Positions 1 through 64,000 of a DNA stretch of 64,000 nucleotides are shown here, one piece after another (position 1 is the stretch's first letter; every line of letters begins with the position of its first letter). A program made the translations under genes and the position numbers. The stretch is from Promethearchaeota archaeon (lineage in GTDB: Archaea > Asgardarchaeota > Hermodarchaeia > Hermodarchaeales > Hermodarchaeaceae), in the NCBI GenBank assembly GCA_048939625.1, contig JBHLPH010000006.1:1-64000 (forward strand), read 5' to 3'. A model generated the notes under the pieces. It was not told the DNA's origin and did no database searches. It saw nothing but the letters and a program-made list of their open reading frames with translations.

Positions 1-20
1 GATGTTCCTTCATCAGCCAT
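1..20 (-). CDS. 5' end of a gene running off the window (MADEGT...)
   Basis: ATG at 20 on the minus strand with GGAGG about 10 nt upstream; only 6 codons visible. Confidence 0.4.
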
Positions 21-174
21 AATATGGAACCTCCGATGAGTTCCTATGCATTGCACTGAATCTGGATACATAAAATTTTGGAAATCGCACATTCGAAGAC
101 TATCTATTTTCAACTAAGAAGTCCAGCAGGTTTTTCTGCGCCTAACAGCCCAAACAGCTTGGATAGTGATGGGC

Positions 175-900
175 GTGTGCTATCATTACACGATTCCTGA
201 CATTGATCTTATTCAGACTCGGTTTAAAGCGAAATTCGCTGAAGCAATACCCTTTGACCGAATTTATCATGTTTCAGGTTTTGCAAAACCTGATTTACCT
301 GTAATTACCAGCGAGGACCCCGATACTATCCAGATGCTGAAATGGGGCCTTATCCCCCATTGGGTCAAAGATGTACCGGCTGCTTCGACCATGCAAAACC
401 GGCTTTTGAATGCGCGAGCAGAGACAATCTATGAAAAACCTGCCTTCAGTTCCTTAATTTCGTTTAAGCGTTGTCTGGTGTTAGCTGATGGGTTCTTTGA
501 ATGGCGCCATTTTGAGGGACACGCCTATCCCTATTACATTCAGCTTGCAAGTGGTGAACCCTTTGCCTTTGCAGGGCTTTGGGATAATTGGATACACCCA
601 GAGTATGGTGAAAGCTACAAAACGTACACCATCATCACTACCTGGGCGAATCCTTTACTTGAGCAGGTTCACAACAAACGTAAACGAATGCCCGTCATCT
701 TGCACAAGGCTGATGAAAAGCCCTGGCTCCAAGTGAAGTTGAGCCGAGAAGCAATTAATAGTCTTTTAGTTCCTTATGAAGCCAGTAAAATGGTGGCTCA
801 CCCCGTATCACGGTTGATTACAACAAAGGGTGCAAAGAAAAATGTCCCCGAGGCCATTAGACCTGAAGAGTATCCTGAGCTCCCAGCCATCGAATTCTAA
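175..900 (+). CDS. SOS response-associated peptidase (SRAP/YedK/HMCES family, abasic-site protection)
   Basis: WGLIPHW, NARAET, RCLVLADGFFEW, FAFAGLW and HNKRKRMP motifs; in-frame GTG at 175 puts the catalytic Cys at position 2. Confidence 0.92.
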   Translation: MCYHYTIPDIDLIQTRFKAKFAEAIPFDRIYHVSGFAKPDLPVITSEDPDTIQMLKWGLIPHWVKDVPAASTMQNRLLNARAETIYEKPAFSSLISFKRCLVLADGFFEWRHFEGHAYPYYIQLASGEPFAFAGLWDNWIHPEYGESYKTYTIITTWANPLLEQVHNKRKRMPVILHKADEKPWLQVKLSREAINSLLVPYEASKMVAHPVSRLITTKGAKKNVPEAIRPEEYPELPAIEF

Positions 901-911
901 GCAATTAGGAA

Positions 912-1475
912 ATGATCTTTGTGCCTAAATGGTTTACCACATTCAACACACCCTTTAACGATATGACAATAGTGTGGACTGATTTTCAGCCAAAACCACT
1001 TGTGGACCATATTTTTCTTACAACACTCCAAAATCCATCTGAAGCCAGAGCAAAGAGAAACTGCCCCCAAGCCAGACAAGGAACCTCACCTTTCATCGAT
1101 ACCCTTGCGATGGCTTTACAGTCATTTCTACAGGGTGATAAGGTTGATTTTGATTTGACTTCGTTGAACTGGGCTCTTTGTTCGGATACTCAACAACGAA
1201 TACTCCGGGCAGAAGCGGGTATCCCTCGCGGATGGATTAGCACATATAAACGCATTGCACAGCATGTGGGAATCAGAAATGGGGCACGGGTTGTTGGCAA
1301 TGCCCTAGCGAGAAATCCCTTCCCCATCATTATCCCCTGCCATCGAGCAGTCAAATCGGATGGCAGCATCGGTGGATACCAAGGTGGTCTCGCCATGAAA
1401 AGGAAGCTCCTCGAAAAAGAAGGCATCCAGTTTTCAAAGAGTGGAAAAGTTGTTATGCTGACCGTTTTCTATTAG
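912..1475 (+). CDS. ogt: methylated-DNA--protein-cysteine methyltransferase
   Basis: ARVVGNALARNP..IIIPCHRAV active site and GGY.GG..MKRKLL.KEG. Confidence 0.93.
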   Translation: MIFVPKWFTTFNTPFNDMTIVWTDFQPKPLVDHIFLTTLQNPSEARAKRNCPQARQGTSPFIDTLAMALQSFLQGDKVDFDLTSLNWALCSDTQQRILRAEAGIPRGWISTYKRIAQHVGIRNGARVVGNALARNPFPIIIPCHRAVKSDGSIGGYQGGLAMKRKLLEKEGIQFSKSGKVVMLTVFY

Positions 1476-1480
1476 CGCCT

Positions 1481-1930
1481 ATGACATTTAGTGCCAGCGT
1501 AGTCGGATATATTCGCAAACCAGAAGAGGGAGCTATTTTCATCGAAATTAAACCGCAATATTGGAAAGCAACGCTCCAAGTGGATCAATTTTCTCACATC
1601 ATAGTGCTGTGGTGGATTTCAGGCCACGATAATCCTACAAGCCGGGCAAATTTAGCGGATTATCCCCCGAAGGAGAATGCTGGCTTGTCAGGGGTTTTTG
1701 CTAGTCGGTCCCCCGCCCGACCGACTCCTATAGGTCTTTCTATTGTGGCGATTGAAAGACTCGATGAGAAGACTCGACGTATCTATATTGATCAAATTGA
1801 TGCACGTGATGATACTCCCGTCGTCGATATTAAACCCTATATGCCATTTTCGGATAAAGTTGACAAGGCCAGGGTTCCACAATGGTTCCATGACAATGTT
1901 TCACGATACACATCCAAGCCGCTAGGCTAA
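1481..1930 (+). CDS. tsaA: tRNA (N6-threonylcarbamoyladenosine37-N6)-methyltransferase TrmO/TsaA family
   Basis: FSHIIVLWW, GVFASRSPARPTPIGLS and DTPVVDIKPY motifs. Confidence 0.88.
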   Translation: MTFSASVVGYIRKPEEGAIFIEIKPQYWKATLQVDQFSHIIVLWWISGHDNPTSRANLADYPPKENAGLSGVFASRSPARPTPIGLSIVAIERLDEKTRRIYIDQIDARDDTPVVDIKPYMPFSDKVDKARVPQWFHDNVSRYTSKPLG

Positions 1931-1950
1931 ATCAAACGGGAGAAATCACT

Positions 1951-2616
1951 TCAAGTGTTAAGGTGATTCTTTTCAGCAAGAAGTGAGTAATGGCTCAGGG
2001 AATATATCTGTAGGGCATGTATTTTGAAGTGTTGGAAAAGGTTTCGTAATTCAGCCTCTGTGAAGAGATGGTGAGGAAGTCCTTTTTCAATTCCTTGGGT
2101 TGGGACCCATGTTCCAGGCTCAATTTCCTGACCATCCTTAGATCCATGGCCTCTGGGTACAGGAACAGTAACCCAAATGAACCCATGGGGTCGGAGCACG
2201 CGCCACATCTCTTCCACGTATTGCTGGATGACTGCAATGCGATTATGATGAATAACTCGAATGCTAATTATGGCATCAAAGGAATGATTCTGAAAGGGGA
2301 GATGCAGAACATCAGCTAGAGTCGTATTGTTCGTGAACCCAAGAGCTGCAAGCTTTTGAAATGTAGAATGAAGACCGGAAGGCGCTATATCTAAGCTGTA
2401 GACTTCAAAACCTTGTTGCGCTAAAAACACTGTGTGGCGCCCACTTCCACATCCATGATCGAGCACATGTTTGATCCCATGTGCCTTGAACTGATAAGCG
2501 ATATCTGGTATTTCATAGTGGATTGATTGATTCACAAAAGCGCCTTTTTCATATTGACGTTCCCAGGCTAGCCGACCATCACGAAATTCGTCGTCAGAAC
2601 CCTTTAAGGCTGCCAC
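1951..2616 (-). CDS. class I SAM-dependent methyltransferase
   Basis: VLDHGCGSGRH motif I, LPFQNHSFDAII, RVLRPHG. Confidence 0.88.
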   Translation of the reverse strand: MAALKGSDDEFRDGRLAWERQYEKGAFVNQSIHYEIPDIAYQFKAHGIKHVLDHGCGSGRHTVFLAQQGFEVYSLDIAPSGLHSTFQKLAALGFTNNTTLADVLHLPFQNHSFDAIISIRVIHHNRIAVIQQYVEEMWRVLRPHGFIWVTVPVPRGHGSKDGQEIEPGTWVPTQGIEKGLPHHLFTEAELRNLFQHFKIHALQIYSLSHYSLLAEKNHLNT

Positions 2617-2627
2617 CCTCAGTTAGG

Positions 2628-3218
2628 CTAGAACGCTATAGCCTGGAGCCTTGCAGCTGATGATATTTCCTTGATTCGCTCAGCCATTTTCATGGTAATA
2701 TAAGCCAGTAAAACGACTTCACGTGACGTGAAGCGGTGCCGTTGTCCCTTGAAAATAGTGAAATCGTGTTTTGCGGGAGTGAAAACAAAGGAGTTGTATC
2801 GTTTTAGATGGTCTATGAGATCCTCTGGGAGTCCCAACTTTTTAGGTTGTAACCGTCGTATGTTGCTTCCTAACGAGCGAGATTTCGTGGCTGCATCACC
2901 AGTGACTTCAAAGGTCCAAGCACGAACGAGGAGCTCAAGGTAATCGGCCAGATATTGAATGGCGTCTCGCGTAAAGCGTGGTAAGCCTTTCAGAGCTTCT
3001 TGGGCGGAGTCTAATGGATGTTTGGGAGGGGGTTTAACGAGTGCTAAGAGGCGCTGCTTTGCAGCCTCTTGCAATTTCTTGCTTCGTACAAGGTATACTG
3101 CAGTAGTTTCAGCTTCAATATATTCCTGCGCCGTAAGTACATCTTGGGCTAGTGCCGTACAATATGGAAGTGCCCATAATACCTCAGATTTTCGACCAGT
3201 TTGACTTGGGGTTGCCAT
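2628..3218 (-). CDS. hypothetical helical protein, possibly HEPN/DUF4145-like
   Basis: 196-aa ORF with upstream AGGAGG; SLG..I..L and N....AKH segment reminiscent of HEPN. Confidence 0.55.
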   Translation of the reverse strand: MATPSQTGRKSEVLWALPYCTALAQDVLTAQEYIEAETTAVYLVRSKKLQEAAKQRLLALVKPPPKHPLDSAQEALKGLPRFTRDAIQYLADYLELLVRAWTFEVTGDAATKSRSLGSNIRRLQPKKLGLPEDLIDHLKRYNSFVFTPAKHDFTIFKGQRHRFTSREVVLLAYITMKMAERIKEISSAARLQAIAF

Positions 3219-3391
3219 TCTTTGTTCCTCCTATCACAAGAATACTCAAAATAGTGTAAATTCTCTTATATGGGTCTTATCTACTGGTCTAATAACCAAA
3301 GTAGACGGCTTAAAAATAACTTTCACGGTGAAATAGATGTCAAAAAGGGCGAATTTAATGAAGCGCCCTGATATAAATTGAAGTGAACCGA

Positions 3392-4456
3392 ATGAAACAG
3401 CCTGCCCTCTTCACTGCCTTCCCCGAACTTCGCGAGCATATTCCTTGGATACCAATTCTTCCAAAGCCGACACCTACACGTCAACTACTCAAATTGGAAA
3501 AGGCCTTACAGACCAAAGAACCCATATGGATAAAACTTGACAACCTAACTTCGGATAAGTATGGCGGGAATAAAGTTCGGAAGCTAGAATTTCTTCTTGC
3601 TGATGCGTTACGACAGGAAAAACACCAAGTAGCTACGCTTGGAGGATTAGGCACCAACCATGGCCTTGCGACCACCATTCACGGACAAGCCAATAACCTT
3701 CGAGTCCGCCTGTATCTTACCGATCAACCCATCACCCCCCACGTTCTGCAAAATCTAAAGTTGCTTTACCATTTTGGTGCTAACATGGTTTATGCAAAAA
3801 GCCGACAGAGGGCCCATTTACGCTTTCGGTATCTTGATCGGCTCTTTCAGCGCCATACATATTGGCTCCCACTTGGAGGCAGTTCTGAAATCGGAGTTCT
3901 TGGCTATGTGAATGCGGTGTTTGAACTTCACAAACAAATCAATGCCAACCAACTGCCCGAACCGCGGCGCATCTTTATTCCCGTCGGTAGCTTCGGCACC
4001 ATTGCAGGGATTGACCTAGGGCTCCAGCTAACAGGTCTCTCAACCAAAGTCAAAGGCATTTGTGCTGCACCAAACCCTCCAAGTGCAACTCAGGTGAATA
4101 GATTAATCCATAACACCTTGAAACTGCTTCAAACAAGCGATATATTTCAGGATTTTACCTATCGACCTCGATATGAATTGACAACGGCTTATGCAGGAAT
4201 CGGATATGGGGCACCTTCTCCAGCCGGAAACGAGGCAACAGCTCTTGCTAAGGAGCAAGAGAATCTTGTTCTCGAACCGACCTACACAGCTAAGACTTTA
4301 GCGGGGGCAATCGATTATATTCGCAGAGGAAAGAAAGGTCCCATTCTGTATTGGCATACCTTTAACTCCGTGAATCTTTCATCAATCGCCGACAAGGTGG
4401 ACTATAGGAGTCTACCACCAGCATTTCATACCTTTTTCAAATCATTCCAGCAGTGA
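3392..4456 (+). CDS. PLP-dependent ACC deaminase / D-cysteine desulfhydrase family protein
   Basis: GGNKVRKLEFLLADA, GTNHG, GSFGT and LEPTYTAK motifs. Confidence 0.9.
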   Translation: MKQPALFTAFPELREHIPWIPILPKPTPTRQLLKLEKALQTKEPIWIKLDNLTSDKYGGNKVRKLEFLLADALRQEKHQVATLGGLGTNHGLATTIHGQANNLRVRLYLTDQPITPHVLQNLKLLYHFGANMVYAKSRQRAHLRFRYLDRLFQRHTYWLPLGGSSEIGVLGYVNAVFELHKQINANQLPEPRRIFIPVGSFGTIAGIDLGLQLTGLSTKVKGICAAPNPPSATQVNRLIHNTLKLLQTSDIFQDFTYRPRYELTTAYAGIGYGAPSPAGNEATALAKEQENLVLEPTYTAKTLAGAIDYIRRGKKGPILYWHTFNSVNLSSIADKVDYRSLPPAFHTFFKSFQQ

Positions 4457-4522
4457 TACTGAATCCTTGAAGCTAATCTATTTAGCAGAGATATAGCTAG
4501 AAACACGACGGGATGGGCTTCA

Positions 4523-6061
4523 ATGCGGAAAAGACGGGCAGCCGCCATCGTTTCTGTTTTTTTGTTACTGAGTTTGAGCATATGGTTATTCGTAAGCTAT
4601 GTTATCATCCCTGTCTCAAATGTCGAGTTGCGAGTAGAAACCACCCAAATAGCAGGTACAGTGAATAATCTTGTAGGCGTCAACTCATATGGCCCTGATC
4701 TAACAGGTTTATATCAGGATCAAGTAGCCTATAACCTATTTCGGAATCTGGGTTTACAGCACCTCCGCGTGTGGTGTCGATTCGGATGGCAACTGGCAGC
4801 CAGTTCAGGATGGGGATGGTATCATACTATCTTTAATGGCACATCTTTAGCTGATGCCCAGAACCCCAGCTACTACAATTGGACATACCTCGATCTCCTT
4901 GTGGATGTGGTGAACGAAACTGGAGCAAGCCCAATCCTAACTTTCGTGGGATGTCCTCGCTCTCTAGCACCTAATTGGGCACCAAATACAACTCCCCCAG
5001 ATCTTGATATTTATGCTGAGGTAGTGGCTCGTGTTGTGATGCATTATGAACAGGGATGGCCTGGAACAGGTCAGATTTTCGACTTTGACTATATCGAAAT
5101 TGGTAACGAGCCTAACCTTCCTGCCTTTTGGAACGGGACGAAACAGGAATTTCTTAACTTGTATTCCGTCGTCTCACAACGATTAGCCCAAATCGGTGGC
5201 TCCTTTAAGATTGGCGGACCAGGACTGGCGGACATCAACTTGGCAGATTGGACCTCGAGTTTCTTAGGCAATGTTAATGGATTAGGACTTCCTCTTGACT
5301 TTTTCTCGTGGCATGCATACTGGAACGATCCAACTCAGGTAATAAGCGTCATCGAAACCGGAACCAGTTTACTGATGACGCAGGGATTCGCCAATATAGA
5401 TTGGGTCTTCGATGAATATGGACTCGACTTATTATCCGACACAGAATGGGGAACTATAACCGCAGCGATTCATACAACGGAGGTCTTGATTGGCGCTGCA
5501 CAACATGGAATTGATATTGCTTGTTTTGGGTTTGCTAAAGACGTGCCGATTCATCCCAGTGTAACATCGCCGTTTGGTGATGAAGCCAATTTCGGGCTTC
5601 TCACCAGCAACCCGACGACACCCAAACCCACCTTTCATGCGCTCAAACCCTTCGCGGCAATTTCAGGTCAAAATATACTGAATTCAACCCTCATCCAAGC
5701 CCCTACCCTCTTGACTCTACCGATGCCCGTAACAACCCTTGTAACCCAAGGATCAGGCCCACATAATTACACAATACTCATATCCAATCATGGATGGCGA
5801 GCTCTGACTACACAGATCACGCTTCAAGGCGCCCCTGCCGGTTTATTCCAAATAACATCGCGTGAGCTCTCCAGTGCCACCATCCAGCAATATAGTGGTT
5901 GGAGCCCCTCCAGCAATTTCTCAAGCACAACCATCTCAATCACTAGCTCACCACAGTCAGTGCTCTGGATAACAGCTCACCACCTAGGTATGGTTTACAG
6001 CCCACAGGACACCTCCTTCCTTCAGGCGCAAGTTTTTCTTCGCACACAGGCAAGAGATTAA
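4523..6061 (+). CDS. membrane-anchored glycoside hydrolase, GH39-like (clan GH-A)
   Basis: N-terminal TM segment; YNWTYLD, EIGNEPN (acid/base), IGGP, LDFFSWHAY, FDEYG (nucleophile), PKPTFHA. Confidence 0.8.
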   Translation: MRKRRAAAIVSVFLLLSLSIWLFVSYVIIPVSNVELRVETTQIAGTVNNLVGVNSYGPDLTGLYQDQVAYNLFRNLGLQHLRVWCRFGWQLAASSGWGWYHTIFNGTSLADAQNPSYYNWTYLDLLVDVVNETGASPILTFVGCPRSLAPNWAPNTTPPDLDIYAEVVARVVMHYEQGWPGTGQIFDFDYIEIGNEPNLPAFWNGTKQEFLNLYSVVSQRLAQIGGSFKIGGPGLADINLADWTSSFLGNVNGLGLPLDFFSWHAYWNDPTQVISVIETGTSLLMTQGFANIDWVFDEYGLDLLSDTEWGTITAAIHTTEVLIGAAQHGIDIACFGFAKDVPIHPSVTSPFGDEANFGLLTSNPTTPKPTFHALKPFAAISGQNILNSTLIQAPTLLTLPMPVTTLVTQGSGPHNYTILISNHGWRALTTQITLQGAPAGLFQITSRELSSATIQQYSGWSPSSNFSSTTISITSSPQSVLWITAHHLGMVYSPQDTSFLQAQVFLRTQARD

Positions 6062-6232
6062 CTAATTTCTGAACACAGACAGAAAATACTCTTCTTGGAC
6101 AGAAGTAGTAGTTTCTTTGATTCACCATATGATCGAAAAGCGAATCAATGGAGAAATTAGATATAACCTTCAACTTCCAAACCATGTGATAGCTCGTTAC
6201 CTCTCCCAAAAAAAGGAAAGGGAAGCGATGAA

Positions 6233-8959
6233 TCATCGCTTCCTACGACGAATGAGAACAGTAAGACCGAGGGCAACACACAGTCCGATAATAATTGTAG
6301 CAATGGGGAAACCTGGGATAATGGGTGGAGGTAATACGATTATGGCGATGCTTTCATCACTGCTCCAATTGCTCCAAGCCCCGTTATTGTCGATTGCGCG
6401 GACGCGGAAGTAATAGGTGGAAGGAACAAGTCCGGTGATATTGTAATTGGTGTACGTTGTGGTAAATGTATCAAGGATTGTAGTGAAGCTGGCACTATCG
6501 CTCATTTGAAGTTCGTAGTGGTCGATGCTACCATCGGAATCGGTGCTGGCAGACCATGAAACCGTGATGTCTCCACTGGGTGAAGAGTCACCTGGATCAT
6601 CCAAGACCGGAGTTGTTGGCCGAACTGTCCACGTATAGGAGAAGGTGATATTGTAGAGATGGGCGCTCTGATCATTGCGACTGGTCGTAAAGATGGCGCG
6701 CCAATGTAATTCAGGTCCTAGGTGAGCAAAGTTATGTAGAACACCGGGCGTAACCGATTCCCAGTTACTGCCTCCATCTGCCGTCATGTGAAATTCAATA
6801 TTGGTTCCTGGTGGAATGAAAGTTGTGGCTTCCAGTGTGGCTTCGTATACGAAGTTAGCTGATGAATAGATTGCACTTGATTGCGCCATAGAACTTCCGG
6901 TAACATATGTTGCACCTGTACTGTCAAAGAGCCGAAAAATGATGAGTGATGTCTTGTTCGCGAGGTAAATGTAATCGCCGTGAACAGTTACCTGAATTGC
7001 ACCTGAGGCAGCCAGATAACAGTCTAACACCTGCATATTATGTAAATTTGTAGCATTCACGAGCATCAGACCTGCACTCCCATTGGCGAACAGGGCATAT
7101 GGTCCAAAACCCCAACACCCCAGGCATTCACCAACTACTCCATTGATTACGTCTGTTGTTGTGATAGACGTTGGATCAGTGAAGTTCCATATGGGGGCAT
7201 TCATAAGTTCTGTAGCTAGCCCGTAGTCGCCATCGATATAGACGTCATAGTGCGTGAATGTATCAACGTAGGTGCCAAGAGGTTGTATGTTACTTAGATC
7301 TGTGATATCAAAGACGGTAACAATATCATCAGAACTCGTTGTCGTGGATACGGCATATAGGAAGTGACCTTGAACGGCTAAACCAGTCACATTGCTTGTC
7401 CCAAGATCATAGGAGTCAATGCCCACCGGTGTACTTGGAGTAGAGATATTGGCTAAATAAATCCCTGCGGCACCATCGGCCACAAAGATGACTTCACCAT
7501 AAATGGCAATGTCTGTTGCCCACCCAAGACCATAAGTACTGATATAGTGTAGGTTCGTGGGATCTGAGATATCATAGATACGTGCGCCACCGCTACCATA
7601 ATCGGCCACTACGGCTAGATGTCCTTGTATGTCGAGTTTCCGATAGAACCGATTCGAACCTGTTACGTGGGAGTCAAGAAAGACGGGAGCTGCAGGATTA
7701 CTCACATCGAGTGCGACTAACCCATCCTCTCCAGCGGCAATATATGCGATATCACCTTGCACCTTGACGTCCCAAAATTCATAGCCTCCTGAATAGATGC
7801 CTTGTGGAGCAAGCGTGGAGACAAAATTCCCAATCTTGAAAGTTTGGACACCAAGGTTTGTCCCAACCACTAATATGCCTCCGTAAAGGGCCACATCATA
7901 AGCAATTGGTGCGGTTAAGGAAGTCACATTAGTTGGATGTGTGGGATCCGAGACATCGATCACCCGGACGCCTCCATCCTCGTCTGCGACAAAGAGAGTT
8001 TTTCCTTGTAAGGCTAATCGTCGTGCATTACCTGGTGTGTTACATGATCCAAGGACACTGATAGCAGTGGGATCACTGACATCGACAATATGAATGCCAC
8101 TGGGTCCATCAGCCACATAGGCAAGGGAACCCTCGACTAGGACATCCGTTGCATTCCCCGGTGTATCGAAATGATCATATTGAAGAAAAATGTGAGGATT
8201 TGAAATGTTAGCAATGTAGAGGCCATAAAAATCTTCAGCCAAATAGACGAGTTGCCCCTCAACATCAATTCCAAGTGTCGTTTGAGAGCCCCAGTTATTC
8301 GTTATTTCCTGTGGATTGTATGGATCTTCGACATCAATGATTTTGAATGCCCGAAAAGCTGCCGACCCACGGGCTGTACAGTAGACGAAATGCCCCTGGG
8401 TATCAATATCTGTGACTACACCATCAAGACCAGTAGTACCTAGATAGACTCCTGTTCCACCATAATTGTATGGATTACTGACATTATAAATCGCTAAACC
8501 ACTTGTTCGTCCCGCATAAAAGATGTCACCATCAATTCGTGCACAGCGTAGATCAGATACCGAGGTTCGTGCACTCATGAGCTGAAGATTGGCAGGATCT
8601 GTGACATTGAGAATGTTATTGCTATTCGAAGAACTTCCATAGGAGATAAAGTAGATTTTCCGCCCTTGGGTATCCAGGCCCATCACTGGACCTACAGAGC
8701 TATAGGTATCAAGGAGGGTGTTCGTTATCACCCGATCACTGGTGACCGCTCCCAGACCCCAGCCATAGGCGTCAGCTGTCATTAAAAACGCCGTTGACTC
8801 AAAATCTTCCGCGTAGATGCCAATGCCTGGCGTCGGAATCCGAGAAACAGGCACTTCTGATGATGCCACTAGACCAACGATACTCAGTGCAAGCAACAGG
8901 ACAAAATAGCAGACTGTTATTTTACGAAGTTTAGAAAAGATTTGCATAATATCCCTCAA
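6233..8959 (-). CDS. cell-surface LVIVD-repeat beta-propeller protein with fibronectin III domain and IPGF-TM-basic C-terminal sorting signal
   Basis: Signal peptide; many AYVADG.SGIHIVDVSDPT repeats; WSASTD..YELQ..YYFRVRAID FN3; PPPIIPGF + TM + RRRKR. Confidence 0.88.
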   Translation of the reverse strand: MRDIMQIFSKLRKITVCYFVLLLALSIVGLVASSEVPVSRIPTPGIGIYAEDFESTAFLMTADAYGWGLGAVTSDRVITNTLLDTYSSVGPVMGLDTQGRKIYFISYGSSSNSNNILNVTDPANLQLMSARTSVSDLRCARIDGDIFYAGRTSGLAIYNVSNPYNYGGTGVYLGTTGLDGVVTDIDTQGHFVYCTARGSAAFRAFKIIDVEDPYNPQEITNNWGSQTTLGIDVEGQLVYLAEDFYGLYIANISNPHIFLQYDHFDTPGNATDVLVEGSLAYVADGPSGIHIVDVSDPTAISVLGSCNTPGNARRLALQGKTLFVADEDGGVRVIDVSDPTHPTNVTSLTAPIAYDVALYGGILVVGTNLGVQTFKIGNFVSTLAPQGIYSGGYEFWDVKVQGDIAYIAAGEDGLVALDVSNPAAPVFLDSHVTGSNRFYRKLDIQGHLAVVADYGSGGARIYDISDPTNLHYISTYGLGWATDIAIYGEVIFVADGAAGIYLANISTPSTPVGIDSYDLGTSNVTGLAVQGHFLYAVSTTTSSDDIVTVFDITDLSNIQPLGTYVDTFTHYDVYIDGDYGLATELMNAPIWNFTDPTSITTTDVINGVVGECLGCWGFGPYALFANGSAGLMLVNATNLHNMQVLDCYLAASGAIQVTVHGDYIYLANKTSLIIFRLFDSTGATYVTGSSMAQSSAIYSSANFVYEATLEATTFIPPGTNIEFHMTADGGSNWESVTPGVLHNFAHLGPELHWRAIFTTSRNDQSAHLYNITFSYTWTVRPTTPVLDDPGDSSPSGDITVSWSASTDSDGSIDHYELQMSDSASFTTILDTFTTTYTNYNITGLVPSTYYFRVRAIDNNGAWSNWSSDESIAIIVLPPPIIPGFPIATIIIGLCVALGLTVLIRRRKR

Positions 8960-9182
8960 AGAAATCTTAGAAGTTACTCTAATCCTATTCTAGTAGAAAA
9001 GTGTTCTAGCAGCAGATTCTCTGACATTCATAACCTATTCTTAGAACTAACCTTGATGATATTATCAACTTGATCAAAACTCCACAATCATCCAACACCC
9101 TCTAACCAACTCTTTCAATGTGAGAAAATTAGACATTTGGAAGCGACAATCATGAAGTGGCGATGAAAATATTTGCAAAAGT

Positions 9183-10193
9183 TTAGGGTTGCAACCAGTT
9201 ATTTTTCTGATACCATGCTATCGTTTCGGTCAGGCCTTGTTGGGCATCCGGATAGACCAATTGATAGCCTGTGGCTTTGAGCTTAGCATTGCTATACTGA
9301 TAATCGTGAAACATCAAATCAATCGTCGCCCGTTCAATTTTCGGTGCCTTATGCGTGAAATTTCGCGCCTTCCATTCAGCCCACAATGCCAACGCGGTGA
9401 GAAGCCATCGTGGAAGAAGGGGAAAACGTGTGTAGTAAATCTTTGCATTTAACAACGGAGCCACATACGAAAATAGTTTATATTTCCGATAAGTCGAATC
9501 ATCCACAACATTATACACTTGACCCCAAACATTGGGTAAGGAAAGGAGATGTACTGCGGCACCTACCACATCAGTAACATGAACCAATGGCACCAACGTA
9601 TCCAGATTTTTAGAAATAATGGGCAGCTGCCCCAGTGCCACCATTCGAAGAATCGTTCCAATCCCATACCGATTACGTGGACCATAAATGGGAGCCGGGC
9701 GAAGAATGATCAGATTCAGTTGATGTTCGGAACAAATCTGGAGGGCAATCTGTTCTTGTTCAAATTTTGATCGTTCATAGGCGTTGGATGGATTCACCAG
9801 GTCATCTTCACTCACGGGAAGCGATTGCGGAACTCCATACACCCCAGCACTACTAATCAGCACTACTTTCGAAACACCTGCTTTTACAGCGGCTTGACAA
9901 AGGTTCTTTGTCCCCTCAACATTGACTCCATACAACTCATCCCATGGCGCCGAATACCGAAATAAGGACGCCGCATGAAAAATAACATCAACCCCCTTGA
10001 CCACCCGAGCAAGTGTTGCAGGATTGCATAAATCCCCAGTCATGAACTCAGCTTCACGATTCAAGAAAGAACACGGTGCCTCGGGTAAATCCATGCCCCG
10101 AACCAGATACTTCGAATCTTGAAGTAACACGTCGATGAAATGACTGCCGACAAAGCCACAAGCCCCAGTCACCAATATTCGCTGTGTCGTCAT
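9183..10193 (-). CDS. extended SDR NAD-dependent epimerase/dehydratase (3-beta-HSD-like)
   Basis: TGACGFVG, YERSK catalytic motif, ILRPAPIYGP. Confidence 0.9.
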   Translation of the reverse strand: MTTQRILVTGACGFVGSHFIDVLLQDSKYLVRGMDLPEAPCSFLNREAEFMTGDLCNPATLARVVKGVDVIFHAASLFRYSAPWDELYGVNVEGTKNLCQAAVKAGVSKVVLISSAGVYGVPQSLPVSEDDLVNPSNAYERSKFEQEQIALQICSEHQLNLIILRPAPIYGPRNRYGIGTILRMVALGQLPIISKNLDTLVPLVHVTDVVGAAVHLLSLPNVWGQVYNVVDDSTYRKYKLFSYVAPLLNAKIYYTRFPLLPRWLLTALALWAEWKARNFTHKAPKIERATIDLMFHDYQYSNAKLKATGYQLVYPDAQQGLTETIAWYQKNNWLQP

Positions 10194-10210
10194 GTTCGAT
10201 CCCCTCAATA

Positions 10211-10615
10211 TCATAACAGCCCAACAATTCCGGTTTGCCCCTCATGACGCCCAAACAGGAAGTACCCAAGAAACACCCCACAATATAGCCACACCGGATA
10301 GAGAGCAAACAACACCAACGCCAACACATCAATCACACCGGTCGTCAGGACGAATTCAAAGGCAAATAGTCCACTATTAATCATAAAATCCCGTCCACTA
10401 ACCGCTCGACCCGTCCAGATCCACATCCAATCAAACCACCCAAGGTTCAGGTACAACGACCCTGCAACCACCCAAAACACTACCACCGTACATGTCCCCA
10501 AAATCTTCGTGGCATGCGGCGTCACACGATATAGCCACCGATTTCGTACCCACACGATGAATGCGCCACACACCAGTAACAAAAAAGGGTCGAAGAGAAA
10601 GCTCATATTCGTCAC
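10211..10615 (-). CDS. small multi-pass membrane protein, probably co-transcribed with the SDR
   Basis: 3 hydrophobic segments; 17 nt gap to the SDR start. Confidence 0.7.
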   Translation of the reverse strand: MTNMSFLFDPFLLLVCGAFIVWVRNRWLYRVTPHATKILGTCTVVVFWVVAGSLYLNLGWFDWMWIWTGRAVSGRDFMINSGLFAFEFVLTTGVIDVLALVLFALYPVWLYCGVFLGYFLFGRHEGQTGIVGLL

Positions 10616-10761
10616 TTAACCACCCATCCGATAAAAAACCTAAACGTCACAACGACCGCCTATTCAAAGCACGACTCCCCCCACCCGATTTCGTCTCACA
10701 AAATTACTATGAAACTATATTAAGAATATTCACAGCAATTTCTAATAGGGAGGGCCAGTGA

Positions 10762-11889
10762 TTATGCTTCAGAGGCGCGTTCTCCGACGATAACAATGAA
10801 CGCGGTGACTAGCCCAAGGAGGACCAGGGTTTCGCCGATTTGTTGCCAGGTCAAGGCCGTGGCAACTGTGATGAATCCAATTTGGAGATAGGTGATGCTG
10901 ATAACAAATAGTCCGCTGCTGAACGCGGTTAGTACTATGATTGATAGTAGTACGAAGAGATAGCGACGTGCGCCTTGCCACCACCAACTAGTCCCTAGAG
11001 TACCTGTCAGGGGGGCGCGTCGGACGAACACAATAATGATCCACAGCCCCAACATACTGGCGATTAGTAATACTCCACCAAATAGCATATAGGCGTCAGG
11101 AGTCCAGAAAATCTCGGGCAGTAACGCCCAGATAATGGGGATTCCGAATTGGTATGCGATGAAGCCTTCAAATAACAGGATCCAGACCGCAAAAGCAGCT
11201 GAAAAATAAGGCAGAAAGGCAAGAAAGTAAAATTTCCAATCTTTCTTGATTTGTATAAATGGAATTGACCAGCTGTGTCCTTCCGGAGCATTCGATACTG
11301 TGTGTGCTGCGAGTGGTTGCTGAGTTGAACTAGCTGAACCCGTGGAGGAGGCGATTGTGAGTTGGTAGGCTTTGTAGACTACAACACCTAGAGTTCCGAG
11401 GAGAAAGAAACCGACGAGAAGCAATCCAAGTAGATGCAACAGGAATGGATTTTGAATGAAAAGCCCAATTCGAAGGACTTCCGAAAGAAAGATGAACGCA
11501 CGGTGCATGCAGATCCACACTCCTATCCACGCGATAAATACGAGCAGGAAACCCAAAATGTATTGGAACCCCCGTCGACTACGTTCTGGCGTTCCCAAAG
11601 GGAGAAGCCACACAAAATAGACGATATAGAGCACAATAACTCCCACAGAGGCTGAGAAAATACCGATATCATGCAGGACCGCCACACCAAGGGGATTCCC
11701 TTGAATAAATGGGATTTGATAGAACTCTGGGGGGAACACCCCTGTGTCAATAAACGCAGCAAGATACTGCCACGATTTATGGATGATTCCCACTCCGAAA
11801 AAGTACAGAAGAAAGCCCAGTAACCCAAAAAGGAATAACCCAATCCATTCTTTCACCGAAAGTGTCCTCACACAATCACCCAGCCACAT
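10762..11889 (-). CDS. hypothetical polytopic membrane protein (about 8 TM)
   Basis: Two hydrophobic halves joined by a Ser-rich linker. Confidence 0.72.
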   Translation of the reverse strand: MWLGDCVRTLSVKEWIGLFLFGLLGFLLYFFGVGIIHKSWQYLAAFIDTGVFPPEFYQIPFIQGNPLGVAVLHDIGIFSASVGVIVLYIVYFVWLLPLGTPERSRRGFQYILGFLLVFIAWIGVWICMHRAFIFLSEVLRIGLFIQNPFLLHLLGLLLVGFFLLGTLGVVVYKAYQLTIASSTGSASSTQQPLAAHTVSNAPEGHSWSIPFIQIKKDWKFYFLAFLPYFSAAFAVWILLFEGFIAYQFGIPIIWALLPEIFWTPDAYMLFGGVLLIASMLGLWIIIVFVRRAPLTGTLGTSWWWQGARRYLFVLLSIIVLTAFSSGLFVISITYLQIGFITVATALTWQQIGETLVLLGLVTAFIVIVGERASEA

Positions 11890-12305
11890 CCGCGTCTATC
11901 CCAACCGAGTCATAAAAACTTATGCCAATAATTGCCATTTTCCGTCAACTTTGTCAGCATTTAGGCGATTATTAACCAACTTTGCTTGCAGATAATATCG
12001 GGGGACCGAATAACCCAGCATACTTTGCCAAAGAATAAAAAATGCCAGCTATTCCAATGGCAGCATTGCTGAAATCATATTTGACAAGCATCAAATATCA
12101 TTAGGTTGAAGAACCGTCGCAAGAAGAATCCAAGGAATAAAACGAGAATTTACCTATTAGAATTCTATAGTTCCGGAATGTTAACGCCCTCCACCCCGCA
12201 CACGCACACATTTAATCGCAGACAACCTTGTGGACAGTTTCATTGAAAGCTATTTATATTTCTGAGGTCAATTTGTACCACCTCAATTAGAGGGAGGAGT
12301 TAATT

Positions 12306-14057
12306 CTGAAACGAAAAACCGTGTTTCTAGGAGTAGCTATTGTTCTTTTATTCGCTGGACTCATTCCACTGACAGCTGCCCACATGGAAGAAGAGCCATT
12401 CGTTACTGATTTGATTGCAGGGGGTGGCAATGACAAATCTGCAATCGATGTCGGTGATGTTAGCATCTGGAACGACATGGATTATCTCTATGTTAAATAT
12501 GAAGTTGTAGATCCGTGGTGCATAACTGAAACACACCTTGAAGTTACGACCGACCTTATTGACATCCCGCAGAAGAACGGTAACCCCATCCCTGGTCATT
12601 TCACCTACAAAGATGAATGGACCCCCTGTATCAGTGGGTATACCTATATGATTCCTATCAGCTGGCCCATTGATGCTGAACTCGTAATTGCCGCACATGC
12701 AGTGGTTCAGCGCCTCATCGGCTACGAGCCCCCTACAATGGAGGACTTCAAGAGCGCCTTGCCAGATACGGTGACGATGAGCGTCCAATATCCCTATGCA
12801 GGTGGACCAGCCTACTTCCCCGTGACGACTGTCACAGGTGAACCCCTGAGCGGAACTTACGAAGGCTGGTGTGCCGACACTGACAACGTCATCAATCAGA
12901 ACACCGACTACATCGCAGAAGTCTATTCTAGTTATGAGTCACTACCCGAGGGATTGATTGAGCATCCTGAAAATCTGGATCTCGTCAACTGGATCCTCAA
13001 CCAAGCCTATGTAGGTCAGCCATCTCTGGCATGCTCTGGCACTTACACCTATGGAGATGTGCAACGAGCTATTTGGGCACTAATCGAGGACGCACAATCA
13101 ACCTCTGGCCTCGGTTCTTGGAGTCAATGCCGAGTCGACGAAATCTTAGCTGCAGCCTATGCCAATGGTGAAAACTTTGAGCCCGGCTGTGGCGATTCCA
13201 TAGCGGTCATTCTAGCACCCATCGGTGGTCAACAAACTCTTGTGGCCCAAATCACCTTCATCGATGTCGGGCTTGAATGCACGCCCATCTACCAGACAGA
13301 GACGGCGTGGGGTGCAGGCTTTGACTTTCCTGGCAAGAACTGGGCGACCTACATCATCTATGAATGGCAAACTACTGTTACATTCCCTGAGGAGGGCAAC
13401 GCCTACATCGGCTACGAAGACCGCACAGGTGGTGACTTCGACTACAACGACTTTGGCATGAACATGTACGTACTCGAAACCTATACCAATGGCTTCCTGA
13501 AATCAATCCACCTAGAATTTACCTCCGTGGTTCACCTAGCCGGAGACAACCATGACATCCACATTTCCCGAATATTATCACCAGATACTGCATATACTTA
13601 CACCATAACAAGGGATCACACAATCTATGGAACAGAAACCCCAGAATGCACAGACTCTCCCGGTAGCGGCACATTTGATATAATCCTCTTTGATAGCACT
13701 GATCCCAATGTGGTGGGAAAAACCGTTACAATCGATATCACAATCGCAACAGACACTGAATCATACAACCCCAATCCCACACCCCCCCGATGGGACCTAG
13801 CCCCTGTTTTTGCCTATTACGACCCATGGATGGACGATAAATCCTATAGCCCCAACGCATGGCATATCGACGACCAACAAGCAACGACGATATTCGGAGA
13901 TCCCTCTCCAGGAATTGATGTACCCTACATCCTCGTGGTTCCATACACCAATTGGCCAGCACCAGGCGAGGGAGTAACCATTACCGACACCTATCCAGAC
14001 TTCGATGACTACTACCGCACCCACAATCCCAGCTATAAAGAATGGTACATGCCTTAA
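12306..14057 (+). CDS. secreted mosaic protein with a putative Cys-Gln thioester (TED/TQXA) domain and an LruC/DUF4842-like C-terminal domain
   Basis: Signal peptide KRKTVFLGVAIVLL; GWCADTD, VNWILN, VQRAIW, GQQTLV; GYED..GDFDYNDF and PYILVVP..WP.P.E..I..TYPDF..WY. Start (CTG 12306 vs GTG 12321) is uncertain. Confidence 0.75.
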   Translation: MKRKTVFLGVAIVLLFAGLIPLTAAHMEEEPFVTDLIAGGGNDKSAIDVGDVSIWNDMDYLYVKYEVVDPWCITETHLEVTTDLIDIPQKNGNPIPGHFTYKDEWTPCISGYTYMIPISWPIDAELVIAAHAVVQRLIGYEPPTMEDFKSALPDTVTMSVQYPYAGGPAYFPVTTVTGEPLSGTYEGWCADTDNVINQNTDYIAEVYSSYESLPEGLIEHPENLDLVNWILNQAYVGQPSLACSGTYTYGDVQRAIWALIEDAQSTSGLGSWSQCRVDEILAAAYANGENFEPGCGDSIAVILAPIGGQQTLVAQITFIDVGLECTPIYQTETAWGAGFDFPGKNWATYIIYEWQTTVTFPEEGNAYIGYEDRTGGDFDYNDFGMNMYVLETYTNGFLKSIHLEFTSVVHLAGDNHDIHISRILSPDTAYTYTITRDHTIYGTETPECTDSPGSGTFDIILFDSTDPNVVGKTVTIDITIATDTESYNPNPTPPRWDLAPVFAYYDPWMDDKSYSPNAWHIDDQQATTIFGDPSPGIDVPYILVVPYTNWPAPGEGVTITDTYPDFDDYYRTHNPSYKEWYMP

Positions 14058-14093
14058 CCAATAGCTGCGACGCCTAGATAAACCCGAACACCC

Positions 14094-14126
14094 GCCGGGT
14101 GAAAACACCCGGCCCCTACCCTTTTT
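14094..14126 (+). terminator. perfect 8-bp hairpin between convergent genes
   Basis: GCCGGGTG-AAAA-CACCCGGC followed by CCCTACCCTTTTT. Confidence 0.55.
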
Positions 14127-14291
14127 ACACCACCACCACACCTATCAACGAGGAACTGGTCCGGATGCGCAAAGATCAAGCTGTAACTCGCTATTAGTTT
14201 TAGCACTACTACTGACTGTGGTTCATTATTTCTCCTTTCTAAAAGCAATTCTTCAGAGTGAATATTGTTTTCGGAGTAATTTTGATGGTTA

Positions 14292-15986
14292 TTAGTCACG
14301 GAGTAATAAACGGGAACAACCGAATCCGATTATTGAATTAATGAATAATCCTGCCCAAAAGCCCAGAAGTACATAGAGGTGGAAATAGATAAGAGGAATC
14401 CCAAAACGTACAGCGTCAAACCAGATATACATGTAGAGAATCCATGGGAGGACAAAAAAAATGAGAGTGATGAGTAGTACACCAATCATTTGGAGCAGAT
14501 GTTGACCCACATTGAAGCCTATAATGCGTCCTCCGCCAAGCAACCGAACGAAGAGACTGATAGCAATGAGTGATGTTGTATACACTAGGGGTATTTGAGA
14601 TACGATTATTGCGAGAAGAAAAGGAGGATTTTGTAGTGGCAAAATGAACAGGAGGATAATCTGAATGATGAAGAGGGGAAGATAGGAGAAAGTAGCAAGG
14701 AGTGCTTTAGACTGAGTAATGACTCGAGTGTGTAAGGGTAGAGAAGAGGTAAGGGATGCACCATGGGTTTCCGTACTAAGTAAAAAGATTGAGAAGAAGA
14801 TTATCATGAAGGGAGTTATCGCGATAATCATGAAGAAGAATGTATCAGCAGGGAAAGGCAGTGAGAGAAATGAGAGTAGCGAAAAATGGAGTATAATGCC
14901 TGTAGCAATTGGAGTAATAAGGAAAATGGCTTGACTTGGGTTACGAGATGCGAGACGTAGGTCCTTTTGTATTATGGCCACATGATGGGATGAGCTTTGA
15001 ACAGAGATTGGTTTAATCTTCGTGGGAAGTTGAGGTGTTATGGGTGCTTGACTGACGCTAATGAGGATTCGACGGCTTTGTCGTAATCCCAACAGCCCTA
15101 AAGTGATGTATAGGAGAGTACCAATGAGACAGGTTATCAATGAAACAGAAGATAGTCCAGGTAACCCACTAAGAAATGCCACAAAGTATCCCAGAGAGAA
15201 AGGAAAGAGAAGAGGCAAAATCCAATCAAAGGTAGTAGCCGTAACGGTAAGAAGTTGGATGAGTGGAATTAGGTAGGAAATTAACTGATAAGAAAGGGAA
15301 AAGGCCACAAAGGAGAATGCCCAAAAGAGCACGAAAAGAATTCTGATAAATCCGCGAAAACGTGATCCACCAAGGGATTGGATACGGGTGTAAAAGAGGT
15401 GGGATAATAGCAAGAGTACTGAGATGGCTAGGACAATTGTAATCGCAGTGGTTGCAAGGCATGCAAGTGAGCCAAGAATGGAGAATGTGGCAATTCCAAG
15501 GGCAATGGGGAATCCAACTAACACAACGAGAATAGGTATATCGAAGAGTCGAAAATACCCTAAGAAGGCGATTTTTTCTGCATCGTTATTGGTGATTGGG
15601 AGTTGGAGTGTTAGCGATGCGATATCACAGGAAACATAGGTTGTGGATTGCATGAGGCCAATGAACATAAGTAATGTAAATGCGATTCCTAAAAATAGGC
15701 TTGTAATCACGGCGACTTCTATGCCCGTATGGATTCCTGGAAGAACAATAGGAAAGAAAGTCAGTGTTCTAGTAATGAAACCATAGATGGCAATAAAAAA
15801 CCCAAGAATAATGCTCATAGCTACTTTATTTAATGTAGTATTCGTTCGTGCATTCTTTACGCGGCGTTCAATTGAATCTCGGAAGGCACCACCACCCATC
15901 TCTAAATTTGTACGAAATTGGACCTCTGAACTAAGTCGACCAGCAATACGCCATGCGTCACTCAAGCTAAGTTTTGGCGGATGCAA
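14292..15986 (-). CDS. ABC-2 type exporter permease
   Basis: About 12-14 TM segments; KDLRLASRNP and LPL motifs; lies downstream of an ABC ATPase. Confidence 0.82.
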   Translation of the reverse strand: MHPPKLSLSDAWRIAGRLSSEVQFRTNLEMGGGAFRDSIERRVKNARTNTTLNKVAMSIILGFFIAIYGFITRTLTFFPIVLPGIHTGIEVAVITSLFLGIAFTLLMFIGLMQSTTYVSCDIASLTLQLPITNNDAEKIAFLGYFRLFDIPILVVLVGFPIALGIATFSILGSLACLATTAITIVLAISVLLLLSHLFYTRIQSLGGSRFRGFIRILFVLFWAFSFVAFSLSYQLISYLIPLIQLLTVTATTFDWILPLLFPFSLGYFVAFLSGLPGLSSVSLITCLIGTLLYITLGLLGLRQSRRILISVSQAPITPQLPTKIKPISVQSSSHHVAIIQKDLRLASRNPSQAIFLITPIATGIILHFSLLSFLSLPFPADTFFFMIIAITPFMIIFFSIFLLSTETHGASLTSSLPLHTRVITQSKALLATFSYLPLFIIQIILLFILPLQNPPFLLAIIVSQIPLVYTTSLIAISLFVRLLGGGRIIGFNVGQHLLQMIGVLLITLIFFVLPWILYMYIWFDAVRFGIPLIYFHLYVLLGFWAGLFINSIIGFGCSRLLLRD

Positions 15987-16104
15987 TAGTGATCGAATGG
16001 AAGGAGACTCTGTGACACGGCTCTCTTTTGAGGTTCTGATCTTCTATCTCACCTATGTATTCTGATTACGATGACATTGGATAGTACTTTCCATACTGAT
16101 CACG

Positions 16105-16917
16105 TTAACGACGCTCCTCAGAAATGGCATGTCGGAGTGCTTGAACCGCTTGGGCTACCTCAACGTCCTGTTGAACCGCCTTAAGAAAGACTTCTTCGAG
16201 GGTGCCCTGGGCTTTCACGAGGTCTCGAAGTTCATCCACCGTCCCTTCAGCGACTAACCGTCCTTTATCAATAATCCCAATCCGTGTGCAGAGATGTTCA
16301 GCAATTTCCAAAATATGACTCGAAAACAAGATTGCTCCATTTCGTTCTAGATGGAGCTTTATGAACTCCTTCAACACACGAGCAGACCTTGCATCCAACC
16401 CAATAAGTGGTTCGTCAAGAACAAGCAGGGGGGGTTCATGGAGCAAAGCATTAATGACAGCCACCTTCTGTTTAGTTCCCAGACTCAATGCCGCAATAAC
16501 AGTATCATAGTGTTCCCGCATCTCAAAGACCGTAACTAATGATTGCACACGCTTCGTCGCAATATCTGATGGAAGGTCCCGCATCGAAGCGATAAAATCA
16601 AAGAACTCACGAGGAGTCAACGACTCATACAACATCTTTTCTTCAGGAACTAGCCCCACTGAATTCTTCACTTCAATCGGATTAACCGTCGGATCCAGCC
16701 CAAACACCCTCACCGATCCATCAGTCGGTGGGAGTAGACCACACACCATCCGTACTGTCGTGGTTTTCCCAGCCCCATTGGGCCCAAGAAGTCCATAAAT
16801 TTCACCACGCCGAACAGTAAAAGACAGTTGATCAACCGCCACCTTGGACCCGAATTTACGAACTAACCCATCAGCCATAATTGCCTTACTAGTAGAAATA
16901 TGCAATACCCATTCCAC
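16105..16917 (-). CDS. ABC transporter ATP-binding protein
   Basis: GPNGAGKTT Walker A, LSLGTKQ signature, LVLDEP Walker B, SSH switch. Confidence 0.95.
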   Translation of the reverse strand: MEWVLHISTSKAIMADGLVRKFGSKVAVDQLSFTVRRGEIYGLLGPNGAGKTTTVRMVCGLLPPTDGSVRVFGLDPTVNPIEVKNSVGLVPEEKMLYESLTPREFFDFIASMRDLPSDIATKRVQSLVTVFEMREHYDTVIAALSLGTKQKVAVINALLHEPPLLVLDEPLIGLDARSARVLKEFIKLHLERNGAILFSSHILEIAEHLCTRIGIIDKGRLVAEGTVDELRDLVKAQGTLEEVFLKAVQQDVEVAQAVQALRHAISEERR

Positions 16918-17170
16918 CCACTAATGCTAGAATTACCTACACGATATCCATCACATAGGTATAGAGTACAAACGTTCCCAACCATAAAGACATTCCTGTT
17001 CCCACCTCACAAATCAGCCTGTACTCTGGAGGCCTTCCAGGCGGTGCCAGGGACCAAATCACCATCAATCTACTTACCAGCCTCTACACCATCACACCCA
17101 CCCATCAGCAAAATAAGTCAAGACTGAACCCCGCTCCCACACCATAACACCTATAAACAAACCAAATTCG

Positions 17171-17234
17171 GAGCGCCACCCCCACAAAGTGTGGAGTTCT
17201 TTACTCCACCTCTACACACATTTCTGAGGCGCTC
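17171..17234. other. nested stem-loop immediately upstream of the LAGLIDADG ORF
   Basis: GAGCGCC(17171)/GGCGCTC(17228) outer stem and GTGGAGT-TCTTT-ACTCCAC inner stem. Confidence 0.5.
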
Positions 17235-17239
17235 TCCGC

Positions 17240-18841
17240 ATGCCACCATCCGACAACCCCCACGACCACACCCCCATCGATGTCTGGACCCCCACCATCA
17301 CTGGCACCCCCATCACCTCCATCCCCCACCTCCACCACATCCTCCAAACCGAGTACCCAGGCCTACAACGCAACCCCAACTACAAAGACTGGCTCCACGA
17401 CGCCGAAACCCACCTCACCCTCATCCACCACCTCAAAGGTCAAACCTACCTGGAAAGGGGTGACCGCCAACGCCTCGGTCACAAACTCGGCATCACCCGC
17501 CAAAAATTCACCGCCTGGGCCCAACACGCCCGCAAACCCCGCCTCTACTACGAACTGGACCGCATGCTCTCCAAAAACCACGCCCAAACACTCATCACCC
17601 AACTTCACAAAGAAAACAATACCATCCGTTCTACTGACGATGTAATTACTCGTCTTCATACTTACTATCTCACCCCACTTCATGAACAAAACAAACAACA
17701 CGAAAAACGGATCCAACAATGCACACTTTACTTCCAAGCCCTCGACTTACTCAAAGACGGCGGGGCCAACCTGGACGTCGCACGACAGCTTGGTATCCAC
17801 CATTCACAAGTCATGCACTGGCTTGACGGACGACGGCCGGATTATGTCGAACTCACACGTCATATTCCCATACAAGAACTCGAGCCTAACTGGAAATGGC
17901 TCCCCCTCAACCTCGAACGCGCATTCGTCCCCACACACTTCATCACCGTCCCTGATCACATCACTCACTATACAGAAATCAACAAAGTCCTCAACCAACT
18001 CTCCCCACTCGACACTAAAGCGATGCAAGAATGGGAAACCCGCTTCGGACCACCCAACCCCGAAGACGCCTTCTACTATCTCCTCGGCCTCATCGTCAGC
18101 GACTTCGACAAACAAAGCTCCCGTATCTCCTCCACAGAACTCGTCCTCACTCTTTCCAAAAACTATGACTGGAGTAAACAACTCGGTGACGCCGCCTGCT
18201 ATTACCTCGGACAACTTGGCATCCACGCCAAAAAAGTCAAAGACCGCGACTCATCAGCAGGACCCAAAATGTGTCACTCTTGGCGATCACAAAAAAGTCC
18301 TTTCAATACTTGGATTCTGATGTGTTGCCTTGGATTACAGAAAGGGCAATGCACGACCTATCATGCTGTCCATATGAGATGGATCCTTCAGGCTCCAGAT
18401 GAGTTAAGAAAAGCATATCTACAAGGCATGAGTGATGGAGACGGTTGGGCAAGTGTAAGGGACCAATGTATTGGTATCTATAGTGGACCTAATGTTAACC
18501 TTGTAAAAGACCTCCTCAAATTTCACGATATCGAAAGTGCAGATGATGGACAACGTGTCAGAATACGAACTCAGGAAGGAGTGATCAAAGCAGCTAAATT
18601 CCCTCTTTTCCGGTTTGCAACATCACGTCAAAAAACAGCAGAGAAAGTAGCACAAATGATGGAAACTCGTCAAAAACAAGAAATCGCAATAACACTTCCA
18701 GAAATCGTCAAAGAGATGAAACAGTTACGGGCGAAAGGGTATTCCTATGGAAAAATCGCTGAACACATTTTCGATAAATATGGGATCTCATACGACCATA
18801 GTGCAGTTATTCGTCTATTAAAGAAAAATAAAAACTACTAA
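17240..18841 (+). CDS. free-standing multi-HTH + double-motif LAGLIDADG endonuclease-like protein
   Basis: YYLLGLIVSDFD and KAYLQGMSDGDGW motifs; HTH-like LGHKLGITRQKFTAW, VARQLGIHHSQVMHW and KGYSYGKIAEHI; no intein termini. Confidence 0.75.
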   Translation: MPPSDNPHDHTPIDVWTPTITGTPITSIPHLHHILQTEYPGLQRNPNYKDWLHDAETHLTLIHHLKGQTYLERGDRQRLGHKLGITRQKFTAWAQHARKPRLYYELDRMLSKNHAQTLITQLHKENNTIRSTDDVITRLHTYYLTPLHEQNKQHEKRIQQCTLYFQALDLLKDGGANLDVARQLGIHHSQVMHWLDGRRPDYVELTRHIPIQELEPNWKWLPLNLERAFVPTHFITVPDHITHYTEINKVLNQLSPLDTKAMQEWETRFGPPNPEDAFYYLLGLIVSDFDKQSSRISSTELVLTLSKNYDWSKQLGDAACYYLGQLGIHAKKVKDRDSSAGPKMCHSWRSQKSPFNTWILMCCLGLQKGQCTTYHAVHMRWILQAPDELRKAYLQGMSDGDGWASVRDQCIGIYSGPNVNLVKDLLKFHDIESADDGQRVRIRTQEGVIKAAKFPLFRFATSRQKTAEKVAQMMETRQKQEIAITLPEIVKEMKQLRAKGYSYGKIAEHIFDKYGISYDHSAVIRLLKKNKNY

Positions 18842-18895
18842 AATGCCTTATTTCCCAATTTTAGGGCTTCTTATACCTTATTTTCAGCTAATCTC

Positions 18896-20659
18896 TTATC
18901 TCCCGCCCCCTGCGCACGCGCAAGCGCAACTTACGCAAGCACAAGCGCACGCGCATGAGCGTCCTGAGAAGGAGCTGCGTGCTGATGGGGGTGGTGGGGG
19001 GCGGAAGGCGGTGGCGATTTGGTTGGCGAGGTTCTGGAATCCGGTGACGACGGAGTTGGCGAAGTGTTGGGTGCCTAATACCGTTGCGTTGGCGAAGTTG
19101 GTGAGGGTGATGGGGGTGGTGGGGCGGATGGGGCCGGTGGGTAAGGTGGCGGCGGGGGTGAGGGTGTGGGGTCGGGGGTGGGCGGCCCAGAGCCACCACC
19201 AGTACCAGCCGGGGACGTAGTAGTGGTCGTAGGTTTTGATGCGGCGTTCGTAGTCGGGGGTGAGGAGGAGCCATTCGGCGTATTCGGTGAGGGCGCTGGC
19301 TTGGGCGGCGGGTGTGATGGCGAGGTCGATTTGGCGCCAGGCTTGGTCGATCATGCGGGTGTAGAAGACTTTGGTGTCGGTGCGGCTATACCCTTCGAGT
19401 TTGCGGGCGGTGGTTTTGATGAGGGTGTTGAGCATGGTGCGGATCTGGGTTTTATGGAGGTTGCCGGACGAGGTGATGGCTTTGAGGAAGAGGCGTTCAT
19501 AATAGTGCAGCCGGCCCTTGCTGCTGGCGGCTTGGGCGATTTCGCTGTGGTTAGGGTGGAAGGTGGGTTTGGCTTTGCCTTCCCGTTGAACCGATATGAG
19601 GTCTTTTTTCAGTAAGCCGAAGACAATCATGGTGAAGACGCGGTCGAGGGGGGTTTCGTTGAGGACGGCGGCTTCGACGACCGTAAGGCCGCGGCGGATC
19701 CCGAGGGCTTCAACTTTGACAGCTGGTGGAAGATAGCCCCGCTTGACGAGGCGGCGACCAGCTCTTGAGAGAACTGCACTTTTGACGACGCTGATGCAGC
19801 AGGCGCCAAAAATGACGATGAAGATTACAGCGTAGATGAGGAATTCACCGTATTCTTCTAAGAAGGCCCAGATGTCAATGCCAGTCGTGGTGCCACCGTC
19901 GGTATAGTAGGTGGTGATGTAGGCTTCGTCATAGGGGAAGCTAATGCCGTGGAGAATGCCTTGATAGTTTGATAAGCTCGTGTATTCCCAGGTGTAGACG
20001 AGGTTAGTATTGGTCCAGTAGTAGCGAGTAGGAACCGCATAATGATATTTGGCCAGTGTGCCGTTGTTGAATCCGTTGGGAAAATGCATGTGACAGCCGA
20101 GATAATCGGTGCCCCGGTTGTAGGCAGAGTCATACCAGGTAGGAGTGAACTCGTATCCAACATAACCGGGGGTGGCAGGATCGGTATCAAGGTAAACCAT
20201 ACGCTGTTGGATTCCCCAAACGAGGATAGTACCATTTTCACCACTTCCGGGTCGAAGAGCAAAAGGAATGAGGATTTGGATACCGATACTAATGACATCA
20301 GACGGTTCAATTGTTGTGAGTTCAATGTATGGGGCGCCTTCCAGGGACCAATAGGCCCGAAAACTGGAGAGCACATAGTAGGAATTGGGAAGACCAATGT
20401 CGATATAGGCGAAATCAGTACCATAATTTTCAAAGGTGATTGAATAATTGATGAGGACAGAGGCGTCCATTTGGGGAATAACGTGGACGGTCTCGTTCAT
20501 GACACGAAAATCATAGTTGAGGGGAAGCGTTCGATAAGAAGCTGAGCCAGATGGTATTGGGTCAGCGGGATGGACTCCCTGGGTGAGAAGAAGGGGGCTG
20601 GCAAAGGTAATGAAGAGACATATCATCAATGTGAGGGAAAAAAGTCGTATTCGTGTCAA
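18896..20659 (-). CDS. DUF2207-like membrane protein with Cys-rich C-terminal tail (SCACACACVSCACACAGGGR)
   Basis: Signal peptide, beta-rich ectodomain, TM, GLTVVEAAVL..MIVFGLLKKDLI and YYERLFL, Trp-rich segment, Cys tail. Confidence 0.8.
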   Translation of the reverse strand: MTRIRLFSLTLMICLFITFASPLLLTQGVHPADPIPSGSASYRTLPLNYDFRVMNETVHVIPQMDASVLINYSITFENYGTDFAYIDIGLPNSYYVLSSFRAYWSLEGAPYIELTTIEPSDVISIGIQILIPFALRPGSGENGTILVWGIQQRMVYLDTDPATPGYVGYEFTPTWYDSAYNRGTDYLGCHMHFPNGFNNGTLAKYHYAVPTRYYWTNTNLVYTWEYTSLSNYQGILHGISFPYDEAYITTYYTDGGTTTGIDIWAFLEEYGEFLIYAVIFIVIFGACCISVVKSAVLSRAGRRLVKRGYLPPAVKVEALGIRRGLTVVEAAVLNETPLDRVFTMIVFGLLKKDLISVQREGKAKPTFHPNHSEIAQAASSKGRLHYYERLFLKAITSSGNLHKTQIRTMLNTLIKTTARKLEGYSRTDTKVFYTRMIDQAWRQIDLAITPAAQASALTEYAEWLLLTPDYERRIKTYDHYYVPGWYWWWLWAAHPRPHTLTPAATLPTGPIRPTTPITLTNFANATVLGTQHFANSVVTGFQNLANQIATAFRPPPPPSARSSFSGRSCACACACVSCACACAGGGR

Positions 20660-20676
20660 GAGATGGGCACTTCCTT

Positions 20677-21066
20677 TTAGTGATCTTTCTCCTTGGTTGT
20701 TTGTTGGTGTATCTCGTTCAAGAGCTTTTGGGCGCGTTCCGAATCGGTTCCGATGAGCTCATCCAGAACACGTTCGTCAATTTCTTCATTGGTGGCTTCC
20801 AGAATAACGCGCCCCCAATACCCACAGTTGAGACAGCGGTATTTGGGGGGAGATATCCCCATAGCTCCTCCGATGTCATACCAGGTTTCCTGCCCACGGA
20901 TGTTAGGTGATTTACATTTGGGGCAAATCTTGAATTTAACCACTTTCCCCTCTTTTTTCAAGTCACCCAGTATCTGGTTGAGTCGTTTGATAATTTCCTC
21001 ACTCGATAATTCTTCAGAGGAGGAATAAGGTGAATCAGGAACCATCGGTGTGTTCAGCTCAATCAA
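20677..21066 (-). CDS. zinc-ribbon protein
   Basis: CPKCKS...YRCLNCGY. Confidence 0.75.
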   Translation of the reverse strand: MIELNTPMVPDSPYSSSEELSSEEIIKRLNQILGDLKKEGKVVKFKICPKCKSPNIRGQETWYDIGGAMGISPPKYRCLNCGYWGRVILEATNEEIDERVLDELIGTDSERAQKLLNEIHQQTTKEKDH

Positions 21067-21142
21067 GGTCCTCAGGGGAGAAGTGTGGAATTGTCTTAGG
21101 TTGGATTAGTAAAGCCAGGCTTTTTTTCTTTCCGTCTTGAGG

Positions 21143-21550
21143 TCACCATTTCACATCTTCAACGAGTTGTGAAACTTTGTTACAGTAGGGGCAGGTGAGG
21201 ACCACGGCACCAATGCGAGGGTCGTAGGCGAGGTGTTCTCGGCTTGGTGTGCCACCACAATTTGGACAGCTAACTTGACTGACGTCAAAGTCCCGTGGTA
21301 AATCGACTTGCGCTTGCACTACTATTCGTTCTGGTTGGCGTTGCCCGATATATCCAAGGATGATGGCAACAACGATCATAATTCCCGCTGCTCCAAAGAG
21401 CACAAGGGCCGTCATTTGGTTTGCAACAAGGTCCCCGACCGTGGCGATTAGAAACATGAGCCCAAGGAACCCTGATGCAATTGCGATGATTCCAAAGAGA
21501 ATTGCGATACAGGTGAGCGCTCTCATATGAGAGAGTGTGCTAGTTTTCAC
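21143..21550 (-). CDS. two-TM membrane protein with C-terminal zinc ribbon
   Basis: Two hydrophobic helices followed by CPNCGG...CPYC. Confidence 0.8.
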   Translation of the reverse strand: MKTSTLSHMRALTCIAILFGIIAIASGFLGLMFLIATVGDLVANQMTALVLFGAAGIMIVVAIILGYIGQRQPERIVVQAQVDLPRDFDVSQVSCPNCGGTPSREHLAYDPRIGAVVLTCPYCNKVSQLVEDVKW

Positions 21551-21683
21551 CTTTTATCCTTTCGTGTTATAACGTGCCAGCATCCCAGAACCGTATTTCA
21601 GGAATTCATATGCCCTTACCACAACTCGACAGGAGTGCCTTTATAGGTTGGCGGACGCGATGAGTGTATAGGAAGTACTCGCA

Positions 21684-22361
21684 ATGGTTCGCCTGCAAGT
21701 CGCATTGGATTTTGAGAATCTTAATGATGCCCTGAAACTAGCGGAAAAGGTTGCACCCTATGTAGATATTATGGAGGTTGGCACACCATTAATTAAGGCA
21801 GAAGGAATTGGGGCGGTCAAAGCAATTAGTAGGGCCCACCCGGATAAGGCAATTTGTGCAGATCTTAAAACAGCTGATGCAGGGTATCTGGAGGTGCGAA
21901 TGGCAGCAAAAGCGTCTGCTAACTTGGTCACTGTGTTAGCTGATGCATATAATGAGACGCTACTTGGCGCACTGCGAGCAGCACACGAATTTGGCGTAGA
22001 GGTCATGGCAGATTTAATCGTCTCCCGTATTCCGATTAGTCGGCTTGCCGATATCCTCGGTTTATCATACAAAGGCACCAATATTCATTATGCCTGTGTT
22101 CATAGTGGCTTAGACCGACGGGCAGCCCGACGTGCCCCCCTGTCAGAATTGGATCAGGTTGCACGACTCCGTGGTCATCCCTGTCTAGCGGTAGCTGGCG
22201 GAATCCGTGTCGCTGACCTGCCAAAAATCTTAGCGTACCCAGTTGAGATAGTGATTGCAGGAGGAGGCATCACGAAGGCGAAGAACCCAGCTAAGGTGGC
22301 ACAATCATTTCAAAAGAAAATTCAAGCGCTTACAACGACTAAGGAGACCAAGGGCAGGTAG
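21684..22361 (+). CDS. hxlA: 3-hexulose-6-phosphate synthase (HPS/KGPDC family)
   Basis: LQVALD, EVGTPLIKAEG, DLKTADAG, VHSGLD, VAGGI. Confidence 0.85.
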   Translation: MVRLQVALDFENLNDALKLAEKVAPYVDIMEVGTPLIKAEGIGAVKAISRAHPDKAICADLKTADAGYLEVRMAAKASANLVTVLADAYNETLLGALRAAHEFGVEVMADLIVSRIPISRLADILGLSYKGTNIHYACVHSGLDRRAARRAPLSELDQVARLRGHPCLAVAGGIRVADLPKILAYPVEIVIAGGGITKAKNPAKVAQSFQKKIQALTTTKETKGR

Positions 22362-22369
22362 TTTTCAGT

Positions 22370-24115
22370 TCATTCAATTTCCTTATCAATCCAAGCAAAC
22401 TTCCGTTGGAGGGTTTTTGAGTAGTAGTCCTTCCAATCGTAATCGACTTGGCGACCCCAATCCCGATAAATGCGGGGATCAATATAGGATTTAAGGCTGG
22501 TTCCCAAATTCCACGTCCGTGTTTTCTTAGCGATATCCACCTGGGCTTTGAGTTTATCCTTGGCTTCTTTCGCTCTCGCAAGCCGCTCTTTCGCGACCTC
22601 TATACTCCTTCGTGCCGTTGCAATAGAAGAAGCATATGGACGATTCTTACCTCGAGGAATCGATTTGCCTTTGGCTTTTAGTTCGTCAAGTTTGGCAGTT
22701 TGCTTTACTTCCAGCTCTTTGAGACGCGCTTGTCGGGCTACAAGGTTTTCTTTCGATTTTTCAATTCGGTCCTTGGCTTTCTTTTGTCGTTCACGAAATC
22801 GTTGTAATCGTTTACTCCAGCCTTTAGGAACCTGTTTGGTGTGATTGCACACAATAGCAGCGTCGAGGTTCGCTTGCTTGGCTGCATTTTTCTTCACCCA
22901 ATTCGGATTGTCTGGTTTGACTTTGGAACGACCTAAGGAGGTCCTTACTGTGCTACTGGCATGAAAGGTTCGAAAGACCTTCGCGGTAAGCCCTGGCATT
23001 ATCTCCGAAAGGTAAGCATTAACATTTCGGCTCTTGACGTCAGGGAAAATTTGGGGTCGATCGCGGCTGGGATGGCTAGGTCCACGACGATTCGCCGTGT
23101 TTGGTACTCGGGCGTTCTCAATTAGAATTCGAAGTTGCTTGACGACTTCCGGTGGGAGTTTAATCGTTTTATGCCATGGCACTGAGTCTTTACCGAGAAA
23201 CTCGAACTCAACAACACCATCGTCTTTTATTATGACATGTTCTGGTCGCAACGTTGTCGCGCCAACTGTATCTGCTTCATCTGGGTCCTTTTCATCACCC
23301 ACACGAAGGCTGAGTACATCAATAAGATAGCACGCGGTGGCGATTTTTCGGCGTCGGGCTTTATTTGAATTCATGTCTTCCTGAATTGCCTGTCGGACGT
23401 TTTTGATGCGTTTTGATAGTTGTTGAGCAACCTCGAACTTCTGGGCTTCACGGTCCTGTTTGATAGAAGCCGTATCTGAGACCCAAACGTACTTGATTTT
23501 TCCAGAGAGTTTGTCCTCCCAGCGGGCAACCCAGAGACTATCGGATTGCCAAATGCGTCCTTTCCAGTTGCCTTCGGGCATAGGGACATCGGGGCTGAGA
23601 TTGAGCGTAATGTCTTTTTGCTGTGGACCAGGTTTCCATCGTCCCCTGAGAGGATGTTTGCCACGCCCCATGAAGATGCAGCTTGGTTCAGCGGTCCAAT
23701 TCGAGATTTCAACTTGTTCTCCGTCAATTTCCGCGTGTCCGTATCGTTCACGGAGGGCTTCACGAATTTCTTTCCGTTGTGCAGCTAGAGCTTTTCGTTC
23801 CTCCGTAGTCATGGCTTCTTTTTTCGCTTGTTCTCGCTCCCGCCGTTTAATGCCCACCCAAAATAAATCTTCTAAGTCAATTTCTTGAGGCTTCAAAACC
23901 GGTTTAATGCTGAGAGCTTTACTGAAATCTTTGAGAAAGTTGCGAACGAAGACCTGGTCTTCCCAGTAACCAAGATGCCGTTTGGCGACAAAAGCCATTG
24001 CCATTTGTTCTTGTTGGGCATCGAGTTCATAATCCGTGCCACGAATTGAAAGAACTAGACCTGTGGGTTCAGGAAGATCTGTGACACGGATACCATGGTG
24101 AACCAATCGTTTCAT
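22370..24115 (-). CDS. topIB: DNA topoisomerase IB (eukaryote-like)
   Basis: EPSCIFMGRGKHPLRG, LRVGDEK, FLGKDS, AKVFRT, CNH, coiled-coil linker, GTSLKSYIDPR with catalytic Tyr. Confidence 0.96.
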   Translation of the reverse strand: MKRLVHHGIRVTDLPEPTGLVLSIRGTDYELDAQQEQMAMAFVAKRHLGYWEDQVFVRNFLKDFSKALSIKPVLKPQEIDLEDLFWVGIKRREREQAKKEAMTTEERKALAAQRKEIREALRERYGHAEIDGEQVEISNWTAEPSCIFMGRGKHPLRGRWKPGPQQKDITLNLSPDVPMPEGNWKGRIWQSDSLWVARWEDKLSGKIKYVWVSDTASIKQDREAQKFEVAQQLSKRIKNVRQAIQEDMNSNKARRRKIATACYLIDVLSLRVGDEKDPDEADTVGATTLRPEHVIIKDDGVVEFEFLGKDSVPWHKTIKLPPEVVKQLRILIENARVPNTANRRGPSHPSRDRPQIFPDVKSRNVNAYLSEIMPGLTAKVFRTFHASSTVRTSLGRSKVKPDNPNWVKKNAAKQANLDAAIVCNHTKQVPKGWSKRLQRFRERQKKAKDRIEKSKENLVARQARLKELEVKQTAKLDELKAKGKSIPRGKNRPYASSIATARRSIEVAKERLARAKEAKDKLKAQVDIAKKTRTWNLGTSLKSYIDPRIYRDWGRQVDYDWKDYYSKTLQRKFAWIDKEIE

Positions 24116-24284
24116 AGAGGAAAAGCCTCATAGTCTCATTTCTGCGCCATCATCGCAATTTGATATTTTAAGCGTTTGGGGAATACTAGAATTGCTAAGT
24201 CATTTCTCCCAAAATCGATTTATGCAGTTTATTGGTGTATCCACTACTTTTTGATCTGAATAAGAGGCTTGTGGGGAGATGGAG

Positions 24285-24701
24285 CTAGTCTGTGGTTCCT
24301 GAACTAGGTAGGAAGTATTGTTCGGCAAAACTGAAAATAGTGTTGCCGAGAAGAGAGCCTGCGAGTCCGAGTAGTCCTCCGATGAGGATTATGATCACTG
24401 CAAGTGCTGTCCCCATGCCTTCTAATCCAGCAAGGGCTCCGAAGAGTTCGAGGACCACAATTCCGCCTAAGGCTGCATGAATCCCAACGAGAATGCCCCA
24501 AGCGATGAAACCACCTAAGAAGCCTACTAAGGCTGCTCGGGAATATCGTTTTACAAAGAACCCTGCGATTGCTGCAGCGATGATTGCGCCGGGCCAACTA
24601 ATTAAATAGAGCAGGATTACTGTCAACACGATGAGGAGAAGGAAGGTTTTGAGGAGATTTTGTTGGGTAAAGGCACCATAGATTCGTTGTGCTATTGTCA
24701 T
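24285..24701 (-). CDS. small Gly/Ala-rich membrane protein
   Basis: 4 TM segments; 6 nt downstream of the acylase gene. Confidence 0.75.
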   Translation of the reverse strand: MTIAQRIYGAFTQQNLLKTFLLLIVLTVILLYLISWPGAIIAAAIAGFFVKRYSRAALVGFLGGFIAWGILVGIHAALGGIVVLELFGALAGLEGMGTALAVIIILIGGLLGLAGSLLGNTIFSFAEQYFLPSSGTTD

Positions 24702-24707
24702 TTGGCA

Positions 24708-27266
24708 TCACCCCGTGAGAATGAGGATAGATTCTACTCGAAATGAAAAGAGCAAGAGATCTTCAATATCAAAGTACATATAATCGATGTGATAATCGCC
24801 GACGAGGAAGAGCTGGAAAAGTTGGTCGCTGTAATGTCTGGAGAGAGGATTACCACTTTGGCCTCCAGGGATTACGCTGAGGGCATGCATCGGTTCATTT
24901 AGATTGACGATAAGGCGTTCGCTTGGACCACCTGATGCAGCACCTTGTTCACGAGCCCACATGTTCACACGAGATGGATTCACAGTGACTCCACTGCCAT
25001 CTGCAGGGATTGGGTCGTGCCCGAGAGCATCTCCCACCATGTGGGTGTAGACGACAAAGTGGAACTTATCCCAAGTCCATAGACTGACATCGGTTCCCTC
25101 TTCGTTAGTTAATCTGGTCATGGCAGCTTGGAATGACCGGACAATAATGTCGTCACGGGTTTCGGTGGTTCCGGTTGTAGTTACATCATCGAACCATGGT
25201 GAATTCGAATTAAACCGTGTGAGATTCTCTAAGATTATTGGGGATGGCCACAGGAGCCCTCCACGGTTAGAGGGGTATTCATCACCGAAGACATCCTCAA
25301 TATAGTAATCAAACCAGGCTCGCCAGATAGTCGGAGCTACCCATTCTTGGAGCATGGTAAAATTCCAAGTGCGTAGTAAATCGATTGCAGCCGAAAGGAT
25401 TGGGTCACTGGTTATTGAAGCAGCGGCATTATCAAAGGCGTCAATAAGGTAAGGAATTAAGGCTTCAGCAGCTGTATCCAAAACATCATTTTGTATACGC
25501 TTCATGTCATCAACGGTCACATCGGTATCGTTTTCGAGCATCTGAATAATTCGTCGTGCCCGGTACCCGGGAGCATATCCTTGATGAATATAATATGGAT
25601 ATGCCGATGGACCCTGCATGGCTGCTAGCTGATTAGCACTGACTACCCAGCCTCGATCAGGATTTAGCGAAAAGGGAAGCTCATCAAAGTCGACGTAATC
25701 AATCCATTCTCCTTCTCCTGCGGACCCATTGTGGGGGAGCCCACCATACCATTCAGCGCGAATCGGCCAATGCCCGGTGGGACGAATCGCTATGTTCCCT
25801 TCCACATCCGCAAATACGATATTCTGCGAGATAGTCCACCAGAATTTCTGTCCTTCAATGAATTCTGTGTAATTTCGTGCCATAGTCATTTTATCAAGTG
25901 CAATCAATTCGTAGCTTGGCTCACCGCCATTCCAGCGCTGAGCAATAACATGGTTATCGTAGCTAGTTCCGACATCAGACATGACTGGTCCGTGAACGGT
26001 ACGACGGATAGTGTGGTGATACGGTGCTTCACCTTTTACCGGAATGATAGTTGTTTCTTCCTCAAAGGTTTGCCATGCCCCATCGTACCAGTATTCATTC
26101 GAATTTGCGGGATTGATATTATAATAGTACCAGTCGATAACATCAGCAGCGACGTTGGTGAAGCCCCAGGCAACATACTCTGTATGTCCGGCAATGATGA
26201 GAGGAACCCCTGGGGGAACAAACCCATAGATATTCCGTCCTGTATCAGCTGCGACAAGATGGGCTTGATACCAGATGGAGGGCACATCCCGGGAAAGGTG
26301 CATGTCATTACATAGAATGGGTTTCGTTGTGGCGGATTTGGTGCTATTAACTGCCCAGTTATTGGAACCAATGAAATCACCTTGCCAACGGGTTAGAATA
26401 TTATCTGGGTCAGGAATGTTTTCCGTCCAGCTCAGGATACCAGAGATGGATTGTTGGAGTGACTCTGGAATGCTAGCGGAATTGATATCACAGGAAGGAG
26501 GGGGAATGTAACTAACACCATATTCAGGGACGACCGGCGTTTGGAGTGGGGGATTCAAGGGAAACAGTTCCCAAGCTGAGTCATTTCCCAGTTCTGCGAT
26601 TGTGTTCGCAAAGCGGAGATCAGAATCAGTCCAAGATAAGCCATAGTCGAGGATACGACCTACAGAGATGGAATCTAAAAGAGTCCATGGCTTTGGACGA
26701 TAATTCAGGAGCTTAAATTCCAATGGGAGATTTGATCCGAGGTTAGTGATATAGAAGTTCACGCCGTCAGCGAATGCTGAAAGATTTTCTCGGAGTGTTA
26801 TGTTATACTCATCTTGTTGAGCAAATACATGGTCAATGGTTTGTTGAGCAGCCCGCTCCATACCAAGGGTTCGGAGAAACCGATCCGCTGCAAGATAATT
26901 GGGACCAAGGATTTCTGCGAGTTGGCCTCGAGCTTGCCGGCGAGTGATATCCATTTGCCAAAGCCGATCTTGGGCTTGGACATATCCAAAGGCAAAAAAT
27001 AAATCTCGTTCGTTGGCAGCGTAGATATGAGGAATCCCCCAATCATCCCGAACGACTGTTACTGAGGCTGAAAGTCCAGGAATATGAACGGAGGCATAAG
27101 GGGGGTGCTCAGCATCTTGATACACTGTCCAAATACCTGTGAAGGGATCAATTAGACCACCGAGTGGTGGAATAATATCCAAGGGAACAATGAGAACAAC
27201 AGACATACTGACGACAAGTGCTACTGCGAGAGCAAGTTTTCCAATTTTTTTACCAGGTAAGGCCAT
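24708..27266 (-). CDS. penicillin acylase family Ntn-hydrolase (peptidase S45), exported
   Basis: RDDWGIPHIYA, GYVQAQDRLWQMD, GSNNWAV autocleavage site, NDMHL, PGGQSGNP.S.HY.DQ. Confidence 0.95.
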   Translation of the reverse strand: MALPGKKIGKLALAVALVVSMSVVLIVPLDIIPPLGGLIDPFTGIWTVYQDAEHPPYASVHIPGLSASVTVVRDDWGIPHIYAANERDLFFAFGYVQAQDRLWQMDITRRQARGQLAEILGPNYLAADRFLRTLGMERAAQQTIDHVFAQQDEYNITLRENLSAFADGVNFYITNLGSNLPLEFKLLNYRPKPWTLLDSISVGRILDYGLSWTDSDLRFANTIAELGNDSAWELFPLNPPLQTPVVPEYGVSYIPPPSCDINSASIPESLQQSISGILSWTENIPDPDNILTRWQGDFIGSNNWAVNSTKSATTKPILCNDMHLSRDVPSIWYQAHLVAADTGRNIYGFVPPGVPLIIAGHTEYVAWGFTNVAADVIDWYYYNINPANSNEYWYDGAWQTFEEETTIIPVKGEAPYHHTIRRTVHGPVMSDVGTSYDNHVIAQRWNGGEPSYELIALDKMTMARNYTEFIEGQKFWWTISQNIVFADVEGNIAIRPTGHWPIRAEWYGGLPHNGSAGEGEWIDYVDFDELPFSLNPDRGWVVSANQLAAMQGPSAYPYYIHQGYAPGYRARRIIQMLENDTDVTVDDMKRIQNDVLDTAAEALIPYLIDAFDNAAASITSDPILSAAIDLLRTWNFTMLQEWVAPTIWRAWFDYYIEDVFGDEYPSNRGGLLWPSPIILENLTRFNSNSPWFDDVTTTGTTETRDDIIVRSFQAAMTRLTNEEGTDVSLWTWDKFHFVVYTHMVGDALGHDPIPADGSGVTVNPSRVNMWAREQGAASGGPSERLIVNLNEPMHALSVIPGGQSGNPLSRHYSDQLFQLFLVGDYHIDYMYFDIEDLLLFSFRVESILILTG

Positions 27267-27355
27267 TTCAAACCCGTCCTGTTGAATTCGTTTATAATGA
27301 GTGCTTCTTCCTAAAAGCAGTTAAGTTCCTTACAGCTCAATACGATTTGGATACA

Positions 27356-28036
27356 ATGTGGCTGCCTTTCCTCGTTTTTGCAATTGTCGGTATCATTCTT
27401 GCCGTCTTAATATTTATTATCGCCACTGAAGGTCGATATTTTGGCAAACGGCTGGTTCGTTGGGGGTATAACCGCCGATCCGTCACCTTTGAAGTTCGAG
27501 ATGATTGGGAGCTTTGGGAACACCTAATCAAGCGACTTAAGATCGAGTCCACAGAGCAGCTACTAGATTTAGGGACACACACCGGTCACTTACCCCGACT
27601 TGTCGCTAGACAGCGAGGATTCAAAGGAGCAGTAGTTGGCATTGACTGGTCAGAAGAAATGGTGCAGGAAGCGCAACGTCAAGTATGTTTGGAGGAGACA
27701 CAGAATAAAGTCCGATTTCTTTGCAGAGATGTACTGCAGCCCTTGCCTTTCAAGGAAAACGCCTTCACTCTCGTAACAGTAGTCACTGGTTTATTGAATA
27801 GTTTGAAATCACCTGAGAAACTCTTTCAGGAGATTAGGCGAGTCTTAACACCACGTGGTCGGGTTGCCTTTCGTTTCACACCCCAAAGCATTGGATACTC
27901 GCCAAAGAAAAAGACTGAATGGTTTATTCGCCAATTAGCCCCATTAGGATTTCACTATGTAGAAACACTATCATGGACGCCAACATATGAGATTCTTGTA
28001 TTACAATTAATTGAGTCGAATGAAAACGAAATCTGA
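27356..28036 (+). CDS. membrane-anchored class I SAM methyltransferase (UbiE-like)
   Basis: N-terminal TM segment; LLDLGTHTG, GIDWSEEM, LPFKENAF, RVLTPRG. Confidence 0.82.
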   Translation: MWLPFLVFAIVGIILAVLIFIIATEGRYFGKRLVRWGYNRRSVTFEVRDDWELWEHLIKRLKIESTEQLLDLGTHTGHLPRLVARQRGFKGAVVGIDWSEEMVQEAQRQVCLEETQNKVRFLCRDVLQPLPFKENAFTLVTVVTGLLNSLKSPEKLFQEIRRVLTPRGRVAFRFTPQSIGYSPKKKTEWFIRQLAPLGFHYVETLSWTPTYEILVLQLIESNENEI

Positions 28037-28047
28037 TATCAGGTTGT

Positions 28048-28317
28048 TTAGGGAAGCTCGCGGGTCAGTACCCAGTAGGGTTTCCCTGGAACGCGATGGC
28101 GGTAAATCTCGAACCGTTTACCTTTTTCAACCTTTACGACGAAATAATCCCGATGCTTGCGTCGATACCATGTACTCCGAAGATCTAAACGCCGATTGCT
28201 AGCTTCTATCTCGACGATTTTGTATTTCCGACCTCGCCACGTAAAACTAACTGGTTTCTCGAGATCGACGACTTCGACAGAAATACGTTCTCCGATAAAT
28301 TGGCTTTGATTGGACAT
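28048..28317 (-). CDS. DUF6504-like small protein
   Basis: PVSFTWRGRKY..W..RDYFVV..GKRFEIY..W pattern. Confidence 0.65.
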   Translation of the reverse strand: MSNQSQFIGERISVEVVDLEKPVSFTWRGRKYKIVEIEASNRRLDLRSTWYRRKHRDYFVVKVEKGKRFEIYRHRVPGKPYWVLTRELP

Positions 28318-28364
28318 TGGATATTCAAATTCCTTTGAACCCGTAACTTTTTTTACATTCCTGT

Positions 28365-29162
28365 ATGTCTGATGAGCCTATGGAGGACAAAGATGTCATG
28401 GTAGTTCAGGAAACGCTCTTTGAGATTGTAGAGCTTATTGAACAACCTAAAGGAAAGAAGCATGCAATCATAGCCTTGCCCGATGCAGGATTAGTTGGAA
28501 CTATTGCTGGAATGCATATGGTTCAAGCCCTCAACATGCAACTGGTAGGTTATATTGACACTGAAATTATGCCGCCGGTTGCCGTGATTCACAATCGGAA
28601 GGCACGACCACCAATCCAGTTATATGCAAACGATGATTTCCTGCTCATCGTTTCAGAGATTCCCCTGCCTAATGAAGCTATGCGACCTGTATCTACCGCT
28701 ATCTTACAGTATCTACAAGAAATAGAGCCGAAATCCATAACGGCATTGGGAGGAACACCTTTACCTCCTGCCCTTCGATCGCAAATTGAGGTTCCAGAGG
28801 TTTATGGAATTGCTACAACAGAGTCAGCATATGACCAAATTATGGATAAGAAAATCAAGTTTTTAGATGAGGGAATTGTTGCTGGTGCTTACGCAATATT
28901 GCTTCTAGAGGCACAACGACAAAAGATCCCAGTAACTTACATCATGGCACAAGCTTTCCTGAATTTCCCTGATCCCGGAGCAGCGGCAGAAACCATAAAG
29001 ACCCTGTCTACTTTAACGGGCATTCCGATTCCTACAAAGGCACTAATTGAAGGGGCAGAAGAGGTTCGTGTTCGGGTTCGAGATTTAATGAATCAAACGG
29101 CCACAACCATGCAGACTAGTGGTAAAGAACAGGAGTTCCAGATACCTGCATTTTACTCGTGA
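28365..29162 (+). CDS. PAC2-family proteasome assembly chaperone with C-terminal HbYX motif
   Basis: PDAGLVGTIA, PDPGAAA, LIEGAEEV, terminal -FYS. Confidence 0.9.
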   Translation: MSDEPMEDKDVMVVQETLFEIVELIEQPKGKKHAIIALPDAGLVGTIAGMHMVQALNMQLVGYIDTEIMPPVAVIHNRKARPPIQLYANDDFLLIVSEIPLPNEAMRPVSTAILQYLQEIEPKSITALGGTPLPPALRSQIEVPEVYGIATTESAYDQIMDKKIKFLDEGIVAGAYAILLLEAQRQKIPVTYIMAQAFLNFPDPGAAAETIKTLSTLTGIPIPTKALIEGAEEVRVRVRDLMNQTATTMQTSGKEQEFQIPAFYS

Positions 29163-29177
29163 TAGGAGGTTCAAGAC

Positions 29178-29648
29178 ATGCCTGAAGTGAAACAGCCCAA
29201 GAAACGAAAAAATGAACTTGAACGCCTTGATGATTCAGTCAAAGATCTACAAACTCGATTTGATGAAATCTTTGGCACATCGATGGGAGTACGTTCAAAG
29301 AGTCGAAATTTATGGGATGGAGATGCCTGTTGTCTTGAAGCTCTGGGTGATGTTCAAGAAACCGAAACCGAATATGTTGTGACCCTAGATTTGCCCATGG
29401 TAAACAAGGAGGATATTAAAATCACCGCATCTGATAGAGAACTCACCGTCCAGGCTAAAATGCGCGAAGAGATCCACTATGAGAGATGGGGAACGGTCCA
29501 ACGTGAAATTCGCTTTCAAAGTCTGTCAAAGAAGGTTCCCCTCCCACGAGATGCCGATGCCGACCATATCAAAGCCGGATTTAATGAAGGATTCTTAGAA
29601 ATCCATATTCCCAAAAGAAAGCAGAAAAGACAGGTACAAATTGATTAG
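29178..29648 (+). CDS. hsp20: small heat-shock protein (Hsp20/alpha-crystallin)
   Basis: DLPMVNKEDIKI, AGFNEGFLEIHIPK, C-terminal VQI. Confidence 0.92.
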   Translation: MPEVKQPKKRKNELERLDDSVKDLQTRFDEIFGTSMGVRSKSRNLWDGDACCLEALGDVQETETEYVVTLDLPMVNKEDIKITASDRELTVQAKMREEIHYERWGTVQREIRFQSLSKKVPLPRDADADHIKAGFNEGFLEIHIPKRKQKRQVQID

Positions 29649-29915
29649 CCTAGCATCTGTGTCTCCGCTATTTGATTTAACATGGCATCTGCCACATGAG
29701 GGGTTGAAGCCTAATACTGCGTCGTAATGAATTCAATACCAAGTTCACCCCCTTTTCGAGCTAAGACATCAAAGAAGGAATTCCCTCGGTCAACTATGAT
29801 AACAAAGACATAGTGTACCTATTCATTGGCAAAACATTGGGCTAGATTTTCCTCGCTTGAAATTATCACGATTTCACAGATCCTTTCGTCAAAGGTTCGC
29901 CAACTACGGCATGTT
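29645..29915 (-). pseudogene. possible degenerate coding remnant (weakly Mrp/ApbC C-terminus-like)
   Basis: One frame reads ..FFDVLARKGGELGIEFITTQY*ASTPHVADAM.. with two internal TAG stops. Confidence 0.25.
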
Positions 29916-29966
29916 TTGTCTTCTTACAGTCTACTGTTTGCGAAACAAGCGATATTTTTATATGTA

Positions 29967-29988
29967 GTTTTGAATATATATTCAAAAC
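29967..29988. promoter_or_regulatory. perfect 22-bp palindromic operator between TATA box and start of the DUF134 gene
   Basis: GTTTTGAATATATATTCAAAAC; TTTTTATAT at 29955-29963; GTG start at 29989. Confidence 0.75.
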
Positions 29989-30426
29989 GTGCCAAGACCA
30001 CATAAGCGTAGATTCGTTCACGCCGAACCCAATGTGAGCTACTATAAACCGAGAGGCATACCCATCGGCACAATTGATGAAGTTGTTCTAACTGTCGATG
30101 AGTATGAAGCTCTTCGTGTCAAAGATCACTTGGGACTTTCTCAAAACGAAGCTGCTCAGCAGTTAAAGGTGTCCCAACCCACTTTGCATCGGATTCTAAA
30201 ATCCGCTCATGCCAAAGTCGCGGATGCCTTAGTAAACGGAAAAGCCCTTCGAATTGAGGGGGGACCCATCGAGTTACCAGATTTACGCTGGTTTAGATGT
30301 TTTACCTGTCAACACCAGTGGACGGAACCCTTTGGGACTGGTAGACCAAATAGCTGTCCTAAATGTGAGAGCCACTATCTGCGCCGGTTAGCACTATCAG
30401 AAGTTAATGAACAAGGAGATGTATGA
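29989..30426 (+). CDS. DUF134 (UPF0251) DNA-binding protein with zinc ribbon
   Basis: MPRP, EYEALRVKD..GLSQNEAA..VSQPTLHRIL..A..KVADALV.GKALRIEGG; CFTC..CPKC. Confidence 0.92.
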   Translation: MPRPHKRRFVHAEPNVSYYKPRGIPIGTIDEVVLTVDEYEALRVKDHLGLSQNEAAQQLKVSQPTLHRILKSAHAKVADALVNGKALRIEGGPIELPDLRWFRCFTCQHQWTEPFGTGRPNSCPKCESHYLRRLALSEVNEQGDV

Positions 30427-30844
30427 AACGAAAATTTGTATAACCGCTCAAGGTCCAACCCTTGATGCCCCAATTGATTCTCGATTCGGACGATGCGCAA
30501 ATTTCATTTTTGTAGACTCAAAGTCCATGAAGTTTGAAACCGTGCCTAATCCCGGAGCAATGGCAGGCGGAGGAGCTGGGATTCAAGCGGCTCAATTTGT
30601 TGTTGATCATCAAGCCCAAGTTGTCTTGACTGGTCACGTCGGACCAAACGCTTACCATGCCCTCAACTCTGGAGGCATAGAAGTATACACCGGGATTGCG
30701 GGAAGTGTACAAGATGCCATTAACCAATTCAAGAATAACCAGCTCACTAAGGCATCTTCATCAACCGCGCCTGCCCATACGGGAATGGGTCGACGTGGCG
30801 GAGGACGTGGTGGAGGACGCGGTGGGGGCCGCGATCGATGGTAA
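30419..30844 (+). CDS. NifB/NifX family (FeMo-co biosynthesis-like) protein with Gly/Arg tail
   Basis: RFGRCANF, GGAGIQAAQ, GPNA; GRGGG repeats. Confidence 0.9.
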   Translation: MYETKICITAQGPTLDAPIDSRFGRCANFIFVDSKSMKFETVPNPGAMAGGGAGIQAAQFVVDHQAQVVLTGHVGPNAYHALNSGGIEVYTGIAGSVQDAINQFKNNQLTKASSSTAPAHTGMGRRGGGRGGGRGGGRDRW

Positions 30845-30877
30845 AAATGCTCAAATGAATTTTAGGAGATGTGCAAT

Positions 30878-31252
30878 ATGGTTGAACGTGTTGTTGTTCC
30901 TGTCTTGGATGAGGCAGGTGAAGCAAGCCAATTATCTCCACATTTTGGTCGAGCTCCACTCTTTGCAATCGTTCATTTCTCAGAGAATAGAGAGATTGGG
31001 AAAATTGAGTTCGCCCCTAATAGGAGTGAGCATTTCGGAGGACAAGGACGGCCCCCAGATATTCTTCTTAGCTTTGTACCAAATACAGTTATCACCTTTG
31101 GTATGGGTCCTCGAGCCCTTCGACGATTCCAAGCAGAGGGTGTTGCGGTCATGCAAGCAACATCACAGAATTTAGGCGAAGTCCTTAGAGCGTATCAGAA
31201 CGACCAATTGATGGAATTAACTGAAGGATGTCGTGAAGCACGGCATAAATAA
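30878..31252 (+). CDS. NifB/NifX family protein
   Basis: SPHFGRAPLF, GMGPRA, terminal C..H. Confidence 0.88.
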   Translation: MVERVVVPVLDEAGEASQLSPHFGRAPLFAIVHFSENREIGKIEFAPNRSEHFGGQGRPPDILLSFVPNTVITFGMGPRALRRFQAEGVAVMQATSQNLGEVLRAYQNDQLMELTEGCREARHK

Positions 31253-31294
31253 TTGGATGCTTTTCATTGCGTTTGGATTAAGGTGTAAAATAGA

Positions 31295-32140
31295 TTGAAA
31301 ATTGCCGTTGCTAGCGGAAAAGGAGGAACGGGAAAAACATCGTTTGCTGTGAACCTGGCCCTCTCCTTATCTAGCCCTGTCCAAATATTAGACTGTGATG
31401 CAGATGAACCAAATGTACATACTCTTCTTCCGTTAAACGAGGAAGAAGTTGAACCCGTGTATACATTGGTACCTAAATTCAATCAGAAAAAATGCACTCA
31501 ATCAAAAGAGTGTGTTAAATTCTGCCCTAATAATGCCATCTTTGTTGGTAAAAATGGGGTTAGTTTCTTTCCAGAACTGTGCATCGGTTGTGGGGGTTGT
31601 ATTATCGTTTGCCCAAATCAAGCGATTAAAGAAGGCAAACGCAGATTGGGTGCAATCCATCATGGGGTTACAAAAGAAGGTGTGCAAGTTGTTTATGGAA
31701 ACCTCGATGTCGGTGAACCCCTTGTCGTCCCAGTAATCAAGGCTGTTAAAGAACACGCTAGTATAAGTAATGAAACCACCGTGATTATCGATTGTCCGCC
31801 AGGTGTTTCTTGCCCCATGGTTGAATCAGTGCATGGCACAGATTATGCTATTTTAGTAACTGAACCAACTCCTTTTGGCTTACATGATCTGCAGCTGGCT
31901 GTTGACACTATCCGTCAGCTGGAAATCCCAATCGGGGTTGTGGTTAATAGAGCAGGAATTGGAGATCAGCATGTATACTCCTATTGTTCCAGCGAAGACC
32001 TTCCTATCTTGTTAGAAATTCCCCATAGTCGTCGAATTGCAGAATTATTCGCTGAAGGTATCCCATTTGTCACTAAAATGATTGAATGGAAACCGAAACT
32101 GGAAACTGCTTTCCAAACGATTCAGGAGGCTATCCGCTGA
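31295..32140 (+). CDS. MinD/ParA-type P-loop ATPase with inserted ferredoxin domain
   Basis: SGKGGTGKT, DCDADEPN, CxxCxxCxxxCP, DCPPG, VTEPTPFGLHDL. Confidence 0.92.
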   Translation: MKIAVASGKGGTGKTSFAVNLALSLSSPVQILDCDADEPNVHTLLPLNEEEVEPVYTLVPKFNQKKCTQSKECVKFCPNNAIFVGKNGVSFFPELCIGCGGCIIVCPNQAIKEGKRRLGAIHHGVTKEGVQVVYGNLDVGEPLVVPVIKAVKEHASISNETTVIIDCPPGVSCPMVESVHGTDYAILVTEPTPFGLHDLQLAVDTIRQLEIPIGVVVNRAGIGDQHVYSYCSSEDLPILLEIPHSRRIAELFAEGIPFVTKMIEWKPKLETAFQTIQEAIR

Positions 32141-33012
32141 TGAAAGAGCTTGTGATTGTAAGTGGAAAAGGCGGAACAGGAAAGACATCCATTGCTGCTT
32201 CATTAGCCGCTTTAGCGCCGAATGCAATTTTGGCAGACTGTGATGTTGATGCCCCTAACCTGCATCTACTGCTTGCTCCTGAAATCAAATCTTCCGAAGA
32301 ATTCATTGAGGCGAAAGTCGCCATAATTAATCCCGAATTATGTACCAGTTGTGGTGTTTGTGAAGCTGCATGCAAATTTGATGCAATAACACCTGATTAC
32401 CAAGTTGACCCAATTATGTGTGAAGGGTGCGGAGTCTGTTACGTAAGCTGTCCAACCTCAGCAATTGAGATGCAAGAACGACTTTCAGGTTACATCTATT
32501 CTTCCGAAACCAAGTATGGTCCTATGGCTCATGCCCTCTTGCTTGCAGGTGAAAGTAATTCAGGAAAACTAGTAACGCGTGTACGAGAACTCGCATCGAA
32601 ATTAGCAACACAGCATGAGAAGGATCTTATCATAATTGATGGGCCACCAGGTATAGCTTGTGCAGCCATATCAGCAATTACTGGTGCTTCAGCGGGTCTC
32701 ATTGTTACTGAACCCACAATGGCTGCTATTCATGATATGGAAAGAATCCTTGAACTTTTCGAACACTTTCGCATCCCTGTGAGTGTACTCATTAACAAAG
32801 CCGATTTGAACCGACAAAAAACTTCTGAAATTCGGAACTATTGTCAGCAGAAAGGTACACCCATTTTAGGTGAATTGCTTTATGATACCATTATGTACAA
32901 AGCCGTTGTTGCTGGACGTCCTATTGTTGAATTCGCACCAAGGAATCACCTCTCCAAGGCTTTAGAAAATATATGGAAAAACGTTGAGCAACAGCTCAAC
33001 GCCCATGATTAA
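32140..33012 (+). CDS. second MinD/ParA-type ATPase with ferredoxin domain
   Basis: SGKGGTGKT, DCDVDAPNLHL, two 4Fe-4S motifs, SGKLV; TGATG overlap with the upstream gene. Confidence 0.92.
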   Translation: MKELVIVSGKGGTGKTSIAASLAALAPNAILADCDVDAPNLHLLLAPEIKSSEEFIEAKVAIINPELCTSCGVCEAACKFDAITPDYQVDPIMCEGCGVCYVSCPTSAIEMQERLSGYIYSSETKYGPMAHALLLAGESNSGKLVTRVRELASKLATQHEKDLIIIDGPPGIACAAISAITGASAGLIVTEPTMAAIHDMERILELFEHFRIPVSVLINKADLNRQKTSEIRNYCQQKGTPILGELLYDTIMYKAVVAGRPIVEFAPRNHLSKALENIWKNVEQQLNAHD

Positions 33013-33063
33013 AAAAATGGGGAACCGTCTTGATCTGATTCTGATGTAGTAGGGTGCCGAAGA

Positions 33064-33348
33064 CTATTTGCTAATTTTTGCTCCACAGCTAGGACAATAA
33101 TTAGCGTCGATTGGGAGGGGAGCGCTACATTTAGTACAGAAATTTATGTTGGATGCGAATTGGTTTGGGAAGGGAGGGGTTTGTTCAGAAGCGGATCCTT
33201 GATTTTGTTGTTGTGAGTATAGGTACCAGCAACTACCACGCCCATAGAGCCAACCGGGTCGTTGCCATGGAGGCAGATGTGAGAAAGGTCCATTACCTGG
33301 CCATTGGCCTTGATTGCGTCCACGTCCTCGATTTCCACGTTGCCACAT
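33064..33348 (-). CDS. small Gly/Arg/Trp-rich protein with zinc ribbon (DUF5320-like)
   Basis: WPGNGPFSHLPPWQRPGWLYGRG; CTKC..CPSCG. Confidence 0.7.
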   Translation of the reverse strand: MWQRGNRGRGRNQGQWPGNGPFSHLPPWQRPGWLYGRGSCWYLYSQQQNQGSASEQTPPFPNQFASNINFCTKCSAPLPIDANYCPSCGAKISK

Positions 33349-33364
33349 TTAGGTTATCACCTCT

Positions 33365-33407
33365 TTTTGTGTTTATGCACACAAGTATTTTGTGTATATG
33401 CACAGAA
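33365..33407. promoter_or_regulatory. two imperfect 20-bp palindromes matching the 29967 operator
   Basis: TTTTGTGTTTATGCACACAA (33365-33384) and TTTTGTGTATATGCACAGAA (33388-33407), next to a minus-strand TTTATATAT box at 33408-33416. Confidence 0.65.
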
Positions 33408-33448
33408 ATATATAAATGTATCCAACCAGCAATTGTTAATGAACAAAA

Positions 33449-33772
33449 ATGAGATATCGTCGTGGATGGGGCGGCCGCGGACGTCCGCCAAAACCAGTTA
33501 GTTTAGGCCAGGTACCTGCACAGACCTCTTTTATCCCAACCGAGATTAAAAACAGTAACCCCCTACACCTCTACGCATCAGAACTTGAAGCAATGCGCCT
33601 TGTAGACAAGGATAGCCTGGAGCAAAAGGATGCAGGAAAAAAAATGGGAGTGTCTCGAGGAACGGTATGGCGTCTTCTTCAAAGCGGTCGAAAGAAAGTC
33701 ATTACTGCACTAACAGAAAGCCGTCCTTTGATAATTGTTGTCAAGGACGATAAGCTTCCAGAAAAATATTGA
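33449..33772 (+). CDS. second DUF134 protein
   Basis: GRPPKP, ELEAMRLVD..LEQKDAGKKMGVSRGTVWRLLQSGRKKV. Confidence 0.9.
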   Translation: MRYRRGWGGRGRPPKPVSLGQVPAQTSFIPTEIKNSNPLHLYASELEAMRLVDKDSLEQKDAGKKMGVSRGTVWRLLQSGRKKVITALTESRPLIIVVKDDKLPEKY

Positions 33773-33808
33773 AGATAGGTCCAAAGGATAAGAGAAGGAC
33801 TAACGGTC

Positions 33809-34804
33809 ATGGATTTGGTTTATGGCCCAGTAATGTCGTGGCGGTTCGGAAGGTCTTTAGGAATTGATCCTGTTCCGCCCCCTAAAAGATGTACCTTTAA
33901 CTGTATTTACTGTCAATTAGGACCCACGCAATTTCCTGTAAAATCTATATCGCGAGCCCAGCATGCATTCCCTCACACCGAGATGTTACGGAAGAATCTT
34001 GAGAATTATCTCCGTCAATTGTCTGTTGAGAGTTTAGATGTGGTGACGTTTTCGGGTTCTGGTGAGCCCACTCTTAACTTAGAATTAGGATCAATGGTGA
34101 AAATCGTACGTAAACAGGTTCCAGAGCTGCCTGTTGTATTATTAACAAATGGATCGGTATTAGGAAATCGAAGAGTACTAAGAAACCTTAGGGAATTTGA
34201 CATTGTCACAATTAAATTCGATGCTGGGAATGATGCAACCCACCGTGTAATTAACAGACCGCTGATTGCATTCCGTCATGCCCAACTGATTAAAGCCATT
34301 CATGAATTTCGAAAAATAAGTGATGTTACGATAGCTCTTGAAGTAATGCTACTGAAAACGGACTCCGGGTTTTCATCAATAAGTGGAGCAGCCCGTGAGT
34401 CTTTAGTGCAGGAATTAATTAAAGTTGCACCAGTTGTGGATTTGATTCAGCTTTACACGCCTTGGCGACCACCTAGTAATAAACATGTAAAGCCAATTGA
34501 AAAATCCGAATTAGTGGATTTTGCTTCTACACTTGAAGATACATACGAACCGGAACGAATTTGGATTTACGGTATTCATGATGCACGAAAAGAGAGTGCC
34601 ACTTGGAAGGCGCACCAATCCCTACAAACTGATTTGTTAACCATGCTTCAGCGTCGCCCATGTCGACTCAGGGATTTATCACAATCACTTGATATTCCAG
34701 CTCATTCCTTAATCTCAATGATTTCGCAACTTCGCCGAACACGCCAAATCATCACTAGAGAACAGACCAATGAAGTCTTTTATTATGCTCCGATTGAAAG
34801 TTAA
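33809..34804 (+). CDS. radical SAM protein with C-terminal HTH
   Basis: YGPV.SWRFGRSLGID, CTFNCIYC, FSGSGEPTL. Confidence 0.9.
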   Translation: MDLVYGPVMSWRFGRSLGIDPVPPPKRCTFNCIYCQLGPTQFPVKSISRAQHAFPHTEMLRKNLENYLRQLSVESLDVVTFSGSGEPTLNLELGSMVKIVRKQVPELPVVLLTNGSVLGNRRVLRNLREFDIVTIKFDAGNDATHRVINRPLIAFRHAQLIKAIHEFRKISDVTIALEVMLLKTDSGFSSISGAARESLVQELIKVAPVVDLIQLYTPWRPPSNKHVKPIEKSELVDFASTLEDTYEPERIWIYGIHDARKESATWKAHQSLQTDLLTMLQRRPCRLRDLSQSLDIPAHSLISMISQLRRTRQIITREQTNEVFYYAPIES

Positions 34805-36063
34805 TCGTTAGGAAAGTATTTGTTTGGATCTTCATGGAATACTTTCTCAGCGGTTTTATTCGCACCAGGCGTATCTAGTTCTAAATCACGCTTTGTACCT
34901 TTGGATTCATGAAGAACTTCTTTGAAAACATCACTTTGGATTATCAGCCGCATGATTTCGCTACTTCCTGTCCAAATAGTGGCAAGACGGGCATCACGGA
35001 ATAACCTCTCGATGGGATAGACGTCGGTGTATCCAATTCCTCCTAGAATTTGCATAGACTCTGAAACAGATTGAAGACATGCCTCTGTGGCGAAGAGCTT
35101 GGCTTGAGAGACAGCTTTCCGACTGGGGTTACCTGCATCAGCAAGACGTGCAGCGCGGTAGATAAGACCACGCGCAGCATCCAAGGCTGTGGCACAATCA
35201 GCAATTTTGAAGCTGATTCCTTCAAATCGGCTAATAGTTTTGCCAAAGGCTTCGCGTCGTGCAGCATAGCGGATAGCAAGTTCTAACGCAGCCTGCCCTA
35301 ATCCGATCGCTCCTGCAGCGGAGGTAAGTCGTTCAGGCACCATCATGGCATTGAAAATGTCAGTGGCACCATCTAATTTTCCAATCAGGTTTGTTTTAGG
35401 CACTTTTACATCTTTTAGGACAATTCGGGCAGCTCCCATCCCTCGGCAGCCCATAAGGCTGTAGTGTTCATCGACTTCAACGCCCATATCTCGATCCACA
35501 AGGAAGGCACTCATTGACTTATGAGGAGGAGCCTTTGTGTTGGTCTTTGCATATATCAAGAAATAGTCCGCGCCAATGCCACCTGCTACGAATCGTTTCT
35601 CACCATTGATTACAAAATGATTACCTTGGGGGACTGCTGAGGTTATTGTGCCAAAGAAATCAGACCCACCTCGCGGTTCAGTAAGTCCTTCGGCACAAAT
35701 TTTTTCACCCCGAAGTGTTGGAGCGAGGTAGGTTTTCTTTTGAGCGGTTGAACCGAAGAGATTGATAGCCTCTCCCACGATACTTGGAAGAGAATAGGCA
35801 CAGCCTAAGGCGATTCCTAAAACGCCGATTTCCTCGATAGCCAGCATTTCGGAGACCCAATTGAGATTGCGTCCAGCGAATTGTTTTGGAAAACGCAAAC
35901 CGATGAGGTTGGCCTTAGTTGCCGCCTTAATGAAGTCGTATGGGTATTCTTGCTCATTTCCATCCATCCGAATAATTAGGCTGGGATCAACTTTATTTCG
36001 CACAAACTCCCGAACTTCATCTCGGATTTGTCGTTCACCGTCGGTGAGTAATATATCAAACAT
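34801..36063 (-). CDS. acyl-CoA dehydrogenase
   Basis: LTEPRGGSD, NGEKRF, R.AFGK.I..F, QILGGIGY, RDARLATIWTGSSEI. Confidence 0.93.
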   Translation of the reverse strand: MFDILLTDGERQIRDEVREFVRNKVDPSLIIRMDGNEQEYPYDFIKAATKANLIGLRFPKQFAGRNLNWVSEMLAIEEIGVLGIALGCAYSLPSIVGEAINLFGSTAQKKTYLAPTLRGEKICAEGLTEPRGGSDFFGTITSAVPQGNHFVINGEKRFVAGGIGADYFLIYAKTNTKAPPHKSMSAFLVDRDMGVEVDEHYSLMGCRGMGAARIVLKDVKVPKTNLIGKLDGATDIFNAMMVPERLTSAAGAIGLGQAALELAIRYAARREAFGKTISRFEGISFKIADCATALDAARGLIYRAARLADAGNPSRKAVSQAKLFATEACLQSVSESMQILGGIGYTDVYPIERLFRDARLATIWTGSSEIMRLIIQSDVFKEVLHESKGTKRDLELDTPGANKTAEKVFHEDPNKYFPND

Positions 36064-36113
36064 GCTGACACCTCTTTTCAAGATTGTTCAGAGTATTTGT
36101 ATACCTTATAATG

Positions 36114-36449
36114 TTAGTCTAATAAAGCGCTTAAGGTGTTGGATTCGGATGCTGTTCGCATAATGATTATGGCATCCTCCGGACAGACCATTTCACAAGC
36201 AAGACATTCCAGACACGCAGTTTCTTCGACAGGATCAGCTTTGATTTCCCCGGATGCACTTTCGAATGGTTCAAAAACATCCTCTGGACATACCTTGATG
36301 CATTTCAAGCAGCCAGTGCAACTATCAAAATCAACGGCCACTCGAGTTCCATGAATCCCATGATGCGAAGTGCCAGATTGCCATACCCAATGGTTATGAT
36401 GGCGGTTCGTTTGTTTCCATTTTGATTGGAAGCTTGGGTCGATTGGCAT
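36114..36449 (-). CDS. zfx: zinc-containing ferredoxin-like dicluster ferredoxin
   Basis: PIDP N-terminal extension with HHNH..GIHGT.VAVDFD.C and KADP; two CxxCxxCxxxCP motifs. Confidence 0.8.
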   Translation of the reverse strand: MPIDPSFQSKWKQTNRHHNHWVWQSGTSHHGIHGTRVAVDFDSCTGCLKCIKVCPEDVFEPFESASGEIKADPVEETACLECLACEMVCPEDAIIIMRTASESNTLSALLD

Positions 36450-36615
36450 TGGTATCACGATTTCGCACACATATTATTGACAGGTCGTCGGTTCTCTAAC
36501 CATCTGATAGTGCCCGTATATCTTAAGTACAGTGATGGTTCGAGATGGTGTCAAATGTGTTTGCAGAATTACTCTCTACACAGATGGGGTGTTCCAAATC
36601 TCACGGATAAAGGGA

Positions 36616-37116
36616 ATGCAAATAACTTCGCTTTCTAAGCACAATCTCGAGATAGCAGCACGAATCTATGCGCAGGGTCTATTAATGGAAGAACCGCCTG
36701 GCTCCTCCGAGTCCTTAGAGGAGTTGGTAGAGTTAATGCGACTCCATTTGCAAACAGCTTTGGATGTCAGAACGAATAGGCGTATTTGGCTTGCAATAGT
36801 CAAAGAACAAGTGAAAGGCCTCGTTGATTTCTATCATCGTCAAAGTGAACTCTTTATTCGATTTATCTGTGCAATTCCTCCTCGTAAGGGCGTTGGGACT
36901 TGGCTTCTACAAAAACTAGCCCAGTATGCAATAAATCATAGAATTGATATAGTGAACGCCACGGTAAGTTCTCGTGATTCCCGCGCTCAGCGTTTTTATT
37001 TTCAACACTTGAATTTTCAAAAGACTGGAAGTCGAATAGATGAGCTAGGATTAGAATTGTATCTGGCTGAGATTTCTTCTCAAACCTTGTTAGAGAACTG
37101 TATTCGACGGGAATGA
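36616..37116 (+). CDS. GNAT family N-acetyltransferase
   Basis: RKGVGTWLL, AQRFYF..LNF motifs. Confidence 0.75.
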   Translation: MQITSLSKHNLEIAARIYAQGLLMEEPPGSSESLEELVELMRLHLQTALDVRTNRRIWLAIVKEQVKGLVDFYHRQSELFIRFICAIPPRKGVGTWLLQKLAQYAINHRIDIVNATVSSRDSRAQRFYFQHLNFQKTGSRIDELGLELYLAEISSQTLLENCIRRE

Positions 37117-37161
37117 AAAAAGAGAAAGAGGAACCTTCACGTCCAGGAGGGGACATGAAGG
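37116..37161 (-). terminator. hairpin plus U-tract downstream of ssb
   Basis: CCTTCATGTCC-CCTCCT-GGACGTGAAGG followed by TTCCTCTTTCTCTTTTTT on the minus strand. Confidence 0.6.
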
Positions 37162-37185
37162 CTATTATGGATAAATCGGGGAGAA

Positions 37186-37686
37186 TTAGTAGCGTCGTCC
37201 GCGGTCACCACGGTCACCACGGTCACCACGGTCACCACGGTCACCACGATCGCGTCGATCGCCACGTCGATATCCACCTCGACCACCGCCGTAGCTGCGG
37301 CGACGGTAACGTTGTTCGTGCTCAGCAGCGGACATATCGTTTTCAGCGTCAATTTCTTCTATACCGTCTTCGGCTTCGTTAATTTCTCCGTATCGACCTA
37401 TGTTAAGGCGGAGGTGTCCTTGAAACAGGCTGGTATAGCCTTTTTCCAGACGGTAGGTTTTGTCGACTTCGATTGCTTCAATATTGTCATCCCATAGACT
37501 CAATAAGACAACACCGGTGGAATCGCCAGCTGTAGCGTCAACAACTCGGTGGGTCTCACCATCTTTGCGGGAGGTGACTTCGCGTTCTTCGCCCTTCTCG
37601 ACGACTTTGAAGGTGATGTTCAAACTTTTCATATAGGGTCGCAGTTCTGCGACTGTAGCCTCAACGGGCTCTCGGTCGTAGCTCAT
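37186..37686 (-). CDS. ssb: single-OB-fold SSB/RPA-like protein with RG/(GDR)n tail (paralogue 1)
   Basis: GDSTG.V.LSLWD, GYTSLFQGHLRLNIGRYG; start at MSYDREP by alignment with paralogue 2. Confidence 0.9.
   Translation of the reverse strand: MSYDREPVEATVAELRPYMKSLNITFKVVEKGEEREVTSRKDGETHRVVDATAGDSTGVVLLSLWDDNIEAIEVDKTYRLEKGYTSLFQGHLRLNIGRYGEINEAEDGIEEIDAENDMSAAEHEQRYRRRSYGGGRGGYRRGDRRDRGDRGDRGDRGDRGDRGRRY
37202..37246. repeat. 5 x 9-bp perfect tandem repeat (CGGTCACCA) encoding (GDR)5
   Basis: Read directly from the sequence. Confidence 0.95.
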
Positions 37687-37973
37687 TTTAGGTACCACGT
37701 TGCTTCTATACTCAGGCTTCCAACCAAATCCTTCCTCAAGGTCTGCCGCAAAGATGAGGTAGCCACAAGAGAGAACGATTAAGAGTTTTAGACCTGCTTC
37801 TTTCTCCAAACCAAACCCAATATAAAAAGGCTACGGGCATCCGCCAGAGAGCCATTATCGTATTTTTTGTAACCTCGGAATAGATAAATAGCCTCTTAAT
37901 ACATCGAAAACAAAAAATGTAACTAACTCAAACAAATTTTCTCCTTTTCGAGGATTACTGGATGGTGAAATGA

Positions 37974-38186
37974 ATGGCAAAAATAAATCCGTTAATAGAT
38001 AATTGTAAACCGCGTAGTGTTCATCTTGAGAAGGAAAAACAGACAGAACTGAATAGCAGTCTTGACGAAATGCTTGAACCTTCTGCAAGGCATCGTGTGT
38101 CAAGTTTTCAGGAAGCTCTAAGAATGATTAAGCAATTTACCTACATTATCAAAGACTGTAACTACCTAATCGAACCTGAAAATTGA
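37974..38186 (+). CDS. hypothetical small protein
   Basis: 70-aa ORF with upstream GGTGA; no recognisable motif. Confidence 0.3.
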
Positions 38187-38215
38187 GTAGTATTCGTGGG
38201 TTCTTAGAGGAGCTG

Positions 38216-38926
38216 ATGAAGTTGGATTCTGAATTGGATATTTCGGTTCTCAATCTTCTTAGTTATGGAATGTATGTTGTTGCGGCAAGAAAGGATAAGC
38301 GGGTGAACGGGCAGATTGTGAATACTGTATTTCAAATAACTGCATCTCCGCTTCAGGTAGCGTTGAGCATCAATAAGGAAAATTTGACTCATGAGCTCAT
38401 TGAGAAGAGTAGGATGTTATCGGTGTCGATTTTAGGTGAGGCAACTCCGATGACGTTTATTGGCCGGTTTGGGTTTCACTCTGGTCGTGAACTGGATAAG
38501 TTTCAAAATGTCGAATTTCTGGAAGGCATCGAAGACTGCCCCATCGTTGTCGATAATGCAATTGCCTACCTTGAAGTTAAGGTGATCGATCAAGTGGATG
38601 TTGGAACTCACACGCTCTTCATTGGAGAGGTAAAAGGTGCAAAGAAGCTGAAAGAGGGAAAACCTTTGACATATGCCTACTATCACGAGGTGAAGGGAGG
38701 AAAAACTTCCAAACGTGCAGCCACTTATCTTCCACCAACCTCCAAGTCCGAGGTTTTCTCACCTAATGAAGGAAAATACCGATGTGAGGTATGTGGCTGG
38801 ATCTACGATCCCGAGAAGGGAGACCCCGAACATGGAATTGCACCAGGTACAGCTTTTGCTGATATTCCTGAGGATTGGGCCTGTCCAGTGTGTGGAGCAT
38901 CAAAAAGCCAGTTTAAACCTATTTAG
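38216..38926 (+). CDS. flavin reductase-rubredoxin fusion (high-molecular-weight rubredoxin)
   Basis: [44 protein letters not shown]. Confidence 0.92.
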
Positions 38927-38994
38927 ACTGGGTGTTCTAAGAATAGCGTAATGAATAAGAGAAGAAAACAATTCTCATGCAGTGAGGTGTTTTA

Positions 38995-39450
38995 ATGGAT
39001 ATGCCTGAAGTTGGGCAAGTTGCCCCGAATTTTGTTGGAATTACTGATGATGAAAAGGAACTAGAACTTGCTAGTTTGAAAGGGAATATATTGATTTTAT
39101 TCTTTTATCCCCGCGCGTATACGCCTGGTTGTACAAAGGAGGCTTGTTCGTTTCGGGATAATATGATACGGTTGACTGGAATAGGTGCAAAAGTGGTTGG
39201 AGTAAGCACTGACAATGTGAAGAGGCAGGCGGGATTCAAGGCTAAACATGCACTATCGTATCCTCTGATTGCCGATGCAGACAAGAAGATAGTTGACCTC
39301 TATGGCGTGAAAACCAGGGGAACCGGCACGGCAAAGCGTGTGACCTTTCTTATTGATCGAGATGGCATCATCCGGTTTGTCTGGCCCAAGGTAAGTGTCA
39401 CTGGGCATGTTGATGAAATCCTCGCAAAAATTGAAGAGCTGAACCTATAA
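38995..39450 (+). CDS. bcp: peroxiredoxin, BCP/PrxQ type
   Basis: FYPRAYTPGCTKEACSFRD. Confidence 0.93.
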   Translation: MDMPEVGQVAPNFVGITDDEKELELASLKGNILILFFYPRAYTPGCTKEACSFRDNMIRLTGIGAKVVGVSTDNVKRQAGFKAKHALSYPLIADADKKIVDLYGVKTRGTGTAKRVTFLIDRDGIIRFVWPKVSVTGHVDEILAKIEELNL

Positions 39451-39507
39451 TTGTAACTTACCGAACGAGTTACAGAGTCAATTATCAGAAGCAGGGTTAG
39501 TTAGGGT

Positions 39508-39756
39508 TTATTGGGCTTCAGCTTTTGGAGTGACTCTGAGTGCTCCCGTGGGACAAGCTTCGATGCACGCGTTACACCCGTTGCAAAACATTTGCATTGC
39601 CGGTGAAATTACGTATTGCGTAGGGGCAACACCTTCTTGCCGGCTTGGAGCATATAAGGCAAATACTGCTTGAGGGCAGACTTTAAGGCACCGAGCACAG
39701 TCAAAGGCATTTTGACACTTATCGTTACTCCATTCAACTTTGTAATAATTTTGCAT
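39508..39756 (-). CDS. 2[4Fe-4S] ferredoxin
   Basis: C..C..CLKVCP and CNGCNACIEACP. Confidence 0.85.
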   Translation of the reverse strand: MQNYYKVEWSNDKCQNAFDCARCLKVCPQAVFALYAPSRQEGVAPTQYVISPAMQMFCNGCNACIEACPTGALRVTPKAEAQ

Positions 39757-39758
39757 CG

Positions 39759-40622
39759 TTACCACCAATCTTTTAGGGCAGGGAGGGATTCCCGCGGGAT
39801 TAATTCAATTGCGTTCTCTGGACACGTTTCTTTACAAAGCCCACAGCCATAACACTTCCACATGTCGATGTTAGCACGTTCCGTGGCATTTGAGAAAGTC
39901 ACAGCCCCAAATTGGCAGCGAGAAAGACATTCCCGACAGCCTACGCATTTATCTACGTCAACTTTTGCAACCCAATGACTTTTGATGATATACTTGAAGC
40001 CCATATCAACACGGGGTCGGAGTGCGATACAATAGGGAAGTTCGCAGTTACAAACCGCCATAGCCATGGGTAAAGGCGTTCCAGCAAGGGTATGGACACG
40101 TCCCTCTTGGTTAAACCGTCTAGTTAACGCGATAGCTTCCTCGACACTGATGCGTTCTACTTTTTCGTCATTCGAGGGAAACATCTCCGCGGTTTCGCCA
40201 TGTAGTCCGAGGGGAATACAGCACCGATCATTAGCGCCATTTATCATTTTCCTACAGAGGCACTCAACAAGATAAGGTTCCCCAGAAAGTTTGATAACTC
40301 CTTCGATTTCTTCGCGTGTTAGGACTTGGGCACCATGCCCTTGAGGGAAAGTGAATGTGACGCCTTTTTCAAGAGGATGGATTTGAAAAATCATATCATC
40401 CATCATTTTTCGAATGGAGTCAGCCATTGCTGGATTGGCCATGGCGTCGCCTGCTTGTGCAGCGAGTTGGGCATATTGTTGGTGAACATAATGCCAGTGG
40501 TCTTTCTCCCATGGTTCAAAGCCCATTTCCTTGGCATACTTTACTTCAACATGACGTTTAACTTCAAACCATTTTTTGCCAGCACCATGGGCTGTACAAA
40601 TCTTACACATAATTGCCACCAA
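39759..40622 (-). CDS. 4Fe-4S dicluster domain protein
   Basis: CLCR, CNC..YC and two C-terminal CxxCxxCxxxC motifs. Confidence 0.85.
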   Translation of the reverse strand: MVAIMCKICTAHGAGKKWFEVKRHVEVKYAKEMGFEPWEKDHWHYVHQQYAQLAAQAGDAMANPAMADSIRKMMDDMIFQIHPLEKGVTFTFPQGHGAQVLTREEIEGVIKLSGEPYLVECLCRKMINGANDRCCIPLGLHGETAEMFPSNDEKVERISVEEAIALTRRFNQEGRVHTLAGTPLPMAMAVCNCELPYCIALRPRVDMGFKYIIKSHWVAKVDVDKCVGCRECLSRCQFGAVTFSNATERANIDMWKCYGCGLCKETCPENAIELIPRESLPALKDWW

Positions 40623-40761
40623 GAATTTAGAATCGAGTTTCCCTGAGCATTATTGGTTTTTCTTTGTTCCGAACATTAGAAGAACTAAGGCAAACTCAAA
40701 ATGTCAGGAAAAGCAGCTTCATCTCAGCGATATTTTAGCAAGCATTAGCCTTCAGAAAAGA

Positions 40762-41199
40762 TTAGCTTACAGTTTGGATTTTTCTCTGATTTTGTAAATG
40801 GTCTTCAGCAAGATGATTGAATGTTTCAGGAACTGCTTCTAAAAAGCCCAGTTTATCACTAGAAGAATGGAAAAAGTCCGTTATTTGTTGTTCCATGGTT
40901 AATGCTAGTTGGATTAATTGTGCGTCGGGGCAACCAGGAGGACATTCTGTATGTGGGCGATAGCGCTCACTGCTGATTCCTGTGACTTGAGCTTTCTTTT
41001 GCTCTAAAGGTAATTGTCGACGGATTTGCATGAGGGTTTGTATGCGACTTTGTCCTAGCATGATTAATGCTTCAAAGAGGCTTTTCAAATTTTGATTTTG
41101 TGTGATCGTAATTGCGGTTTCATAGAATGCAGCTGCAGAAGCTTCTAATTCAATGGCGAAACTCAGAAGAATATCGATAGTGTCAAGTGACATAGTCAT
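40762..41199 (-). CDS. ferritin/rubrerythrin-like four-helix protein
   Basis: FAIELE..A.FYE and ALTMEQ..FF..F..LAEDH repeats. Confidence 0.7.
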   Translation of the reverse strand: MTMSLDTIDILLSFAIELEASAAAFYETAITITQNQNLKSLFEALIMLGQSRIQTLMQIRRQLPLEQKKAQVTGISSERYRPHTECPPGCPDAQLIQLALTMEQQITDFFHSSSDKLGFLEAVPETFNHLAEDHLQNQRKIQTVS

Positions 41200-41218
41200 C
41201 CCTCTAATAACAAGATGT

Positions 41219-42433
41219 TTAATTTTTTTTCACAAATTCGATTGCACCCATCTCACAGACAACGGCACAAAGCCCGCAACCATCGCATTTCTCAGGATCG
41301 ACAACAAGACGATTTCCACTCATACGGATCGCTTGATAGCCTGCATCGGCACAAGAAATCCGACACTCTTTTCCTAGTATACATTTTTCAGGATTTATTT
41401 TCGCTATGACAGGGGGGAGTTTTGGTAAATCGGTCCAAGTAGTTATTTTGGGAAGCGCCTTCCCGACGATTGTGTTAATCGAAGCATATCTTTTCTTCTT
41501 CATGAAAGCTGTCAGATTCTTTGTGAGATTTCGGATTATTGAAAAACCATACCACATAACTGCCGTGCAGATTTGGAGTGTACTCGCACCGACCATTAAG
41601 TATTCTACGGCATTTTGCCAATTTTCAATTCCACCTATCCCCGATATCGGTGTTTTGGGTAAAGCTTTAGCAATTTGTGAGACAAATCGCAAGCCTAACG
41701 GTCGGATAGCAGGACCACAAAATCCTCCGTAGGTGCTCATTGGAGCAGAGAGCTCTGAATCATATGCAAAGGGGTATGGAGTTGCGGTTTCAATATCAAT
41801 CCCGATGAGTGATTCGACAGTATTGATTGCTGACACCCCATCGGCACCTCCTTTTACTGCAGCTTTCGCAATTGGAACAATATCAGTAACATTGGGAGTT
41901 AATTTGACCAATAGAGGTAAATCGGTTCCCTTTCTTGCAGCCTTTGTAACCGTCTCCACAAGATGAGGGTTCTGTCCGATAAAGGCACCCATATGTTTCT
42001 CTGGTGATCCGTGTGGACACGAAACATTGAGTTCCAATGCGTTAACACCCGTATCTGACAAAATTTCAGCCATGGTAGTCCAGCCTTCGGGTTCGGGACT
42101 GGACATTATACTAGCGATAATGACGAAATCTTTGGGAGCTTTCGCTTTGATTTCTGGAATCCAGGAACGAGTCCATTGGGTGAGTGGATGCCTTGAGAGA
42201 AGTTCGATATTATTCATTCCAATGGGCTTTCCCTGTTTCCGTAATACTCCCAACCGCGTGCGTGGATCAACTGTAGGTTCTTCAGTTACAGTTTTTAATA
42301 CGGCCCCACCCCAACCGAGTTTGGCGGCCCGAATAACTCGTTTTGCGTCGAGGGTGGGAGGAGCTGATGAGAGCAGGAAGGGATTTTTGAATTGAATTCC
42401 CGCGAATTCAATTGCTAACTTGGGCTCTGACAT
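41219..42433 (-). CDS. preA: dihydropyrimidine dehydrogenase catalytic subunit PreA
   Basis: NPFLLSSAPPT, NNIEL, ELNVSCPHG, KLTPNVTDI, AINT, GIGGI; C-terminal ferredoxin domain. Confidence 0.92.
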   Translation of the reverse strand: MSEPKLAIEFAGIQFKNPFLLSSAPPTLDAKRVIRAAKLGWGGAVLKTVTEEPTVDPRTRLGVLRKQGKPIGMNNIELLSRHPLTQWTRSWIPEIKAKAPKDFVIIASIMSSPEPEGWTTMAEILSDTGVNALELNVSCPHGSPEKHMGAFIGQNPHLVETVTKAARKGTDLPLLVKLTPNVTDIVPIAKAAVKGGADGVSAINTVESLIGIDIETATPYPFAYDSELSAPMSTYGGFCGPAIRPLGLRFVSQIAKALPKTPISGIGGIENWQNAVEYLMVGASTLQICTAVMWYGFSIIRNLTKNLTAFMKKKRYASINTIVGKALPKITTWTDLPKLPPVIAKINPEKCILGKECRISCADAGYQAIRMSGNRLVVDPEKCDGCGLCAVVCEMGAIEFVKKN

Positions 42434-42535
42434 AGGTTTAATTTCCTCCTACTAGTTCTACATAGAATGTTCCATTAGATAAAGTCTTTAATTCTCGGTG
42501 AATAGTCATATGTCCGTCTGATGGAGTTGTGAGTT

Positions 42536-43873
42536 ATGGATGAAAATTTAGTTCCTGAAGATTTACGACAAGCATATTCCGCGAAAACAATTCTAGAATT
42601 AGAGAAGAAACATGTCGTTCCCGCTATCTCTCACTACTATAAAGAACCGTTACTTCTGGTTCGTGGAAAAGGGGCCAACCTTGAGGATTCGCAGGGAAAG
42701 CAGTACATCGATCTCTTTGCCGGGATTTGCACGACAATAACGGGATATGCACATCCAAAGTATATTACAACATTGAAATGGCAGCTAGACCGATTGGTCT
42801 ATACGAGTTCATTGTATGCAACAATTCCTTATGCTGTCTTAGCAAAACGTCTGGCAGATATAGCACCAAAGGGCTTAACTCAGTCGTTTATTGTCAATAG
42901 CGGCTCCGAAGCCAATGAAGCAGCACTTTTCATGGCAAAAAAATTCAAAAATAACCCCTATATTGTGGCTTGCACTCATGCCTATCATGGGCGAACAGCA
43001 CTTACACGGGAAATATCAAGCGCTGGATGGCGTACTGTACCCGAAGCACATCCACCAGGTGTTCGATTCCAACCTTACGGGTATTGTTTTCGATGTCCTT
43101 TTGGGAAAGAGTATCCTGAATGTGATATTCAATGCGCACGATATCTCCGAGAGCTCATCCGCACCCAAACCAACAAAGCAGTAGCGGCCTTTATTGTCGA
43201 ACCGATTCAAGGAGTTGGTGGCATCATACAACCTCCACCCGAATTCTTTCAAATTACTTATGAAATCGTCAAGGAATTTGGTGGATTATTTATCTCTGAT
43301 GAAGTGCAAACTGGATTTGGCCGGACAGGCAATAAATGGTGGGGCATCCAGCATACGGGAGCTAATCCGGATATCATTACGCTAGCTAAAGGTTTTGGAA
43401 GCGGAATTCCGATTGGTGGATTCTTAACCCGACCTGAATATGCCGCTGAATATACTACAACCGACAGCTTTGCCACTTTTGGTGGAAATCCTTTATCTTG
43501 TGCGGGAGCTATCGCTGTTGTTGACATAATCAAGGAGAGTAATTACCTTGAACGGGCAGCCACAAATGGAGCGTATCTGAGAAAACAGCTAGACGCACTT
43601 AAACACGATCACAGAATTGTGGGTGAAGTTCGTGGGCAGGGAATGATGCAAGGGATTGAACTAATACGAAATCAAAAAACCAAGGAACCAGCCCCACAAG
43701 AGCTACTCAGCGTAATGGAACATTGTAAAACAGATGGTCTTCTCATTGGCAAAGGAGGCATCGATGGAAACGTAATTCGAATCCAACCCCCGCTAGAGCT
43801 TACAAAAGAACAAATCGATTTAGCTTATCAGATTTTGGATAAAGCGTTCAGCACGGTCGAGAAAACACTTTAG
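42536..43873 (+). CDS. class III aminotransferase (probable beta-alanine/AGXT2-like)
   Basis: NSGSEANE, EPIQGVGG, DEVQTGFGRTG, TLAKG, TFGGNP; pathway context. Confidence 0.88.
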   Translation: MDENLVPEDLRQAYSAKTILELEKKHVVPAISHYYKEPLLLVRGKGANLEDSQGKQYIDLFAGICTTITGYAHPKYITTLKWQLDRLVYTSSLYATIPYAVLAKRLADIAPKGLTQSFIVNSGSEANEAALFMAKKFKNNPYIVACTHAYHGRTALTREISSAGWRTVPEAHPPGVRFQPYGYCFRCPFGKEYPECDIQCARYLRELIRTQTNKAVAAFIVEPIQGVGGIIQPPPEFFQITYEIVKEFGGLFISDEVQTGFGRTGNKWWGIQHTGANPDIITLAKGFGSGIPIGGFLTRPEYAAEYTTTDSFATFGGNPLSCAGAIAVVDIIKESNYLERAATNGAYLRKQLDALKHDHRIVGEVRGQGMMQGIELIRNQKTKEPAPQELLSVMEHCKTDGLLIGKGGIDGNVIRIQPPLELTKEQIDLAYQILDKAFSTVEKTL

Positions 43874-44736
43874 ATATCACATAGATTCTTGTATAGATCA
43901 GGGCGGCGATCCCGGAAGAATTGCCAAGTGGAGCGAACTTCCTTAATCATATCCAAATTAATATCCACAATGAGGAGCTCGTCTTTATCAGGCGAGGCTT
44001 GTTTGACAATCTCACCACGTGGATTTGCTACATATGAGCTTCCATAGAAGGTGCCCATTTTCCAGGGACTCTCTCCAACTCGATTTATGGCAGCAATGAA
44101 ATAGCCATTGGCTACGGCGTGTGCTGGTTGTTCAAGTGCCCATAGATGATCTGAAAGTCCTTGGACCGTTGCGGAGGGATTGAATACAATTTCTGCCCCA
44201 TTCAGTCCTAAGGCACGTGCGCCTTCGGGAAAATGTCTATCATAGCAGATATAGATCCCAATTTTCCCATACTGAGTTTCAAATACTGGGTATCCTATAT
44301 TTCCCGGTTTAAAATAGAACTTTTCCCAAAACCCAGGACCCAGATGGGGAATGTGGGTTTTTCGATATTTACCAAGTAATTGTCCTTGATTGTCGAGAAT
44401 AATCGCCGTGTTATAATAAACGCCTGGCATATCTTCTTCGTACATAGGAGCAATTAGTATGAGGTTGTTACTTTTCGCTAATCGGCTCATTCGGTCACTT
44501 AGTGGACCGGGAATCGGTTCGGCGAATTTGTACCAAAGTGGTTTTTGTTCTGCACAGAAATATGGTCCAAAGAATAGCTCCTGGAAACAAAGAACCTGCA
44601 CACCTTTTTTTGCTGCGGTTTCAGCAAAGGTTTCGTGTTTCTGAATCATTTTTTCCATGTTTTTACGAATGGTTTTTTCATCTGAAATGGCGCCTTCCCA
44701 ATGAGCTTGAACCAAGCCAATACGAACGTTTCGCAT
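43870..44736 (-). CDS. beta-ureidopropionase (nitrilase family)
   Basis: CFQELF, YRKTHIP, FWEKFYF.PG, ICYDRHFPEG. Confidence 0.92.
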   Translation of the reverse strand: MRNVRIGLVQAHWEGAISDEKTIRKNMEKMIQKHETFAETAAKKGVQVLCFQELFFGPYFCAEQKPLWYKFAEPIPGPLSDRMSRLAKSNNLILIAPMYEEDMPGVYYNTAIILDNQGQLLGKYRKTHIPHLGPGFWEKFYFKPGNIGYPVFETQYGKIGIYICYDRHFPEGARALGLNGAEIVFNPSATVQGLSDHLWALEQPAHAVANGYFIAAINRVGESPWKMGTFYGSSYVANPRGEIVKQASPDKDELLIVDINLDMIKEVRSTWQFFRDRRPDLYKNLCDI

Positions 44737-44849
44737 TTTTTGCACCTTTAAAGAAAGAGTAAGCTAGTCTTTGGTTCTTTCCAGATTTAGAGATTTCCCA
44801 AAACCATAAAGGGTAACAATGCGATGAAAAAAGCGGAGTTGTGCGATTT

Positions 44850-46244
44850 ATGCAGTTGGATATGGTTGTTCAGAACGGTACAATTGTAACAGCCACTGAA
44901 ATGCTTCAGGCGGATGTTGGAATAAAAGATGGCAAAATTGTGGCTGTGAATAATGAGCTGAAAACCAACGCAGATACCCACATTGTAGACGCTAAAGGTA
45001 AGTACGTTTTCCCAGGAGCCATTGACGTACACGTACATTTACAGTTGCCTTTTGGCGGGACTATTTCAGCAGATGATTTTGAGAATGGAACCAAAGCGGC
45101 CGCAATGGGTGGTGTTACAACGGTCATTGATTTTGCAATTCAACAGAAAGGACATTCCATCATGGAAGCGGTGAAGGCTCGTAGGAAAGAAGCAGACGGG
45201 AGAGTGTGTATCGATTATGGGTTACATGCTGCAATTACTGATTGGAACCCACAGACCCAAGCAGAAATCAAAGAAATTATCGAATACGGAATTCCTACCT
45301 TCAAGATGTTCATGATCTACAAAGAGGAAGGTTGGATGGCTGATGATGGTATGCTCTTTCAAGCCCTTGAAGAGACGAAGAAGTATGGGGGGATGATTGG
45401 AGTTCATGCAGAAAGTGTTGACGTTCTCGATATGCTCATTGAACGATATGCTCAAGAGAAGGACAAATGGGGAGCATACGCACATACACTGTCCCGGCCA
45501 TATTTTACGGAATCAGAGGCAGTGCAGCGCGCCATCAAATGGGCCGAAGTGACTGGTGGACGCTTGTATATTGTGCACATGTCTGCAGGAGAAAGTGCCC
45601 AGTATGTGCGTGAGGCTCGAGAAAGGGGGGTCCATGTATACGCTGAAACTTGTCCACAATACCTTCTTCTTGATGATTCTGTCTTCAAAGGAGAAAATGG
45701 CCACCTATATGCGACCTGTCCACAAATTAAGAAAAAAGAGGATGGCACTCGACTCTGGCAGGGCCTAATTAATGGTGAAATTCAAGTGGTCGCTACGGAT
45801 ACCTGTACTTTCGATACGAAACAAAAAGCCATGTGGGAAGGAGATTTCCGTAAGATTCCCTTTGGACTTCCTGGTGTAGAGACGATGTTTCCACTCCTGT
45901 ATACTGAAGGAGTCGGTAAAGAGCACTTTTCTTTAAACCACCTAGTAAAACTGGTGAGCACTAACCCGGCGAAAATCTTTGGAATGTTTCCAGAGAAAGG
46001 AACAATTAATCCAGGGAGTGATGCCGACCTTGTTGTGTTTGATCCGAACAAGAAAGTGACCCTGCATGCAACAGATCTACAAACAAATTGCGATTGGAGC
46101 CCCTTCGAAGGTTGGAAATTGACAGGCTATCCGCAAACTACAATCTCTCGTGGAAAAATCGTTGTTTCTAATGGGAAATTTGTCGGTGACTGTGATCATG
46201 GACGGTTCCTGCACCGTCAAGCGGTTAAAAAACTGGACATCTAG
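44850..46244 (+). CDS. hydA: dihydropyrimidinase
   Basis: PGAIDVHVH, GGVTTVIDF, FKMFM, VHAE, ETCPQYL, GSDADLVVFDP. Confidence 0.95.
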   Translation: MQLDMVVQNGTIVTATEMLQADVGIKDGKIVAVNNELKTNADTHIVDAKGKYVFPGAIDVHVHLQLPFGGTISADDFENGTKAAAMGGVTTVIDFAIQQKGHSIMEAVKARRKEADGRVCIDYGLHAAITDWNPQTQAEIKEIIEYGIPTFKMFMIYKEEGWMADDGMLFQALEETKKYGGMIGVHAESVDVLDMLIERYAQEKDKWGAYAHTLSRPYFTESEAVQRAIKWAEVTGGRLYIVHMSAGESAQYVREARERGVHVYAETCPQYLLLDDSVFKGENGHLYATCPQIKKKEDGTRLWQGLINGEIQVVATDTCTFDTKQKAMWEGDFRKIPFGLPGVETMFPLLYTEGVGKEHFSLNHLVKLVSTNPAKIFGMFPEKGTINPGSDADLVVFDPNKKVTLHATDLQTNCDWSPFEGWKLTGYPQTTISRGKIVVSNGKFVGDCDHGRFLHRQAVKKLDI

Positions 46245-46245
46245 G

Positions 46246-46716
46246 TTAGTTTCTTAACCCAGATTTTTTTTGAGGTTCGGATTGCAGTATGACTTCTTCT
46301 TGTCCTGTGTTTCTTTCAATTGATCCTTTTCGCAGGAACCGGATTTGTGATATCGCAGATGTAGGTGGCACTCCCTGCCGAAGTACTAGATAAAGCGCGA
46401 GGATCATGCCGGTTCGACCCAAGCCTCCTTGGCAATGGACAAGTGTTGGCATATCGTTGGCTTGAAATTCGTCAATGATTCGTAGAGCGGCGGTTCGTTC
46501 TTCCAACGAGCCTGCTGTATAATCAGGAATGGGATTTGTTTTCACTTGGAAGCCTAATTGTTGAGCCTTATGTAGGTCTTGTGAGCTTAAAGGCTGGAGG
46601 GAAAGAATCGCCCGAATTCCCTTTGAGTGATATAGCCACTCGAGACAAGGTCCAGGATAGCAGGACCCAGCAAGTTTCCCATTCATTAGCCAATAAAATC
46701 CACAAGTATCTACCAT
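46246..46716 (-). CDS. dual-specificity / protein-tyrosine phosphatase
   Basis: PIPDY and VHCQGGLGRTG (CX5R). Confidence 0.9.
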   Translation of the reverse strand: MVDTCGFYWLMNGKLAGSCYPGPCLEWLYHSKGIRAILSLQPLSSQDLHKAQQLGFQVKTNPIPDYTAGSLEERTAALRIIDEFQANDMPTLVHCQGGLGRTGMILALYLVLRQGVPPTSAISQIRFLRKGSIERNTGQEEVILQSEPQKKSGLRN

Positions 46717-46815
46717 GTCAGTCACTTTAGTACATGTTAGGTTCCAGTAAATAGATTTATACATATATCCGAGATTCTTGTCGTTCTGGGTGAAGATTCT
46801 GAGATGTGGTAGACG

Positions 46816-47637
46816 ATGGTGAAAGTGGTATTAATGGAAATTGGAGAAGATGCAACGACATCTTTTCGAGAAGCCCTTCAACTTTTAGGAGGTATCCCCG
46901 ATTTCAACACGTCCCAACGTGAGGTGTTGTACAAACTGGGAGTATTTGACCCGAGACAAGAAGCGTATACAACGATACCCATTGCTCGTGCCGTCGTAGA
47001 GAATTTTTCCCAGGCACCAAAGATTTGGTTAATTGAATCCGATAACTATCGGGGTACGGGCACAGAGCGCCTTCAAATATGGAAGTCTCTCTTTTCAGAA
47101 CGAGTTGTGCCCTTCAATCTCTCTGAAGATACTGAAATGAAGCATGTTGATATCGCAGGAGAGGAGATGCCCCTTTCACATCTACTCTTTGAAGATCGTG
47201 TCCTCATTAGCTCACACATCTTAAGGCGCTATTCTAAAGGGTCTGTGATAAAGAACCTTTTTGGATTAGCTCCAATGCGCAAGAAAGCTGTGTACCATAA
47301 AAAGCTAGAATCAGTAGTTCTTGGTTTATTCAAGGCGGTTGGGGGAATCGATTTGGCGGTCATCGATGGAACAACGGTATTGCCAAGCCCTGCAGCTAAA
47401 AAAGAGAAGCGGATTCCAGTGAATATGTTTCTTGTTGGTCGGGATGCGGTTGCTGTTGATGCTGTTGGTTTCGCACTCTTGAATAAAGATCCGATGAAAA
47501 GTAAAATGTTGAAAATGGCTAACGAGCAAGGGTTAGGTGAAGCCCATCTCGAAAAGATAGATATCGTTGGGAAAGATTTGGAAGAAGTTCGCGATCAAAT
47601 TCAAGAAAAGATGAAAACAAGACTCAAGACAAAGTAA
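46816..47637 (+). CDS. DUF362 family protein
   Basis: KNLFG, LAVIDG, DAVAVDAV and GLG motifs. Confidence 0.75.
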   Translation: MVKVVLMEIGEDATTSFREALQLLGGIPDFNTSQREVLYKLGVFDPRQEAYTTIPIARAVVENFSQAPKIWLIESDNYRGTGTERLQIWKSLFSERVVPFNLSEDTEMKHVDIAGEEMPLSHLLFEDRVLISSHILRRYSKGSVIKNLFGLAPMRKKAVYHKKLESVVLGLFKAVGGIDLAVIDGTTVLPSPAAKKEKRIPVNMFLVGRDAVAVDAVGFALLNKDPMKSKMLKMANEQGLGEAHLEKIDIVGKDLEEVRDQIQEKMKTRLKTK

Positions 47638-47653
47638 AAGTAATGATAATAGA

Positions 47654-48793
47654 TTACAGAGATTTTTGGAGAATCTTGAATGTTTCTGTGATGCGTGGAT
47701 GCCACTCATGATATAGTTCAAGGCGACGTTGATCAGCCTTTAAGAACTTGGCAATTGCTGGGGATTGCAGTATCTGATTGAGAATTAGGGCCTTATTGAG
47801 ATAGGGAATTGAGGCATTAATCGTTGATTCCCAGATTGCCAAAGCCTCCTCTGCTTGTTGAAAAGCTAACGGCAGAGTGTCGACAGGAAACGGATTCGGG
47901 ATTAACCCCTCGACTGTTTGTGCGGGATTAAGCCCTATCGTAACAAGAATTTGCTCAACGGGGGTGTCCTTTGGCAGAACAGCATTCCAAAGATCGGATT
48001 GTTCGTTAATCAATATGGAATAGACTTGTGAGCGGAGTTGAACGAATTGCCGAAGATGTTCTATCCCATCAATGAGTTGAGCGATGAACCGTTGATTCAT
48101 CTTAAGGACTTCTGGTGAATAGGTTGAGACACCATCGGATTCTGTGACAAACATCGGCATAACAGATACGACTTGAGCAATTGTATCCAAGTATCGAGCA
48201 AACTGTTGCAGAGTAATGGAAGGATCCCCTTGAGTGTCAATTTCTTGAAGAATCGTAGAAAGGGGCACAAAGAAGTCGCGACGGGCATTCGCTTCCCACG
48301 CACTAGCAATTTGTTCGATATTTGATAAAAATGGGCCGCCAAATCGTTCGATTAGATTGGAGAAAAAGGAGTAATCGTTAATGAGTTGATGAGCAGTAAC
48401 AATCAGTCGGTCCACTTCTTGTGCTGCATCTTCTAAAACCCAACGAAGGTAATTTTGGTCAAATTGCTTCTTTTGTAAGATTTGAGATGCGGTGATTTGG
48501 CGATTCTCGTATGCGTGGAGTTCTCGTTGATTTGCGCCTAGATTTTTTAAGAGCCCCAGGGTGTGATTCACCCATTTTTGCACATGGGTTGTATATTGTT
48601 GGACATAGAGGAGAACTTTGAGGAGAGACTGTAACCATTCGGTTTCAAGACGGACCGTTGTATCCGGCTCTTGTAGAATAGTCTTCAGCTGGTCAACATT
48701 GTATATTCCAGAATCTACTTGAAATAAAGCAACTATGTAATCACGGACCGTTTCAGTATGACGAGTGAACGCCTGAAGAACAGAAATCATCAT
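47654..48793 (-). CDS. hypothetical all-alpha protein
   Basis: Long ORF with amphipathic helical pattern; no motif recognised. Confidence 0.65.
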   Translation of the reverse strand: MMISVLQAFTRHTETVRDYIVALFQVDSGIYNVDQLKTILQEPDTTVRLETEWLQSLLKVLLYVQQYTTHVQKWVNHTLGLLKNLGANQRELHAYENRQITASQILQKKQFDQNYLRWVLEDAAQEVDRLIVTAHQLINDYSFFSNLIERFGGPFLSNIEQIASAWEANARRDFFVPLSTILQEIDTQGDPSITLQQFARYLDTIAQVVSVMPMFVTESDGVSTYSPEVLKMNQRFIAQLIDGIEHLRQFVQLRSQVYSILINEQSDLWNAVLPKDTPVEQILVTIGLNPAQTVEGLIPNPFPVDTLPLAFQQAEEALAIWESTINASIPYLNKALILNQILQSPAIAKFLKADQRRLELYHEWHPRITETFKILQKSL

Positions 48794-48925
48794 TTTTCTC
48801 TCTCAATTAGTATGTAAAGGCGTTTCGGAGGTCATGCTAGAGGTTGCATATTAGTTAAGAACAGATTATCCACTTTTTTGCTATAAGCTTAGGGGGTTTT
48901 TGTGCCTAATTGACACTCATTTAGT

Positions 48926-50263
48926 GTGAAAACCATACCCAGCCAAGCACCAAACCTACTCTCAAGAAAAGAAAAAACACCCTTCCCACGACCAAGTCCG
49001 GATGATATTTTTCACCACATCGAAACTAAACGAGCCCGTTTAATCGCAGTATTGGGAGACCTAATTCGCATACCGACGGTTGTTCCACCCGGAAGCAATT
49101 ACGAAGAAATCGTTACTTACCTTGAAACCCAACTCCAGAAACTAAAATTCCAAACCAAACGCGTTATTGTGCCAACAGAAGAAATCGCAAAAATCCCACT
49201 TCCGTTAGAAGGTCCACGAATTAATCTAGTTGCCCGACAAACCCATCAGCGCCAAGAAGTCGTAACGATTTATGCGCACATGGATGTCGTTCCAACCGAA
49301 GAGCCTTGGACAAAAGACCCATTCAATCCCGTGGTTGAAGACGGCAAGCTCTTTGGACGTGGCGCTATTGATATGAAAGGCAGCATCGCAGTCATTCTGT
49401 TAGCTATGGAAGTCATTCACGAGCTTAAGCTTCGACCCCATTTTAATTTGGTGTGCACCTTCTGTACAGACGAAGAAATTGGCATGTATCCCGGTATCTT
49501 CCATCTTGCAAAGGAGGGGTATGTTCAAGGTCATGTTATCAACACTGAACTTGGTGGTCAGGTCCCAGTTATTGTCGCTGGTGTTGCTGGAAATGTGGAT
49601 GTGACACTAACAGTAAAGGGTCGAAGCTGTCATTCGGGGATGAACTTCATGGGCATCAATGCTATTGAAGCAACGATTCCGATTCTCACCGAGCTCCTGA
49701 AACTGAAAAACGAAGTTGAAAAACGCGAATCAGCTATACCACTTATTCCGCTTTTACGATCACTCGGAGCACCTTCCGATAAGGTCACGCCCATGTTTAA
49801 TATCGACATTATCCAAGGAGGAACGAAGAGCAACATCGTTCCAGCGGAATGTCAGGTTGTCATCAATCGTCGCTACATTCCGGAAGAAACCTATGAACAA
49901 GTCGTTGAAGAAATCAAACAAGCCATTACCCGCGGAAAAACGAACAGTAAAGCCGTCAGTGTTGAGACAGCTATTATTCACACCTATCGTCCATTCAAAG
50001 CCGATACAACCAGCCAGCACGCATTGAAGATGCGAGAGGCGCTCAAAGCCGTTCACAATTATCAAGACAGCGACTTCATCTTCGGGGGTGGAGCTGCTTC
50101 AACGGATATGGGCTTCATCACCCAAGGGTGTGGCATTGACAAAATCATTGGCATCGGTGCAGCATCGCTTGATAATCTTTCAGCCCACAAGCCGGATGAA
50201 TGGGTGCGCATTGATGATCTCATCAATATGGCTAAGCAGCTAGTCCACTACCTTTGCCTTTAG
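48926..50263 (+). CDS. M20 metallopeptidase (ArgE/DapE family)
   Basis: YAHMDVVP, GRGAIDMKG, DEEIG, GGTKSNIVP, AHKPDE. Confidence 0.92.
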   Translation: MKTIPSQAPNLLSRKEKTPFPRPSPDDIFHHIETKRARLIAVLGDLIRIPTVVPPGSNYEEIVTYLETQLQKLKFQTKRVIVPTEEIAKIPLPLEGPRINLVARQTHQRQEVVTIYAHMDVVPTEEPWTKDPFNPVVEDGKLFGRGAIDMKGSIAVILLAMEVIHELKLRPHFNLVCTFCTDEEIGMYPGIFHLAKEGYVQGHVINTELGGQVPVIVAGVAGNVDVTLTVKGRSCHSGMNFMGINAIEATIPILTELLKLKNEVEKRESAIPLIPLLRSLGAPSDKVTPMFNIDIIQGGTKSNIVPAECQVVINRRYIPEETYEQVVEEIKQAITRGKTNSKAVSVETAIIHTYRPFKADTTSQHALKMREALKAVHNYQDSDFIFGGGAASTDMGFITQGCGIDKIIGIGAASLDNLSAHKPDEWVRIDDLINMAKQLVHYLCL

Positions 50264-50391
50264 TTCTGGCTTTACCGCGTGTCTATGCCACAACTATTTT
50301 AGACCTTCAAAAATGCGCAAAAAACTTAGTTCAGTGATGCCTTATCCAACAACTTAATTGATGAAATCCGTTAAGCTTGGAGCGAGATTCA

Positions 50392-51285
50392 ATGGCAAAA
50401 GAATTCTTGGAACCCATTACTGACCAGATATTCCTCGTTCAAGGCGAGAATGAAGGCCGATTTCCTCGAGCTCACTCAGTCCTTATTTTAGCAGAAGAAA
50501 CAGTATTAATCGATACTGGCTGTGGGATTGCCCGGTTAGAAGCACTCAACCGTGAATTTGAGATTGATTGCGTTATCAATTCACATACACATGTCGATCA
50601 CTCCGCAGGAAACTGGGTATTCCAAGATCTTCGTATTTTTGTCCCCCAAGAAGCCTTTAGCACAAGTGGTGATCTCATCGGACTTTCCAAACGATTTGTC
50701 GGTGATGTCCTTGCACCAATTTGGCGACGATTTGCCCAAACCCAGATGGGATTCCAAAACTGTCGGCCCACGCATAGCTATAATGAAAATACACCCTTCC
50801 AATTTGGGCAGATAGTTCTCACACCGCTATATACACCAGGACATACGATTGACCATTACTGCCTTTACTATGAACCGAAGCGCATTCTGTTTTCCTTTGA
50901 TTATGACCTCACCTCGTTTCCTTGGTATGGCCACGAAGAATCTAGCTTGAAAAAGTTTCGCCAATCGATCGCTCGTCTGAAGCAGATACCCACCAAAATG
51001 GTGGTCTCCTCTCACCGAGGAATCATAACTTCAAAAATTTCTTCCGAATGGAAGACATATTCCGGTCGACTCGATGAGCGGAATGTTAGAATCCTCGATT
51101 TACTCGATTCGCCTAAAACATTAGACCAGCTAGTTGAATCTAAACCAATCTATGGACGATTTCCATATCAAGAACCCCTTTTGCGATACTGGGAGCGAAT
51201 TATGATTCGGCTTCACCTAGAAGAACTCCAAGAAGTTGGTAAAATTCAACTCCAAAATGATAGATTCAGTCTTCAAAAAAAGTGA
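50392..51285 (+). CDS. metallo-beta-lactamase fold hydrolase
   Basis: LIDTG, SHTHVDHSAGN, TPGHT, SSH. Confidence 0.9.
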   Translation: MAKEFLEPITDQIFLVQGENEGRFPRAHSVLILAEETVLIDTGCGIARLEALNREFEIDCVINSHTHVDHSAGNWVFQDLRIFVPQEAFSTSGDLIGLSKRFVGDVLAPIWRRFAQTQMGFQNCRPTHSYNENTPFQFGQIVLTPLYTPGHTIDHYCLYYEPKRILFSFDYDLTSFPWYGHEESSLKKFRQSIARLKQIPTKMVVSSHRGIITSKISSEWKTYSGRLDERNVRILDLLDSPKTLDQLVESKPIYGRFPYQEPLLRYWERIMIRLHLEELQEVGKIQLQNDRFSLQKK

Positions 51286-51600
51286 GCGAGGGGAGATGAG
51301 CTCTCCCCTCCAATTGTGTCGGATAGGCGGAACATTCCCTTTGCCATTCTAACGATGTCACTTTGGTAATATTGTATACTCAGCATTGCTTGCATAAGTG
51401 CCATCCCAACCAAGGAAGCCCCAGTCAAATCCGTTAAAAGGTTCACTTTCAACAATTCCAGGGATTCCCGGTCCTGGCCCAATGCGGGGTAGAAGCGTTG
51501 GTCGAATTGCGATCGCTACACCCATAGGAACGATAACCATGGCAAAAAGGAAGATAAACCCGATTCCGAGCAAGAGGATTTTCTTTGTTTTCAGTTTCAT
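51273..51600 (-). pseudogene. truncated/frameshifted N-terminal part of a secreted protein
   Basis: Clear signal peptide and SD; stops after 80 aa, while another frame continues SDIVRMAKGMFRLSDTI. Confidence 0.5.
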
Positions 51601-51793
51601 TTACAAATCCCTCCTGAGGATTGCCACCTTAATGAGGAAGCAACCCAGTTGGTTGGTGACTAATCTTACCTCAGAATCGCATATCAATCGACGGGAGCTA
51701 ATTTGTGCAAAAAAACGCAGAAATCAGTTTCAGAGAGACGATTTTTGCACCGGTCGGTATAAATCCTGGTTTTTGACCAAAAAGGAGCAGGAG

Positions 51794-52735
51794 CTAAGTC
51801 TCAAGTAGAGAGTTAAGCTGATTTTGACCCAGTCCCGGAAATTTTCGATGAGGGAACATAACCATGGTGTGAACTACGGTACTATATGGAGACTCCTTGA
51901 GTTCCAGATCAATTGCTTCCACATGATGTAAGGTATCGACGGCAAAATCAAGGAGCAGAGTGGGTTCATCACTTAGAAGATATGAGGTCCAATATTCTAG
52001 CGGGTATCGCTGCTCAAGCCAAGCAACCAACTTTCTGGGACTAGTATTCTCTGCATTATAACGGATACGACTTCGAAACTCGATTTGATTACCAGCGCTG
52101 CGAAGCCATTCAAGTGTAAAACGTAAAGTGCCCGAATTTTGTAATTGGCGAAGCACCATGCGAACACGCTTGGCGCTCATCTCTGTTCTTCGAGCCATAT
52201 CTACGACTGGCATCCGTGGATTTTCTCGCAGACACCTTAATACATTCAATTTAATTTTCGTGAAATCAAAGTTTAAGGCCTGAGGTTTTGAATGCACTTC
52301 TTTTGTGATATGGGGATGCATTTCGATGACATCATGAATTTCGACATCAGACACACGATCAAGACCACGGAGAAATTGTCCAAAGTTCACGGTTCCCATG
52401 TTACCTCGAACTTCCGCTTCCACATCATAGGTGCCATCCGCCAAACGTGAGACTAACCGAACGACCGGACTTTGCCCAATTTGGTGAATGAATTCATGTG
52501 CATCTTCGGATCCGAGGGTTGATACCTCAGCTATGACCAAGTGGGCCCCAAGAGCCTCTGAGTTGAGTTCAACGAGAAACCGCTGAATTACTCCTAACTC
52601 AATCAGCTTTTCAATGCGGCTTCGAATCGTTTTACTCGACACTTCTAATTTTCGTGCTAGTGCTCGAAAGGACTGCCGACAATTGCCTTCTAATTCGGCT
52701 ATAATACCTTTATCAACCAGGTCCACGGGGGTCAC
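51794..52735 (-). CDS. Lrp/AsnC regulator with tandem HTH-RAM duplication
   Basis: VDLVDKGII.EL..NCRQSFR.LA and a second LRENPRMP..MARR..S.KRVR HTH. Confidence 0.88.
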   Translation of the reverse strand: MTPVDLVDKGIIAELEGNCRQSFRALARKLEVSSKTIRSRIEKLIELGVIQRFLVELNSEALGAHLVIAEVSTLGSEDAHEFIHQIGQSPVVRLVSRLADGTYDVEAEVRGNMGTVNFGQFLRGLDRVSDVEIHDVIEMHPHITKEVHSKPQALNFDFTKIKLNVLRCLRENPRMPVVDMARRTEMSAKRVRMVLRQLQNSGTLRFTLEWLRSAGNQIEFRSRIRYNAENTSPRKLVAWLEQRYPLEYWTSYLLSDEPTLLLDFAVDTLHHVEAIDLELKESPYSTVVHTMVMFPHRKFPGLGQNQLNSLLET

Positions 52736-52970
52736 CGAACCCTCCAACTAACTGTACATTCAGGTTAAAGAGGTATATATCCATTCATGTTCACGGTTTC
52801 TAGCCATGTAAGCCCCGAAAACAGGATTTTACACCGGATTGTTCAAAAATGGGTAAAAAATTGGTTAGCAAAGTTCATTCTTGAACCTCTAAGCTCCCCT
52901 TGATTGATATGTGATGCCGCCTTTGGGTTACATGTTCTCAAGAACCTCATAATTGGATGGTGATGGAAAA

Positions 52971-53234
52971 ATGGCAACCAAAGATTTGGGACATGAACCG
53001 CAGCAACTTACTCAAATTCCTCAGGACGAGAAAGAGCAAATCGTTTACAATTGGGTGTACGTAACAGAGAAAGGCTATGATATTGATGTGCAAGTGACTG
53101 TAGTAGGTCAAGAATTGTTCACGATTGATACGCCCTGGTATCGCGCACAAGTAAGAACCTACGATTTAGTTGACACTGTTGTTCGCTTCTGTCAATCCAT
53201 GTATGGATTAGGTGTTCTGACTGTAATTATCTAA
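52971..53234 (+). CDS. hypothetical small protein
   Basis: ATG preceded by GGTGA; plausible beta-rich sequence. Confidence 0.55.
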   Translation: MATKDLGHEPQQLTQIPQDEKEQIVYNWVYVTEKGYDIDVQVTVVGQELFTIDTPWYRAQVRTYDLVDTVVRFCQSMYGLGVLTVII

Positions 53235-53267
53235 TAACGGCAACAGACATAAGTTTCTGAGAACTCT

Positions 53268-53298
53268 AAAAAAAGAAACAGGAGGAGGCAAGGCCTCC
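53268..53298 (-). terminator. hairpin plus U-tract
   Basis: GGAGGC-CTT-GCCTCC then TCCTGTTTCTTTTTTT on the minus strand. Confidence 0.55.
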
Positions 53299-53327
53299 CA
53301 TGAATTGTTAGTTTGTTTTAATTAGCT

Positions 53328-53776
53328 CTAAAGAATGATGATTTTGTTCGCATCGGGTGGTGCAAAGTCCCAGACATCATTTGTATTTCCGCAGTGAACA
53401 ACAAAATTATCACTGGAGTATGGACCAAGTCAGATTCCTGCAACTGTTTCAGGATCAATGAAGAAAGGCCAATCATAATAGTAAGGCACCACTTCAAGAG
53501 TTTGTTCATTGACATCGTTGAAGAAGATCTTATTGCCACTGCCACCATCAGTAAGTGTTCCCCAAAATGGAGTCCAAGCTTCACCCCAGAGTCCGAAATA
53601 AATGCCCATAAAGCCATGACCAGAAATTGTATTACCAGCTATCCGGAATCATAGAGCCAGGCATCAAAGATCCCGCCACCTGTTGCGTCATCCAGATAAA
53701 TATCGTTGCAGAGAATGTAGGACCTAAGGGAATGGATTCCTGTAAAACCATAAGTCCAATCGACTAATACAAACAT
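53328..53776 (-). pseudogene. degenerate C-terminal fragment of a parallel beta-helix protein
   Basis: My translation gives ..ILCNDIYLDD..GIF.. then a frameshift near 53640 to IAGNTISGHGFMGIYFG..GNKIFFND..AGI*LGPYSSDNFVV, with an internal TGA at 53430-53432. Confidence 0.6.
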
Positions 53777-53790
53777 GTCAGATTCGAAAG

Positions 53791-54225
53791 CTAATTCGCC
53801 TTCAATTTTGGTGGTTTACATTGAGTGAATAAGGTCTTGCTAGGTTCTTTGTCAAAATAATATGAAGCAACCCAGACACCCTCATCGCTAAAGAGATCTA
53901 GATTAAACCCGATTGTTTGGAGATTTAGAAGATATTGAAACAGCAGAATTGTTTCTTCAAGGGTTAGACGAAGTTCAGGTTGATTGAGTGTGGTCATCTC
54001 ATTGGATGATAAGTTGGCATCTAGCCCCCACATCTTTTCAGGAAGAATCACCTCGATATCCATCCGGATTCGCTCTGGTTCATCTGATTGTCGGACGAGG
54101 AGGATTCGGATTCGATTGGTTTCTTGTACAGTGACAGCCATTTCAGAGATTTGATTAAACACGAGTTCATCTTCATGAATGGAACGCAGTCGCCTGTATT
54201 CTTTAATCAAATCCGAAAACCTCAT
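53791..54225 (-). CDS. hypothetical protein
   Basis: 144-aa ORF with upstream AGGAG/GGATG; no motif recognised. Confidence 0.65.
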   Translation of the reverse strand: MRFSDLIKEYRRLRSIHEDELVFNQISEMAVTVQETNRIRILLVRQSDEPERIRMDIEVILPEKMWGLDANLSSNEMTTLNQPELRLTLEETILLFQYLLNLQTIGFNLDLFSDEGVWVASYYFDKEPSKTLFTQCKPPKLKAN

Positions 54226-54571
54226 GTCATCCTAGCTCCTTGTGGGGTCGCCCCTCCAATTGCGTGGATAATAAGCGTAAAGAATGACTGGTGAGGGTGG
54301 GTTTTCTATTGACCGGTACTAGGGAGGGTCAAAAAAGTCTGCAAACAGAAGAAACATGGCTGTTCTGGAACGTGAACCCGTGCTAAATGGAACCCCACTG
54401 ATTCTGGTAAAGAAATCGCTCAGAGGCAAGGCTTTTTATAGGGGTGAACGTTTGGCAGGTGTATCAGCACCCAATGGCGAATTGTGTTTGGGAAAAAATC
54501 CAGGTATGGTAGAGTCCCGAGTTACGTTCTCTTTTTGGATCCTGATTTGATATAGACACGTGGTACCGAAA

Positions 54572-55069
54572 ATGAGCTACGATAGAGAGCCTGTTGAGGC
54601 AACAGTCGCAGACCTGCGACCCAGTATGAAAAGTTTGAACATCACCTTCAAAGTCGTCGAAAAAGGCGAAGAACGCGAAGTCACCTCCCGCAAAGACGGG
54701 GAAACCCATCGTGTTCTTGATGCTGTCGCCGGTGACTCCACTGGCACCGTTATTCTTAGTTTGTGGGACGATATGATCGACACCGTCGAACAAGACAAAA
54801 GTTACCGCTTAGAAAACGGTTACACCAGCTTGTTCCAAGGCCACCTCCGATTGAACATCGGACGCTATGGTGAACTAAAAGACACAGACAGTGAAATCGA
54901 AGAAATCGACATGGACAACGATCTCTCCGCTGCCGAACACGAACGCCCCCCACGCCGCTATGGCGGCTATAGTCGGGGTTATAGTGGCGGTGGTGGTGGT
55001 TATCGTCGTGGTGGCGGCGGTTCACGCCGTGGCGGACGAGACCGAGATCGCGGTCGTGGTCGATACTAA
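54572..55069 (+). CDS. ssb: single-OB-fold SSB/RPA-like protein with RGG/YGG tail (paralogue 2)
   Basis: OB domain nearly identical to that of 37186-37686; Gly/Arg/Tyr tail. Confidence 0.9.
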   Translation: MSYDREPVEATVADLRPSMKSLNITFKVVEKGEEREVTSRKDGETHRVLDAVAGDSTGTVILSLWDDMIDTVEQDKSYRLENGYTSLFQGHLRLNIGRYGELKDTDSEIEEIDMDNDLSAAEHERPPRRYGGYSRGYSGGGGGYRRGGGGSRRGGRDRDRGRGRY

Positions 55070-55083
55070 TCTACGAACACACA

Positions 55084-55134
55084 CGGAGGCACAGCCACAA
55101 AATATTCTGGCATGACCTCCCGTTTTCTTTTTTT
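55084..55134 (+). terminator. hairpin plus U-tract downstream of ssb paralogue 2
   Basis: GGAGG..GCCA/TGGC..CCTCC followed by TTTTCTTTTTTT. Confidence 0.55.
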
Positions 55135-55167
55135 AAAAAAGCCTGCAAAAATCCTAGGAAAAAGGTG

Positions 55168-55707
55168 TTAGTTCGATTCACGATCAATTCGTGACCATTT
55201 GAAGCCACGAGACCGGCGAACAGGTGGATTGCGACGGTTTGGGATTCGTTTGTTTCCCTTTGAATCTTGTGATGATGAGCGAGACTTTGAGGATAAATTC
55301 CGTTCGGTATTTACTTCAGAGATTGGGTTGACTGCTGGTTCGAGTTTTCCGTTTCGTCCCAGACTGACTTGTAATCGTCCTTGAAATAGACCTGATTGCC
55401 CCCCAATGATCCGAAACGCCTTCCCATCTTCAATTTGGGTAATCTCTTCATCCCATAATGTTAAGAGCATAACACCGGTTTCATCGCCGATAAGCACATC
55501 GGCAACTTGATGGTTGGAGCCATCACTGCGGCTTTTGACCTTCCGGATGGCTTGGGTTTTTAGAACTTGAAATTTAATCGTGATTCCTCGTTGATAGGGC
55601 TGGAGATGGACGAGTTTCTGTGCTTGCTTACTTGACACAACAATGACCTTTCGTGAGGTTGCTGATCTGCGAGTCCAAAAAGCCGCCGTGACCCACAGAT
55701 ACACCAC
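55168..55707 (-). CDS. third, divergent single-OB SSB-like protein with basic Ser/Arg tail
   Basis: VADVLIGDETG.MLLTLWD, LFQGRLQVSLGRNG; true start is probably the GTG at 55638. Confidence 0.82.
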   Translation of the reverse strand: MVYLWVTAAFWTRRSATSRKVIVVSSKQAQKLVHLQPYQRGITIKFQVLKTQAIRKVKSRSDGSNHQVADVLIGDETGVMLLTLWDEEITQIEDGKAFRIIGGQSGLFQGRLQVSLGRNGKLEPAVNPISEVNTERNLSSKSRSSSQDSKGNKRIPNRRNPPVRRSRGFKWSRIDRESN

Positions 55708-55818
55708 ACGCGAGTAAGTAGCTAAGAGCCGCGAAACTTTCGAATAACAGACCGAAAGACTGATTCTCGAAGCCCCTTAAATATCTACCCCGTTATTCAG
55801 ATGCTGAATCCTTGCTGT

Positions 55819-56655
55819 TCATTCTGAGTCCTTTATTTCCTCACCCGGTGTGATGATCACCTTTTTCTGACGCCGTCGCCAGACAAGGAAACCGCCAACC
55901 ACCAAACATAACCCGATAGCCCACGGGGTGACTAACAAGACCATCGGCAGCTCATCATCATATGGTGGTGGGGGTGGTCCATTATCGGGATTATTGTCAA
56001 CGCGAATGTTGTCAATCCATTGGTGAGAGGTCGTGTAATTGTGCCAGAATGAGATAAAGAAAAATGCGGAGGCACTGAAAGTGTTTTCGTGAACGGGCCA
56101 ATTATCGATAAAGATCTCGTTGGTCGTCCGATTCAGCCAGACATAGAGGTACCCGTCGTAGCGGCGGACGATTTCAACGTGCATCATCTCATAAATCGAT
56201 CGTGAATCATCTCCCAGTGTTGTGTTTTTGTAGCCATCCATGATTCGACGAACATTGTTCTCCATGAGCACGAGTTGATATTCACCCCTTTCTGTTCGCA
56301 AGTAATATCCATTGCTGGGATAATCGAGATTGGCCACATCGAGTGCGATGAAGAAGACCTCCCAACCACCGTGCAAGTACGTGTCCCACGAATAGATGTC
56401 AAAACTCCAGAAACCATAGGCATTGGTACTGGCACGAGATGCGTAATTTTGATAATCACCTGTGGCGTAGAGCCGATCTTGTGGATACCCCTCCGGCACC
56501 ATTGTGAACCCTCCAATGTATACAGTCCAGTCCTCGAGAGTTCCATCGAACTCCTCAATCCATTGGAGAATCGCGATGCGGGAATCAGGGATTGTAAATC
56601 TCACAAAAAGCAATGTAGCTAGAAACAAAACCGGGAAAAGCAGCCTTTTCTTCAC
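55819..56655 (-). CDS. single-pass surface protein, lectin/LamG-like ectodomain (paralogue A)
   Basis: Signal peptide; W.EEFD..L.DW, AYG.WSFD, WIDNI.VDNNP, poly-Pro, TM, WRRRQKK tail; GTG start after GGAGG. Confidence 0.8.
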   Translation of the reverse strand: MKKRLLFPVLFLATLLFVRFTIPDSRIAILQWIEEFDGTLEDWTVYIGGFTMVPEGYPQDRLYATGDYQNYASRASTNAYGFWSFDIYSWDTYLHGGWEVFFIALDVANLDYPSNGYYLRTERGEYQLVLMENNVRRIMDGYKNTTLGDDSRSIYEMMHVEIVRRYDGYLYVWLNRTTNEIFIDNWPVHENTFSASAFFFISFWHNYTTSHQWIDNIRVDNNPDNGPPPPPYDDELPMVLLVTPWAIGLCLVVGGFLVWRRRQKKVIITPGEEIKDSE

Positions 56656-56792
56656 GTACAAGCCCTCCAACCTGACAGGAAATATGTTATCGTCTCTTTT
56701 GTGTTGGTTTGATTTAAGTGGCTGTGAGTTATTGGGGTCATAAAAGTGCCGAAAAAAAGTAAAAATCGTCTTATTTGTAACCCTGCCCCGTA

Positions 56793-57776
56793 TTATTCAG
56801 GTAGTTGGAGGGTGTCCCAGAACGCTTCGTTAAGTCCGGGATAGAATCGATGCTGATAATGGATGATTTGTTTGACGGAAACAACCCCGGGAGCCGCTCT
56901 GACGGCTCTGATGAGTTCAGGGGTCTGGCTCATGTATTCAAGCAGAAACAAGGTAAAAATCACCGGCTCTGAGGCACTAGCAAAAGTGTACCAGATTTCC
57001 AAGGGATATCGCTGTTGCAACCACTCCACAAGCGCCCATCTCGCATCCGAGCCCCCCTGATACCCTATACGGACTAAAAACCGAGTATACCCCGTTGCCG
57101 CCACATCTGAATCAATGCGCGCATGAAAACACGCCAGGTTGGACAGCCGATCGCCTACGCCTTTGGCTTTCACCCAAAACTCAGAAGTGGATCCCTCACG
57201 AAGAAGTAACTTATCGAGAATCCGCCGTACCCGTCGAGGGCTAAATCCCGAACGTTGACTGATTTCCTTGATTTGCATCCGCAAATCATGCCTGAGGCAC
57301 GCCAAGACATGCACATCTTCAGGTTTGAGTTCGCATTTTTGGCCCCGTTGAACGACGAGCGTATGAAACTCAACTTCCGATATTTCTGGTTGTTCATGAA
57401 GAAAGTTGGTGAGTTCATCCAAGCCCTTAGACCCCTTATACATTCCCCAACAGAGAAGATCCCCATCAGCAAGAATGGTTATTATGTCAATCATAGGACA
57501 CGCGCCAAGCCGGTTCAGAAGGGCTTCGTTAGTCGTTGAGTCTGTGGTGGTGAGAAACGCCCAGAAGTATTCAGCATCCAGCATGGCCAGCGACGGATAA
57601 ATCGTGAACCGAAGAATCACCTTGTTTTCAAGGAGGCGATCATAGCGTTTTTTCACCGAGGTAACCGACAGATTCAGCCTCCGAGCCAAAGCATGGAACG
57701 AAATCCGACCGTTTTCTATCAATGCCATGACAATATCCTTATCGATTTGGTCCACACATACCACCAAGAAACCCAA
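56793..57776 (-). CDS. Lrp/AsnC regulator with tandem HTH-RAM duplication
   Basis: VDQIDKDIV..L.ENGRISF..LA and a second CLRHDLRM.IKEIS HTH. Confidence 0.88.
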   Translation of the reverse strand: MGFLVVCVDQIDKDIVMALIENGRISFHALARRLNLSVTSVKKRYDRLLENKVILRFTIYPSLAMLDAEYFWAFLTTTDSTTNEALLNRLGACPMIDIITILADGDLLCWGMYKGSKGLDELTNFLHEQPEISEVEFHTLVVQRGQKCELKPEDVHVLACLRHDLRMQIKEISQRSGFSPRRVRRILDKLLLREGSTSEFWVKAKGVGDRLSNLACFHARIDSDVAATGYTRFLVRIGYQGGSDARWALVEWLQQRYPLEIWYTFASASEPVIFTLFLLEYMSQTPELIRAVRAAPGVVSVKQIIHYQHRFYPGLNEAFWDTLQLPE

Positions 57777-57867
57777 GCATCACTCCTACACGCTAATAGG
57801 GTAAATAGTCAGCGGTGTAATTCTCTTTGAAAGATCAAATAAGACCAAAAAATAGTTCTATAGTCGA

Positions 57868-58737
57868 CTACGCTGACTCCTCGAGTTCCTCTCCAGGCGT
57901 AATCTCCACCTTCTTTTGGCGGCGCCGCCACACCACCAAAGCACCCACGACCACACATAAGCCAATCGCCCAAGGGGTTACCAACAGGACAATTTCAAGA
58001 CCGGACCCACCAATAAGAGGGGGTGGAGGAGGAGGTGGTCCATTTTCGGGATTATTGTCCACTTGAATGTTGTCAATCCATTGAGTATAATTGTGGCGCA
58101 TTCTGATACCAAAATAAGAACAAGTCGTAGGGCAAGGGCCCGGATGAAGGGTTTCGTTGGTTTGGAAGGAAATTCCCGTTTCGGGCTCATCTCCTGTATA
58201 GTTGAGCCACACATACAAATGTCCCTGAGGTGTTCGGACGATGTCTACATGAACCATCTCAATAATGTGAGGCCCATATAAGGGCTCTACAAACCCACCA
58301 TGGTAGGAGATGATACCATTCATGACTTTTTGGAGTTCGTACTTGTGCGGTTTTGCTACATCACCCCCATACCAAGTCTCCTTGTATTCTATTTGGTAGG
58401 AATTGAGTGGATCTCCTGAAGATGCGAAGCCGTCAGCGAGGAAAAAAATAGTATAACGCCTATGGTTATCATTTTTAACATAATATATGTCGAACCGCCA
58501 CCAGCCATAGGCGACGTCACTTTCATGGAAGATGAAACTTTCAAAGCGGTTTGTTGCAGTGAGCCGACCGTTATCAATGGCAAAACCTCCACGTAAGGTT
58601 GTCCAGTTATCGAGAGCATCGTCACCAGTGAAGGTTTCACCCCATCTAGGTGTCGCAGTGCTTGAATCGGGAACTGTAAATGTGACGCAAAGCAATGCCA
58701 TGAACAGCATTGCTGCGAAGCACAGCCTTCTTCTCAT
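57868..58737 (-). CDS. single-pass surface protein (paralogue B)
   Basis: Same motif set and C-terminal TM/tail as paralogue A. Confidence 0.8.
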   Translation of the reverse strand: MRRRLCFAAMLFMALLCVTFTVPDSSTATPRWGETFTGDDALDNWTTLRGGFAIDNGRLTATNRFESFIFHESDVAYGWWRFDIYYVKNDNHRRYTIFFLADGFASSGDPLNSYQIEYKETWYGGDVAKPHKYELQKVMNGIISYHGGFVEPLYGPHIIEMVHVDIVRTPQGHLYVWLNYTGDEPETGISFQTNETLHPGPCPTTCSYFGIRMRHNYTQWIDNIQVDNNPENGPPPPPPPLIGGSGLEIVLLVTPWAIGLCVVVGALVVWRRRQKKVEITPGEELEESA

Positions 58738-58965
58738 TCAGAGACCCTCCAACCTGAGCCATATTGACTAGTATTGTATATATCTGTTCGGATTTCATCG
58801 GCAGCTATGGTAGCTTGTGACCTGAGATATTCGGTACTTCCTGGCATTTAAGCCACGTTCACCGGTTCAGGGCAGAAACAGGACAAACTGCATGGAATTT
58901 AGAATATTTTGTTTCCTAAGGAGGAACCAAAAGAGCCAGGATTGACTTGCACTTGAAGAAAATGG

Positions 58966-58999
58966 GAATACCAGGGACGTGGATGCCGCCCTGGTATTC
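58966..58999 (-). terminator. 11-bp inverted repeat between paralogues C and B
   Basis: GAATACCAGGG-N12-CCCTGGTATTC, followed on the minus strand by CCATTTTCTT. Confidence 0.5.
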
Positions 59000-59106
59000 G
59001 TGTCCTATGCGGATGGAGTGTGTATTTTTGAAAACATTCGACTCGGGTAACTATTCTTCGTGAAGGCTCAGTGTGAGAATCTGGATCGATAATCAACCTG
59101 ATGACA

Positions 59107-59919
59107 TTATTCTTTGAGTTCTTCTCCTGGTGTTATGTCCACTTTCTTTTGGCGGTGTCGCCAAACTACTAATCCTCCTACTACTAAGCATAAACCAATA
59201 GCCCAGGGCGTTACGAGCAGAACTTCCGGCGGAATTTTATTAATTGTTTCAGTGTTTAAAGCGGGGTCAATGGGATCTGGTCCGTTCTCTGGATTGTTAT
59301 CAACGCAAATGTTGTCAATCCATACCTGCTGATGGTGGTCAAGAACGATGTCAAAATAGGCAGAGGTGGTATGACTGACATCATAAGTGTCAAAGAAGAT
59401 ATGGTTCGTTGAGTAATTCGCCCAGACATACATGTACCCATCATATCTTCGAACGATGTCAAAATGCATCATGATATGAATTTGATCGTACAAAGTGCCA
59501 TTACGAAACCCATCCAAGTAATGTGGTTCATAATCCATCGTTTTCATTATTTGATAGAAAAAGGCCCAGCCCTCAAGACAATATCCATTTTGTGGGCGAT
59601 CCCAGAGTATATCCTCAGAAGCAATAAAGAATACGTGCCAGCTCAGATGGTAGTCAGTTCTGATGAAATACACATCGAAGCTCCAATACCCATAGGAGTT
59701 CGTACTCTCATGGCGCATGACGTTTATTTCACGGTTTGTTCCCGAGACTCGGCCGTCCTCAATAACAAATCCGCCTTCAACTATCGTCCAGCCATCTAAG
59801 ACGCCATCATCAAAGTCGTCCGTCCATTGGATGCTCGCGGAGCTTGATAGTGAGAATTTACCGATGCTCAAAAGCAGAAGCAGCATCAGGACTGGAATTA
59901 TTACGAAGCGTTTTCGCAT
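59107..59919 (-). CDS. single-pass surface protein (paralogue C)
   Basis: MRKRF signal peptide; WTDDFDDG.L.GW, YGYWSFD, WIDNICVDNNPENGP, same TM/tail. Confidence 0.8.
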   Translation of the reverse strand: MRKRFVIIPVLMLLLLLSIGKFSLSSSASIQWTDDFDDGVLDGWTIVEGGFVIEDGRVSGTNREINVMRHESTNSYGYWSFDVYFIRTDYHLSWHVFFIASEDILWDRPQNGYCLEGWAFFYQIMKTMDYEPHYLDGFRNGTLYDQIHIMMHFDIVRRYDGYMYVWANYSTNHIFFDTYDVSHTTSAYFDIVLDHHQQVWIDNICVDNNPENGPDPIDPALNTETINKIPPEVLLVTPWAIGLCLVVGGLVVWRHRQKKVDITPGEELKE

Positions 59920-60057
59920 GACATACACACTCCAGAAGTGGCTTCCAAAAACTGAGGTCACTCCACTAAGGAGAAGTGTGTCTTCGTGGCATATTAACCC
60001 GTGTTTGGTGATCGGTTTACAAAGTGAACGCTACTTATAAGGCGCTTGGACGGTTTG

Positions 60058-61020
60058 TCAACCGAGGAGGTGTTGCCAGAACCGTTCGTTTAATCCTGGG
60101 TAGTAATGGTGGGCAAAATAGACGATGGGTCGAACGGATACCACATCTTCGAGTTCTTTGATTCGTTTGATGATTTCAGGTGAATAATTGGCGATGTCGA
60201 CAAGGAACATCGAAAAGAGGACTGGCGCCGAAGCACTGGCGTGGGTAAACCAGTATTCCATGGGATATGTTCGTTTTAGAAGGGCGACGATGGATCGGCG
60301 TGTTTCATCGCCACCCTGAAACTCGGTGCGGGCATAGAATCGGGTTGCCCCACCTTCGGCGACGTCACCATCGGTGCGGGTATGAAAACATTGTTGGGCG
60401 GTCCGATAGTCGCCAACGCCGTTTTCGTGGAACATTTGTTCGTCAGCAGAACCTTCGGTGCCAATTAATTCGGTGAGCAGTTTTCGGACCCGTCGTTGGG
60501 TCATCCCAGTGTTTTGGGCAATGTCTTTGATGGGCATGCGCACGTTTTCGCGCAGGCAGCGAAGGACTTGGAGTTGCATGGATGTGAGGGGGCAGCGCTT
60601 TCCTCTTTCGATTAAAATCGTATGAAATTCAACCTCACGGATATCGTCGAGCTCATGGAGGAACAAGGTGAGTTCGTCGAGTTCTTTGGGTCCGACGTAT
60701 TTTCCCCAGACCATCACGTTGCCATCTGCTAGCAGATTGACATTGTTGATCATGGGGTAGGCACCCAGGAAATCGCGGAAGGTTTCGCTGGGTGGATGAT
60801 GTTTCAATGTTAGGATAGCTGTGAAGAAGGAGGCGTCAAGCATGGCGTAGCTGGGGATGATGAAATAGCGGCGAATGACCTTCGCTTTTTCCATCTTGAG
60901 AATCCGGTTACGCACAGCTGTAACAGAGAGCCCCAGTTTTCGCCCGATAGCCCGGTAAGAAATCCGTGCGTCCTCTAATAATGTGTAAAGAATCTGTTTG
61001 TCAATTAGGTCCACGGGCAT
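60058..61020 (-). CDS. Lrp/AsnC regulator with tandem HTH-RAM duplication
   Basis: VDLIDKQIL..L.EDARISYR and CLRENVRMPIKDIA; close paralogue of 56793-57776. Confidence 0.88.
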   Translation of the reverse strand: MPVDLIDKQILYTLLEDARISYRAIGRKLGLSVTAVRNRILKMEKAKVIRRYFIIPSYAMLDASFFTAILTLKHHPPSETFRDFLGAYPMINNVNLLADGNVMVWGKYVGPKELDELTLFLHELDDIREVEFHTILIERGKRCPLTSMQLQVLRCLRENVRMPIKDIAQNTGMTQRRVRKLLTELIGTEGSADEQMFHENGVGDYRTAQQCFHTRTDGDVAEGGATRFYARTEFQGGDETRRSIVALLKRTYPMEYWFTHASASAPVLFSMFLVDIANYSPEIIKRIKELEDVVSVRPIVYFAHHYYPGLNERFWQHLLG

Positions 61021-61155
61021 CCTTTGACCTCCCAAGCGCTACACTCTTTCACCTTATAGCGTAAATATGCAACCCTTCTCACCATTCAATAGGCTTTAGT
61101 GAATGACCCAGGCAAACGGAGAGAAAAACGTGTTGATGAGCCTCAAAGGTCTTAG

Positions 61156-61950
61156 TTATTTGGTGCCAATGGCAAAGACAATGGAGGCGTTAGCTATACC
61201 GGTTTCTTTTACTCGAACCTTCAACGCCTCTGCCTCTGTTAGGAGTTCAGGGGTTCGTTTGTGGGGCTCTAGGGACTGCAAGGTTTTGTCAACTCCCTTA
61301 ATGAAAGACGCAATCATTGATGCGGATTTGGGGTTTTCACAGCCAAACCGGTCTTCACAGAACAAGCACTTCACATACCGTGAGGAATCTAGCAAAACAA
61401 GATCAGTGAAATGGAGGGCTTCCAGCTCAGCGACTATGGATCGTCGAAATAGGGTCTCGTGATGAGTAAGTCCTTTTAGCCGATCGATTTTGGCGGTCCA
61501 ATGGTGCTCCAGAATATCAGTGTGTTGGGCTTCGCTCTGCGCGCCATCCTGATACATTTCCGAGACAATGAAATGTCCACCAGGCGTTAAGACCCGCTTA
61601 ATCTCCGCCAATACAGCGGGGACATTTTCCAGATGGTGTAACGAATTCGCAATCGACACCGTGTCAAAGAATTCATCTTCAAAGTCCAGTTGTGTGGCAT
61701 TCATTTCCAAAAAGCTAATTGTTTGATTTTGGAACCTTTTTCTGGCGTGAGCTAAGTCGTCTTGGTCTATATCAACGCCGACAAAGCTGTCGTAAGTCTT
61801 CAATGTCTTCATGAGTGTCTCAATGAAATTGCCTTTTCCAGTAGCCACATCCAAGACGGTTCCTCCCGTAATTGTCTTTAGATGGTCGGCAATTTCTCTA
61901 GCGCCCGAGGTTTCCAAGCCAGGTAATTCCGCCATGGTTAATTTCTGCAC
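61156..61950 (-). CDS. class I SAM-dependent methyltransferase
   Basis: VLDVATGKG, GVDID, FDTV, KRVLTPGG. Confidence 0.9.
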   Translation of the reverse strand: MQKLTMAELPGLETSGAREIADHLKTITGGTVLDVATGKGNFIETLMKTLKTYDSFVGVDIDQDDLAHARKRFQNQTISFLEMNATQLDFEDEFFDTVSIANSLHHLENVPAVLAEIKRVLTPGGHFIVSEMYQDGAQSEAQHTDILEHHWTAKIDRLKGLTHHETLFRRSIVAELEALHFTDLVLLDSSRYVKCLFCEDRFGCENPKSASMIASFIKGVDKTLQSLEPHKRTPELLTEAEALKVRVKETGIANASIVFAIGTK

Positions 61951-61968
61951 CTACTTAGCTTTGAATGT

Positions 61969-62811
61969 TCAGGATTTGAACTGAATGTGGACAAAGGATA
62001 CCACCTTTAACCAGTCACTGAATCGCATCAGCATTCGAGTTTTAAATTTCCACTTCGGATTCTTGGAGATTTGACTAAACATGGGAAACCAGTCAATTAC
62101 TTGAAGACGCGAGGACCACCTAGGGATTTCTTTCCAGGCATTCCCAAGCCCGAAATGCAGTTCAACCCCTTCGATGCCAAATGACCGAAACCGCCGTTTC
62201 AAGAGTCGAAGCCCGAACCGTGATGGCATGTCGAAGAGGAGTTCCCCTTCCGGTAGTTGTGTAGCCATGGTATCAAGAAGTGTGGCTACTTCTGATTCGG
62301 GGAAATAGTGAAAGAATCCACCTGCGAAGCAGAAAACCCCCTTTTCAGGAGACACTAAAATTTCTTTCAGCCAAGAGGGGGTGAAGGCGGATGTTCCTAA
62401 GTACCGATTGCGATCAGTTTGGGGGACTAACTTTTGACGATAAGCGATGGCGTCAGGTAAATCCAAATCATACCAAAGAAGCCGCCCATTATCTACTCGT
62501 GAAAAGGTCGTGTCCAACCCACACCCAATGTTTACGATTGTAGCGTCAGGATGTGAGCTGAGAAACGCTCTTATGGCATCATCAAAGATGCGAGCACGGA
62601 TCAAAAAATTTAGCCCGTAAAATTCATCGATGAACGCTTCCATGGCTGCAAACTCAGCTTCTGACTCCGGATGCATGGCTCGTACTTGCTCTATTAATTG
62701 GACTGATTGCTCATCTATCAAAAGCTCTGGATAAAGGCGACTATACATGGCTCTCGCCCACAACGGGCCCACCATCGTCGATTCGAGGGTTACAGCAATG
62801 GAATCAGACAT
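61969..62811 (-). CDS. LCM/TcmP-family SAM O-methyltransferase
   Basis: PLWARA, RARIFDD, VNIGCGLDTTFSRV, WYDLDLPD. Confidence 0.88.
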   Translation of the reverse strand: MSDSIAVTLESTMVGPLWARAMYSRLYPELLIDEQSVQLIEQVRAMHPESEAEFAAMEAFIDEFYGLNFLIRARIFDDAIRAFLSSHPDATIVNIGCGLDTTFSRVDNGRLLWYDLDLPDAIAYRQKLVPQTDRNRYLGTSAFTPSWLKEILVSPEKGVFCFAGGFFHYFPESEVATLLDTMATQLPEGELLFDMPSRFGLRLLKRRFRSFGIEGVELHFGLGNAWKEIPRWSSRLQVIDWFPMFSQISKNPKWKFKTRMLMRFSDWLKVVSFVHIQFKS

Positions 62812-62962
62812 AGCGAAGCCAACTCTACACCTACGAACCTAGCCGCGATACAAATACCTATACCATAACGCTGCAATTTATCCAAAATGCGATCTTTAAA
62901 CTTGAAATGCGTCATCTCGAAGCAGTGGCATTTGAGTGTAATTCGAGTTCAGCGTTAGATGT

Positions 62963-63163
62963 TTATGTTGAAGGCTTTGATTCGAGTATAAAGGACAGCC
63001 CGATGCCCGCAAAGAAAAACGCTAAAAATCCCAGTAGCGCTCCATAGGTGAACCCGGCGCTGATATATCCGTCCAGCGTCAGATCGCCTATGGCAAGGGC
63101 AAGTCCAACCACCAACAATGCTCCACCAACACCTAACAACAAACTACCGATATATTGGCGCAA
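62963..63163 (-). CDS. small two-TM membrane protein
   Basis: Two hydrophobic helices; upstream GTGAGGGAG and TTTATATA. Confidence 0.65.
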   Translation of the reverse strand: MRQYIGSLLLGVGGALLVVGLALAIGDLTLDGYISAGFTYGALLGFLAFFFAGIGLSFILESKPST

Positions 63164-63358
63164 AGTACTCCCTCACCTGCGAATTCACCAAACCCGTATA
63201 TAAAATTCCTTTTTTTAGCGACCAAGGGAAAACTCCCAAAAAAACAGCCACCCTAGACGCAGCGATGGACAACTCTAGCACTCTACGCCATGCTCTCAAT
63301 ACTCTTCATCACCAATATACACGTGAGTCAGAGTTAAAGAGGAAAGTTGCAATATTAG

Positions 63359-64000
63359 ATGCTTATGTTGGTATTATTAACTGGAGCCTTTGGAAATATC
63401 GGAGAAAGTACATTGTTAGCTCTGTTCGAACAGAACCATACGATACGATGCTTTGATTTGCCCACAAAAAGAAACGAGCAAACCGCAAAGAGATTGCAAA
63501 AGTATGGCGAATTTGAAACTGTTTGGGGTGATATTCGAGATACTGAAACAACACAGAACATTGTCAAGGACATCGAGTGCATCATTCATTTAGCCGCCAT
63601 CATTCCCCCTCAAAGCGAAAGGAACCCCGAGTTCACCACTGCCGTAAATGTAGGCGGAACAGTGAGTCTAATAGAAGCTGCCGAAGCCTTACCGGTCAAA
63701 CCGAAATTCATCTTAGCCAGTTCAATCTCTGTATTTGGACCTACCATGCATCTCCCTCCACCACGAAACGCCGACGATTCCCTGAACCCCACTGACACCT
63801 ATACCACCACAAAAGTCAAATGCGAAACGGCTCTCCGAGCCAGTGCACTTCCCTGGACAATCCTCCGTCTAGTAGCTGTCCCCCCCTTACATATCGGTGG
63901 TGAAATGGATCCGATGTTATTCGAAATACCACTCGACCAACGCATCGAATTCGTCCATACCCGCGATGTTGGCACTGCCTTTGCCAACGCGGTAACCACT
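63359..64000 (+). CDS. NAD-dependent epimerase/dehydratase (extended SDR), running off the window; absent from the ORF track
   Basis: My translation gives LLTGAFGNIG, WGDIRD, IIHLAAIIPP, VNVGGT, YTTTK, WTILRL, VHTRDV; open to the window end. Confidence 0.9.
   Translation, partial: MLMLVLLTGAFGNIGESTLLALFEQNHTIRCFDLPTKRNEQTAKRLQKYGEFETVWGDIRDTETTQNIVKDIECIIHLAAIIPPQSERNPEFTTAVNVGGTVSLIEAAEALPVKPKFILASSISVFGPTMHLPPPRNADDSLNPTDTYTTTKVKCETALRASALPWTILRLVAVPPLHIGGEMDPMLFEIPLDQRIEFVHTRDVGTAFANAVTT

Follow-up and report, generated by a model that had tools for sequence, protein, structure and literature searches.

What does a large membrane protein do with a ladder of alternating cysteines and alanines at its very end? 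The question is raised by three genes of a Promethearchaeota archaeon (Hermodarchaeaceae). They lie in the window analyzed here, that is, the whole stretch of 64,000 nucleotides comprising positions 1 to 64,000 of contig JBHLPH010000006.1 (assembly GCA_048939625.1). The three open reading frames run in the same direction on the minus strand between positions 18896 and 21550 (Table 1), and their translations contain every motif named in the original prediction. The 135-residue protein has two hydrophobic helices followed by a C-terminal CPNC...CPYC ribbon, the 129-residue protein is the soluble one with CPKC...CLNC, and the 587-residue protein (hereafter the tail protein) carries both the aromatic patch YYVPGWYWWWLW and the terminal SCACACACVSCACACAGGGR with its seven Cys. 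None of the three matches a Pfam or NCBIfam family above cut-off.

Table 1. Coordinates of the genes and protein features (window positions unless another contig is given)
Feature	Position	Strand	Basis
Tail-protein gene, 587 aa	18896..20659	-	ORF; homologue searches; profile-profile comparison
Signal peptide or signal anchor, residues 1-29	20573..20659	-	Hydropathy; helix 5-25 in structure model
External beta-sandwich domain, residues ~50-245	19925..20512	-	Structure model; Foldseek; DUF2207 alignment
Single TM helix, residues 270-298, then basic stretch KSAVLSRAGRRLVKRG	19766..19852	-	Hydropathy; ORF
Most conserved internal motif, YLPPAV.VE.LGIRRGLT..EAA.L, residues 309-333	19661..19735	-	Family alignment
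Winged-helix-like start and helical bundle, residues ~324-493	19181..19690	-	Domain model
Aromatic patch YYVPGWYWWWLW, residues 480-491	19187..19222	-	ORF; alignment
Terminal tail SCACACACVSCACACAGGGR, residues 568-587	18899..18958	-	ORF; stop codon 18896-18898
Soluble Zn-ribbon gene, 129 aa, CPKC...CLNC	20677..21066	-	ORF; between 2-TM gene and tail gene
2-TM Zn-ribbon gene, 135 aa, CPNC...CPYC	21143..21550	-	ORF; alignment; family-wide upstream neighbour
Radical SAM/SPASM enzyme ortholog	G000:C23:7712-9040	-	Other contig of this genome; 57% identity, E 4e-173
Class-I SAM methyltransferase	G000:C23:6956-7672	-	Other contig of this genome; directly follows enzyme gene

The Tail Protein and Its Relation to DUF2207

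The tail protein had been described as single-pass with a large ectodomain. It does have one TM helix, and the description is refined by a second hydrophobic segment at the N-terminus; hydropathy identifies just these two segments. Because the TM helix is followed by the basic stretch KSAVLSRAGRRLVKRG, the positive-inside rule predicts that the C-terminal part is cytoplasmic. With no other hydrophobic segment after it, the tail would then be on the cytoplasmic side, the site of action of radical SAM enzymes, leaving about 240 residues outside, one membrane crossing, and about 290 residues, tail included, inside. Altogether, the protein would be a type-I membrane protein with an external beta-sandwich, one TM helix, and a cytoplasmic winged-helix and helical bundle, followed by an aromatic interfacial patch, a flexible Pro-rich linker, and the terminal (Cys-Ala)n-GGGR.

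The beta-sandwich domain is modeled with a pLDDT of ~90 and resembles the N-terminal domain of M1 aminopeptidases and ribophorin I (Foldseek, E ~2e-6). The same region, which contains four N-x-S/T sequons, aligns with the N-terminal region of DUF2207 in the profile-profile comparison. Past the membrane, the most conserved internal motif includes the invariant columns Y309, E317, R323, G324, L325, A330, and L333; it is partly disordered in the structure model (pLDDT below 50 at residues 297–319) and is possibly a docking site. The cytoplasmic domain (pLDDT 84, pTM 0.79) finds its top structural matches in GOLPH3 (3kn1_A, Z 7.3, rmsd 4.4, 157 aligned residues in VIA-align) and Vps74 (2zih_A, Z 6.8), the next match having Z 5.1 over 59 residues. 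These two GPP34 matches span 151–157 of the 198 residues, and Z values below 8 can reflect a common helical arrangement. Foldseek gives no match below 1e-3 for this domain, nor is there a GPP34 Pfam match. The aromatic patch, in which P483 is invariant and W485 nearly so, is too short to be a TM helix and probably sits at the membrane interface. A true DUF2207 protein has an equivalent patch, YWPYWWYYHH, at the same place.

The family alignment matches two Asgard DUF2207 proteins, both above the PF20990 cut-off, with a probability of 98.4% over 289 columns (hhalign, E 4.4e-15), covering the external domain, the TM helix, and the start of the winged helix. Hence, the tail protein is a distant member of the DUF2207 superfamily. 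The earlier label "DUF2207-like" holds as remote homology but not at the level of the Pfam models, since neither PF09972 nor PF20990 matches the 587-residue protein at E up to 1. A PF20990 search of the whole genome also finds no match anywhere, the tail gene included, and the tail-protein profile finds nothing among PDB sequences at E up to 1. DUF2207 proteins have their parts in the same order, with the aromatic patch and, at the C-terminus, a tail of low complexity; this tail is (Gly/Ala)n in DUF2207, whereas it is (Cys-Ala)n-GGGR at the same place here. The extra TM helices or hydrophobic stretches of DUF2207_C in true members are absent from the tail protein. Another difference is that radical SAM genes accompany the tail-protein family (see following). 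The top-ranked matches of a literature search on DUF2207 or "radical SAM" contain no mention of DUF2207, and we know of no function for DUF2207 itself.

Conservation of the Cys-Ala Tail

A homologue search with the tail protein returned 44 sequences. The family is present in at least 331 species genomes and in 1393 representative clusters, ranging over Asgard and Bathyarchaeota archaea and many bacterial phyla. Full-length homologues of 25% to 90% identity have the same ending, which is kept in essentially every full-length member. Among 259 distinct members, CACACA directly precedes GGG in 258–259, Ala being as fixed as Cys. The tails of these members contain between 3 and 10 Cys, and a representative tail with just two is known as well. 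In this genome the tail occurs once, in a single gene. The window protein and a relative with 66% identity share an identical tail peptide, encoded with synonymous differences in at least eight codons, and this rules out a DNA microsatellite or repeat artefact. Given both the common ending across homologues and these synonymous differences, the tail is not a chance occurrence. Three members apparently lack it. In two of these cases, a frameshift in the gene call hides the tail, which is encoded in the next frame, and a radical SAM gene is adjacent; the third member comes from a 1.8-kb contig, which is too short for a verdict.

The literature searched contains no description of a Cys-Ala repeat tail, nor of CACACAGGGR or CACAGGGR. 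Metallothionein-like sites share the CxC repeats, but x varies in metallothioneins, whereas it is Ala in 258–259 of the 259 tails. No acyl- or prenyl-transferase is conserved near the tail gene, and this argues against the earlier suggestion that the tail is multiply lipidated.

Zn-Ribbon Neighbours

In 71 of 74 loci, the gene immediately upstream of the tail gene is that of the 2-TM Zn-ribbon protein, so that the linkage anticipated in the original prediction, like the conservation of the tail itself, extends to the homologues. In an alignment of 30 sequences of the 2-TM family, C95, C98, C120, C123, E131, and W135 are invariant; the window protein ends in VEDVKW, and the C-terminal ...E.(P/V)KW is invariant in the family. 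A single near match was found, to DUF7559 (PF24440), at 25.1 bits, below the cut-off of 27 and over 21 residues round one Cys knuckle. The 2-TM protein with its predicted cytoplasmic C4 Zn-ribbon is the family-wide partner of the tail protein. As a constant membrane partner, it may hold or present the tail.

The two Zn-ribbon proteins had been put forward together as partners, but they are not equivalent. Insertion of the soluble Zn-ribbon gene between the 2-TM and tail genes is confined to this archaeal family, whose 11 detected loci all have this gene order; the gene is absent from the bacterial cassettes. Its ribbon is not a duplicate of that of the 2-TM partner (hhalign probability 5%), and the protein is probably a later addition in this lineage.

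Association with a Radical SAM Enzyme and a Methyltransferase

The neighbourhood survey covers 80 GTDB species loci, which are mostly from Chloroflexota and not independent of each other. Of the 71 loci that can be judged, 67 have a radical SAM/SPASM gene as the next gene downstream of the tail gene, and 62 of these 67 enzymes contain CX3CX2C. A second paralog of the enzyme that lacks CX3CX2C is encoded at 37 of 61 loci and a methyltransferase at 41 of 61. Since the enzyme gene of the present genome is outside the window, this partner was missed in the original prediction. The genome encodes one strong ortholog, with CNNTCSHC and with Radical_SAM and SPASM domains.

Genes for tail and enzyme also co-occur when they are not adjacent. 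In a set of 41 Asgard genomes, every one of the 12 that encode the tail protein also encodes the enzyme, and the tail is absent from all 19 genomes lacking the enzyme. Tail, enzyme, and methyltransferase genes are contiguous, in this order, in another Asgard family, and in a genome of the same genus as ours, a 3′ piece of the tail gene and the enzyme gene are 40 kb apart on one contig. In this lineage, assemblies break within the tail gene, at residues 460–505. Both by linkage and by co-occurrence, an enzyme with CX3CX2C and SPASM is inherited together with a Cys-bearing candidate substrate. Among the observations that count against the tail being the substrate are the lack of linkage between enzyme and tail gene in this genome and the presence of the enzyme without a detected tail locus in 8 of 19 MAGs of the same family. 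In five of these eight, which were checked, the neighbourhood with its topoisomerase gene is missing or cut by a contig end. These five cases are assembly gaps and demonstrate no loss of the tail.

The best NCBIfam scores of the enzymes are to peptide or cofactor maturases (PqqE, NirJ2, GeoRSP, MftC, StsB, SkfB, and AlbA), all below the curated cut-offs (best 140–150 bits vs 265–850). A PqqD-like domain is matched, just below cut-off, in a single paralog from elsewhere (E 1e-4, 23.1 bits vs a cut-off of 23.4). The enzyme of the present genome has an N-terminal extension of 120 residues and no PqqD-like domain at E up to 0.01. The cassette has no conserved leader peptide, protease, or exporter/transporter, and its Cys core ends a 587-residue membrane protein; hence, it is not a classical RiPP cassette. 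This departure, like the lack of a PqqD-like match in the enzyme of this genome, also counts against the tail as substrate.

The Tail as a Candidate Substrate

Among the roles originally listed for the tail, that of a substrate for post-translational modification fits best, given the enzyme in 67 of 71 loci and its ortholog in this genome. Judging from sequence comparisons, we give about an even chance to the cytoplasmic tail being the substrate of the enzyme, probably for thioether cross-links. The tail would be modified in the cytoplasm by the dedicated radical SAM/SPASM enzyme and the class-I SAM methyltransferase. The likeliest chemistry would be a series of thioether bridges between the alternating Cys and either the alternating Ala or the Gly residues of the terminus, which would fold the tail into a rigid hairpin ladder, like the product of StsB on StsA, and methylation would follow. 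A broader proposal, which we regard as tentative and somewhat short of an even chance, is that of a widespread maturation system in which the enzyme, its cluster-less paralog, and the methyltransferase would turn (Cys-Ala)n-GGGR into a cross-linked, methylated, and membrane-tethered RiPP-like product, with the 2-TM protein as partner. The tail could then be the working end of the DUF2207 superfamily, because canonical members carry their (Gly/Ala)n tails at the same position.

The absence of Cys from these canonical tails, which leaves nothing to modify, is one of the points that favour a different role, in which the tail would dock the radical SAM enzyme at the membrane, for instance through the open iron of an auxiliary cluster, and the enzyme and methyltransferase would act on another substrate (a lipid, a small molecule, or a protein). 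Such a tether also agrees with the distance at which the enzyme gene can lie from the tail gene, and with the moderate structural matches to GOLPH3/Vps74, which recruit enzymes to membranes. No gene for a candidate alternative substrate is conserved in the cassette, however, and such extreme conservation of CACACAGGGR as the exact ending is more in keeping with a substrate in an active site. The characterised relatives of the enzyme act, moreover, on Cys-containing peptides (PMC10288494, PMC13692751), and we consider the tether improbable. Doubtful to a slightly greater degree is the module originally proposed, in which the three window genes alone would form a transmembrane sensing or stress system, independent of the enzyme, with the Cys-rich parts as redox or metal sensors. 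The external domain and the cytoplasmic winged-helix-like domain do give a receptor-like layout, and the three genes keep their order in the 11 loci found in this archaeal family. However, other families lack the middle gene, the enzyme genes belong to the operon beyond this lineage, and Pfam and NCBIfam reveal neither a kinase or cyclase nor a DNA-binding output or any other signalling domain.

An unmodified metal or Fe-S site is unlikely, though it deserves more weight than these two. A beta-hairpin would present the alternating Cys on a single face, perhaps with two copies pairing up, and these Cys would bind Cu, Zn, Fe, or a cluster; the enzyme would be linked for another reason, such as receiving or sharing a cluster or sulfur of the tail. 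CxCxC repeats are classic metal ligands, and both neighbours in the window are Zn-ribbon proteins. A simple thiolate site does not require Ala to be as invariant as Cys, however, and a number of Cys that varies from 3 to 10, with two in one tail, is hard to fit to one defined cluster. The cassette includes no metal transporter or chaperone, and the methyltransferase and the cluster-less paralog travel with the tail/enzyme pair. The open iron of a SPASM auxiliary cluster can take a substrate Cys, which is a further point for metal binding by the tail (PMC13692751).

Comparison with Known Systems

SCIFF/CteB and other ranthipeptide or sactipeptide systems use SPASM radical SAM enzymes to form Cys thioethers, and QhpD reportedly makes them within a whole protein subunit, QhpC. 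These systems differ from the present one in their substrate families, in the spacing of Cys, and in having substrates that are not membrane proteins, and the tail-family enzymes score below the cut-offs of all the corresponding families. The ACGX-repeat system of Haft is said to pair a TIGR04340 radical SAM/SPASM enzyme with a short-period repeat of Cys, Ala, and Gly. That repeat has period 4 and occurs in small peptides, whereas the tail has period 2, and TIGR04340 scores for the tail-family enzymes are ~70–74 bits (cut-off 400).

StsB of Streptomyces sparsogenes links Cys2/4/6 of StsA to Gly11/13/15, forming a hairpin (PMC10288494). Like the tail and its enzyme, StsA/StsB(/StsC) and BlaA/BlaB combine an alternating Cys core with a radical SAM/SPASM enzyme (PMC10288494), and the tail-family enzymes match the StsB model (NF045574) over nearly the full length of the enzymes, at 109 bits against a cut-off of 625. 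StsA, however, is a short leader-plus-core peptide, whereas the candidate core is here the end of a 587-residue membrane protein, and the acceptors, which are Gly in StsA, would be Ala or the terminal GGG in the tail.

A further parallel is CrpC of Methanococcus voltae (TIGR04463, described in 2026), which installs thioethers on a whole Cys-rich protein, the soluble CrpA of ~29 kDa with ten 17-residue repeats containing C-x-x-Q/D (PMC13692751). The two systems have in common an archaeal radical SAM/SPASM enzyme, a whole protein as substrate (a candidate one here), and Cys in a C-terminal repeat. They differ in that CrpA is soluble and the tail protein is a membrane protein with a Cys-Ala repeat of period 2, as well as in the 2-TM Zn-ribbon partner and the methyltransferase present here. 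The 25 best-scoring NCBIfam families for the tail-family enzymes do not include TIGR04463, and none of them is matched above its own cut-off.

To our knowledge, nearly all radical SAM/SPASM enzymes described so far produce small modified peptides, with very few examples acting on whole proteins (QhpD, the sulfatase maturases, and, in 2026, CrpC). If the tail is indeed the substrate, it would add a membrane-protein case, spread through archaea and a wide range of anaerobic bacterial phyla, whose substrate motif is conserved beyond the level of most active sites. Should it also be the working end of the DUF2207 superfamily, it would give a first handle on what the very common DUF2207 proteins do. 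The homology ties the system to one of the commonest families of membrane proteins of unknown function and suggests that the odd low-complexity tails of the DUF2207 family are functional. Since the system is also found in the cultured Bellilinea caldifistulae and Anaerolinea thermophila, it is open to testing.

The Locus and Its Conserved Tail

The Cys-Ala tail of the 587-aa membrane protein, which the original prediction had singled out, is conserved in homologues: CACACA are the six residues preceding GGG in 258–259 of 259 distinct family sequences, a count in which the filter fixed the Cys positions and left the Ala positions free. The Ala positions are nevertheless invariant. Between the window and a relative with 66% identity, the tail peptide is identical and at least eight codons differ synonymously, so that selection acts on the peptide and an origin as the product of a DNA repeat is ruled out. 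The tail protein belongs to a group of three co-oriented minus-strand ORFs that lie exactly where they had been predicted. None of the three products reaches the cut-off of any family in Pfam and NCBIfam scans, and the best matches in a homology search come from Promethearchaeota and Hodarchaeota MAGs, which makes the source organism an Asgard archaeon.

Features of the window and of related loci (the first three rows are from the ORF listing)
Feature	Position	Strand	Remarks
Cys-Ala-tailed protein, 587 aa	18896-20659	-	Bears YYVPGWYWWWLW; terminal SCACACACVSCACACAGGGR
Soluble Zn-ribbon protein, 129 aa	20677-21066	-	CPKC...CLNC
2-TM Zn-ribbon protein, 135 aa	21143-21550	-	Two hydrophobic helices, then CPNC...CPYC; C-terminus VEDVKW
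ORF, 533 aa	17240-18841	+	Abuts 3′ end of tail gene; N-terminal HTH-like region
OMP-decarboxylase/HUMPS-family protein	21684-22361	+	Pfam
Eukaryote-type topoisomerase IB, complete	22370-24115	-	Topoisom_I_N, Topoisom_I, Topo_C_assoc; E 6e-67
Penicillin-amidase family protein	24708-27266	-	E 3e-200
Second 2-TM Zn-ribbon-like ORF	G000 (source genome):C53:56476-56808		Weakly related (E about 1e-5 to the alignment of 30 partner sequences)
Canonical DUF2207 protein, other Asgard genome	L100:1171-3012	-	Long terminal (Gly/Ala)n tail
Canonical DUF2207 protein, other Asgard genome	L101:1177-3069	-	Long terminal (Gly/Ala)n tail
Tail in ORF after frameshifted gene call	L112:5680-5895		Tail-less in protein database
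Tail in ORF after frameshifted gene call	L114:1497-1787		Tail-less in protein database

A word-indexed search gave 44 homologues of the tail protein, including bacterial ones at 25–33% identity, and all the complete ones terminate in a (Cys-Ala) repeat followed by GGG and R, VG, or AG. Against 1.84 billion representatives, a profile search gave 1393 clusters with E no higher than 1e-3, of which 401 reached 1e-30 or lower, and the family is present in at least 331 genomes when one genome per species is scanned. The hosts are mostly Anaerolineae and other Chloroflexota, along with Acidobacteriota, δ-proteobacteria, Zixibacteria, Cloacimonadota, and Bathyarchaeota; they include the cultured Bellilinea caldifistulae and MAGs labelled Anaerolinea thermophila and Herpetosiphon. 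Two of three apparently tail-less members owe this to frameshifted gene calls; the next frame encodes the tail. At one such locus, L112, an HNH endonuclease gene follows the radical SAM gene and closely precedes the tail-protein gene.

Co-occurrence with Neighboring Genes

Neighbors were counted by building HMMs and scoring every ORF of 80 species loci, which are mostly from one phylum and non-independent, with several phyla and both domains represented; denominators are judgeable loci. The 2-TM Zn-ribbon gene is directly upstream of the tail gene in 71 of 74 loci, and a radical SAM/SPASM gene is directly downstream in 67 of 71 (62 with CX3CX2C). A second paralog of this enzyme, lacking CX3CX2C, accompanies the tail gene in 37/61 loci, and a class-I methyltransferase gene lies within 6 kb in 41/61. 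In distant homologues, the start of the tail gene is overlapped by a small gene whose product aligns with the 2-TM protein, not with the soluble one. Among 30 aligned partner sequences, four Cys, one Glu, and the Trp at the C-terminus do not vary. The soluble protein has no homology to the 2-TM partner (hhalign), and its gene sits between the partner and tail genes only in the window's archaeal family. Of the two Zn-ribbon partners originally proposed, the 2-TM one is linked to the tail gene as tightly as the enzyme gene is, and the soluble one is lineage-specific; both points are new from the window. The second 2-TM Zn-ribbon-like ORF of the source genome has similar counterparts of about 132 aa in same-genus genomes, distant from the tail locus.

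There is no radical SAM gene near the tail locus in the window. The source genome has a single strong ortholog of the enzyme (E 4e-173), located on contig C23; it is 57% identical to another archaeal copy, bears CNNTCSHC, and contains both a Radical_SAM and a SPASM domain. A methyltransferase gene comes immediately after this ortholog; the tail motif occurs once in this genome. Among 41 Asgard genomes, the enzyme is present in 12/12 with the tail gene, and the tail in 0/19 without the enzyme. Within the window's own family, all 19 genomes have the enzyme and 11 have the three-gene locus, collinear in all. In the five same-family genomes without the locus that were checked, the adjacent topoisomerase gene is likewise missing or cut by a contig end, so these absences are assembly gaps. 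One same-genus genome has a 3′ piece of the tail gene and the enzyme 40 kb apart on a single contig. Another Asgard family has tail gene, enzyme, and methyltransferase side by side, and the Zn-ribbon gene is absent there. Therefore, in the window's lineage an ancestral cassette was split and an extra gene inserted, an arrangement that is new from the window.

In several same-genus MAGs (G005, G010, G012, and G014), the tail gene stops at a contig end or continues on a second contig, and the break invariably falls at about residues 460–505. Assemblies break repeatedly in this region, which comprises the aromatic patch and Pro-rich linker beside the endonuclease site and may be a polymorphic insertion site.

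Topology, Structure, and Relation to DUF2207

The tail protein has only two hydrophobic segments (residues 1–29 and 270–298 by hydropathy), the second followed by a strongly basic stretch. This suggests that a signal or anchor is followed by about 240 external residues, a single TM helix, and an internal part of about 290 residues that includes the tail. In the full structure model (mean pLDDT 72) the tail is unstructured and the external domain is a confident β-sandwich matching the M1 aminopeptidase N-terminal domain and ribophorin I (Foldseek, E about 2e-6). The cytoplasmic domain, folded alone (pLDDT 84), has a winged-helix-like start and then a helical bundle. Its top structural matches are GOLPH3 (Z 7.3) and Vps74 (Z 6.8), over about 155/198 residues, followed by one with Z 5.1 over 59 residues; Foldseek gives this domain no match below 1e-3. 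The likeness is only suggestive, following the structural-search tool's own caution. The most conserved internal motif, YLPPAV.VE.LGIRRGLT, is found close to the membrane on its inner side, and part of it is disordered (alignment and model).

The resemblance to DUF2207-like proteins named in the original prediction is borne out by profile–profile comparison (98.4% probability, E 4e-15, 289 columns), but Pfam DUF2207 models do not match the tail protein. Two Asgard proteins above the PF20990 cut-off share its order of parts, which includes a patch of aromatic residues (YWPYWWYYHH), Phe-spaced helices, and a tail at the C-terminus, (Gly/Ala)n in DUF2207. On the profile–profile match, the tail family is thus an offshoot of DUF2207 that has diverged, exchanged the Gly/Ala tail for a Cys/Ala one, and recruited radical SAM genes. 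By hydropathy, the additional TM helices that DUF2207_C has are missing from the tail protein. Both this homology and the corresponding Gly/Ala tails of canonical DUF2207 proteins are new from the window; in a literature search for DUF2207 with "radical SAM", none of the top-ranked papers contains the term DUF2207. In position, the tails of the L100 and L101 proteins correspond to the Cys-Ala tail, and one includes a strictly alternating GAGAGAGAG run.

Possible Function of the Tail

There is an even chance that the tail serves the enzyme as substrate, a thioether ladder with subsequent methylation being the likeliest modification. The radical SAM/SPASM enzyme would build the ladder on the cytoplasmic Cys-Ala tail, and methylation would follow. 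The tail is favored as candidate substrate because it is cytoplasmic in the proposed topology, because its Ala positions are invariant, and because the methyltransferase and the cluster-less paralog travel with the tail–enzyme pair. The main rival reading, in which the tail binds metal or a cluster without being modified, is rather improbable; a tether and the enzyme-free sensor of the original prediction are less likely still. Modification of the tail has direct precedents: StsB joins Cys2, 4, and 6 of StsA to Gly11, 13, and 15 in hairpin cross-links (PMC10288494), and CrpC introduces thioethers into an entire Cys-rich protein of archaeal origin (PMC13692751). The family's enzymes resemble peptide and cofactor maturases, none above any curated cut-off. 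The tail string is absent from the searched literature, and the search likewise turned up no description of a Cys-Ala repeat tail.

Flanking Genes and Composition

No functional link to the locus is apparent for the flanking penicillin-amidase and OMP-decarboxylase/HUMPS proteins. The 533-aa ORF is probably a free-standing homing endonuclease, because its HTH-like region is accompanied by two LAGLIDADG-like motifs (LLGLIVSDFDK and YLQGMSDGDGW); its Pfam match is limited to a weak HTH_23. A Hodarchaeota relative has a 531-aa counterpart near the tail gene, with a faint LAGLIDADG_3 match, and its topoisomerase IB is syntenic with the tail locus. Across window positions 16001-20000, there is an abrupt switch in GC skew, from -0.34 (16–18 kb) to +0.17 (18–20 kb). 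Its centre lies at the endonuclease gene and the tail gene's 3′ end, and the Pro/His/Thr-rich linker preceding the tail falls within this skew-biased zone.
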